This document shows, piece after piece, positions 1 to 40,000 of a stretch of DNA of 40,000 bases. This stretch comes from Spirirestis rafaelensis WJT71-NPBG6 (GTDB taxonomy: Bacteria; Cyanobacteriota; Cyanobacteriia; Cyanobacteriales; Nostocaceae), in assembly GCA_019359015.1 (NCBI GenBank), contig JAHHID010000001.1:3274-43273 (forward strand). The letters run 5' to 3'. The position numbers and the translations under genes are program-made. The notes beneath the pieces were generated by a model. It worked only from the letters and a program-made list of their open reading frames with translations. It made no database searches and had not been told where the DNA came from. The first letter of the stretch is position 1, and every line of letters starts with the position of its first letter.

Positions 1-152
1 TGGTAACTGGGTGCATTATCTACACGCACTTGCAATTCTCCACATGACGCAAACTGAGAACGGATGGCGTTTTCCGCAACGCGATCAACTGCGATTCCCA
101 CGGGGGAGACTAAGCCCAGCAAACCTGATAGAAGGATTGTGAGGAATTCCAT
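1..152 (-). CDS. 5' fragment of a CDS running off the left edge (hypothetical, hydrophobic N-terminus, possibly DUF2993-like)
   Basis: Hand translation of the minus strand from ATG at 152-150 gives MEFLTILLSGLLGLVSPVGIAVDRVAENAIRSQF... and stays open to position 1. It is too short in this window to appear in the ORF track. Confidence 0.4.
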   Translation of the reverse strand, partial: MEFLTILLSGLLGLVSPVGIAVDRVAENAIRSQFASCGELQVRVDNAPSY

Positions 153-257
153 TTTTTTGAAGATATTTTTTAACGCACCAGGTAGCTGAGGATAACGCAA
201 AGGAACGCGGAGTATTTCTCTGCGAACCCCTGCGTAAGCGTTGGTGTCCCTCTGCGT

Positions 258-2072
258 TTATTTTTTAACTTCTATTGCTTCAGAAATCCACTGTTTCAGG
301 GTTGTCACGACTTCATCAATAGCGATTTCTTGAGATTGGCGAGTTCGGCGTTCGACTACTTCGACTTTGTTGTTGGCGATCGCTCTTCCTGTTACAATCC
401 TGTAGGGGATGCCTATTAAATCGGCGTCTTTGAATTTAACGCCTGCACGCTCATCACGGTCATCGAGTAAGGTTTCTACTCCCGCTTGATTGAGTTCTGT
501 GTAAACTTTTTCGGCGATTTGGACTTGTTGAGCATCTTTTATGTTAGGGATTGTGACTATGGCGTGATAAGGCGCGATCGCTACCGGAAAGATAATTCCG
601 TCTTTGTCATAAGATTGCTCTACAGCGGCTTGAGCTAATCGAGATACGCCGACTCCATAACAACCCATGTATAAAGGTTTATCTTCACCTTGTTCGTTGG
701 TGTAATTTGCCCCCATGATTTGGGAATATTTGGTTCCTAATTGAAAAATATGCCCTACCTCGATTCCCCGCGCTGTCTGTAGAGTTTCTTCGGGGTTGTG
801 CATGGCGCGATCGCCTGGTCTAGCTTTCCGTATATCTACTACTAATTCTGGTTTTTTAATTTGCTCTCCCCAATTTGCCCCTACTACGTGATAGCCTGAT
901 TGATTTGCACCTGTGACAAAGTTCTTTAAATCGACTACTGTTTTATCTACCAACCGGACAAACTTAGGTGAAACATCTTTGGTAGACTGAATATAATCAT
1001 CAGCGACATCGGGCGCAATGTAACCCAAAGGAAGAGATTTTGCCGCCCATTTTTGCTGCGCTTCTGCATCTGGTACGCTTAAACCGATAATAGTTTTAGC
1101 GCCGTACTGGGAAGCTAGTTTTGTTAACTCATTGTGCAACTTGACTTCATTAACTTCTTGATCGCCGCGAATGCTCACCAGCACTAAAACTGTTGTCCCA
1201 TTATCGTAAACTGTCTGATAAAGGACGTTTTTGACAACTTGGGTAGGAGAACATTTGAGGAATTTGCAAAGTGTCTCAATTGTTTCTGTCCCTGGTGTTT
1301 CGCGCTTTTCAAATGTTGTAAACTGTGAGGGTTCAGCATCAGCGGGTAAAGAAACAGCCTTTTCGACGTTAGCCGCGTATTTACCATCTTCAGTGTAAAG
1401 AACTTCATCTTCACCAGCTTCCGCCAATACCATAAATTCTGTAGAATCAGATCCGCCAATTGCACCAGAATCTGCTTCCACTGCTCGGAAAGCTAAACCA
1501 GAACGCCGCAACATATTGCTGTATGCTGTGTACATATCTTGGTAAGTTTTTCTGAAGCTTTCTTCATCGGCGCTGAAGGAGTAGCCATCCTTCATAATAA
1601 ATTCGCGTCCGCGCATTAAACCGAAGCGGGGACGAATTTCATCACGGAACTTAGTTTGAATTTGGTAGAGATGCAGCGGTAATTGGCGGTAAGAGCGAAT
1701 CATATCACGAGCGATCGCTGTAATTATTTCCTCGTGAGTTGGACCAAGCGCCAATTGTTCGTCTTTGCGATCAATCAGGGAAAACATGATTCCCTCAGCT
1801 TTTGTATAAGTATCCCAGCGACCAGATTCGCGCCATAATTCAGCGGGTTGTAATTGTGGTAGCAAACATTCTTGTGCCCCTGTGGCATTCATTTCTTCGC
1901 GCACAATTTGAGATACTTTTTGTAAAACGCGCCACATCAAGGGGAGATATGCATAGAGACCTCGACCGATGCGACGAATATAACCTGCACGGACTAGTAA
2001 CTTGTGGCTGGGAATCTCGGCATCAGCTGGATCGTCCCGGAGTGTAACGAATAACATTTGTGACAGTCGCAT
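258..2072 (-). CDS. proS: Prolyl-tRNA synthetase
   Basis: The ORF 258..2132 translation has class II ProRS hallmarks ([34 protein letters not shown]..., editing-domain insert, C-terminal anticodon-binding region). The likely true start is the internal MRLSQ Met at 2072; the 20 upstream codons look like read-through. Confidence 0.93.
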
Positions 2073-2207
2073 CGTGTGTCCTTTTCCAGATTCGATAATT
2101 TCTATCTCAGTTAAAGTCTCTTGAAGTATCAAGTATGAAGTATAAAGTGTAAAGTCTTAAACTTTCTGCCTCAATTTTTTCTTTTAGGAATTTCTAATTT
2201 TTTTGTA

Positions 2208-2343
2208 CCCGACACCCTAAAGGGTGCGGCTATACGAGCGAAGCCCACCTTCGTGGGCTAAGAAAATCACGAATTTCAGCCTTTTTTAGCCTGCGGAGGC
2301 AGGCTTTGTTTGTATAGCCCCACCCTTCTAGGGTGAGGGTTTG
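2208..2343. repeat. Dispersed nested-hairpin (MITE-like) repeat, expanded copy
   Basis: Contains cccgacaccctaaagggtgcggctatacgagcgaagccc... and ...agcctgcggaggcaggctttgtttgtatagccccacccttctagggtgaggg. The same module occurs compactly at 6397-6490, with partial copies at 36221-36262 and 37330-37400. Confidence 0.6.
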
Positions 2344-2389
2344 AAAACACCCCCCAGTCCAAGCGTCCCCAATCGAGGAGAAAACCACC

Positions 2390-3763
2390 TTGTCTGATGT
2401 AATTTATCAAGCACAACCACCCTTAGAATTTATTCCGCCGGCGCTGAACCCTTTGTTTTTGAGATTTGTCCATCTGTTTTTACCCAGTTGGATGCGTTGG
2501 AAAACTGCGATCGCTGATGTTGAAGCAGACAAAGTAGAGATTTTGGTGGATCTCTATCGCCAATTTCAAGATGGTAAGATCCGCTTTATGTTGGCGTTTC
2601 GTCATCCGAAAACAGACGATCCATTTTGTTTAGCTTACTTGATGAAGCAACTCGTGCCAAAGGTAGCACGAGATAAGGGTACAACGCTACAGTTGCCGAT
2701 TCATGCTCATTTTATCTACGATCGCGGTATTCCTCTGTGGGCTGGTTCCTACGTCGGTTGGATCGCTTCTAATTTGGCTGCTACACCGATTCAGCGGGGT
2801 AAAGCTGATTGGACGGGTTTGCGATCGGCACGGGAATTGTTTGTGAATGGTAAATTCCCGATGGCGGCGGCGCCAGAAGGTGGTACTAATGGTTTGAGTG
2901 AGTTGATCAGTCCATTGGAACCGGGAATCGCGCAATTAAGCTTTTGGTGCGCGGAAGATTTGCACAAAGCACAACGCTCTGAGCAGGTTTTAATTGTACC
3001 AGTTGGAATTAAATATAATTATGTCGAAGAGCCTTGGGAAGCGATCGCTCATCTTTTAAGTGAATTAGAAGCAGCTAGCGGTTTACCAGTAGGACAAAGT
3101 AATGCTACCTTCGAGTCGCTTTATCCCAGGCTGTTAAATGTGGCTGAACATTTAATGTCCTTGATGGAAAAGTTTTACACGCGGTTTTATCATCAAAAGC
3201 TGCCAGAAATCAAGATTGCAGAAGGACAGGATAGAAATGAAGCGTTAGCATCTCGACTTCAAGCGATGTTAAATATAATTCTACAAGTACCAGAGCAATA
3301 TTTTGACTTGCAGCCAAAAGGAAATTTAATCGATCGCTGTCGTCGAGTAGAGCAAGCGGGGTGGAATTATATATTTAGAGAAGAATTTAAAGATGCCAAA
3401 ACGCTGTCTGCTGTAGAAAAAGGTTTAGGCGATCGCATTGCAGAAGAAGCAAATTTGCGAATGTGGCACATGCGACTAGTAGAAAGCTTCGTTGCAGTTA
3501 CAGTTAAATACATTCAAGAAAAACCTACAGCAGAAAGGTTTGCGGAAACAACCTTACTTTTATCGGATATGGTAACACGAATTAAAGGCAGCAATCCCTT
3601 TAAGCGTCCGCAATTAGGTAAGCAACAAGCAAGAATTACCATAGGTGAACCCATATCCGTTTCCGATCGCTATCCGGTCTATAAAGCAACTCGTCAAGGT
3701 GCGAGACAATCAGTTGCTGACTTAACCAAAGATTTGCAGCAAGCGATGGAAAAATTGATTTGA
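2390..3763 (+). CDS. Glycerolipid acyltransferase-family protein (PlsC-like, HX4D motif)
   Basis: The 457-aa ORF has a TTG start. The motif AFRHPKTDDPF fits the HX4D acyltransferase catalytic motif, and EGGTNG fits the downstream block. Confidence 0.7.
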   Translation: MSDVIYQAQPPLEFIPPALNPLFLRFVHLFLPSWMRWKTAIADVEADKVEILVDLYRQFQDGKIRFMLAFRHPKTDDPFCLAYLMKQLVPKVARDKGTTLQLPIHAHFIYDRGIPLWAGSYVGWIASNLAATPIQRGKADWTGLRSARELFVNGKFPMAAAPEGGTNGLSELISPLEPGIAQLSFWCAEDLHKAQRSEQVLIVPVGIKYNYVEEPWEAIAHLLSELEAASGLPVGQSNATFESLYPRLLNVAEHLMSLMEKFYTRFYHQKLPEIKIAEGQDRNEALASRLQAMLNIILQVPEQYFDLQPKGNLIDRCRRVEQAGWNYIFREEFKDAKTLSAVEKGLGDRIAEEANLRMWHMRLVESFVAVTVKYIQEKPTAERFAETTLLLSDMVTRIKGSNPFKRPQLGKQQARITIGEPISVSDRYPVYKATRQGARQSVADLTKDLQQAMEKLI

Positions 3764-3764
3764 G

Positions 3765-3847
3765 GGATAGTGGATAGTGGTTAGTGGTTAGTAGGAACGT
3801 GCGTAGTAGAAAAACTAACAAATATCAACCAACAACTAACAACTAAC
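3765..3847. repeat. STRR-type heptamer inverted repeat (hairpin) downstream of the acyltransferase gene
   Basis: ggatagtggatagtggttagtggttagtagg faces ctaacaaatatcaaccaacaactaacaactaac. The same heptamer family occurs at 29466-29583. Confidence 0.6.
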
Positions 3848-4075
3848 TTTTGTACAGACGTTCTAGTAGTCTGCCAAGGCAACGCGTGCGGGGTTTATGG
3901 TAAGAAAATCAAGTTCTTTCCCCCCCTGCTTCCGCTGCTTCCCCTGCCTCCCCTGCCTGCCTTCACCCGTCAAAATTGGGTTGGTCGAGTACTAGTGGAA
4001 CGTCTCTACCTAACAACGCTCCAACGAACAACAACCTAAAAAAGTTAATTCAGAGCGCATAAAGTGAAATTGGAA

Positions 4076-4654
4076 TTAACCCCATATTATCTGTAAGTCC
4101 AAAACAAACCCTGGTAATATATCTTCTCCAGATAAGCTTGTGGGAGACTCTAATAGTTCTTTTGGTTGCCCTTGTCTATAAATTTCAACGCGACGTGTTT
4201 TTCTATCAATTAGCCAACCCAATTTTACCCCTGCATTCACATATTCAAGCATTTTCGCCTGCGTTTCGCTCAAACTGTCGGATGGGGACATTAACTCCAA
4301 GACAAAATCTGGAGCAATGGGAGGAAACTTTTCGCGTTGTTCTGGTTTAAGCGCGTTCCACCGCTCTAATTGTATCCAGGATACATCGGGGGAGCGGTCA
4401 GGACCATTGGGGAGTTTAAAGCAGGTGGAGGAGTCGAATACCTCTCCGAGTTTTGTTTGACGGTTCCAAATTACAAAATCCGCAATAATCGATGCATTAC
4501 GTTTCCCAGTTTCTCCTCCCGTTGGTGGCATTACTATCAATTCTCCATTGGCATTGCGCTCAAATTTGACATCGGGATTATCCCGACACAGTTGGTAAAA
4601 TTGGTCGTCGTTAAGTTTGACAACATTATTAAAGTTGATGGTAATTGCGGTCAT
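4076..4654 (-). CDS. Uma2-family (DUF820) putative endonuclease
   Basis: 192 aa. Has the typical Uma2 layout: ...FERNANGELIVMPPTGGETGKRNASIIADFVIWN...PDVSWI...PDFVLELMSPSD.... Confidence 0.85.
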   Translation of the reverse strand: MTAITINFNNVVKLNDDQFYQLCRDNPDVKFERNANGELIVMPPTGGETGKRNASIIADFVIWNRQTKLGEVFDSSTCFKLPNGPDRSPDVSWIQLERWNALKPEQREKFPPIAPDFVLELMSPSDSLSETQAKMLEYVNAGVKLGWLIDRKTRRVEIYRQGQPKELLESPTSLSGEDILPGFVLDLQIIWG

Positions 4655-4910
4655 GGCAATAATATGACATTTTGGGAATTAGGTTTTATTATTCATTATC
4701 CACAGGGGTATCGTCCGAGCAAGTTAACTCTTCTGAAAAGGGTAAATACTCATACTCAGGCGTATTGTATAGCATGACGACTCATTTATTTTAGATTGAT
4801 TATATTGCTATCGAAATCATTTTTTTAACGCAGAGGAACGCAAAGGTTTCGCTAAGGTTCGCAGAGTTCTTTATAAATGTATGATAAGGCTGCGAGTGAA
4901 GATAAACACA

Positions 4911-5483
4911 TCATCCAGGAAAAACCTTAGATAAATTAAGAGTTAAATCAGGAAAAGATGGCAAATTAACTGATTCGTTCGGCAAAGAAATAACTTTGCG
5001 TCGATAGCCAAATTTACCTGGCAAATTTTGATAAGGTTCGCTGTAAGATTCCAAGTAATTATCTACTAAATTGAATATCCAATAATCATAAATCCCCGCT
5101 TCAGCATAAAGTGGTAGTTTAACCTCTTGGTCATATTTTAAAGAAGAATCCGCAATTTCAATTAAAAGTAATATATCAGCCGGACTGGGATGAGCATTTA
5201 GATAATCATCAGCGCGATTGCGGACAATTACCCGATCTGGTTCAGGTTCGCTGTAATCTAGTATGATAATCGGTTGTTGCCCTCGCAGCGTTGCACGCTC
5301 TCCTACCAGCTTGTATAATTCTCGCTCTAAGCGTGTCTCACAAACTGCGTGCGGTTTGCCTTTAGCTACCATTGGGATTATTTCTCCTCTAATTAGCTCA
5401 AATCGGTCGTCCTCTTTGAAAAATCCGAGTTCTGCCAAACGTTCATATTCATTTATCGTAAAGCGTTTAGCGGTAATAGTCAT
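4911..5483 (-). CDS. Uma2-family (DUF820) putative endonuclease, second paralog
   Basis: 190 aa: FTINEYERLAELGFF..DDRFELIRGEII.M...H......EPDRVIV...LLLIEIADSSLKYD...K..LYAEAGIYDYWIFN. Confidence 0.85.
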   Translation of the reverse strand: MTITAKRFTINEYERLAELGFFKEDDRFELIRGEIIPMVAKGKPHAVCETRLERELYKLVGERATLRGQQPIIILDYSEPEPDRVIVRNRADDYLNAHPSPADILLLIEIADSSLKYDQEVKLPLYAEAGIYDYWIFNLVDNYLESYSEPYQNLPGKFGYRRKVISLPNESVNLPSFPDLTLNLSKVFPG

Positions 5484-5510
5484 AACAGTTACGGGTGTGT
5501 AGGGATACTT

Positions 5511-6374
5511 TTATTTTAGTGCTTGGAAGTTGATAGGAATGCGTTCTAAAATGCTAGAACCAAATACTTTTTCTAGTTCTAAATACTCAAGATGAACGTA
5601 ACCTATGTGACAGTGACAAGTTTGGTTAGTGCAAGAGCGATCGCCTAAATTATCTTCCCAATTAAAATCATATATATTACCAATTGGTTCTTTAATAAAG
5701 TGGCAACGTCGCATCGTCCCATCACCATCAACTGAAATCGCTGATTTACCAGCGCGGCAACTATGACCTAAGCTCGTATAATGCTGAGTATTTAGATGAA
5801 ACAGCGGATCAATCGACTCAAAAAAATTCCGGTCTTCATCAGACAAATTCCGTAGTTCTCGCTTAACTGCATTAATCCACAGATAAATGTGTTTTGGTAA
5901 CTCGCGACGTAAGGCAGCAATTTCATCTTTGAATTGAGGGAAACCGACAACACCCGCACTAAAACGGACATTTCGTTTGTCGAGTTCTAAACATCTATTT
6001 AGAAAGCTTTCGCGTGATACCCATTCCGGATGAAATGTTGCCCAAAGTGCCAATGTTTCTTTATTACACTCTTCCACCCAATCTAAATTACAAGAAAGAT
6101 TAGTTTGAATTGCCGCCTTATTAACGTGAGTCATTTGAGTTAATTTTACCAATGCTTGCTGATAAAATCGATGAATAAGTGCTTCACCCCAAGGTGTGAA
6201 TAAAATTGAGAATTGGTGTTGTGAATTTTCGGCAATCCAATTTACAAAACGTTCTAATGATTGTTGATCAATAGCTAATTCGGCGGCTGTTTGTTGGCGT
6301 TTAGCAAAAGGGCAATATTCGCAGCCGTAGTTGCAACTTATCAAAGAACCGCGATAGAGAATCGTGAGATGCAT
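5511..6374 (-). CDS. Small radical SAM protein (STM4011-family-like), last gene of the five-gene cassette
   Basis: A CX3CX2C motif (CNYGCEYC) lies 15 aa from the ATG at 6374 (MHLTILYRG...). A C-terminal Cys cluster (CRAG..x20..CHF..x27..CTNQTCHC) suggests an auxiliary Fe-S site. The track start at 6404 is a GTG inside a dispersed repeat, so I prefer the ATG at 6374. Confidence 0.8.
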   Translation of the reverse strand: MHLTILYRGSLISCNYGCEYCPFAKRQQTAAELAIDQQSLERFVNWIAENSQHQFSILFTPWGEALIHRFYQQALVKLTQMTHVNKAAIQTNLSCNLDWVEECNKETLALWATFHPEWVSRESFLNRCLELDKRNVRFSAGVVGFPQFKDEIAALRRELPKHIYLWINAVKRELRNLSDEDRNFFESIDPLFHLNTQHYTSLGHSCRAGKSAISVDGDGTMRRCHFIKEPIGNIYDFNWEDNLGDRSCTNQTCHCHIGYVHLEYLELEKVFGSSILERIPINFQALK

Positions 6375-6396
6375 AGGTGAATTGGTAATTAGAAAA

Positions 6397-6490
6397 GCCG
6401 ACACCCTAGAAGGGTGCAGTTACACGAACAAAGCCTGCGGAGGCAGGCTTCGTTTGTACAGCCCCAGGCTTCTAGCCTGAGGGCGATTTG
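6397..6490. repeat. Dispersed nested-hairpin (MITE-like) repeat, compact copy
   Basis: gccgacaccctagaagggtgcagttacacgaacaaagcctgcggaggcaggcttcgtttgtacagccccaggcttctagcctgaggg. It has three internal palindromes plus a long-range stem, and lies between the two radical SAM genes. Confidence 0.65.
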
Positions 6491-6563
6491 CCAAACCGGG
6501 ATTTTCTTTAAAAATAGATGATGATTAGGTCTTATAATTGCGTCTGCAAAAGTCTAATTTTGC

Positions 6564-7934
6564 TCATTTCAAATCATAAGTTTGCATTAATTGGTTCACT
6601 TTCTCGGAAAATAACCAAGCGCCAATTACATCAGATTTCTCAATACCAACTTCAGTCAAACGCAATATTTGCTTTTCTTGTGTCGCCAAATTCAAAGATA
6701 ACAATTGCGAAAGTTCTGGAAATGCAATTTCATCTGCCCCAAACTGATTTTGATAGTCGGTGAGATTCAAACCTTCATCGGAAAACAAAGATAATAAAAT
6801 ATAGCGACGACGACGTTCTTCAGCATCAAGTTGAAAGCCATAACTAGCATAGTCGAAGGCTTCATCTGGTGTTTGAATATAAGCTTGCAAAATATCGCGA
6901 ATTTCCCTAGACCCTACAGCGTAGTCGTTAGAGTAGTGTAAAGTATCGGTGTAAGAACGTGCCCCACAACCCAAGCCGACCATTCCATCTGCTTGACAGA
7001 AGTAGACGGGAGTGGGGGGTTCGGAGGGAGAAATTCCCCCTTGTCCCAAACGTTGGAACATTCGCATGGAAACTTGAGTATATCCGGAAGAGAGTAAGAG
7101 CGATCGCCCTTCGCGATAACATGCTAAACGTATATCATGCCATTCTTTATCCGAGCGTCCCAAACCTGTCAACGGTCGCACGTACAAGGGATACAAATAA
7201 ATTTCCTTCGGTTGAAAGCGCAGCGCAGCACGTATCGAATACAACCAGCTATCTACAGTTTGTCCGGGAAGTCCGTAAATTAGATCAATATTTATTGTGG
7301 GAAAATTAGCCTCGCGCATCCGATTCAGTGCGGCTTCTACTTGCGCGGTGGTTTGACGGCGACCGGTTGCAAGAACTTCTGACTCGATGAAACTTTGAAC
7401 ACCAATACTTGCTCTATCTACGCCACGCGATCGCAACAATTGTAGTTTATCTTTGTCTGCCGTCTCTGGCGACATCTCTACAGAAACAGGAATATTCTGC
7501 AAACTCGCACCCATCGTTTTTTCTGCAACATTAAGAATTGCTTCTAATTTGTCGATAGGTAACTGAGTTGGTGTACCGCCACCAAGAGCAAATCTGGCAA
7601 AAGACACTTCACCCAGCAATGATTTCACTTGTCGCGCTTGTCGTTCAACGGTGCGAACATATTGACTAACAAAATCCTCATTGTGGGTGACGGTGGTAAA
7701 CAAATTGCAAAATCCGCAACGCATTTCGCAGAAAGGGATGTGGATATAGAGAAAAAGCGCTTGTCTATCTTGCTTTGACCATAAATCTGCGAGTTTGACA
7801 GGCGGAGTGAGGGGACGATAAGCTGTCTTATGCGGGTATGAGTAAACGTAAGCTTGATAAGGCGATCGCTCAAGAAAAGATTTGAGATTTTGCTGTTTTG
7901 CTGTAATCATCTTATGTAAATGGGTTTTGGACAT
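6564..7934 (-). CDS. HemN-like (oxygen-independent coproporphyrinogen-oxidase family) radical SAM protein, STM4012-family-like
   Basis: YVYSYPHKTAYRPL...LYIHIPFCEMRCGFCNLF (CX3CX2C) and a HemN-type core. The first 20 codons of the track ORF (to 7994) overlap hairpin repeats, so the ATG at 7934 (MSKTHL) or 7910 (MITAKQQ) is more plausible. Confidence 0.8.
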   Translation of the reverse strand: MSKTHLHKMITAKQQNLKSFLERSPYQAYVYSYPHKTAYRPLTPPVKLADLWSKQDRQALFLYIHIPFCEMRCGFCNLFTTVTHNEDFVSQYVRTVERQARQVKSLLGEVSFARFALGGGTPTQLPIDKLEAILNVAEKTMGASLQNIPVSVEMSPETADKDKLQLLRSRGVDRASIGVQSFIESEVLATGRRQTTAQVEAALNRMREANFPTINIDLIYGLPGQTVDSWLYSIRAALRFQPKEIYLYPLYVRPLTGLGRSDKEWHDIRLACYREGRSLLLSSGYTQVSMRMFQRLGQGGISPSEPPTPVYFCQADGMVGLGCGARSYTDTLHYSNDYAVGSREIRDILQAYIQTPDEAFDYASYGFQLDAEERRRRYILLSLFSDEGLNLTDYQNQFGADEIAFPELSQLLSLNLATQEKQILRLTEVGIEKSDVIGAWLFSEKVNQLMQTYDLK

Positions 7935-8075
7935 CTTACATTTGAACCCTCCCCCGCCATAGGTTATAAACCTATGGCTAATAGCTAAAGTCATCTAAAG
8001 ATGACTAGAAGAAAGACTAGGCAATGAATTCAGTCCATTAAAATGGACTTGAGCTATTAGCCTGAGATTTCAATC

Positions 8076-8936
8076 TCAGGTGGGTGTGGATGCTAATTGA
8101 GAAGATAGCAAGGTATCATCCGCCGAAGAATCAACCGGCAAAATAAACTCCGCATAGGGAACCGTCCACACTGCCGGATGGCTAAGACGATGACCAGTGT
8201 ATCCATCATCACCATAAGTTGTGCCGTGGTCAGAGCAGAGAATACAAAACGTAGAACCGCGTTTTCGTAAAGCATCCCAGAGTTTTACTAACTGAATATC
8301 GATATATTCCAAGGCAGCGGCGTGAGATTCAATAGTATCTTTTTTAGCACCAGGTAGATAGAAATAATTCGGTTGATGCAAAGCTGAGATATTGATGAAT
8401 AAGAAAAGGCGTTGATTTTTGGGAGTTTGGGCGAGGATTTTTTGGGCGATCGCTACCTGATTTTCTGTAGAGTTAAAATTGGTAACACCTAATTCTGGAC
8501 TCCAGTAACTCTCAGCAAACATTGAGGGAAGCACATTACCCAAAGGATTCCGTTTATTAAAAAAGCCGACACCGCCAATACAAACAGTATGATAGCCTTT
8601 AGCCGCAAATCCACTGATAATATTAGCGCCATCCAACACACAAGTACTTTCCGTGGTGGTACTACTACCCTCAAAACCCAAAGCAAATAGTCTTGGGTGT
8701 ACTCCAGGTTTTACAGGAGTCGGTAGAAAGCCGGCAAAAAAAGCATGATGAGCAGCGTAAGTGAAGTTTCCCGGAGAATGGCGTTCTTCCCAGCCACTTT
8801 CTGGCAAAACTGCTTCTAAATTGGGAGTGCGTCCTTGTGCTAATAAATCTTTCGCAACGTCATAACGCAAAGTGTCTAGAGTAATAAAAAGAATATCGTG
8901 CGTACCAACAACTTGATTCATGTTCAGCATAAGCAT
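8076..8936 (-). CDS. Alkaline-phosphatase/sulfatase-superfamily hydrolase (STM4013-family-like)
   Basis: The N-terminal ILFITLDTLRYD is metal-ligand-Asp-type, and the C-terminal ILCSDHGTTYGDDGYTGH carries a DHG motif. Three candidate ATGs lie at 8936, 8930 and 8921. Confidence 0.72.
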   Translation of the reverse strand: MLMLNMNQVVGTHDILFITLDTLRYDVAKDLLAQGRTPNLEAVLPESGWEERHSPGNFTYAAHHAFFAGFLPTPVKPGVHPRLFALGFEGSSTTTESTCVLDGANIISGFAAKGYHTVCIGGVGFFNKRNPLGNVLPSMFAESYWSPELGVTNFNSTENQVAIAQKILAQTPKNQRLFLFINISALHQPNYFYLPGAKKDTIESHAAALEYIDIQLVKLWDALRKRGSTFCILCSDHGTTYGDDGYTGHRLSHPAVWTVPYAEFILPVDSSADDTLLSSQLASTPT

Positions 8937-8970
8937 TAAAAATTAAAAATAAGTGAAATAGAGTTCATTT

Positions 8971-9114
8971 TCTCGTTCCCAGGTTCAACCTGGGAATGCA
9001 TTCTTTGGAGGCTCTGCCTCCCTTATTCAACAGAAAAATTTAATAATTACACTGATGAGGTACATGAGGCAGAGCCTCATTAATAGCATTCCCAGGTTGA
9101 ACCTGGGAACGAGA
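8971..9114. mobile_element. MITE-like element with 50-bp terminal inverted repeats overlapping the 3' end of the ATP-grasp gene
   Basis: The left arm at 8971-9020 (tctcgttcccaggttcaacctgggaatgcattctttggaggctctgcctc) is nearly the reverse complement of the right arm at 9066-9114. A sibling copy lies at 12836-12943. Confidence 0.6.
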
Positions 9115-10230
9115 TAAACGAGAACAAATCGCTTTTATTTCACTAGTATAAGTATCTAACCCATTCCAAGTAATTCCAGGTAGCAAATCGCCAAAAGCAT
9201 TAATTTCTAAAATGGCGTGATTTCGGAAATCAGGCAAAATCAGCAAATCAACACCGCAATATAAACTATTAGGAAATAAACCCGTAGCAGCTTCACAACT
9301 TTGCTTCATCACCTGCCAATTTTGCGTCCCAACTTTCGCCAAAAATTCCTCAGTATCTCCTCTTTCATTACCAAGATGTAAATTCGTCATCGGACTTTTT
9401 CCCAACCTGACAACGATATGTTGTGCTTCACCGTTGATAACCACCACACGCAAATCAAAACCGCATCCTTGTAAGCGTGCTTTGGGTAGCCATTCTTCTA
9501 CTTGAACACCTTCAGATGTTAAAATGTTAATAATATCGGCAATCTCTTCTGTTTTGGTATAGTTACGAATTTTACGCGAATTGTAAAGCAGTGTTTGCCC
9601 GTTTCTCTGCACTCTTTCCACAGTAGTGATAGCAGACTCAAAGCGCAAATTTGCTTGATAGGCAACGACTCCAGACGCAGCAGAACCGTGAGAAAGTTTG
9701 ATAAATACTCGCTCTAACTTTTCCTGCTGCATTTTTTGGCGTAAATGTTCGTAGTTGTGAATTGCACCCAACGAACGCGGAACCGGGATATTGTGACGAC
9801 TGAATATTTCATGACACAACGGTTTATCAAACATCGTAACGATGTCTTGCGGATGATTCATAATTGAGCATTTGAGTTGCTTTTCCCATTGCTGAAGTAA
9901 ATATCGCCAGCCTAAATACCATTGTCGAGGGTAGAAAATGCGTCCTTTATCAAAGACTAATTTTGCAGCTTCGGCAGAATTAATTTGTTGATGTTTACCT
10001 CTTGCAATTTCAGCACCAACAGCAATGATGGCTTTCTCAACTTCAAAGTTTTTTTCAGGAGAATCAAAACGGATGATAGTATCAGGTGTATTGAAATGTT
10101 CCAGAGTTTTGCCGGCAATTAAATCTGCGTAAGCTACGACAATTGCAGGTGGAAAATTGAGATTTTTAAGCGCTTGTTGAAAAAAATTAACCCGTCTATT
10201 TTCCCGGTTAGCGATGATAACATTGAGCAT
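9040..10230 (-). CDS. ATP-grasp family protein (STM4014-family-like)
   Basis: Shows FIKLSHGSAASGVVAY, DLRVVVINGE and ILEINAFGD, which are ATP-grasp-type blocks. The ATG at 10230 lies 5 nt after the stop of the upstream LRR gene; the track start at 10254 is a TTG. The last 24 codons are encoded by the MITE-like element. Confidence 0.75.
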   Translation of the reverse strand: MLNVIIANRENRRVNFFQQALKNLNFPPAIVVAYADLIAGKTLEHFNTPDTIIRFDSPEKNFEVEKAIIAVGAEIARGKHQQINSAEAAKLVFDKGRIFYPRQWYLGWRYLLQQWEKQLKCSIMNHPQDIVTMFDKPLCHEIFSRHNIPVPRSLGAIHNYEHLRQKMQQEKLERVFIKLSHGSAASGVVAYQANLRFESAITTVERVQRNGQTLLYNSRKIRNYTKTEEIADIINILTSEGVQVEEWLPKARLQGCGFDLRVVVINGEAQHIVVRLGKSPMTNLHLGNERGDTEEFLAKVGTQNWQVMKQSCEAATGLFPNSLYCGVDLLILPDFRNHAILEINAFGDLLPGITWNGLDTYTSEIKAICSRLSRSQVQPGNAINEALPHVPHQCNY

Positions 10231-10235
10231 TAATC

Positions 10236-11246
10236 TTACTCGGAAACAGAGCAATAACGATAAACTTCATTTTCATCGTCACAATCTTCTTCTGCTTTTT
10301 TTTGCCCATCAGTGATGATGCGAAACTGCATATTATCCTGTTTTTTTGGTATTGCTTTGATTAGTTCTTCTGATAAGAAGTTTTCTGAAAGATTGAGAAT
10401 ATTAAGTTGATGAACGGCGAAACAATTAAGCAATACTTCAGCACCGGCATCAGTCAGCGTTCCTAATGATAAATCGAGAATTTTAATTGAGTTAATCAAA
10501 GGTGAGTTTATAAAAGCTTTGGCAATATCATCAGAGTATTGGCTATTTCGCAATCCTAAATAAATCAAGTTTGGAAATACTGTATTAACTAGGATGGGAT
10601 CTAAGTTCTCAATGGTAGAATCTCCACCGTAAGTATCTAAACCTAGCCATAGTTCCAAATGCTCTAATTTGGGCAAATCGAGAGCGCAAATTTGAGCAAT
10701 GGTTGCACTATTCAAGCCACCAGTTTCAATAATGAGTGCTTTTAAATTGTCATGTCTCACAAACGGACTAAATGCTAAACTATCACCACCGCGAATTTGC
10801 AATATTTCCAGCTTGGGATATGCTTCTAAAACAGGGCTGATGTCGCTCTGTATTATCCAAGAAATTTCACTTTCATTGTAAGAAACATCGCCAATAAATA
10901 GACCTTTAAAATTAGTTAGTTTATCTTTGGCAGCAATTAGCGCATCAACTACAAGCTTAGAACTGTGAGCATACATTTCTCCATGCCACATTCCAAAAAT
11001 TAAAGGTTCTAATTTACTCGCTTCAGAATCTTGAAGAAGTTTTGCCAGTTTCTGTGCAGCATCTTCTTGCTCATCATATTCGCATCGAATGGCGTATGCG
11101 GTGTTAACAAAATCGCTGATGCCAATTTTTGGATTATATTCGACAACCTGCCGATTCGCAAATGTGGAGACGTGCATACCTCTGTATCCTGGATACTTCT
11201 CCAATCGCTCGTGAAGATTCCAAGGTTGATTTTGATTGTCTGTCAT
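10236..11246 (-). CDS. Leucine-rich-repeat (RNI-like) protein (STM4015-family-like), first gene of the cassette
   Basis: 336 aa. Has repeated L..L.L motifs (LKALIIETGGLN, LPKLEHLELWLG, FPNLIYLGLRNS, IKILDLSLGTLTDAGAEVLL, LNILNLSENFLSEE). A long AT-rich region lies upstream. Confidence 0.75.
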   Translation of the reverse strand: MTDNQNQPWNLHERLEKYPGYRGMHVSTFANRQVVEYNPKIGISDFVNTAYAIRCEYDEQEDAAQKLAKLLQDSEASKLEPLIFGMWHGEMYAHSSKLVVDALIAAKDKLTNFKGLFIGDVSYNESEISWIIQSDISPVLEAYPKLEILQIRGGDSLAFSPFVRHDNLKALIIETGGLNSATIAQICALDLPKLEHLELWLGLDTYGGDSTIENLDPILVNTVFPNLIYLGLRNSQYSDDIAKAFINSPLINSIKILDLSLGTLTDAGAEVLLNCFAVHQLNILNLSENFLSEELIKAIPKKQDNMQFRIITDGQKKAEEDCDDENEVYRYCSVSE

Positions 11247-11629
11247 AAAGCTCTAACCTCTACTCTGATAATAGGATTCCCATAAATGTACGCGAATATG
11301 CAATTTCATTCAAATCCACATTTTGTACTAGTTCCAACAACTGCCATAAGTTAGAGCTTATAACTGATAGCAAAAGTATTTTTTTTAAGATTGATAAAAG
11401 TTTTATTAAATTTCAATAGAATGCATATTAATAGCGTGCTATTAATCATGGTGCAAGTTATCACTTCAATTTATAATGAGCGATCGCTCTTTTTAGCAAG
11501 TATTTTATATTTTAGGACTTTTGTTCTTATTTGTACATAATTGCCAATACAACTGAGAAATTCGGCACTTTTTTGTTTATCAATTCGTCTTCAGCCAAAA
11601 ATCTACCAAAATATAATATTTATTGGCTC

Positions 11630-11880
11630 GTGATAGTCTACGAAATCCAAAATTTATGCAAAACTTATCAAGGACAAACCCTACCCGCTAAAAAACATCT
11701 TGCTACAAATTTACCAAGGTGAAATCTTTGGCATTTTGGGTGACAACGGTGCAGGTAAAAGTACTCTTGTGCGCCAAATGGCAAACTTGCTGAGAAGTTA
11801 TTTTGGTAGCATCACTTTTTTTCAAAAAAATATCACTGAAGCGCGTGATTTAGTACAAATGAATGTGGGCTATATGCCCT
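11630..11880 (+). pseudogene. ABC transporter ATP-binding protein, frameshifted N-terminal remnant
   Basis: (V)IVYEIQNLCKTYQGQTLPAKK is followed by a frame change near 11695 into LQIYQGEIFGILGDNGAGKSTLVRQMANLLRS...VGYMP (Walker A). Homology stops abruptly near 11880, before the Q-loop, signature and Walker B motifs. Confidence 0.7.
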
Positions 11881-12002
11881 ATTATCATTTTTATCGTAAA
11901 AGAAAGGGTTTAAGACCCCTATGTATACACGTAGCATCAGTTTCAGTCGGGGTTTAAATCCCCTACTGAAAATGTCTTTAATTTTGAATTGTTAACGGTC
12001 GT

Positions 12003-12206
12003 GTGATTATACCAGGCGATCGCTTGCCGGAGTTTTTGTTAATTTTAGGATATTTAAGTCCTGCTACTTATGCAGCGTCAGCGTTGCGACAAACTTTGCT
12101 CGCAGCGATAACGGGAAAATTAATGGTAGATATTATGGCTTTGCTAATTTTTGCGTTGCTTACTTTCTGGTTGGTGGGACGTAAGCTAGATTGGCGATTG
12201 CGGTAG
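12003..12206 (+). pseudogene. ABC-2-type permease, C-terminal remnant only
   Basis: The 67-aa ORF LPEFLLILGYLSPATYAASALRQTLL...LLIFALLTFWLVGRKLDWRLR looks like the last TM helices of an ABC-2 permease. No upstream body is present. Confidence 0.55.
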
Positions 12207-12232
12207 TAAGCACGCTTTGTGCTTACTACGAG

Positions 12233-12787
12233 TTAACATTCATCGCTTTTGCAGGTGAAGTGATTTTCCAACAGAGAGGCGATCGCTTCAGGGCGCACTT
12301 TCTTGTATTGCTTCTTCCCAACCTGTAAAATACAGTTGGGTGCGCTGCTACAAGTTTTTTGGCAGCTGGTACGCTCGATTGTAACTCGATCTAATAGACC
12401 GCGATCGCATAAAGTCTGTTCTAATTCTGATAACAAACCTTTACCACCACGCTTCAAGCAACCAGATTTTTGACATATCATAATCCGTGCTTTTTGAGAA
12501 GGTGCATTTTGTTTTGGGCAAACACCACTTCGAGACACACCATTTGCCTTCAGTTTAAGTTCGCCTGTCAGCTTGTTTAACTTACTAACACCAACAACGC
12601 GAATTTTATCACCTGGTACTAAAGATACACTAATAGAGGTACGCAATTCTTTAGGAATTTTAATTTCTACCTCTTCAGAGTCAATTACCAAACGCAAATA
12701 TTTAGCTTTTTTTGGTTTATCACCAATAAAACTTAGTAATTCTCCTTCAAGATTAAATTCTGATATCGTCAGATATTTGTCGCTCAT
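12233..12787 (-). CDS. Thioredoxin-like [2Fe-2S] ferredoxin-domain protein, last gene of the leftward nif-accessory operon
   Basis: The C-terminal half ICQKSGCLKRGG...TSCQKTCSSAPNC has the 4-Cys pattern of NuoE-type 2Fe-2S domains. It sits directly downstream of nifT. Confidence 0.72.
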   Translation of the reverse strand: MSDKYLTISEFNLEGELLSFIGDKPKKAKYLRLVIDSEEVEIKIPKELRTSISVSLVPGDKIRVVGVSKLNKLTGELKLKANGVSRSGVCPKQNAPSQKARIMICQKSGCLKRGGKGLLSELEQTLCDRGLLDRVTIERTSCQKTCSSAPNCILQVGKKQYKKVRPEAIASLLENHFTCKSDEC

Positions 12788-12835
12788 TTTGAATTTTAGA
12801 TTTTAGATTTTGGATTACAAAAAATCCTCTCCTCC

Positions 12836-12943
12836 TCTCGTTCCTAGCACCACTGCTAGGAATGCAATTATTCGAGGCTCTGCCTCGTCTGGAGGAGGCA
12901 GAGCCTCCAGATAAGCATTACCACGCTCTGCGTGGTAACGAGA
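12836..12943. mobile_element. MITE-like element, compact sibling of 8971-9114
   Basis: tctcgttcctagcaccactgctaggaatgcaattattcgaggctctgcctc (12836-12886) faces gaggcagagcctccagataagcattaccacgctctgcgtggtaacgaga (12895-12943). It has the same termini (TCTCGTT...GAGGCTCTGCCTC) as the copy at 8971-9114. Confidence 0.55.
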
Positions 12944-12991
12944 AAAAATGTAGGGTGTGTTAGGCGGCTAAAAACTATCCACCAACTCTTT

Positions 12992-13195
12992 TCACGACAG
13001 CCGTTTGGCTTCAAAAGTTTTTGGTAATTTTAGCGGTTCTGGCAAGTCGGAAAATTCTAATTCCCAGCCGTTAGCTAGGGTAAAAATCATTCCATCGGCT
13101 CCCGCTGTTTGCTTAACAACTTCTTCTTCTAAGTCTTTTTTAGCAACGTAGGCAATTAAATTTCCAGCATCATTCATCCGCAGCATTACTTTCAT
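12992..13195 (-). CDS. nifT: NifT/FixU
   Basis: 67 aa: MKVMLRMNDAGNLIAYVAKKDLEEEVV...NGWELEF. Has the typical NifT sequence and sits after nifZ. Confidence 0.9.
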   Translation of the reverse strand: MKVMLRMNDAGNLIAYVAKKDLEEEVVKQTAGADGMIFTLANGWELEFSDLPEPLKLPKTFEAKRLS

Positions 13196-13458
13196 TTTGT
13201 TTCCTCAACAGCTTCTAATTCTTTTTTGTGGCAGCCTACGATGAATCCTGTTTCCAAAAAATGCACCGCATAAATATAGGAACTTTGTAAGAAAGTGCCA
13301 ATACTAGAGATGTAGCCAATATCTCCCTTTTTAGCTAAAACTGCTCCGATTTCTTGACCAGGAAATGTGCCATCATTTTTGATTAACTTGCGAAGTCGGA
13401 CTTTTTGACCGATTTCAAAGACTGGTGGCAAATCCAGTTCTAATTCATCCCGCTGCAT
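13192..13458 (-). CDS. nifZ: NifZ
   Basis: 88 aa: FEIGQKVRLRKLIKNDGTFPG...GDIGYI...YAVHF. Overlaps nifT by 4 nt and nifV by 14 nt. Confidence 0.9.
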   Translation of the reverse strand: MQRDELELDLPPVFEIGQKVRLRKLIKNDGTFPGQEIGAVLAKKGDIGYISSIGTFLQSSYIYAVHFLETGFIVGCHKKELEAVEETK

Positions 13459-14578
13459 GAGAATACCTCTGTTCTTCCACCAAATTTAAAAGTTCTTGTG
13501 TAGTCAGGCTGCGTTTTTTCTGAACTGACTGCTGTCGTACCGCATCCAAGATAGATTTTGTTTCTTCTGAGTTCAGGCTAATACCGTGCTGCTGAAGTAA
13601 GTTAGATACCAAATGACGACCAGAATGTTTACCTAAAACCAAACGTCGTTCCCAGCCTACTTCTTCGGGGGCAAATGGTTCGTAGGTGATGGGGTTTTGT
13701 AGGACACCGTGAGCATGAATACCAGATTCATGAGCAAAAGTGTTGTCACCAACGATCGCTTTCCAAGGAGGTACACTAGAACCTGATGCTGAAGCCACAA
13801 GTCGGGAAAGTTCCAACAAACGAGGGGTATCAATGCCCAAATCAACATTGTGGATGCGTTTCATCGCCATAACAACTTCTTCTAAAGCTGCATTTCCGGC
13901 TCTTTCCCCCAATCCGTTGACTGTGGTATTCACCGATAAAGCGCCAGCTTTGATACCTGATAAAGCGTTAGCAGTCGCTAAACCAAAATCATTGTGAGTG
14001 TGAATTTCCACGGGAATCGTCAAAGCATTCACCAGTCGCTTCACTTTGGTGAAAGTGCCGAATGGTTCGAGAACCCCGACGGTATCGCAGAAGCGAAACC
14101 GGGAAGCACCCCACTCTGTGGCATAATGTGCCACATCTAAAAGAAAGTTGTCATCAGCTCTAGATGAATCTTCACCTCCAACTGCAACCCAAAGACCTTT
14201 ATCAACGGCAAAGCTGATAGAATCTCTCAATTGTTGCAAAGTTACGCGCCACTGACCGTGAAATTTTGCGGCAATTTGAATTCCAGAGACGGGAATCGAA
14301 ATATGCACTCGTTGCAAACCACACGCTATAGAAGCTTCAATATCTGAGATAACAGCGCGGTTCCAGCCTAATAGTTTGGCTTGCAAACCCATATTATTAA
14401 TTATAGATATAGCGCGTATTTCTTCCTCGCCCATCGCTGGAATTCCGACTTCTAATTCCTGAACGCCCATTGCATCCAAAAATTTGGCGATCGCTACTTT
14501 CTCTTCTAAAGTGAAGGCAACACCTGCCGCTTGCTCACCGTCACGCAGCGTCGTGTCATTAATCATGACTTGATTCAT
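13445..14578 (-). CDS. nifV: Homocitrate synthase
   Basis: 377 aa: INDTTLRDGEQAAGVAF...HTHNDFGLATANALSG..., the DRE-TIM HMGL-like fold typical of NifV. Confidence 0.92.
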   Translation of the reverse strand: MNQVMINDTTLRDGEQAAGVAFTLEEKVAIAKFLDAMGVQELEVGIPAMGEEEIRAISIINNMGLQAKLLGWNRAVISDIEASIACGLQRVHISIPVSGIQIAAKFHGQWRVTLQQLRDSISFAVDKGLWVAVGGEDSSRADDNFLLDVAHYATEWGASRFRFCDTVGVLEPFGTFTKVKRLVNALTIPVEIHTHNDFGLATANALSGIKAGALSVNTTVNGLGERAGNAALEEVVMAMKRIHNVDLGIDTPRLLELSRLVASASGSSVPPWKAIVGDNTFAHESGIHAHGVLQNPITYEPFAPEEVGWERRLVLGKHSGRHLVSNLLQQHGISLNSEETKSILDAVRQQSVQKKRSLTTQELLNLVEEQRYSHAAG

Positions 14579-14806
14579 ATCTAATATCCTCTTAGGAACT
14601 TTTCCTAATACCCTTTCTTGATTGCGGTGCTACTTTTCAAAGAATTCCTGGTAATGGCAGTTGATGCTCGACGGTAAATGCTGAAAAATATCACATTTCA
14701 TATTTTTTCATTATTAACCGATTACCAACAGCACATCTGTATGAGATAGAACGAAAAAAAGGTATAAATTACGGATTATTCTTTTCCGTAGGATACTTTA
14801 TTGGTT

Positions 14807-14887
14807 CTAGCAGCAGGTAGCTAATACAGCTACTAACAACTGCCGGACAAACTTGATGCTAATTCCAGCTAAGAAAGTGAAAATCAT
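14807..14887 (-). CDS. Candidate 26-aa hydrophobic micro-ORF between DUF2949 and nifV (speculative)
   Basis: Hand translation gives ATG(14887) MIFTFLAGISIKFVRQLLVAVLATCC TAG(14809-14807). A GAGGA lies 8 nt upstream, and the ORF is on the same strand as the operon. Confidence 0.25.
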   Translation of the reverse strand: MIFTFLAGISIKFVRQLLVAVLATCC

Positions 14888-14969
14888 GGCAAAATCCTCG
14901 TGTAGTTCCAAAATTTTGGCATTTAGGGTAGACAATTCATCATGCTATAAGCTAAAGAGCGAAACTTCG

Positions 14970-15167
14970 CTAAATTTGGTTTTCCAGCCAATCAAAAATC
15001 CGTTCTAGCTGCTCTAGGTCTACTAGACCATACTGCCAAAGAAGCATGGGTAAAGGACCTCTTTCTAATTCCCGGTGTCGCAGTGCCACAGCGATATCGG
15101 CAGTTGAAAGCGAAAGTTCTTGATGCAAAAAATTGATAAATTTTGTATCGCTGCGAGCTACGATCAT
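14970..15167 (-). CDS. DUF2949-family small protein (nif-cluster associated in cyanobacteria)
   Basis: 65 aa: FINFLHQELSLSTADIAVALRHRE...PLPMLLWQYGLVDLEQLERIFDWLE. Confidence 0.7.
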   Translation of the reverse strand: MIVARSDTKFINFLHQELSLSTADIAVALRHRELERGPLPMLLWQYGLVDLEQLERIFDWLENQI

Positions 15168-15335
15168 CGAAAATTAAACTCCTTCACCTGATAAAGAATT
15201 GAAAATTTGAAATTAAAAGTCAAATTTGATAATTTCTCCTTTTTAATTACTGGGATATGTGGAAAAATGTTCATTTTTAACAAATTGAATAACAGCTAAA
15301 TGTATGCTATTTTTCTGCTAAAATTGTCCGGATAC

Positions 15336-15593
15336 TCAGTAATTATCGCTGTAATTCCAGCAACGCTCTAACCAGTGAACTAACTCGTGGCGTGAAGCAA
15401 CAAATTGCATCACGGTACTACGGACAAGAATCGCTGTTATACAACTATTTACTTGTACCCGCAAAGAACCATCGGCAGGACAAGAACTCTTAATCATTAA
15501 TTCTTGTAAACGGTGATGAATTCGCCAGCGATCGCACAAAGGAATTTGCAAAATCTGATCGCCTAAGGCATCGGAATTACTACAAGGTGGCAT
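15336..15593 (-). CDS. Asr1405/Asl0597-family protein
   Basis: CDRWRIHHRLQELMIKSSCPADGSLRVQVNS...VRSTVMQFVASRHELVHWLERCW. The likely start is Met39 of the track ORF (15593); the upstream 38 codons lie in a dispersed repeat. Confidence 0.65.
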   Translation of the reverse strand: MPPCSNSDALGDQILQIPLCDRWRIHHRLQELMIKSSCPADGSLRVQVNSCITAILVRSTVMQFVASRHELVHWLERCWNYSDNY

Positions 15594-15599
15594 AATTGC

Positions 15600-15790
15600 A
15601 GATTGGGGACTAGTGTTGATGTTTTTGTAGTGAGCCAGCGCGGTCTTCTCCCAAAGGGAGAGGCTAGCGCCAAGGGGAGGCAGTGCGGTGGACGGGTTCC
15701 CCGGCATAAAGCACCTGCCGTGGTTTCCCCCATGAGCGACTGGCGAACCCGTTCGCGCAGCGTCTCGTAGAGAAGGGTGAGCGTTTTAAC
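15600..15790. repeat. GC-rich dispersed repeat between cysE and the Asr1405-family gene
   Basis: The block gccagcgcggtcttctcccaaagggagaggctagcgccaagggg...ggcgaacccgttcgcgcagcgtctcgtagagaaggg resembles acgttcgcgtagcgtcccgcaggg at 37300-37325. Confidence 0.4.
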
Positions 15791-15816
15791 GCTTAAAGTA
15801 AGGATTAAAGTCCTTA

Positions 15817-16578
15817 CTACGAAAAAGGAATTTTCATGCTTTGCTGCGAACTCTGTTCTTGATGATTTTTGAGAATTTGCAGTTGTTGTTCAAGTTGCTC
15901 AATGCGAGATAGCAAAGAGTGCATTACCGACGCTTCGACATCGGGTAGCTTTCCATGTTCTAAGGGGGAGAGACTTTCTTTGCGGCAAATAGTGCGTCCG
16001 GGAATTCCCACGACGGTAGAATCTGAGGAGACATCGCGTAAAACAACTGAACCGGCACCGACACGCACGCGATCGCCAATTTGAATATTGCCCAAAATTT
16101 TCGCACCCGCTCCCACCACAACGTTTTTGCCCAAAGTGGGATGGCGTTTACCTTCTTCTTTCCCAGTTCCGCCAAGAGTCACATCTTGGTAAATCAGCGT
16201 ATAATCTCCCACAATGGCAGTTTCACCAATAACAACGCCCATACCGTGGTCGATAAATACACCTTTGCCAATCTTTGCACCTGGGTGAATTTCAATTCCT
16301 GTGAAAAACCGCCCCAAGTGTGAAATAAAGCGAGGAATAAAACTTACTTCACGACAATGTAACCAGTGAGCAAGGCGATGCAAACAAAGTGCATGTAATC
16401 CAGGGTAGCAAAACAGCACTTCTAGCCAATTACGTGCCGCAGGATCGCGCTCAAAGATAATACGAAAATCACTCGAAATTGGCTGAAAAAAATCTCTATT
16501 CAGCAGATTTTTCAGGAAGTCCGTATTCGCATAGTCCGGCGTGGGTGAATTTTTAATACTGTCGTCGAGGCGTTGCAT
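15817..16578 (-). CDS. cysE: Serine O-acetyltransferase (nif-associated cysE, also called nifP)
   Basis: 253 aa: [27 protein letters not shown], followed by hexapeptide repeats [31 protein letters not shown]. Confidence 0.9.
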
Positions 16579-16685
16579 CGTAATAGCCTGAGTAAAAGAG
16601 CCGTGTGCTATTTTTCTGCTTATATCAGGCGGCTCTTAAAAGGGCAGTGCATCCGATGCCTATTTGATTTTATTGAATTGATTAA

Positions 16686-16891
16686 GGTTGCACTCATAAC
16701 CCCAAACCCTGATTTAAGCTAAATTTAAAATTTCCTTTGGGGTAGGGGTGCTAGTATTTTTAGGATAGGGGTACTAGTATTTCGGGGTAGGGGAGTAAGT
16801 ATTTTTGCACTCAATCTTTAGCCCCTTTAATGTAAGGCTGAGTAAGCATTTCTGCCAAATATTTTCTTAAAACTTAACCTGTACTCATATC
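16686..16891 (-). promoter_or_regulatory. Upstream motif array of cysE: three TG(C/T)ACTCA boxes plus three tandem GGGGTAGGGGTRCTAGTATTT units. It mirrors 18901-19106.
   Basis: The boxes are at 16689-16696, 16806-16813 and 16880-16887, and the tandem 22-23-bp units span 16739-16805. The array is a colinear reverse complement of the block upstream of nifB. Confidence 0.5.
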
Positions 16892-17057
16892 TACTGAGAA
16901 ATCAAATATTCGGCTTAAAAAGAAAAGTTCTGTATATCGATTTACCAAATATATATTATTATTCAAGCTAGTAAAAAACGACTTTCTTTATTTTGTTTTA
17001 GCTTTTTATGTCTGTATGTACAAATACTATTTAAAATCTTATCTACGCATCTGCTGA

Positions 17058-17170
17058 AGGGAAGAGGAGGGGGGGAGTGGGGGAGTGGGAGACAAGGGGA
17101 CACCGAGGAGGATAATTCTTCTTTCTCCCACTCCCCCACTCTCCCCATCTCCCTCTGTTTCCCTCCTCTT
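17058..17170. repeat. G-rich/C-rich heptamer inverted repeat immediately 3' of the oxidoreductase gene (terminator-like hairpin)
   Basis: gggaagaggagggggggagtgggggagtgggaga faces tctcccactcccccactctccccatctccctc. It also generates the spurious ORF 16963..17211. Confidence 0.55.
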
Positions 17171-18115
17171 CTAGCCGATCGCGATCGCAATCTTCCCCAC
17201 AGTTCGCTCACTTTCGCTGTATGTATGCGCTGCTGCTAATTCATTTAAAGGAAATGTGCGATCAATTACTGTTCGCATTTTCCCAGCTTCGACTAAATCC
17301 TTGAGGTAAGTAAAGTCCTCAGTGTTGGAATTAAGAAGAATGAATTTGGCTTTTTTCCCAGGAATCAGCGCAGTCAAAGCACCTTGTACAAAACTGTCAG
17401 GTGTAGGCAATGTAGTTATATAAATTCCGTTAGGTTTAAGAACTTCTTTGCAGCTAGAAAACGATTCTTTTGCCACCGCATCAAAGATAATGTCATACCG
17501 TGCAGCATCTTGAGTGAAATCTTGTTGTTTGTAATCAATCAAGCGATCGGCTCCCAAAGACTTCACCAAATCAAAGTTTTTGCTACTGCAAACAGCCGTC
17601 ACCTCAGCCCCGAAAATCTTCGCAAGTTGCACCGCAAAAATGCCCACACCACCCGAAGCACCATTTACCAAGACACTTTGTAACGGTTGAATGTTTCCCA
17701 AATCTCGCAAAGCTTGCAACGAAGTACCCGCAGCAACAGGTAAAGAAGCTGCTTCTTCATGTGTCATATTCGCGGGTTTAAGAGCCGCAACTTTTTCAGG
17801 AACAGCAGCGTATTCTGCATAAGCTCCCCCTAAAGCAACGCTTAAACAACCATAAATCAAATCTCCCGGCTTGAAGCGCGTCACAGCAGAGCCAACCTCT
17901 ACCACTTCACCCGACAAATCAAACCCCAAAATCTTCGGGAATGAATAACCCGTAATCAATTGCAGCATTCCTTGGCGGATTTTCCAATCAACCGGATTAA
18001 CGCTAGAAGCGTACACCTTCACTAGCAACTGATCTGATTTTATTTTTGGCTGCGGTAAATCCTCATACTGCAAAACATCAGCCGAACCATAACCACGAAT
18101 AGCGATCGCTTTCAT
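17171..18115 (-). CDS. NADPH:quinone oxidoreductase / zinc-type alcohol-dehydrogenase-like (MDR) protein
   Basis: MKAIAIRGYGSADVLQYEDLPQPK...VKVYASSVNPVDWKIRQG...VNGASGGVGIFAVQLAK. The ATG at 18115 is preceded by GGAGGGAG. The track start at 18145 adds 10 unlikely codons. Confidence 0.85.
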   Translation of the reverse strand: MKAIAIRGYGSADVLQYEDLPQPKIKSDQLLVKVYASSVNPVDWKIRQGMLQLITGYSFPKILGFDLSGEVVEVGSAVTRFKPGDLIYGCLSVALGGAYAEYAAVPEKVAALKPANMTHEEAASLPVAAGTSLQALRDLGNIQPLQSVLVNGASGGVGIFAVQLAKIFGAEVTAVCSSKNFDLVKSLGADRLIDYKQQDFTQDAARYDIIFDAVAKESFSSCKEVLKPNGIYITTLPTPDSFVQGALTALIPGKKAKFILLNSNTEDFTYLKDLVEAGKMRTVIDRTFPLNELAAAHTYSESERTVGKIAIAIG

Positions 18116-18148
18116 AATCTCCCTCCTGCAAATAAAAATTTTCAAGCC

Positions 18149-18466
18149 TTAATTACTTACTGCTCTCGTACACAAACGCTCTGGTTCCTCTCCTTCACAT
18201 CCTCTGCATTGTGGGAATGCCTTGTCTCCACGGCTATAAGGCACCGTAAGCATTCATATCAGGTCTTCCCCAATATAAAAGCAAAACTTTGCAGCCTAGC
18301 GCGTAGATTTGCAGCTTGTTCGGGGGTGATACCGCGAGATGGCAAATCAAAAGAACCAGATTTAGGAACGAAAGTAACAATGAAGGAGCGCTTCATCAAC
18401 ATCGGTGGGAACTTGCAGCAACTCAACTTTGCCGTTTTGATAAATTCCTTCTACTGATTGCAACAT
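18149..18466 (-). pseudogene. Decayed toxin-antitoxin pair: a frameshifted small antitoxin-like gene plus a truncated MazF/PemK-like toxin start
   Basis: Hand translation on the minus strand from ATG 18466 gives MLQSVEGIYQNGKVELLQVPTDVDEA, then a stop. The sequence continues in other frames as IVTFVPKSGSFDLPSRGITPEQAANLRARLQSFA and DWGRPDMNAYGAL*. An overlapping ATG at 18253 gives MLTVPYSRGDKAF..., ending after 34 aa. Confidence 0.4.
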
Positions 18467-18900
18467 TGGTTTTATTATTTAACGTAGGTTATGCCTAGCA
18501 TAACTTTTACAACATTCGCGATCGCCTACGGCGGGGCGAGAGCTTATCGCACTACAGATTTTATCTGGTAAGTCTTGATGTGCAAGGCGAGTTTCCCAGA
18601 TGCAACCTTGCGAAATGAAAGTGCGATCGCCCTTGATTTGCTTTCATATCCGCATCGCTACATGTCCCCACAGCAAAGCATTTGCGCCCTCATTCCCTGC
18701 TGAAATCTGCAACTTAATGTCATTAACATTCCTCAAAATATTAAAAAAAAATAAACGGCATTTTTTCCCTCAAAAAAATGATATGTTGTATACAGAATTG
18801 AATTTCGCAATTTTCTGGAGTAGCCCAGATAAGCCTACTCTAGATATTCGCCCCTTAAATCCGCCATAAATGGTATTTGTTGATGCATTTAAGGGTAGTT

Positions 18901-19106
18901 TGAGTACAACCAAAGAGAGATAAAAAAAAGCTAAAATTCTGCTTTAATCCTTATGAGGATTGGGTTAGAGTTGAGTACATCAAACCCCTGCACCCTCCTC
19001 TCTAAATACTAGTACCCCTATCAGAAAATACTAGTACCCCTACCCGGAAAAATATTTTTTAATTCTTGAAACTCAGATGTAAAGTGGGTTTCAGGTTTTG
19101 AGTACA
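18901..19106 (+). promoter_or_regulatory. Upstream motif array of nifB: three TGAGTACA boxes plus tandem AAATACTAGTACCCCTA units. It mirrors 16686-16891.
   Basis: The boxes are at 18901-18908, 18972-18979 and 19099-19106. Units span 19004-19047, with a degenerate third at 18981-19003. The array lies ~360 nt upstream of the nifB ATG. Confidence 0.5.
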
Positions 19107-19465
19107 AGTCTAATTAATTCAATAAATTCTATCCAGAGCAGCCGCTTCAACCCCTTTGTGAACGACTGATATAAATCTTATATCGCCAATCACTAAGCGC
19201 TCGGACAACGACAACAGCTTATTTTCCTCCCAGATAGAAGAGCGATTAGTGAGTGGAGGGATGAGATAGCACTATATCCTGTAAATAGAAGTCGCGGCTG
19301 TACAGACCAAGATTCAAACGTTGACACACACCAGCCGACGTTAACCAGGGTTTTACAACCTGAGTCATCAGACAAAGTGAGTAGAAGACGCGACTTCAAT
19401 TCTACAGGTAGTACTTCCATCTCCCACAGTGGCAGCCACAGTCCACCGATCCTTTGCGAGATTCA

Positions 19466-20899
19466 ATGACACTACCGTCTACAGAAGTTATCAACACCAC
19501 CGTCACAGAACCAACCAAAGCAAAATCCGGTGGTTGCGGACATAAGAGCGATACTAGCCATGTCGTCGAAATGGACGAAAAGACTAAAGAGCGCATCGCC
19601 AAACATCCTTGTTATAGTGAAGATGCACATCATCACTACGCTAGGCTGCACGTTGCAGTTGCGCCGGCTTGTAACATTCAATGCAACTATTGCAACCGGA
19701 AATATGACTGCGCGAACGAAAGTCGTCCTGGAGTAGTTAGCGAATTGCTAACTCCCGAAGAAGCAGCACACAAAGCATTGGTGATTGCAGGCAAGATTCC
19801 CCAAATGACAGTTGTGGGAATCGCCGGTCCTGGAGATCCACTAGCGAATCCAGAAAAGACCTTCCGCACCTTTGAGTTGATTGCAGAACAAGCACCGGAT
19901 ATTAAGCTTTGTCTGTCAACCAACGGTTTGATGCTCCCGGAATACGTCGATCGCATTAAACAACTAAATATCGATCACGTCACCATCACCATCAACATGG
20001 TAGACCCAGAAATCGGGGTCAAGATTTATCCTTGGGTTCACTACAACCGCAAGCGTTACAGAGGTATTGAAGGAGTTAAGATTCTGCACGAAAAGCAGAT
20101 GGAAGGACTCCAAGCTTTGAAAGAAGCTGACATCTTGTGCAAAGTCAACTCGGTGATGATTCCGGGAATTAATGACGAACACTTAGTAGAAGTAAATAGA
20201 GTCATTCGCTCCAAAGGTGCATTCTTGCACAACATTATGCCGTTGATTTCTGCACCAGAACACGGCACACACTTCGGCTTAACCGGGCAGCGCGGTCCTA
20301 CACCGAAAGAACTCAAGGCAGTTCAAGATGATTGCTCCGGCAACATGAAAATGATGCGCCATTGTCGTCAATGTCGTGCAGATGCGGTAGGATTATTAGG
20401 AGAAGACCGCAGCCAAGAATTTACCAAAGACAAAATCTTGGAAATAACACCCGAATACGACTTGGCTAAACGTCAAGAAGTCCACGAAGGTATCGAGAAG
20501 TTCCAACAAGAAATCAAAGCAGCTAAAGAAAAAGCCAAAGCTGACAAGAAAGTTGCTAACAGTCCCAAAATCTTAGTTGCAGTTGCAACCAAAGGTAGCG
20601 GATTGGTAAATCAACACTTCGGTCATGCGAAAGAATTCCAAATTTACGAAGTAGATGCTAACGAAGCTCGTTTTGTCAGTCATCGCAAAATAGACCACTT
20701 CTGCCAAAGTGGATATGGAGAAGAAGGCACACTAGAAAAAATCATTGAAGCGATCGCAGATTGTAAAGCGGTTTTAGTCTCCAAAATTGGTGACTCTCCC
20801 AAAACCAAATTGCAAAAAGCCGGAATACAGACTGTTGAAAGCTACGATGTCATCGAAAAAGTTGCTTTAGAGTTTTACCAACAATGCAATAAAGGCTAG
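19466..20899 (+). CDS. nifB: Nitrogenase FeMo-cofactor biosynthesis radical SAM protein NifB (with C-terminal NifX-like domain)
   Basis: [36 protein letters not shown]... plus a C-terminal NifX/NafY-like domain. The track start at 19454 is a TTG, so I prefer the ATG at 19466 (MTLPST). Confidence 0.95.
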
Positions 20900-20908
20900 G
20901 GAATAAAG

Positions 20909-20973
20909 ACTGGGGACTGGGGACTGGGTTACTCGTTAAGAAAGTTATTTCCAATCCCCAATGCCCCATGCCC
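20909..20973. repeat. STRR1-type heptamer hairpin (ACTGGGG / CCCCA(A/T)T) between nifB and fdxN
   Basis: actggggactggggactggg faces ccaatccccaatgccccatgccc. Confidence 0.6.
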
Positions 20974-20995
20974 TAATATAATAAGGAGAATAATC

Positions 20996-21325
20996 ATGGC
21001 TTACAAAATTACCAGCCAATGTATTTCCTGCAATCTTTGTGAGTCTGTATGTCCAGTTGGTGCAATTAAAATAATTGACGGAAACCACTGGATTGACCCC
21101 GACCTTTGCACGAACTGTGTTGATAGTGTTTATAGTGTCCCTCAATGTAAAGCAGGTTGTCCCACTTGCAACGGTTGCGTTAAACAGCCAAACGATTACT
21201 GGGAATCATGGTTTGACACTTACAACAATATAGTCAAGAATCTAAAAAAAGAACCAGATTATTGGGAAACTTGGTTTAACTGTTATTCCCAGAAATACTC
21301 TGAACAGTTGCAAAAAAATCAATAG
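20996..21325 (+). CDS. fdxN: 2x[4Fe-4S] bacterial-type ferredoxin FdxN (uninterrupted)
   Basis: 109 aa: CISCNLCESVCPVGAI and CTNC...CKAGCP cysteine motifs. It sits between nifB and nifS. Confidence 0.9.
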   Translation: MAYKITSQCISCNLCESVCPVGAIKIIDGNHWIDPDLCTNCVDSVYSVPQCKAGCPTCNGCVKQPNDYWESWFDTYNNIVKNLKKEPDYWETWFNCYSQKYSEQLQKNQ

Positions 21326-21475
21326 CAAGTAACTATAATCAAAGTATAAGTTTCCCTTCTTGTATGAAGTGTGAAAAGTGAAATTACATCCTTTTTGCAA
21401 GTAAAGCACTTCATACTTCTAAAAACTTTAAATATAAAGACAATTTTGCGAAGCCGTTAAATTAAGTAGAAAGCA

Positions 21476-22690
21476 ATGCAAAAGAACTGCATTTACCTGG
21501 ATAACAACGCCACAACTAAAGTAGATCCAGAAGTTGTAGAGGCAATGATGCCTTACATGACAGATTTTTACGGTAATCCTTCGAGTATGCACACCTTTGG
21601 TGGGCAAGTTGGTAAAGCCGTAAAGCAAGCGCGTCAACAAGTTGCAGCCTTACTCGGAGCCGATGATTCAGAAATCATCTTCACCAGTTGCGGTACAGAA
21701 GGTGATAACGCTGCGATTCGCGCTGCTTTGTTAGCGCAACCGGAAAAGCGCCACATCGTCACCACCCAAGTAGAACATCCAGCGGTGCTGAATGTCTGCA
21801 AACAACTTGAAACTCAGGGTTACACTGTTACCTATTTGTCGGTGAATGGTAAGGGACAGTTGGATCTAGATGAACTAGAAGCCTCACTGACTGGTAACAC
21901 CGCTTTGGTGACGATTATGTACGCCAATAACGAAACCGGTGTGATTTTCCCAATTGAGCAAATTGGGTTGCGCGTGAAAGAGTATGGTGCTATATTTCAT
22001 ATAGACGCGGTGCAGGCGGTTGGTAAAATCCCGCTGAATATGAAGACCAGCACCATAGATATGCTTACGATGTCCGGTCACAAAATACATGCACCAAAAG
22101 GTATTGGTGTTTTGTATGTGCGACGCGGTGTAAGATTCCGTCCCTTCCTGATTGGTGGACAACAAGAACGCGGACGCCGTTCAGGAACAGAAAACGTTCC
22201 GGGAATTATCGCCTTGGGCAAAGCTGCGGAACTGGAAATGTTACACTTAGAAGAGGCGACAAAAAGAGAAAGAAAATTGCGCGATCGCCTGGAACAAGCT
22301 ATACTCTCCACAATCCCCGATTGCGAAGTTAACGGCGATACAACGCAGAGATTACCCAATACTACCAACATTGGCTTCAAGTATATCGAAGGTGAAGCAA
22401 TTCTCCTTTACTTAAACCAACACGGCATTTGTGCATCTTCCGGTTCTGCTTGTAGTTCTGGTTCTCTCGAACCTTCTCACGTTCTGCGAGCAATGGGTTT
22501 ACCCTACACCATTTTACACGGCTCAATCCGCTTCAGCCTCTGTCGCTACACAACAGAAGCCGAAATTGACCAAGTTATCGCGGTAATGCCCGGTATTATC
22601 CAACGTCTGCGTGATATGTCACCCTTCAAAAACGATCAAGCAGGTTGGTTGCAAGCACAAGAGCAAACACTAATAAAAGTTAAAAGTTAG
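21476..22690 (+). CDS. nifS: Cysteine desulfurase NifS
   Basis: 404 aa: IYLDNNATT...SGHKIHAPKGIGVLYVR...SSGSACSSGSLEPSHVL, class V aminotransferase / NifS. Confidence 0.95.
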   Translation: MQKNCIYLDNNATTKVDPEVVEAMMPYMTDFYGNPSSMHTFGGQVGKAVKQARQQVAALLGADDSEIIFTSCGTEGDNAAIRAALLAQPEKRHIVTTQVEHPAVLNVCKQLETQGYTVTYLSVNGKGQLDLDELEASLTGNTALVTIMYANNETGVIFPIEQIGLRVKEYGAIFHIDAVQAVGKIPLNMKTSTIDMLTMSGHKIHAPKGIGVLYVRRGVRFRPFLIGGQQERGRRSGTENVPGIIALGKAAELEMLHLEEATKRERKLRDRLEQAILSTIPDCEVNGDTTQRLPNTTNIGFKYIEGEAILLYLNQHGICASSGSACSSGSLEPSHVLRAMGLPYTILHGSIRFSLCRYTTEAEIDQVIAVMPGIIQRLRDMSPFKNDQAGWLQAQEQTLIKVKS

Positions 22691-22813
22691 GTAGAGACGT
22701 TCCGGCAGAACGTCTGTACGGGAGTTAGGAGTTTTGAATTAAGAAGTTGTTTAAACTCATCATTCCTAACTCATCATTCCTAACTGATCACTCCTAACTC
22801 ATCACTCCTAACT
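22691..22813. repeat. Hairpin gtagagacgttcc..gaacgtctgtac followed by an STRR heptamer array (TCCTAAC/TCATCAT type) between nifS and nifU
   Basis: A perfect 12-bp stem lies at 22691-22719. It is followed by ggagttaggagtt...ctcatcattcctaactcatcattcctaactgatcactcctaactcatcactcctaac. Confidence 0.6.
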
Positions 22814-22823
22814 AAATAAAACT

Positions 22824-23732
22824 ATGTGGGAATATACAGACAAAGTATTAGAACTCTTCTACAATCCCAAAAATCAGGGTGAAATTGAAGAAACTGCTGA
22901 ACAAAATGTTAAGATTGCTACTGGTGAAGTCGGTAGTATTGCTTGCGGTGATGCTCTAAGATTGCATCTAAAAGTTCAAGTTGATACAGACAAGATTCTT
23001 GATGCACGCTTTCAAACCTTTGGTTGTACGAGTGCGATCGCTTCAAGTAGTGCTTTGACTGAATTAGTTAAAGATTTAACTCTCGATGAAGCGCTGAAAG
23101 TCACAAACAAAGACATTGCCAATTATTTAGGTGGACTTCCTGAAGCAAAAATGCATTGTTCCGTGATGGGACAAGAAGCTTTAGAAGCTGCTATCTTTAA
23201 TTATCGAGGCATTGAGCGCGAAGTTCATGACGATGATGATGAAGGAGCGCTAATTTGTACCTGTTTTGGCATCAGCGATACAAAGATTCGCCGCGTAATT
23301 CGCGAGAATAGTCTTATCACCGCAGAGGAAGTAACAAATTACGTTAAAGCCGGTGGCGGATGCGGATCTTGTTTAGCGACTATTGATGATATAATTAAAG
23401 ATGTGCAAAGGGAATCTGCACTTCCAATCGCCGCTCCTGCAAGTAATAAGAGCGCGGTTGCTACAGAAATTGCTAAACGACCGCTGACGAGTGTCCAAAA
23501 AATCGCACTCATTCAAAAAGTACTGGATGAAGAAGTTAGACCTGTATTGCTAGCCGACGGCGGAGATGTTGAACTTTATGATGTCGAAGGCGATCATGTC
23601 AAGGTTTTACTCCAAGGTGCATGTGGTTCTTGTTCTAGCAGTACCGCAACCTTGAAAATTGCGATTGAAGCGAGATTGCGCGATCGCATTTCTCACAACA
23701 TAGTCGTCGAAGCAGTTGAGCCATCGTTTTAA
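22824..23732 (+). CDS. nifU: Fe-S cluster scaffold NifU
   Basis: 302 aa. Has an N-terminal IscU-like domain (GSIACGDALRLHL...FGCTSAIASS...MHCS), a central 2Fe-2S domain (CTCFG...GGGCGSC) and a C-terminal Nfu domain (GACGSCSSS). Confidence 0.95.
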   Translation: MWEYTDKVLELFYNPKNQGEIEETAEQNVKIATGEVGSIACGDALRLHLKVQVDTDKILDARFQTFGCTSAIASSSALTELVKDLTLDEALKVTNKDIANYLGGLPEAKMHCSVMGQEALEAAIFNYRGIEREVHDDDDEGALICTCFGISDTKIRRVIRENSLITAEEVTNYVKAGGGCGSCLATIDDIIKDVQRESALPIAAPASNKSAVATEIAKRPLTSVQKIALIQKVLDEEVRPVLLADGGDVELYDVEGDHVKVLLQGACGSCSSSTATLKIAIEARLRDRISHNIVVEAVEPSF

Positions 23733-23742
23733 AGCTTAAGTA

Positions 23743-23794
23743 CTCTACAAATACGTCATAGTATCAGCCAAGTACAGAAAGTAGGATTTGACCC
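23743..23794. repeat. Left arm of the inverted repeat bracketing glbN
   Basis: Block A ctctacaaatacgtcata (23743-23760) and block B aagtaggatttgaccc (23779-23794). See the right arm at 24325-24380. Confidence 0.65.
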
Positions 23795-23879
23795 ACATAA
23801 CTTGCGATCTTTCAGTCCTACTGACAACAGACAGCAACACCACATATTCGTCATCCAACTCGCTTCAAAGGAGAAAGAT

Positions 23880-24236
23880 ATGGACAAGTTGTACGACAAA
23901 CTTGGCGGACAACCGACTCTGGATAAAGTAGTCCAGGATTTCCACAAACGTATTTTAGCAGATAACACCCTCCAACCGTTTTTTGCTAATACAGATATGG
24001 AAAAGCAACGCCAGCATCAAGTTGCTTTCTTCGCTCAAATTTTTGAGGGTCCCAACCAATACTCTGGTCGGACAATGGAAAAAACCCACACGGGTATGAA
24101 TCTACAGCAATCACACTTCGATGCGATCGTTAAGCATTTGAAAGAATCAATGGCTGTAGGTGGTGCATCCGCAGAAGACACAAACGCAGCAGTTGCTCGT
24201 GTTGAAAAATTGAAGGGCGCTATTTTGAACAAGTAG
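23880..24236 (+). CDS. glbN: Group I truncated hemoglobin (cyanoglobin)
   Basis: 118 aa from the ATG at 23880 (AAAGGAGA upstream): MDKLYDKLGGQPTLDKVVQDFHKRILADNTLQPFFANTDMEKQRQHQVAFFAQIF.G...Y.GR.M...H..., a trHbN signature. Its nifU-glbN-nifH position matches what is known for Nostoc commune. Confidence 0.9.
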   Translation: MDKLYDKLGGQPTLDKVVQDFHKRILADNTLQPFFANTDMEKQRQHQVAFFAQIFEGPNQYSGRTMEKTHTGMNLQQSHFDAIVKHLKESMAVGGASAEDTNAAVARVEKLKGAILNK

Positions 24237-24247
24237 CCCCTGCGGGG

Positions 24248-24313
24248 AATTCAAAATTCAAAATTCAAAAAGAAGGCTTTAATTTTGAATTTCTAACTTT
24301 GGATTTTGAATTG
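24248..24313. repeat. AATTCAA-type heptamer hairpin 3' of glbN
   Basis: aattcaaaattcaaaattcaaaaa faces ttaattttgaatttctaactttggattttgaatt. Confidence 0.55.
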
Positions 24314-24324
24314 GAGCAAAGCGC

Positions 24325-24380
24325 GGGTCAAGTCCTACTTCGTATTAAGCACTAATACACATTATGACGTATTTGTAAAG
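24325..24380. repeat. Right arm of the inverted repeat bracketing glbN
   Basis: B' gggtcaagtcctactt (24325-24340) is the reverse complement of B at 15/16 positions. A' tatgacgtatttgtaaag (24363-24380) is the reverse complement of A at 17/18 positions. Confidence 0.65.
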
Positions 24381-24561
24381 TGCCTAATTCTTAGGTTCAT
24401 TGGTCATTAGTTTTAACTAATGATCAGTGACAAAAAATAATCATAAAACCAAAAGAAAACAAATTTAACGAGGAAACGAGGATGCTTTCAATAATTTTAG
24501 TGGGAGAGCGATCGCCTCCAGGCACGTTCTTCTCGCGGTCAGCGCTGTAAATCGGGCGTGA

Positions 24562-25506
<945 letters not shown>

Positions 25507-25534
25507 GTCGCGGCTCAGAAATAATGCTCGCTTT

Positions 25535-25634
25535 AAAAGGAAAAAGAAAAAAGGAGTAAATTGCATAATTTCCCTTTTACTTTCTCCCTTTCTTCTACCC
25601 CCCAGGGGACTACCAGTCCCCAACCCCTCAGGGG
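25535..25634. repeat. Purine-rich/pyrimidine-rich inverted repeat plus small CCCC..GGGG palindromes between nifH and nifD
   Basis: aaaaggaaaaagaaaaaaggagtaaa faces tttcccttttactttctccctttcttct, followed by ccccaggggactaccagtccccaacccctcagggg. Confidence 0.5.
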
Positions 25635-25702
25635 AAGATCGGCAATAAAATGTGCGCTTCCCTTCCTTATTCCCAGATCCTTAAGACCTACTGAGGCAGA
25701 AT

Positions 25703-27205
25703 ATGACACCTCCAGAAAACAAGAACATCATCGAAGAAAGAAAAGAACTTATTAAAGAAGTTCTAGAAGCTTACCCCGATAAAGCGAAGAAAAAACGGGA
25801 AAAGCACCTAAACGTATTTGAAGAAGGCAAAGCTGACTGCGGCGTTAAGTCTAACATCAAATCTCTTCCTGGTGTAATGACCGCTCGTGGTTGTGCTTAT
25901 GCCGGTTCTAAGGGTGTGGTCTGGGGTCCCATCAAAGACATGATCCACATCAGCCACGGTCCCGTGGGTTGTGGTTACTGGTCTTGGTCTGGTCGTCGTA
26001 ACTATTATATCGGTACCACAGGTATAGACAGCTTTGGCACCATGAACTTCACCTCCGACTTCCAAGAACGAGATATCGTTTTCGGTGGTGACAAAAAACT
26101 CTTAAAGCTAATCGAAGAACTTGATGTACTGTTCCCTCTCAACCGTGGTGTTTCCATTCAATCTGAATGTCCTATCGGTCTAATTGGGGATGACATTGAA
26201 GCTGTTGCTAAAAAAGCAGCAAAAGCGATTGAAAAGCCTGTTGTTCCCGTGCGTTGCGAAGGCTTCCGGGGTGTTTCCCAGTCCTTGGGACACCACATTG
26301 CGAACGACGCAGTGCGCGATTGGGTCTTTACTAAGGCAGATAAAGACAAGAAAGACGGCAAACTGCAATTAGAGTCTACCCCCTACGATGTAGCAGTCAT
26401 CGGTGACTACAACATCGGTGGTGATGCTTGGGCTAGCCGCATTTTGTTAGAAGAAATTGGCTTGCGCGTAGTCGCTCAGTGGTCAGGTGATGGCACCATC
26501 AATGAAATGATGATGACACCGAACGTGAAGATGAACTTGATTCACTGCTACCGTTCGATGAACTACATCAGCCGTCACATGGAAGAAACCTACGGTATTC
26601 CCTGGTTGGAATACAACTTCTTTGGTCCTACCAAGATTGCTGCATCGTTGCGCGAAATTGCTTCTAAATTTGACGAGAAGATCCAAGCAAACGCTGAGAA
26701 GGTCATCGCCAAATATCAGCCAACAATGGATGCGATCCTGGCGAAATATCGCCCAGGTTTGGAAGGTAAGACTGTCGCCATGATGGTTGGTGGTCTGCGT
26801 CCCCGTCACGTTGTACCCGCATTCCAAGATTTAGGAATGAAGATGATTGGTACAGGTTATGAGTTCGCTCATAATGACGATTACAAACGTACCAGCGCTT
26901 ACATCGAAAACGGCACCATCATTTACGATGACGTTACCGCTTATGAGTTTGAAAAGTTTGTGAAAGCACTCAAACCCGACCTCATCGCTTCTGGTGTGAA
27001 AGAGAAGTACGTTTTCCAAAAGATGGGTCTTCCTTTCCGTCAAATGCACTCTTGGGATTACTCCGGTCCTTATCACGGTTATGATGGCTTCGCTATCTTC
27101 GCTCGCGACATGGATCTAGCACTGAACAGCCCAACTTGGGGATTAATCGGCGCTCCTTGGAGCAAGAAAGCAGAAGCTAAAACACCAGAACCGGCGATCG
27201 CCTAA
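25703..27205 (+). CDS. nifD: Nitrogenase MoFe protein alpha chain (uninterrupted)
   Basis: 500 aa with [28 protein letters not shown]...HCYRSMNY. No delta-subunit (vnfG/anfG) gene lies between D and K, which fits the Mo type. Confidence 0.97.
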
Positions 27206-27256
27206 AAAAATCGCAAAAAAAGGGATAGCCTGGGGCTAAAACCCCAGGAGAAAGTT

Positions 27257-27327
27257 GGGAATACAAAATTCAAAATTAAAAATTCAAAGTTCTGAATTTT
27301 GCATTCTGAGTTTTGAATCATATTCCC
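27257..27327. repeat. AATTCAA-type heptamer hairpin between nifD and nifK
   Basis: gggaatacaaaattcaaaattaaaaattcaaag faces ctgaattttgcattctgagttttgaatcatattccc. It is preceded by the small hairpin agcctggggctaaaaccccagg. Confidence 0.55.
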
Positions 27328-27407
27328 GCTTTCCATCCCTTGTAAGATGCGGGATTTTCCCCGCTCCTCCCCTCACGTAACGACTACAGCAGCTTGGAGA
27401 ATTAGAA

Positions 27408-28943
27408 ATGCCTCAGAATCCGGAAAATATTCAGGATCACGTCGAATTATTCCACCAACCGGAATACCAAGAGCTATTTGAAAACAAAAAGAAATTTGAA
27501 AACGGACACGCCCCCGAAGAAGTTGCGCGTGTTGCAGAATGGACGAAGGGTTGGGAGTATCGTGAAAAGAACTTCGCCCGTGAAGCATTGACCGTTAACC
27601 CCGCTAAAGGTTGTCAACCATTGGGCGCAATCTTCGCTGCTGTTGGTTTTGCAGGCACTCTACCTTTTGTCCAAGGTTCTCAAGGTTGCGTTGCTTACTT
27701 CCGCACCCACTTAACCCGTCACTACAAAGAACCGTTTTCTGGCGTCAGTTCTTCAATGACAGAAGACGCAGCGGTGTTTGGTGGTCTGCAAAACATGATT
27801 GATGGGTTGGCAAACTCTTACCAACTCTACAAGCCAAAGATGATTGCTGTCTGCACCACCTGTATGGCAGAAGTAATTGGTGATGACTTGCAGTCTTTCA
27901 TCAACAACGCCAAGGAAGCTGGTTCAGTTCCTCAAGAATTTCCAGTACCTTATGCTCACACTCCTAGCTTTGTTGGTTCCCACATCACAGGCTACGATAA
28001 CATGATGAAGGGTATTCTTTCTAACTTGACCGCAGGTCATAAGAAAGAAACCAGCAATGGCAAAATCAACTTTATTCCTGGCTTTGATACCTACGTTGGT
28101 AATAACCGGGAAATCAAGCGGATTTGCGAAATGATGGGCATCGATTACACCATCTTGGCAGACAACAGCGATTATCTAGATTCACCCAACACAGGTGAAT
28201 TTGATATGTACCCAGGTGGTACTCCGCTAGAAGATGCAGCAGATTCGATTAATGCTAAAGCCACAATCGCCCTGCAAGCGCACTCTACCGCCAAAACCCG
28301 CGAGTACATTGAAAAAGAGTGGCAGCAACCAACCGTAGTTTCTCGTCCTTGGGGTATTAAGGGTACTGATGAGTTCTTAATGAAACTCAGCGAACTAACT
28401 GGTAAACCCATTCCCAAAGAACTAGAAATCGAACGCGGTCGCGCAGTTGATGCGATGACTGACTCTCATTCATGGCTTCACGGCAAGCGCTTCGCTATCT
28501 ACGGCGATCCAGATTTAGTTTACAGCGTAGTCGGCTTCATGCTGGAAATGGGTGCTGAACCCGTGCATATCTTGGTTCACAACAGCAATGAAAACTTTGA
28601 GCAAGAACTCAAAGAGTTGCTAGCTTCTTACGCTAACGGTAAGAGTGCTACTCTGTGGGCTGGTAAAGATTTGTGGCACATGCGTTCTTTGCTGTTCACC
28701 GAACCCGTAGACTTACTCATCGGTAACTCCTACGGTAAGTACCTGTGGCGCGATTGCAAAGTTCCTCTGGTTCGCATCGGCTATCCCATCATGGATCGTC
28801 ACCACATGCACCGTTACGCCACCGTCGGTTATCAAGGCATCATCAACTTGCTCAACTGGGTTGTTAACACCGTGTTCGAGGAAATCGATCACAACACCAA
28901 CATTCCTTCTAAAACTGATATTTCTTACGACTTAATTCGTTAG
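27408..28943 (+). CDS. nifK: Nitrogenase MoFe protein beta chain
   Basis: 511 aa: ...[38 protein letters not shown]...[12 protein letters not shown].... Confidence 0.97.
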
Positions 28944-28965
28944 AAATTTCATCTTCGTTTGCCAC

Positions 28966-29097
28966 AAAAGGAAAAGGAGTAAGGTGACTGGGGACTAGGG
29001 ACTGATTGTACTGGGGACTGGGAGAAGGATCTTTCCAATTCCCAGCACCCAATCGCCAGTACCCAATCCCCAGTACCTAATTTTCCTTTTTCCTTTT
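28966..29097. repeat. Large STRR1 hairpin 3' of nifK
   Basis: aaaaggaaaaggagtaaggtgactggggactagggactg...ctggggactggg faces cccagcacccaatcgccagtacccaatccccagtacctaattttcctttttcctttt. Confidence 0.6.
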
Positions 29098-29120
29098 AGC
29101 TGTTTCTTGAGGTTTCTATT

Positions 29121-29465
29121 ATGAAATCTATAACTCCCGCTCACGAACACAATCACACTCATCCGCACCCAAGTTTACGTCCACCGAAGTATAAGAAACC
29201 TGGCTCATTTGATATTTTATATCCTTTGCGCCGGCTGGTAGATAACGCTGAAGTTAAAAATGCTCGCATCGCTCATTTAATCTGCCAAATCATTCCTTGC
29301 GGTTGCCCCTTTGAGCGAAGCATAAACTTATTTGGACGGACTTTACACATCCCCCCACTGTGCAATCTTAATCCTTTGTATGATGAGTTTATCGGATTGC
29401 GTTTCCGTGCCTTATCTTATCTTACTGATGTTTGTGGCGAAGATGTCACTAAATATATTTGTTAA
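29121..29465 (+). CDS. Mo-dependent nitrogenase C-terminal-domain family protein
   Basis: 114 aa: ...LRRLVDNAEVKNARIAHLICQIIPCGCPFER.I.LFGRTLHIPPLCNLNPLYDEFIGLRFRALSYL. It occupies the conserved cyanobacterial nifK-nifE position and has a His-rich N-terminus (HEHNHTHPHP). Confidence 0.8.
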   Translation: MKSITPAHEHNHTHPHPSLRPPKYKKPGSFDILYPLRRLVDNAEVKNARIAHLICQIIPCGCPFERSINLFGRTLHIPPLCNLNPLYDEFIGLRFRALSYLTDVCGEDVTKYIC

Positions 29466-29583
29466 TAGTTAGTGGATAGTGGTTAGTAGTTAGTAGATAG
29501 CGGTATTTTTTGACACCGCTCCAACTAACAACGCTCCAACTAACACCGCTCCAACTAACAACCAACAATTAACTACTTACAAC
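29466..29583. repeat. STRR heptamer hairpin (TTAGTGG/TTAGTAG versus CCAACTAACA) upstream of nifE
   Basis: tagttagtggatagtggttagtagttagtagatagcgg faces caccgctccaactaacaacgctccaactaacaccgctccaactaacaacc. Confidence 0.6.
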
Positions 29584-29606
29584 TTCCATCCAGCGCGAGG
29601 AATGAA

Positions 29607-31049
29607 ATGAAAATTACCCAAGGCAAAATTAACGAGCTGCTCAGTGAAACGGGATGCGAACATAATACCCAGAAACATGGAGAAAAGAAAAATAAATCTT
29701 GCACGCAACAAGCACAACCAGGAGCTGCTCAAGGGGGATGCGCTTTTGATGGTGCAATGATTGCCCTAGTGCCAATTACTGATGCTGCTCATTTAGTCCA
29801 CGGTCCGATCGCTTGCGCTGGTAATTCTTGGGGAAGTCGTGGTAGTCTGTCTTCGGGTCCTCAACTTTACAAAATGGGTTTCACCACCGATTTAACCGAA
29901 AATGATGTCATCTTCGGTGGCGAAAAGAAGCTCTACAAAGCCATTTTGGAATTGCAACAACGCTACAACCCGACGGCGATATTTGTCTATACTACTTGTG
30001 TTCCAGCTTTAACTGGCGATGATATCGATGCAGTTTGCAAAGCTGCGGCTGAGAAAATAGGAAAGCCTGTTGTCCCCGTAGTTTCCCCAGGATTTATTGG
30101 TAGCAAAAATCTCGGTAATCGCTTTGGCGGTGAAGCTTTATTAGAATACGTTGTTGGCACTCGCGAACCTGAGTATACAACGCCACTAGACATTAATCTC
30201 ATCGGTGAATACAACATCGCCGGGGAAATGTGGGCAGTTCTGAAATTATTTGAAAAACTCGGCATCCGCGTTTTGTCGAAAATCACTGGTGATGCTCGCT
30301 ACGAAGAAGTTTGTCACGCTCACCGCGCGAAGCTGAATGTGATGATTTGCTCGAAAGCGCTGCTCAACATGGCGAGAAAGATGGAGGAGCGTTACGGCAT
30401 TCCTTACATTGAAGAGTCTTTCTACGGTGTAGATGACATGAACCGCTGCCTGCGAAATATTGCCGAAAAGCTGGGTGATGAAGATTTAAAACAACGCACC
30501 GAAAAGCTGATCGCCGAAGAAACGGCTGCTTTAGATTTAGCATTAGCTCCTTACCGCGCTCGACTCAAAGGCAAGCGAGTTGTCCTTTATACCGGAGGCG
30601 TGAAGAGTTGGTCAATTATCTCAGCAGCTAAGGACTTGGGGATCGAAGTTGTTGCTACCAGTACTAGAAAAAGTACGGAAGAGGACAAAGCCCGAATCAG
30701 AAAGTTGATCGGTAACGATGGCATCATGATGGAAAAGGGCAACGCCAAAGAACTGTTGCAATTAGTTAAAGATACAAAAGCTGATATGTTAATTGCGGGT
30801 GGTCGCAATCAATACACCGCTCTGAAAGCGCGGATTCCTTTCTTAGATATTAATCAAGAACGCCATCATCCTTACGCTGGTTATGTGGGGATGGTAGAAA
30901 TGGCAAGAGAACTGTATGAGGCTCTCTACAGCCCTGTGTGGGAGCAAATCCGCAAACCTGCACCGTGGGATGAGGACACAGGGACACGGGGACACGGAGA
31001 TAACTCTACTTTCTCAACTGCTTCCCTAGCTTTATTGGAGGACAGCTAA
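29607..31049 (+). CDS. nifE: FeMo-cofactor biosynthesis scaffold NifE
   Basis: 480 aa: [32 protein letters not shown]...[17 protein letters not shown]. The stop overlaps the nifN ATG (TAATG). Confidence 0.95.
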
Positions 31050-32368
31050 TGGCGATCGTTACTGTTCCCAACAAATCACTGACGGTTAATCCCCTGAAGC
31101 AAAGCCAAGCTTTGGGTGCATCTTTAGCCTTTTTAGGTTTAAAGGGGACAATACCTTTATTCCACGGTTCCCAAGGCTGTACTGCTTTCGCTAAAGTTGT
31201 TTTGGTGCGACATTTCCGGGAAGCGATTCCCCTCGCGACAACAGCGATGACGGAAGTCACCACTATTTTGGGTGGTGAGGAAAATGTCGAACAGGCAATT
31301 CTGACGCTGGTAGAGAAGTCAAACCCAGAAATTATTGGTTTATGTAGCACTGGTTTGACGGAAACCAGAGGGGATGACATCGAGGGTTTCCTGAAGGAAA
31401 TCCGCCAAAGTCATCCAGAATTGGATCGTTTGGCGATCGTTTTTGCCCCGACACCAGATTTTAAAGGTGCGCTACAAGACGGTTTTGCTGCCGCAGTTGA
31501 AAGTATAGTAACAGAAGTTCCCCAAGAAGGTATCACCAAACCAGACCAAATCACGATTTTGGCAGGTTCTGCTTTCACACCAGGGGATGTACAGGAAGTA
31601 AAAGAGATCGTCACTGCCTTTGGACTAAAGCCTATCTTTGTGCCGGATCTTTCCGCTTCATTAGATGGTCACTTAGATGATTCTTATAGTGCCATAACAG
31701 GTGGTGGTACGACTCTGGCAGAATTGCGAGAAATAGGTAGTTCAGCGTTTACTTTGGCGCTGGGTGAGAGTATGAGGGGTGCAGCAGAGATTTTACAACA
31801 ACGGTTTGCTATACCTTACGAGTTGTTTAGTGAACTGACTGGTTTGGAAGCGATGGACGAGTTTTTACAAGCTTTGTCAGACCTTAGTGGTGTTAGTGTA
31901 CCAGAAAAATATCGTCGCCAACGCCGTCAGTTACAAGATGCAATGTTGGATACGCACTTTTATTTTGGTGCGAAGCGTGTTTCTTTGGCGTTGGAACCGG
32001 ATTTACTTTGGTCAATAGTGCGCTTTCTGCAATCGATGGGGACGCAAGTACATGCTGCGGTGACGACAACGCGATCGCCTTTATTAGAAAAACTCCCGGT
32101 AAAAAATGTAACTATCGGTGATTTGGAGGATTTTGAGGAATTGGCGGTAGGTTCAGATTTGCTCTTTGGTAACTCTAATCTGAAGGCGATCGCGCTTCGT
32201 CTCGATATTCCTCTTTATCGTCTGGGTATTCCCATTTATGACCGCTTGGGTAATGGTCAATTTACCAAAGTTGGCTACCGAGGCACTATGCAGCTTTTGT
32301 TTGACATTGGCAATCTGTTTTTAGAGCAGGAAGAAGAAAAAGCAAAACATTTTTCTGGTAATTGGTAA
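31049..32368 (+). CDS. nifN: FeMo-cofactor biosynthesis scaffold NifN
   Basis: 439 aa: KSLTVNPLKQSQALGASLAFLGLKGTIPLFHGSQGCTAFAKV.... Confidence 0.93.
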   Translation: MAIVTVPNKSLTVNPLKQSQALGASLAFLGLKGTIPLFHGSQGCTAFAKVVLVRHFREAIPLATTAMTEVTTILGGEENVEQAILTLVEKSNPEIIGLCSTGLTETRGDDIEGFLKEIRQSHPELDRLAIVFAPTPDFKGALQDGFAAAVESIVTEVPQEGITKPDQITILAGSAFTPGDVQEVKEIVTAFGLKPIFVPDLSASLDGHLDDSYSAITGGGTTLAELREIGSSAFTLALGESMRGAAEILQQRFAIPYELFSELTGLEAMDEFLQALSDLSGVSVPEKYRRQRRQLQDAMLDTHFYFGAKRVSLALEPDLLWSIVRFLQSMGTQVHAAVTTTRSPLLEKLPVKNVTIGDLEDFEELAVGSDLLFGNSNLKAIALRLDIPLYRLGIPIYDRLGNGQFTKVGYRGTMQLLFDIGNLFLEQEEEKAKHFSGNW

Positions 32369-32420
32369 TAGCAATTTACAGTTACCAATTACCAATTACC
32401 ACCAAACATGAGGAGAACGG

Positions 32421-32834
32421 ATGAAAATTGCTTTCACGACTAGTGATAGAGTTCATATTAATGCTCACTTTGGTTCGACAAAGGAAATTGATGTTTATGA
32501 AATCTCTGATGAGGGATATCAATTTGTCGAAACTATCACCTTCGAGGGTGATTTGAAAGAAGATGGTAATGAGGATAAGTTAGCACCAAAGCTAGAGGCT
32601 TTAGCTGATTGTACGATTGTTTATGTAACGGCGATCGGTGGTAGTGCAGCAGCTCGATTAATCAAGAAAAATGTCACACCAATTAAAGCGCGATCGGAAG
32701 AAGAAGAGATTGCTGAGGTGTTGAATAAGTTGGTGACAACTCTTAAAGGAAATCCTCCACCTTGGCTGCGTAAAGCCTTACAACAAAAAACCTCTAATTT
32801 TCAAGATGAATTAGAAGAGGAAGCAACTGTATGA
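32421..32834 (+). CDS. nifX: NifX
   Basis: 137 aa: MKIAFTTSDRVHINAHFGSTKEIDVYEISDEGYQFVETITF...CTIVYVTAIGGSAAARLIKKNVTPIK, a dinitrogenase FeMo-cofactor-binding fold. Confidence 0.9.
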   Translation: MKIAFTTSDRVHINAHFGSTKEIDVYEISDEGYQFVETITFEGDLKEDGNEDKLAPKLEALADCTIVYVTAIGGSAAARLIKKNVTPIKARSEEEEIAEVLNKLVTTLKGNPPPWLRKALQQKTSNFQDELEEEATV

Positions 32835-33307
32835 CGGTAAATAATAGTGTTAATGGAACCGCCCAAAGCGATATTTTAAAGGCTCCTTTCCTGAAGACAT
32901 TAATCAGCCAAATCCGTGGTCAAGATAGCTATGGATTTTACCGAAATTGGACTGATGAATTGATTTTGAAACCTTTTGTTGTTACTAAACAAAAGAAACG
33001 CGAAATCTCTCTTGAGGGTGAAGTCGATCCGGCAACTCAGGCACGGATTATGGTATTTTTTCGCGCTATAGCCGCGAGTATTGAAAAAGAAACAAATCTC
33101 ATTTCTCAGGTTGTGGTTGATTTGAACCATGAAGGATTTGGCTGGGTGCTAGTATTTTCTGGTCGTCTTTTGTTAGTTAAAAGAGCTTTGCGAGATGCTC
33201 ACCGCTTTGGCTTTGACTCTTTAGAAAAGTTGGCAGAAGAAGGCGAAAGTCTAGTAGCAAAAGGGCTGGAATTAGCGAAAAATTTTCCAGAAGTTAGCGA
33301 TTTTTAA
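32831..33307 (+). CDS. NifX-associated nitrogen fixation protein (DUF269 family)
   Basis: 158 aa. The start overlaps the nifX stop (ATGA). It sits in the conserved nifX-downstream position and contains ...DPATQARIMVFFRAIAASIEKETN...NHEGFGWVLVFSGRLLLV. Confidence 0.85.
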   Translation: MTVNNSVNGTAQSDILKAPFLKTLISQIRGQDSYGFYRNWTDELILKPFVVTKQKKREISLEGEVDPATQARIMVFFRAIAASIEKETNLISQVVVDLNHEGFGWVLVFSGRLLLVKRALRDAHRFGFDSLEKLAEEGESLVAKGLELAKNFPEVSDF

Positions 33308-33310
33308 GAA

Positions 33311-33377
33311 GTTATGAGTTAGTAGTTAGGAATTAGGAATTAAATAACTCCTAACTCGTAACTCATCATTCCTAACT
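33311..33377. repeat. STRR heptamer hairpin (GTTAGGA / TCCTAAC)
   Basis: gttatgagttagtagttaggaattaggaatt faces aactcctaactcgtaactcatcattcctaac. Confidence 0.55.
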
Positions 33378-33386
33378 TTTCTATAA

Positions 33387-33617
33387 ATGGAGATGCTTAT
33401 GGCGCAAGTCGAAGAAACAAGTGTTGAGGAGCTAAAAACTAAAATTAAACGCCTCAATAGTAAAGCAGGTCAAATGAAGATGGATCTGCACGATTTAGCT
33501 GAGGGTTTGCCCACAGATTACAAAACACTTATGGATGTTGCTGCAAGTACTTATGAAATATATCGTCAGTTAGACGAACTGAAGCAACAGGTAAATAAAT
33601 TGGAGCAGCAAAAATGA
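33387..33617 (+). CDS. Small coiled-coil nif-cluster protein (DUF683 / CCE_0567 / Rop-like family)
   Basis: 76 aa: LKTKIKRLNSKAGQMKMDLHDLAEGLPTDY..L..VA..TYEIYRQLDELKQQ. It lies immediately before nifW with a 4-nt overlap. Confidence 0.75.
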   Translation: MEMLMAQVEETSVEELKTKIKRLNSKAGQMKMDLHDLAEGLPTDYKTLMDVAASTYEIYRQLDELKQQVNKLEQQK

Positions 33618-33931
33618 ACACTAATCTTGAGCAGTTCAATAAGATTGTCGATGCTGAGGAGTATTTTCAGTTTTTTCAACTCCCCTACGACCAAAAATTT
33701 GTAAATGTGAATCGTTTGCACATTTTAAAAAAGTTCTCTCAATACATGAAGGAAATTGATGCCAATTCTCCTGATTTAAGTGTAGAAGATAGACTCAAGC
33801 AATATTGTGAAGCTTTGCAAAAGGCTTATCAAGTTTTTGAAGAATCAACACCCCAAGAACAAAAGTTGTTCAAGGTGTTTAACGATAAGCCGAAAAATGT
33901 AGTCACGCTGACAGAAATCACGTCTGATTAG
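33614..33931 (+). CDS. nifW: Nitrogenase-stabilizing/protective protein NifW
   Basis: 105 aa: AEEYFQFFQLPYDQKFVNVNRLHILKKFSQYM.... Confidence 0.88.
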   Translation: MNTNLEQFNKIVDAEEYFQFFQLPYDQKFVNVNRLHILKKFSQYMKEIDANSPDLSVEDRLKQYCEALQKAYQVFEESTPQEQKLFKVFNDKPKNVVTLTEITSD

Positions 33932-33941
33932 GAGGTAAAAA

Positions 33942-34745
33942 TTGGTTAACCTGACGCCTACCGAGTTAGAACGTTACAGCCGCCAAATGATGCTCCCTAA
34001 TTTTGGCGAACTGGCTCAGAAGCGCCTTAAGTCAGCGACTGTTCTGGTTACAGGTGTGGGGGGATTGGGTGGTACGGCAGCGCTTTATTTAGCAGTAGCG
34101 GGTGTCGGACGGCTAATCCTAGTCCGGGGTGGCGATCTGCGACTTGATGATATGAATCGTCAGGTTCTCATGACGGATGATTGGGTAGGTAAGCCGAGGG
34201 TATTCAAAGCACAAGAGACTTTGCAAGCCATCAATCCTGATGTCCAGATAGAAGTAGTTCATGATTATATCACCCCGGAAAATGTGGATTCGTTGGTGCA
34301 ATCGGCAGATATGGCTCTCGATTGCGCTCACAATTTTACGGAGCGCAATTTGCTCAATGAAGCTTGTGTGCGCTGGCGCAAACCGATGGTAGAAGCGGCT
34401 ATGGACGGTATGGAGGCTTATCTGACGACGATTATTCCTGGTGTGACTCCTTGTTTGTCTTGTCTGTTTCCGGAAAAACCTGATTGGGATCGGCGTGGTT
34501 TTTCTGTTTTGGGTGCTGTTTCTGGGACATTGGCTTGTCTCACAGCCCTGGAAGCTGTCAAGTTGATCACTGGGTTTAGTCAGCCTTTGTTGTCGCAATT
34601 GCTGACAATCGATTTTACCAGGATGGAATTTGCCAAGCGCCGTTCTCACCGCGATCGCTCTTGTCCGGTGTGTGGTAACAACGCACCTTGGCGATATGTG
34701 CAATCCCAAGCGATGGAAACCACCACTATGGGGACTAGGGATTAG
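33942..34745 (+). CDS. hesA: HesA (ThiF/MoeB-family adenylyltransferase-like)
   Basis: A TTG start follows GGAGG. Contains LTPTELERYSRQMMLPNFGE.AQKRLK...VTGVGGLGG and two CxxC pairs (CLSC, CPVC). Confidence 0.9.
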   Translation: MVNLTPTELERYSRQMMLPNFGELAQKRLKSATVLVTGVGGLGGTAALYLAVAGVGRLILVRGGDLRLDDMNRQVLMTDDWVGKPRVFKAQETLQAINPDVQIEVVHDYITPENVDSLVQSADMALDCAHNFTERNLLNEACVRWRKPMVEAAMDGMEAYLTTIIPGVTPCLSCLFPEKPDWDRRGFSVLGAVSGTLACLTALEAVKLITGFSQPLLSQLLTIDFTRMEFAKRRSHRDRSCPVCGNNAPWRYVQSQAMETTTMGTRD

Positions 34746-34830
34746 GGACACAAAAATTCAAAATTCAAAACTCACGCATTCAAAAAAATAATTTTGAGTT
34801 TTGCATTTTTAGTTTCCCAAACGCATAATC
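34728..34830. repeat. STRR hairpin spanning the hesA stop codon and the hesA-hesB spacer
   Basis: ggggactagggattagggacacaaaaattcaaaattcaaaactcacgcattcaaaaaaataattttgagttttgcatttttagtttccc. Confidence 0.5.
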
Positions 34831-34884
34831 CCGCACCAAAGACATTTTATCAGAACAATTAATCGCAACTTATCAGGAGATTAG

Positions 34885-35265
34885 ATGACTGTTACTTTGA
34901 CAGAAAAAGCAGAATTTCGCCTGCGAACATTTCTGCTGGGTTCTACACCCGATAACAATACAGTAGCAGTAGAAACTAAAGGTGTTCGCCTTTGTGTTAA
35001 AGATGGCGGTTGCAGTGGCTATGAGTATGCAATTGAGATCACCAGCAAACCACAACCAGATGATTTGGTGATTGAGCAAGGTAAAGTACTGCTTTATGTT
35101 GATGCGAAAAGTGCGCCTTTATTAGAAGGTGTGGTAATCGATTTCATCGACGGTGTGATGGAAAGCGGCTTTAAGTTTACCAATCCTAATGCAACTGATA
35201 ACTGTAGTTGTGGCAAGTCATTTAAGGCTGGTGACTGTACGCCTGACGCTGTACCTTGCAGCTAA
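34885..35265 (+). CDS. hesB: HesB / IscA-family Fe-S assembly protein
   Basis: 126 aa: GVRLCVKDGGCSGYEY...F.F.NPNA...CSCG.SF. Confidence 0.9.
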   Translation: MTVTLTEKAEFRLRTFLLGSTPDNNTVAVETKGVRLCVKDGGCSGYEYAIEITSKPQPDDLVIEQGKVLLYVDAKSAPLLEGVVIDFIDGVMESGFKFTNPNATDNCSCGKSFKAGDCTPDAVPCS

Positions 35266-35269
35266 AAAA

Positions 35270-35362
35270 ATTCCAAATTCTAAATGATAAAATCCATATC
35301 TGATAAGAATTTTCGGTGCTGAATTATCTTCTTTCAGATTGGATATTTAGGATTTTGAATAC
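35270..35362. repeat. AT-rich inverted repeat between hesB and fdxH
   Basis: attccaaattctaaatgataaaatccatatctgataagaa faces ttctttcagattggatatttaggattttgaat. Confidence 0.5.
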
Positions 35363-35449
35363 AAAAAGCTACACAAGTAGGGAGCTTTAAATTCCACTTT
35401 TGTGGAGTCATCCAACCTAATTGTATTAAAGTCTGAGGAGAATCACGAA

Positions 35450-35749
35450 ATGGCTACCTACAAAGTTAGATTAATCAACAAAAAACAAGACCTTGATACA
35501 ACAATTGAAATTGACGAAGAGACTACCATTTTAGACGCAGCAGAAGAAGAAGGTATTGAATTACCTTTCTCTTGTCACGCAGGTGCTTGCTCTAGTTGTG
35601 TTGGTAAAGTTGTTGAAGGTGAAATAGATCAATCTGACCAATCTTTCTTGGATGATGAGCAGATGGAGAAAGGATTCGCTCTACTTTGTGTTACCTATCC
35701 ACGTTCTGATTGTACGATTCGCACTCATCAAGAACCATATCTGGTCTAA
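35450..35749 (+). CDS. fdxH: Heterocyst-type plant-like [2Fe-2S] ferredoxin
   Basis: 99 aa from the ATG at 35450 (GAGGAG upstream): [56 protein letters not shown]...LLCV.YP. Confidence 0.92.
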
Positions 35750-35925
35750 ACTGTTGATTAGTTTTTAGTTTCGCCTAATGTTGAAGTCGTAGCTTTTTTA
35801 AAGCTATGGCTTCTTAATTATATTTATTTTTTCAATATTTAAACATAAATAAAAGTCTCTTTTTTACTCAGCACTTCAGTCATGAAAATTATTATGAGCG
35901 CTGAAGCTCTCACTACCTAATGTAA

Positions 35926-36180
35926 ATGTTTACTCCATTTGATGTTATTGGGTGTTCATTAATTTTGTTGCAGGAAGGAGAGCAAGGAATTGTCACTTTC
36001 TGTAAAAATCAGGACGAAATTGTTTTAAAAAAACTGATATCAATGGAAGTGGTGCCAGGAACTATCATCACTTTAGAAGAAAGACTCCCCTCTTTTTTCA
36101 TCAAAGTAGGAAACAAACGCTGGCAAATAGATAAGGAAGTTGCTTGCGCTATTTATGTGCGTGTTGTTAATAGTGGCTGA
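35926..36180 (+). CDS. FeoA-domain protein (no feoB nearby)
   Basis: 84 aa: L..L.EGEQGIV........L.KL.SMEVVPGT.I.L..R.P....KVGN.R..IDKEVA.AIYV, an SH3-like FeoA pattern. Confidence 0.65.
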   Translation: MFTPFDVIGCSLILLQEGEQGIVTFCKNQDEIVLKKLISMEVVPGTIITLEERLPSFFIKVGNKRWQIDKEVACAIYVRVVNSG

Positions 36181-36332
36181 TTATGATGTCGCGTATTATT
36201 CGCCCTCAGCATGGAATGCTGGGGCTATACGAACAAAGTCCGCCTGCGCGGACTAAAGAAGAAGTGCAAGAGGGGAGTTTTAGCTATTAGGAAATAGGGG
36301 ATATTTTCCACAATTGAGGAATTCGTGAACTT

Positions 36333-37274
36333 ATGAACGGGACGACGGCGCAACGCCACTATAAAAATGTTTTACAAGTTTTTCAAGATTACTATCAGCT
36401 AACAAAGCCTCGGATTATTCCGCTGCTTTTGATTACTACGGCTGCTAGTATGGCGATCGCCTCTGCTGGAAAACTAGACCCGCTGTTGCTGCTATTAACC
36501 ATGATTGGTGGTACTTGTGCGACTGCTAGCGCCCAAACAATCAATTGTATCTACGATAGTGATATTGATTATGAAATGGAACGCACGCGCAATAGACCGA
36601 TGCCTTCTGGTCGCGTGCAGCCATTACATGCTCTGATATTTGCGATCGCTCTGGCTTGTATTTCTTTCACGGTGCTGGCAGTATATGTTAATCTGTTAAG
36701 TGCTTTGTTAGCGATGTCTGGTATCGCCTTCTACGTGGGCATTTACACGCATTTGCTCAAACGCCATACTCCCTACAATATCGTCATTGGCGGCGCAGCA
36801 GGTGCAATTCCGGCGTTGGTGGGTTGGGCAGCGGTGACAAATACCTTAAGCTGGACAGCATGGTTGATTTTTGCGATCGTGTTCTTATGGACACCTCCTC
36901 ATTTTTGGGCATTGGCGTTAATGATCCGCGATGAATATGCCAAAGTAGGTGTGCCGATGCTGCCGGTGGTTACTGATAATATTGCCACGGCGCGTCAGAT
37001 TTGGCGATACACTTTGGTGGTTATCCCTAGCACGTTTTTATTAATTTATCCTCTTCACGCTTCGGGAATAATTTATGGTGCGATCGCCTTTATTTTAGGG
37101 GCGATTTTTATTATGAAAGCTTGGTCGCTGTTGCAGAATCCGGATGATAAACAATTAGCGCGATCGCTTTTTCTCTACTCGATTCTCTACATGATGTTGC
37201 TGTGCGCTGCAATGGTAGTTGATAGCCTACCCATCACCCATCATTTGATTGAGCTACTAAGCCCTGGCGAATAA
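36333..37274 (+). CDS. ctaB: Protoheme IX farnesyltransferase (heme O synthase)
   Basis: 313 aa polytopic UbiA-family protein: [17 protein letters not shown]...[19 protein letters not shown]...PPHFWALAL. Confidence 0.9.
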
Positions 37275-37439
37275 AATTCGCGGAGTTTACGGGCACACAA
37301 ACGTTCGCGTAGCGTCCCGCAGGGAAGTCCACCTACGTGGACTAAAAAACATTGTGGCTTTTAAACCCGCCTACGCGGGTTTTGTCTGTGTAGATGCGAA
37401 TTCCATTCGCCCTTTTCATAACCCAAGAAAGGAGTAATT

Positions 37440-37904
37440 ATGACTAACCAAAATAGCTTTAATTTGAGCGCAACTACAAGCCAATGGATGATAGCTAACA
37501 GCTACGATGCAAATAATTTAAATCAGGCTGGTCAAAATGGCGATACGGCTTTGATGAAAGCGACAAGAGAAGGCGTTTATGCAGTAGTTGAAGAACTAAT
37601 TAACGCCGGGGCTGATATTAATGCCACAAATAACGATAATAACAATGCTTTGTGGTTTGCTTGTTTTGGCAACCACTACGATTTAATTCGTTTATTGCTG
37701 GCTGCAAAGATTAATATCAACAACCAAAATGATAACGGTGCAACTGTTTTGATGTACGCAGCATCAGCTGGAAAGACAGAAGTTGTGAAGTTGCTTTTGC
37801 AATATCACCCCAATCTAGAGTTGAAAAACTTAGACGACTATAAAGCCGTAGATTTCGCTAGCAACGTAGACGTTTTAAGGATTCTGAAAAATGCAAGTAA
37901 ATAA
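37440..37904 (+). CDS. Ankyrin-repeat protein
   Basis: 154 aa with about 3-4 ANK repeats (GDTALMKATREG..AVVEELINAGADINATNNDNNNALWFAC..GNHYDLIRLLL.AKININNQNDNGATVLMYAASAGKTEVVKLLL). Confidence 0.85.
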   Translation: MTNQNSFNLSATTSQWMIANSYDANNLNQAGQNGDTALMKATREGVYAVVEELINAGADINATNNDNNNALWFACFGNHYDLIRLLLAAKININNQNDNGATVLMYAASAGKTEVVKLLLQYHPNLELKNLDDYKAVDFASNVDVLRILKNASK

Positions 37905-39219
37905 AATAACGGGAAAAGCATATCATGATGCTACCAAGCATTCTTACCTATCGGTGCAAATCGATCCAAATTATGTAGATTCGTCAACTCAACCGTCGGC
38001 TTTTAAATTTTATCCAAAGTTTTATCGCCGAATAAGTCTAGACTTTCTCAACAATTCTATCCACTCTTTTCTCTGGTTAACGAGTGCAATTACCCTAGAA
38101 AAGACGTATAAAAATACTGTCGATAAATTGCGAGTAAATCCATCAGCAGGTGCTTTATATCCTACTGAGGTTTACGTGCAGATTCGCGGAATACAGGGAA
38201 TGGTGGATGGAATCTATCATCTAGAAGTTGAGAATAATTGTCTGGTACTTATCTATGAATTAATTGATGATGGATTAGAGAGTTATATTTTACCGAATAA
38301 TCGTATCATCGGATTCATTTTTTTAATTAGTTGTGTTTATTATAGGTCTAGTTGGAAATATAAAGACAGGAGCATCAGGTATTGCTGGTTAGATAGCGGA
38401 CATCATTTGGGTGCGATCGCTGCTTCAGCTTTTCTTCACGATAGAGATATACAACTAGTTTTCGATTTTGATAAACTCGCTCTCAATGCAGATTTAGGAT
38501 TTGAGAACAAAGAGTTTATTACTGCTTGTGCGATTTCCGGAGAAGTCCAAGCGGAGGTTACGAGCGATCGGAACTTAGGAGAGGTTCAAAATAAGCCTGT
38601 GAGACGCTTAAGGCTGAAAGTCCCTTTTGTTTGTGGAACTGATTATTTTGAACAGAATCAATTCATTGAAGAAGCTTATAAAGAAACAGCTTTGCAAAAA
38701 AGTTGTCAGCAAGAAATCAAGCATCCTCAATTGAGCTTTGATAAGGATAGATTTTCTCAAGCTGTTTGGAACAGACGCTCAATTAGGCGTTTTCAAAAAC
38801 AGTTCATTTCCCAGGAACTTTATTCTAGTATTTTGCAGCAAATTAGGCAAGCGATACCGACAGAAAGTTTTGAGGAAATCGAAATTTACGCGGTTGTCCA
38901 TCGAGTCGAGGGAATCAAAGCAGGGTTATACAAAGGAAGGCATTTAGTCAAGGAGGGTAACTTCAGTGAGAAGACAGGTTACTTGTGCGTTAATCAAGCG
39001 ATCGCTTCATATAGTGCAGTAACTTGGTTTTTTGTTTCCAACTATACAAATTATCAAACTGCCATGCAAATGGCTGGTTTTTTAGGACAAAGACTGTATC
39101 TAGCAAGTAATTATTGGGGAATTCATTGTACCGGAATTGGTGCTTATTATGACGATGAAACTCAGGAATTTCTAGAGACAGATAAAGATGTCCTTTACGC
39201 AATGGCAATTGGCATATAA
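37891..39219 (+). CDS. SagB/ThcOx-like two-domain nitroreductase-superfamily dehydrogenase
   Basis: 442 aa: AYHDATKHS..., PSAGALYPTEVYV, SSWKYKDRSIRYCWLDSGHHLGAIAASA, and a second half with WNRRSIRRFQ. The start overlaps the ankyrin gene stop by 14 nt. Confidence 0.72.
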   Translation: MQVNKITGKAYHDATKHSYLSVQIDPNYVDSSTQPSAFKFYPKFYRRISLDFLNNSIHSFLWLTSAITLEKTYKNTVDKLRVNPSAGALYPTEVYVQIRGIQGMVDGIYHLEVENNCLVLIYELIDDGLESYILPNNRIIGFIFLISCVYYRSSWKYKDRSIRYCWLDSGHHLGAIAASAFLHDRDIQLVFDFDKLALNADLGFENKEFITACAISGEVQAEVTSDRNLGEVQNKPVRRLRLKVPFVCGTDYFEQNQFIEEAYKETALQKSCQQEIKHPQLSFDKDRFSQAVWNRRSIRRFQKQFISQELYSSILQQIRQAIPTESFEEIEIYAVVHRVEGIKAGLYKGRHLVKEGNFSEKTGYLCVNQAIASYSAVTWFFVSNYTNYQTAMQMAGFLGQRLYLASNYWGIHCTGIGAYYDDETQEFLETDKDVLYAMAIGI

Positions 39220-39244
39220 CTGGAAAAAATAAAGAGGCATAACT

Positions 39245-39613
39245 ATGACCAACTATTTCTGGCAGAATGAAGATTCACGTCCAATCCAACCAACATCGGC
39301 AGATATTATACTGCGCCAGCAATTAGAATATTCTATTAGCAAGTACTTTTATGAAGATTGCGATCGCTGTATTCAAAAATTATTATCTAGTTGTCGGTGG
39401 TATGTCACAACCCATGCTAATGCTTTGACTTTGGTAATAGAATGTCCAGATCAAGTTACTAATTGGCGTGTGTTACAAAAAATTGTACCAATGGCGACAT
39501 TGCTACATAAAATTGTCAGCAGTGCTAAAATTCGCGTTTGTCCCCCAGAAAGCGAGGGAATGCCTTTTGAAATGAGGGTAGATGAATTATCAGTTTACAA
39601 AGATTGGGCTTGA
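39245..39613 (+). CDS. Hypothetical protein (122 aa, Cys-containing, no family recognised)
   Basis: A clean ORF 26 nt downstream of the SagB-like gene on the same strand. I recognise no motif. Confidence 0.45.
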   Translation: MTNYFWQNEDSRPIQPTSADIILRQQLEYSISKYFYEDCDRCIQKLLSSCRWYVTTHANALTLVIECPDQVTNWRVLQKIVPMATLLHKIVSSAKIRVCPPESEGMPFEMRVDELSVYKDWA

Positions 39614-39663
39614 TGCTGAAGCAAAGAAGGGGAAATGAACAGACAAGGCAACAAGTAGAATAA

Positions 39664-39693
39664 TTTTTGACTCTTGACTCTTGACTTTTGACT
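39664..39693. repeat. TTGACTC heptamer STRR array
   Basis: tttttgactcttgactcttgacttttgact. Confidence 0.55.
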
Positions 39694-39700
39694 AATAAAT

Positions 39701-40000
39701 CTAAAATAGCTCAACTTTTTGCCTGATAATTGTGGTTATTTCTTCAAAAACCACATCAGCAGAATGTTTAACAACAGGACTTAATTCTAGTCCTAAGCCA
39801 AGATTTTCCGCTTCAATTAGGTAAACTGTCACCAATAAGGGAAAGTCATCTTTAAAGATTTTCCTACCAGCGGCTAAAGCATTATCCCAACGAAAATCAT
39901 GCAAGTTATAACTGGGTTCCGGTAAAGTTTCCAATTCTTTTCCAGGAACTTTAAACACTGCACCGGGTTCGGAATTCGTTGAACTTGCATCAATAATTAT
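39701..40000 (-). CDS. 3' part of a CDS entering from the right edge (unknown function)
   Basis: The frame stays open from position 40000 down to the stop at 39701 (...IIIDASSTNSEPGAVFKVPGKELETLPEP...EEITTIIRQKVELF*). The track 'M' at 39958 is a GTG inside this longer frame. Confidence 0.5.
   Translation of the reverse strand: MIIDASSTNSEPGAVFKVPGKELETLPEPSYNLHDFRWDNALAAGRKIFKDDFPLLVTVYLIEAENLGLGLELSPVVKHSADVVFEEITTIIRQKVELF

Follow-up and report, generated by a model that had tools for sequence, protein, structure and literature searches.

ATP-grasp ligases that couple an amine, such as that of an amino acid, to the carboxylate of a protein's terminal Glu are known from several systems, including RimK on ribosomal protein S6, TTL on tubulin and LysX/ArgX on LysW. 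S6 and tubulin present an acidic tail ending in Glu, and LysW, a zinc ribbon of ~54 amino acids, is likewise acidic, with the C-terminus ...EDWGE. In the LysW system, a substrate is loaded onto this Glu by an ATP-grasp enzyme of the RimK family and is then processed, still tethered, by downstream enzymes. The graspetide/microviridin macrocyclases PsnB and MdnC modify a ribosomal peptide at its Asp/Glu carboxylates. In PQQ biosynthesis (PqqA/PqqE) and in the mycofactocin pathway (MftA/MftC), a ribosomal precursor is modified at conserved Tyr/Glu or at C-terminal residues by radical SAM enzymes that have auxiliary clusters; PQQ derives from Glu and Tyr of PqqA, and mycofactocin from the C-terminal Val-Tyr of MftA. 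Radical SAM enzymes and ligases are also paired in EpmA/EpmB (EF-P beta-lysylation) and PylB/PylC, wherein the radical SAM enzyme makes an unusual amino compound that the ligase, an ATP-grasp enzyme in the case of PylC, attaches.

The window analyzed here is a 40,000-nucleotide stretch of DNA from the cyanobacterium Spirirestis rafaelensis WJT71-NPBG6. Its positions 5511-11246 carry a cassette that encodes an LRR protein, an ATP-grasp ligase, a hydrolase and two radical SAM proteins. We propose that this cassette is a system that modifies, or carries a group on, a protein C-terminus.

Gene content and distribution of the cassette

Five co-directional ORFs are present on the minus strand between 5511 and 11246, as given in the original prediction, and contain the motifs quoted there (TLDTLRYD, CSDHG, CEMRCGFC and CNYGCEYC). 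In profile comparisons, all five proteins score above their own curated NCBIfam cut-offs, and the family names STM4011-4015 that had been given to them are right for every gene. The locus is an authentic example of the STM4011-4015 cassette, which is widespread. A literature search found no paper giving this cassette a function, in keeping with the earlier statement that no biochemistry or phenotype had been assigned.

All five genes occur together in 55 of 80 fetched loci from more than 10 phyla, and 38 of these 55 complete loci have the same order and strand, so the synteny on which the original prediction depended is found elsewhere. Complete cassettes are also carried by Salmonella, E. coli, Paenibacillus, Deinococcus and Methylobacterium. 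Horizontal mobility is plausible because the distribution is patchy: the cassette is present in 158 of 5,426 complete E. coli genomes (3%), and several records are plasmids or chromids. The suggestion of a mobile module stands to this extent, but the base composition of the window shows no anomaly.

The cassette is flanked by two Uma2 genes and the fragments of an ABC transporter, both reported previously, and by NifT, NifZ and NifV. Adjacency to nif is incidental, because only the closest relative (L001) has the same arrangement. The AT-rich upstream region (11247-11630), presumed to hold the operon promoter, is indeed low in GC (0.35 over 11001-12000); sigma-70 matches there are at consensus level only and no more numerous than in shuffled sequence, and 11247-11630 contains no Rfam riboswitch. 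The hairpins described for the internal spacers are strong folds (z = -4.2, -2.5 and -6.0), and two hairpin sequences recur in the window. The STM4012/STM4011 spacer (6405-6550, minus strand) holds two GC-rich hairpins of dispersed repeats (MFE -47.9 kcal/mol, z = -4.2), and a 21-mer from it is found again at 2287-2307. A second hairpin-repeat element spans the 3′ end of the ATP-grasp gene and the adjoining spacer (8937-9125, minus strand; MFE -50.4 kcal/mol, z = -6.05), and its inverted pair GAGGCAGAGCCTC is repeated at 12874-12907.

A conserved tail on the LRR protein is linked to the ATP-grasp gene

The proposed acceptor or carrier protein is the STM4015-family LRR protein (10236-11246, minus strand), which has 336 amino acids and a pI of 4.65. 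It scores 305 bits against NF038076 (cut-off 275) and is homologous to PDB 2RA8 (E=9e-46); P0121, which is 87% identical, aligns with it over the full length. Although the window protein itself has no Pfam match at E<=0.01, its earlier description as an LRR protein is upheld by the 2RA8 homology and by LRR_6/LRR_4 matches in relatives.

The protein ends in RYCSVSE (codons at 10239-10259, stop codon at 10236-10238, minus strand), preceded by the acidic stretch EEDCDDENE. Nearly all STM4015-family LRR proteins, which are 280-450 amino acids long and acidic (median pI 4.7), end in this manner, with the consensus R-Y-x-[A/S]-[V/L/I]-[S/G/A]-Glu-COOH placed after a run of acidic residues. The pattern R[YF]xxxxE-stop is found in 119 of 149 family ORFs versus 2 of 4,495 background ORFs, and after clustering at 50% identity, 122 of the 150 distant representatives still have it. 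A six-frame scan of the window matches it only at the RYCSVSE tail. Arg, Tyr and the last Glu hardly change across the family, and the positions between them vary. Variant tails that retain hydrophobic-small-Glu-COOH occur in Salmonella, E. coli, Paenibacillus, the B. fragilis protein 2RA8, Deinococcus and Methylobacterium, with both Tyr(-6) and Arg(-7) substituted in the enterobacterial examples.

This conserved tail was overlooked in the original prediction. The observation that the cassette has no precursor-peptide gene holds for a separate small gene, since no short peptide carries the tail; the conserved C-terminal sequence is instead part of the LRR protein. Modification of the LRR protein, one of several options first listed, therefore becomes the leading hypothesis.

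Tail-bearing genes lie directly upstream of the ATP-grasp gene. Among the 80 loci, 62 have both an ATP-grasp gene and a tail-bearing ORF, 13 have neither and the other 5 are discordant. Most ligase genes start at -60 to +21 nt relative to the stop codon of the tail; the window has the 5 nt already described, with the junction ...RYCSVSE-TAA-gatta-ATG leading to the ATP-grasp start at 10230. A single ligase gene is accompanied by one to six tail-bearing paralogues, and diverged LRR paralogues that score under the family cut-off nevertheless retain the tail. One ligase gene alongside several tail-bearing paralogues is the pattern of an enzyme and its substrates.

Relationship of the ligase to known ATP-grasp enzymes

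The STM4014-family ligase (9040-10230, minus strand; 396 amino acids from the ATG) scores 428 bits against NF038074 (cut-off 175). The match stops at residue 376/404, and an inverted repeat (9008-9078) lies at the 3′ end of the gene; the last ~25 amino acids appear to have been added by insertion of the hairpin repeat. The NCBIfam runners-up are RimK, MptN and CofF, all alpha-L-glutamate ligases, and the best non-self match is rimK_fam, at 33 bits versus the 143-bit RimK-family cut-off. A Foldseek search with the AF2 model (pLDDT 86) gave PsnB, ArgX/LysX, RimK and MdnC as top matches, among them one ArgX/LysX entry complexed with LysW and one RimK entry complexed with S6. As modelled, STM4014 most closely resembles ligases whose substrates are carboxylates of peptides or proteins.

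STM4014 is ~100 amino acids longer than RimK, it would act on an LRR protein rather than on S6, and RimK systems lack the two radical SAM enzymes and the phosphodiesterase. STM4015 and LysW are both acidic proteins with a conserved tail ending in hydrophobic-small-Glu-COOH, but they differ in size, fold and tail sequence. Moreover, the cassette has no homologues of LysZ, LysY, LysJ or LysK and no release amidase, and tailoring would fall to radical SAM and NPP-like enzymes. The tail also differs from graspetide substrates in that it is borne by a folded protein and has no conserved Thr/Ser/Lys nucleophile (position -4 is A/S and position -2 is S/G/A).

The hydrolase and the radical SAM proteins

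The STM4013/SEN3800-family hydrolase (8076-8936, minus strand) scores 437 bits against NF038075 (cut-off 250) and has the active-site residues Asp21, Thr59 and Asp236-His237. The best PDB match of its family profile, albeit weak (E=1.5e-4), is the Xanthomonas NPP 2GSN. The two align at a metal-binding Asp, at the Thr nucleophile context T-[FY]-x-x-H...G, where Thr59 corresponds to the NPP Thr in ...TFPNH..., and at the DHG motif. STM4013 differs from NPP in its much smaller core (~265 amino acids) and in family-specific invariant motifs such as CIGGVGFFNK. We predict that it is an NPP-type phosphodiesterase of the alkaline-phosphatase superfamily with a Thr nucleophile. Assignment as a sulfatase was rejected, since the nucleophile position holds Thr and not the Cys/Ser of CxPxR, and the best alignment is to NPP.

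The STM4012-family protein (6564-7994, minus strand; NF006067, 619 bits versus 380) is a HemN-like radical SAM protein carrying CEMRCGFC, GGGTP and HemN_C. Since the longest ORF matches the family only from its residue 45 onward, translation probably begins at Met21 or Met29 (window position 7934 or 7910). The protein matches PDB 1OLT and NocN (both E~1e-28) and shares the HemN-like core, GGGTP and HemN_C with HemN and with the class C radical-SAM methyltransferases NocN and ChuW. However, its scores against HemN (145 bits, cut-off 325), HemW (144, cut-off 205) and ChuW (130, cut-off 400) fall far under the curated cut-offs, as does that against HemZ, and its family has a separate equivalog, NF006067. 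It was thus rejected as a bona fide HemN, an identity that would have contradicted the original prediction.

The STM4011-family radical SAM protein (5511-6374, minus strand; 287 amino acids from Met11) carries CNYGCEYC and scores 418 bits against NF038073 (cut-off 200). Five C-terminal Cys are conserved across 65 sequences and are predicted to form an auxiliary Fe-S site; the cluster was correctly noticed before, but its spacing is C-x17-C-x23-C-x4-C-x-C, with x17 and x23 in place of the x20 and x27 first given. The AF2 model (pLDDT 84) retrieves SkfB, viperins, anSME, TigE, EpeE, MoaA, BtrN and PqqE with Foldseek. These structural neighbours of the model comprise both nucleotide enzymes and peptide maturases, and do not decide the substrate.

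A proposed mechanism and its alternatives

We give roughly an even chance to a scheme, the chemistry of which we infer, that assigns activation of the C-terminal Glu of the LRR proteins to the ligase, and synthesis or tailoring of the group attached there to the three conserved enzymes. STM4015 proteins would present their acidic, flexible tails as substrates. STM4014, encoded immediately downstream, would phosphorylate a carboxylate of the terminal Glu and then join it to an amine, which in the simplest case could be an amino acid such as Glu. STM4013, STM4012 and the twitch/SPASM-like STM4011 would either synthesize the moiety to be attached or modify it once on the protein, starting from a precursor that probably is phosphorylated or comes from a nucleotide. 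The alignment of STM4013 with NPP and the HAD and NUDIX genes found beside the cassette in several lineages count in favour of this scheme. Should the triad produce the donor, this logic matches that of EpmA/EpmB and PylB/PylC, although the cassette proteins are related to those enzymes at the superfamily level only. A pure LysW-type carrier cycle would be incomplete, because none of the five genes codes for an amidase or peptidase that could release a product.

The conserved C-terminal peptide could instead be a docking motif, much as the EEVD tail of Hsp70/Hsp90 binds TPR domains. The triad, with HAD and NUDIX helpers, would then make a free small molecule such as a modified nucleotide or sugar-phosphate, the ATP-grasp enzyme would ligate small molecules only, and the LRR protein would be a regulator or adaptor. 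The NPP-type active site of STM4013, the HAD and NUDIX genes that neighbour the cassette in several lineages, and the presence of viperin and MoaA among the structural neighbours of STM4011 are consistent with this. Furthermore, the triad is better conserved (median identity across phyla 66, 54 and 57%, the first value being for STM4013) than the STM4014/STM4015 pair (48 and 40%). Within fetched flanks of up to 10 kb, 7 of the 80 loci have STM4013-4012-4011 without STM4014/4015, and 6 have STM4013 alone. The existence of triad-only loci means that the triad may work without LRR proteins, though the missing genes could be elsewhere in those genomes. We nevertheless consider a free product unlikely: it leaves unexplained the Glu-COOH at every tail end and the tight one-to-many linkage of tail-bearing genes with the ATP-grasp gene, and the nearest relatives of STM4014 use terminal glutamyl carboxylates or peptide/protein substrates.

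The near-invariant Arg, Tyr and terminal Glu, with variable positions between them, would also suit a RiPP- or cofactor-like pathway, in which cross-linking or rearrangement of the tail Tyr and terminal Glu by the radical SAM enzymes is followed by excision of a small product, the LRR domain being an oversized leader or scaffold. Several paralogous 'precursors' per locus, the five auxiliary Cys of STM4011, its weak HMM matches to the peptide maturases HxsB, anSME, PapB and nif11-rSAM, and its structural matches to SkfB, anSME, TigE, EpeE and PqqE point the same way. This reading is decidedly unlikely, however, given that enterobacteria lose Tyr(-6), that triad-only loci exist and that the tail is carried by folded proteins of 300-450 amino acids with variable N-terminal HEAT or WGR domains. 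The cassette also lacks a protease, and profile searches detected no RRE/PqqD-like domain in it. Compared with PQQ and mycofactocin, it lacks a short precursor, PqqD/MftB, PqqB/C and MftD/E/F, has a different Tyr-Glu order and spacing, and has ATP-grasp and NPP-like enzymes instead.

A role in conflict, defence or self/non-self sensing, in which diversifying LRR proteins and HEAT/WGR/WD40 partners sense and the enzymes make an effector or signal, could coexist with tail modification. Such a role is suggested by birth-and-death remnants in the LRR paralogue arrays of Nostocales, the variable N-terminal domains, the patchy distribution, enrichment in large-genome, multicellular-type bacteria, the accessory status in E. 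coli, and the IS elements, toxin-antitoxin genes, Cas3 and Uma2 that adjoin some loci. We judge it quite unlikely, because no tie to known defence systems was found for this option of the original prediction. PADLOC gave no system match, only partial radical-SAM similarity to PDC-M51A; defence neighbours do not recur across the 80 loci; and no relatives were found among 2.9 million viral contigs. In addition, the very high cross-phylum conservation of the enzymes and the wide presence of the hydrolase in Salmonella are unlike typical fast-turnover defence genes.

Ordinary housekeeping, with a HemN for heme and a sulfatase with its radical-SAM maturase, accords with older annotations ('coproporphyrinogen III oxidase', 'sulfatase', 'sulfatase maturation enzyme AslB') and a Pfam Sulfatase match (2.8e-8), but is effectively refuted already by the STM4012 scores and STM4013 nucleophile described above and by the 21 bits of STM4011 against the 349-bit anSME cut-off.

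If the proposed activation of the terminal Glu and tailoring of the attached group is true, the STM4011-4015 cassette would represent an undescribed route to the chemical modification of protein C-termini.

Five genes of the window belong to the STM4011-STM4015 families

The original prediction had assigned five genes of this window to the families STM4011-STM4015. Using hmmscan against NCBIfam with its curated whole-protein cut-offs, we found that all five proteins exceed the cut-off of their own family. These are the small radical SAM protein STM4011 (NF038073; ORF 5511-6404; 418 bits against a cut-off of 200), the HemN-like radical SAM protein STM4012 (NF006067; ORF 6564-7994; 619 against 380), the STM4013/SEN3800 hydrolase (NF038075; ORF 8076-8936; 437 against 250), the ATP-grasp protein STM4014 (NF038074; ORF 9040-10254; 428 against 175) and the leucine-rich repeat (LRR) protein STM4015 (NF038076; ORF 10236-11246; 305 against 275). 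As had been proposed, the five ORFs are co-directional on the minus strand between positions 5511 and 11246, in the gene order 4015-4014-4013-4012-4011, and the ATP-grasp start codon lies 5 nt past the LRR stop codon. The locus is a member of catalogued, functionally uncharacterised families.

The motifs quoted in the original prediction are present in the encoded proteins. A cysteine cluster at the C terminus of STM4011 is likewise present, although its spacing is C-x17-C-x23-C-x4-C-x-C rather than the one first given. Translation of STM4011 begins at Met11, which yields a 287-aa protein like its homologues, and that of STM4012 probably begins at Met21 or Met29. Pfam matches in the cassette comprise Radical_SAM, HemN_C, Sulfatase/Metalloenzyme/Phosphodiest and RimK/YheCD ATP-grasp; the LRR protein of the window has none. 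The best-matching locus (L001) is that of Tolypothrix sp. VBCCA 56010, with 83-95% identity over the five proteins.

The cassette is widespread and consists of two modules

A search with the hydrolase recovered 6,307 homologues at E<=1e-10, each representing one cluster at 90% identity, and the cyanobacterial and myxobacterial hydrolases are about 70% identical. The cassette spans at least ten phyla, occurs widely in Salmonella enterica and is carried by 3% of complete E. coli genomes. A scan with a single genome for each GTDB species confirmed at least 583 loci. The 80 that were retained derive from Cyanobacteriota, Myxococcota, Planctomycetota, Acidobacteriota, Chloroflexota, Streptomyces, a Clostridia metagenome-assembled genome (MAG), Rhodocyclaceae, Rhodoferax, Thiomargarita, Abditibacteriaceae, KSB3 and Obscuribacterales.

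When these loci were compared with the five window proteins by tblastn, all five genes were present in 55 of the 80, and 38 carry all five in the canonical order on one strand. Ten loci, mostly from Myxococcota, have 4013-4012-4011 with 4014-4015 on the opposite strand, seven carry the 4013-4012-4011 triad alone, and six have the hydrolase STM4013 alone; truncated contigs account for many of the others. No alternative partner recurs in the triad-only and hydrolase-only loci. Median tblastn identities to the window are 66% for STM4013, 54% for STM4012 and 57% for STM4011, compared with 48% for STM4014 and 40% for STM4015. This difference indicates that the cassette consists of two modules, a highly conserved triad of enzymes and an ATP-grasp/LRR pair that evolves faster.

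The order 4015-4014-4013-4012-4011 is identical in Salmonella, E. coli, Paenibacillus, Deinococcus and Methylobacterium, so that a lack of synteny elsewhere, which would have refuted the original prediction, does not apply. In Salmonella the cassette is located between ompL and typA and is followed by a gene for a Cof-type HAD-IIB hydrolase. A six-gene island at the same ompL-typA site, with ~70% DNA identity to that of Salmonella, is present in 158 of 5,426 complete E. coli genomes (for example L086, positions 4733717-4739253 of the MCJCHV-1 chromosome); in K-12 this position holds yihLMN. The carriers among the examples listed are human isolates, one of them a CSF strain. Plasmid or chromid records with the cassette were found for Paenibacillus, Deinococcus, Methylobacterium, Streptomyces and Embleya. 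A megablast search of plasmids with the window DNA returned no match, and no relative of the cassette was found among 2.9 million viral contigs. In a Blastocatellia MAG, a tRNA gene lies directly upstream of the STM4015 gene (L033:7737-7826), a possible site of cassette integration.

LRR proteins of the cassette share a glutamate-terminated tail

All ORFs of the 80 loci were clustered, and the C termini of the LRR family were then listed. Outside the five families, the clustering revealed no widely recurring gene. The LRR family has 149 members across 67 of the loci, and most of them end in the same short tail, which is preceded by an acidic stretch. From position -7 to position -1, the tail consists of Arg, Tyr/Phe, a variable residue, Ala/Ser, Val/Leu/Ile, Ser/Gly/Ala and a Glu that is followed by the stop codon, with Arg, Tyr/Phe and Glu fixed by definition of the strict pattern (R[YF]xxxxE-stop). 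This pattern is found in 119 of the 149 LRR-family ORFs and in only 2 of 4,495 other ORFs. An example of a tail peptide is DENEVYRYCSVSE. The window STM4015 protein ends in ...EEDCDDENEVYRYCSVSE, which is the sole strict match in the six frames of the window.

With phmmer, 1.84 billion representatives were searched exhaustively, which gave 2,492 LRR-family members; the strict tail is present in 122 of the best 150 of these (50%-identity clusters). Most of the strict-negative members of those 150 carry near-variants such as RTVLVSE, RHIAVSE and YYVSVSE. Further examples are ...DDWRYPSLTE in Paenibacillus, ...WRYVALGE and ...WRFVALGE in Deinococcus, and ...IYRSIAVSE in Methylobacterium, and the enterobacterial variants are ...IYMNAMYTE in Salmonella and ...VYMNPMFTE in E. 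coli. Taken together, strict and variant tails define a universal core composed of an acidic stretch followed by hydrophobic-small-Glu-COOH.

The only solved structure of the family is PDB 2RA8, the uncharacterised B. fragilis protein Q64V53, which matches the window STM4015 with E=9e-46 and belongs fully to the family. Its native tail (...DDDYSYPMITE) stops at residue 354 of a 362-residue chain, so that additional residues, presumably an expression tag, lie beyond it. In the literature covered, to which a 2009 amidoligase survey does not belong, we found no publication that describes the tail or assigns a function to any of STM4011-4015; the searches returned table entries in omics papers only.

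Tail-bearing genes are linked to a single ATP-grasp gene

Of the 80 loci, 62 contain the ATP-grasp gene together with a tail-bearing ORF and 13 contain neither; the five discordant loci are mostly explained by contig ends or a variant tail. In most loci, the distance from the end of the tail gene to the start of the ATP-grasp gene is -60 to +21 nt. The ATP-grasp gene is single-copy in all but one of the loci that have it, whereas tail-bearing genes number one to six. The window has one LRR gene.

Additional LRR paralogues in Nostocales occupy the STM4015-STM4014 and STM4012-STM4011 intervals. They are ~410-430 aa long, score 141-199 bits against the STM4015 cut-off of 275, match no other family and retain the tail. 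In the Nostocales loci L003-L016 (for example L003:1190-8643), LRR paralogues with HEAT N termini form arrays that reach six or seven members. LRR proteins carry N-terminal HEAT modules in Nostocales and WGR modules in Myxococcota and Planctomycetota, and WD40 proteins are interleaved. The Nostocales loci also contain open frames of 12-39 aa ending in RYxxxxE-stop that are decayed paralogues; these remnants, together with the arrays, suggest birth-and-death turnover of the tail-bearing family. Overall, 104 of 114 tail matches fall in open frames that are 250 aa or longer, and there is no free-standing short precursor ORF with the tail, the short ones being decayed remnants only.

STM4014 resembles ligases of peptide and protein carboxylates

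Beyond its own family, the best NCBIfam matches of STM4014 are RimK, MptN and CofF, which are alpha-L-glutamate ligases. An AlphaFold2 (AF2) model of STM4014 (pLDDT 86) has PsnB, ArgX/LysX, RimK and MdnC as its closest structures, including the ArgX/LysX-LysW and RimK-S6 complexes, with D-Ala-D-Ala ligases ranking lower. By this model, the neighbours of the predicted fold are ligases acting on peptide or protein carboxylates.

Several known systems of this kind were considered and rejected. RimK extends S6 by as many as fifteen glutamate residues and has been compared with TTL (PMC4431377). The likeness of STM4014 to RimK is structural only, and its score against the RimK family (TIGR00768) is 33.4 bits where the cut-off is 143.4. 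Its resemblance to ArgX/LysX is likewise one of fold only. In the LysW/LysX system, the carrier is a small zinc-ribbon protein that ends in EDWGE and works with the enzymes LysZ, LysY, LysJ and LysK, whereas the cassette encodes an LRR protein of 336 aa whose tail is RYCSVSE and lacks genes like those four; carrier type, tail and enzyme set all exclude it. In graspetide cores, Asp or Glu partners a conserved nucleophile (Thr, Ser or Lys), whereas no position of the tail is a conserved nucleophile (A/S at -4 and S/G/A at -2). The isoelectric points of the enzymes gave no clear signal of electrostatic complementarity beyond the acidity of the LRR proteins.

The triad encodes two radical SAM enzymes and an NPP-like hydrolase

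STM4012 has a HemN-like core that matches 1OLT and NocN (E~1e-28). It falls far below the cut-offs of HemN (144.8 bits against 324.95), HemW (144 against 205.4), ChuW (129.9 against 400) and HemZ (120.7 against 321.4), which excludes the bona fide HemN that would have undermined the original prediction. STM4011 carries a CxxxCxxC site and five conserved C-terminal cysteines. Its AF2 model (pLDDT 84) resembles the maturases SkfB, anSME, TigE, EpeE and PqqE as well as the nucleotide enzymes viperin and MoaA, and this fold search did not discriminate between a peptide and a nucleotide substrate. Assignment of STM4011 as an anSME was rejected at 21 bits against the TIGR03942 cut-off of 349.

The best PDB match of the STM4013 family profile is the Xanthomonas nucleotide pyrophosphatase/phosphodiesterase (NPP). 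Asp21 of STM4013 aligns with the metal-binding Asp of NPP, its SDHG motif with the second metal site, and Thr59 (FTYAAHH..G) with the Thr of TFPNHY..G, which is the catalytic nucleophile of NPP. D21, T59 and D236-H237-G238 are invariant across 12 diverse sequences. Taking as NPP-type a metal Asp after strand 1, a Thr nucleophile ~38 residues on and a D-H-G second metal site, STM4013 is a predicted NPP-type Thr-nucleophile phosphodiesterase or pyrophosphatase core. A formylglycine (FGly) sulfatase was rejected: the nucleophile position holds the invariant Thr59 (FTYAAH), not the Cys/Ser of C/S-x-P-x-R.

Accessory genes and surroundings of the window

No additional neighbour is universally conserved across the 80 loci, and only lineage-specific accessory sets are found. 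In Salmonella (L081:9913-10647) and E. coli (L086:9900-10598), the start of the Cof-type HAD-IIB gene is located at or within the 3′ end of STM4011, and an HAD gene lies directly upstream of STM4013 in nine Myxococcaceae loci (for example L022:2627-3334). On a Streptomyces albidoflavus plasmid, a NUDIX hydrolase gene adjoins a solitary STM4013 (L083:7812-8330). These HAD and NUDIX genes hint at phosphorylated or nucleotide substrates.

Two further sets were observed beside the cassette, neither of them in the window. One is a pair composed of a ~98-aa protein (MWRHGDVLI...GHSHR...YRVWQQREY) that matches no family and a ~340-aa DUF6745 protein whose N-terminal half is like type III effector LRRs. 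This pair is found in Chloroflexota, Streptomyces, Planctomycetota, Chamaesiphon, Deinococcus and Methylobacterium (loci L034, L035, L040, L046, L050, L054, L059, L063, L074 and L069-L079; L084:10043-11352; L085:3504-4829). The other is a trio specific to cyanobacteria. Its members are a 70-aa protein (MAEYQKIEYRIGKDGK...), a protein of ~215 aa whose N-terminal segment is hydrophobic, and an Hsp70/DnaK-like ATPase of 519 aa. The trio is located at L004:1721-4271 and, in differing orientations, in 10-12 further cyanobacterial loci (L019, L027, L064, L020 and others).

In the window, the cassette is flanked by two Uma2 genes, ABC-transporter fragments and genes for a thioredoxin-like ferredoxin, NifT, NifZ and NifV. 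The cassette does adjoin a nif island, as had been noted, but only the closest relative, L001, shares this adjacency, which is therefore incidental. A 457-aa ORF at 2390-3763 on the plus strand has no Pfam match and a 92% identical copy beside the L001 cassette; the two Uma2 genes (4076-5483) are absent from L001. The transporter described as decayed consists of remnants at 11700-12206 on the plus strand, namely ATPase and ABC-2 permease fragments of 85 and 67 aa. Because the ATPase fragment is also found in L001, this decay is older than the split of both strains.

The hairpins noted in the cassette spacers are strong folds that belong to small dispersed repeat families. One palindromic family consists of GAGGCAGAGCCTC inverted pairs at 9008-9078 and 12874-12907, and the second (GAAGCCTGCCTCCGCAGGCTT) is found at 6431-6451 and 2287-2307. 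The 9008-9078 hairpin overlaps the 3′ end of the ATP-grasp gene and appears to extend its ORF by ~25 aa past the family model. An Rfam search of the window region and eight compact loci revealed no riboswitch, and matches to miRNA families, below the gathering score, reflect long hairpins alone.

A candidate protein C-terminus modification pathway

Otherwise divergent LRR proteins share an acidic, Glu-terminated tail, and their genes adjoin that of a RimK/LysX-like ligase in operon position, with one ligase for many tails. This is the pattern expected of an enzyme and its substrates, and the evidence points to the LRR-protein C termini as the substrate of the cassette. STM4014 would convert a carboxylate of the terminal Glu into an acyl phosphate and would then ligate an amine to it, in a manner like that of RimK with S6, LysX with LysW and TTL with tubulin, and the triad would make or tailor the attached group. 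Family membership, synteny, the tail statistics, the linkage, the fold class and the NPP-type site are established by our data, and the identity of substrate and amine, the order of these steps, the radical SAM chemistry and the biological role are what we infer; this is the best-supported mechanism, and we consider it evenly poised between right and wrong. We propose more tentatively a broad, unrecognised pathway in which the ligase, the two radical SAM enzymes and the NPP-like enzyme would together put a complex group, possibly nucleotide- or glutamyl-derived, on the terminal Glu of LRR proteins. By analogy, the radical SAM chemistry might include a HemN-type propionate-to-vinyl decarboxylation on a glutamyl side chain by the HemN-like enzyme, a chemically attractive sub-idea.

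The occurrence of triad-only and hydrolase-only loci counts against modification of the tail, as does the lack of a release amidase in the cassette. Production of a free metabolite, with the LRR protein serving as a regulator and its tail as a docking peptide, is nevertheless unlikely when set against the one-to-many relationship of ligase and tails. The resemblance of the STM4011 model to peptide maturases recalls a product excised from a peptide in the manner of PQQ or mycofactocin, which we regard as quite improbable. PQQ, mycofactocin and SPASM-RiPP pathways use a short precursor peptide and an RRE (PqqD/MftB-like) domain, whereas STM4011 begins directly at its radical SAM motif, short tail-bearing ORFs are absent, and maturase HMMs give STM4011 15-21 bits against cut-offs of at least 340. 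As for biological role, one in conflict or defence would be compatible with modification of the tail, yet its prospects appear slim: PADLOC-DB v2 identified no defence system, gave no match for STM4013, STM4014 or STM4015, and matched the radical SAM proteins only weakly and generically (pVip, 1e-3; a partial PDC-M51A match, 6.6e-11). A housekeeping HemN plus sulfatase is refuted, since the sulfatase/anSME and bona fide HemN readings fail the NCBIfam cut-offs and the nucleophile test.

We tested RimK, LysW/LysX, HemN, anSME/sulfatase, PQQ, mycofactocin, graspetide and PADLOC systems on their defining features and found that feature lacking in each case. The cassette, whose initial identification was correct and which is real and widespread, looks mechanistically like a variant of ATP-grasp protein C-terminus modification whose set of radical SAM and NPP-like tailoring enzymes is without precedent. 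A Glu tail that is linked one-to-many with a RimK/LysX-like ligase narrows an open-ended operon to a specific and cheaply testable hypothesis. If tail modification is correct, it would account for the lack of insight gained from the 2RA8 structure, whose chain has extra residues behind its native tail. The cassette would then represent a new post-translational chemistry, in which ATP-grasp and radical SAM enzymes act on a folded protein, and two orphan clades, one HemN-like and one minimal and NPP-like, would gain new reactions. Tail-bearing LRR proteins form expanded arrays with HEAT, WGR or WD40 modules in filamentous cyanobacteria and myxobacteria. Tail modification would also offer a functional handle on bacterial LRR protein arrays.
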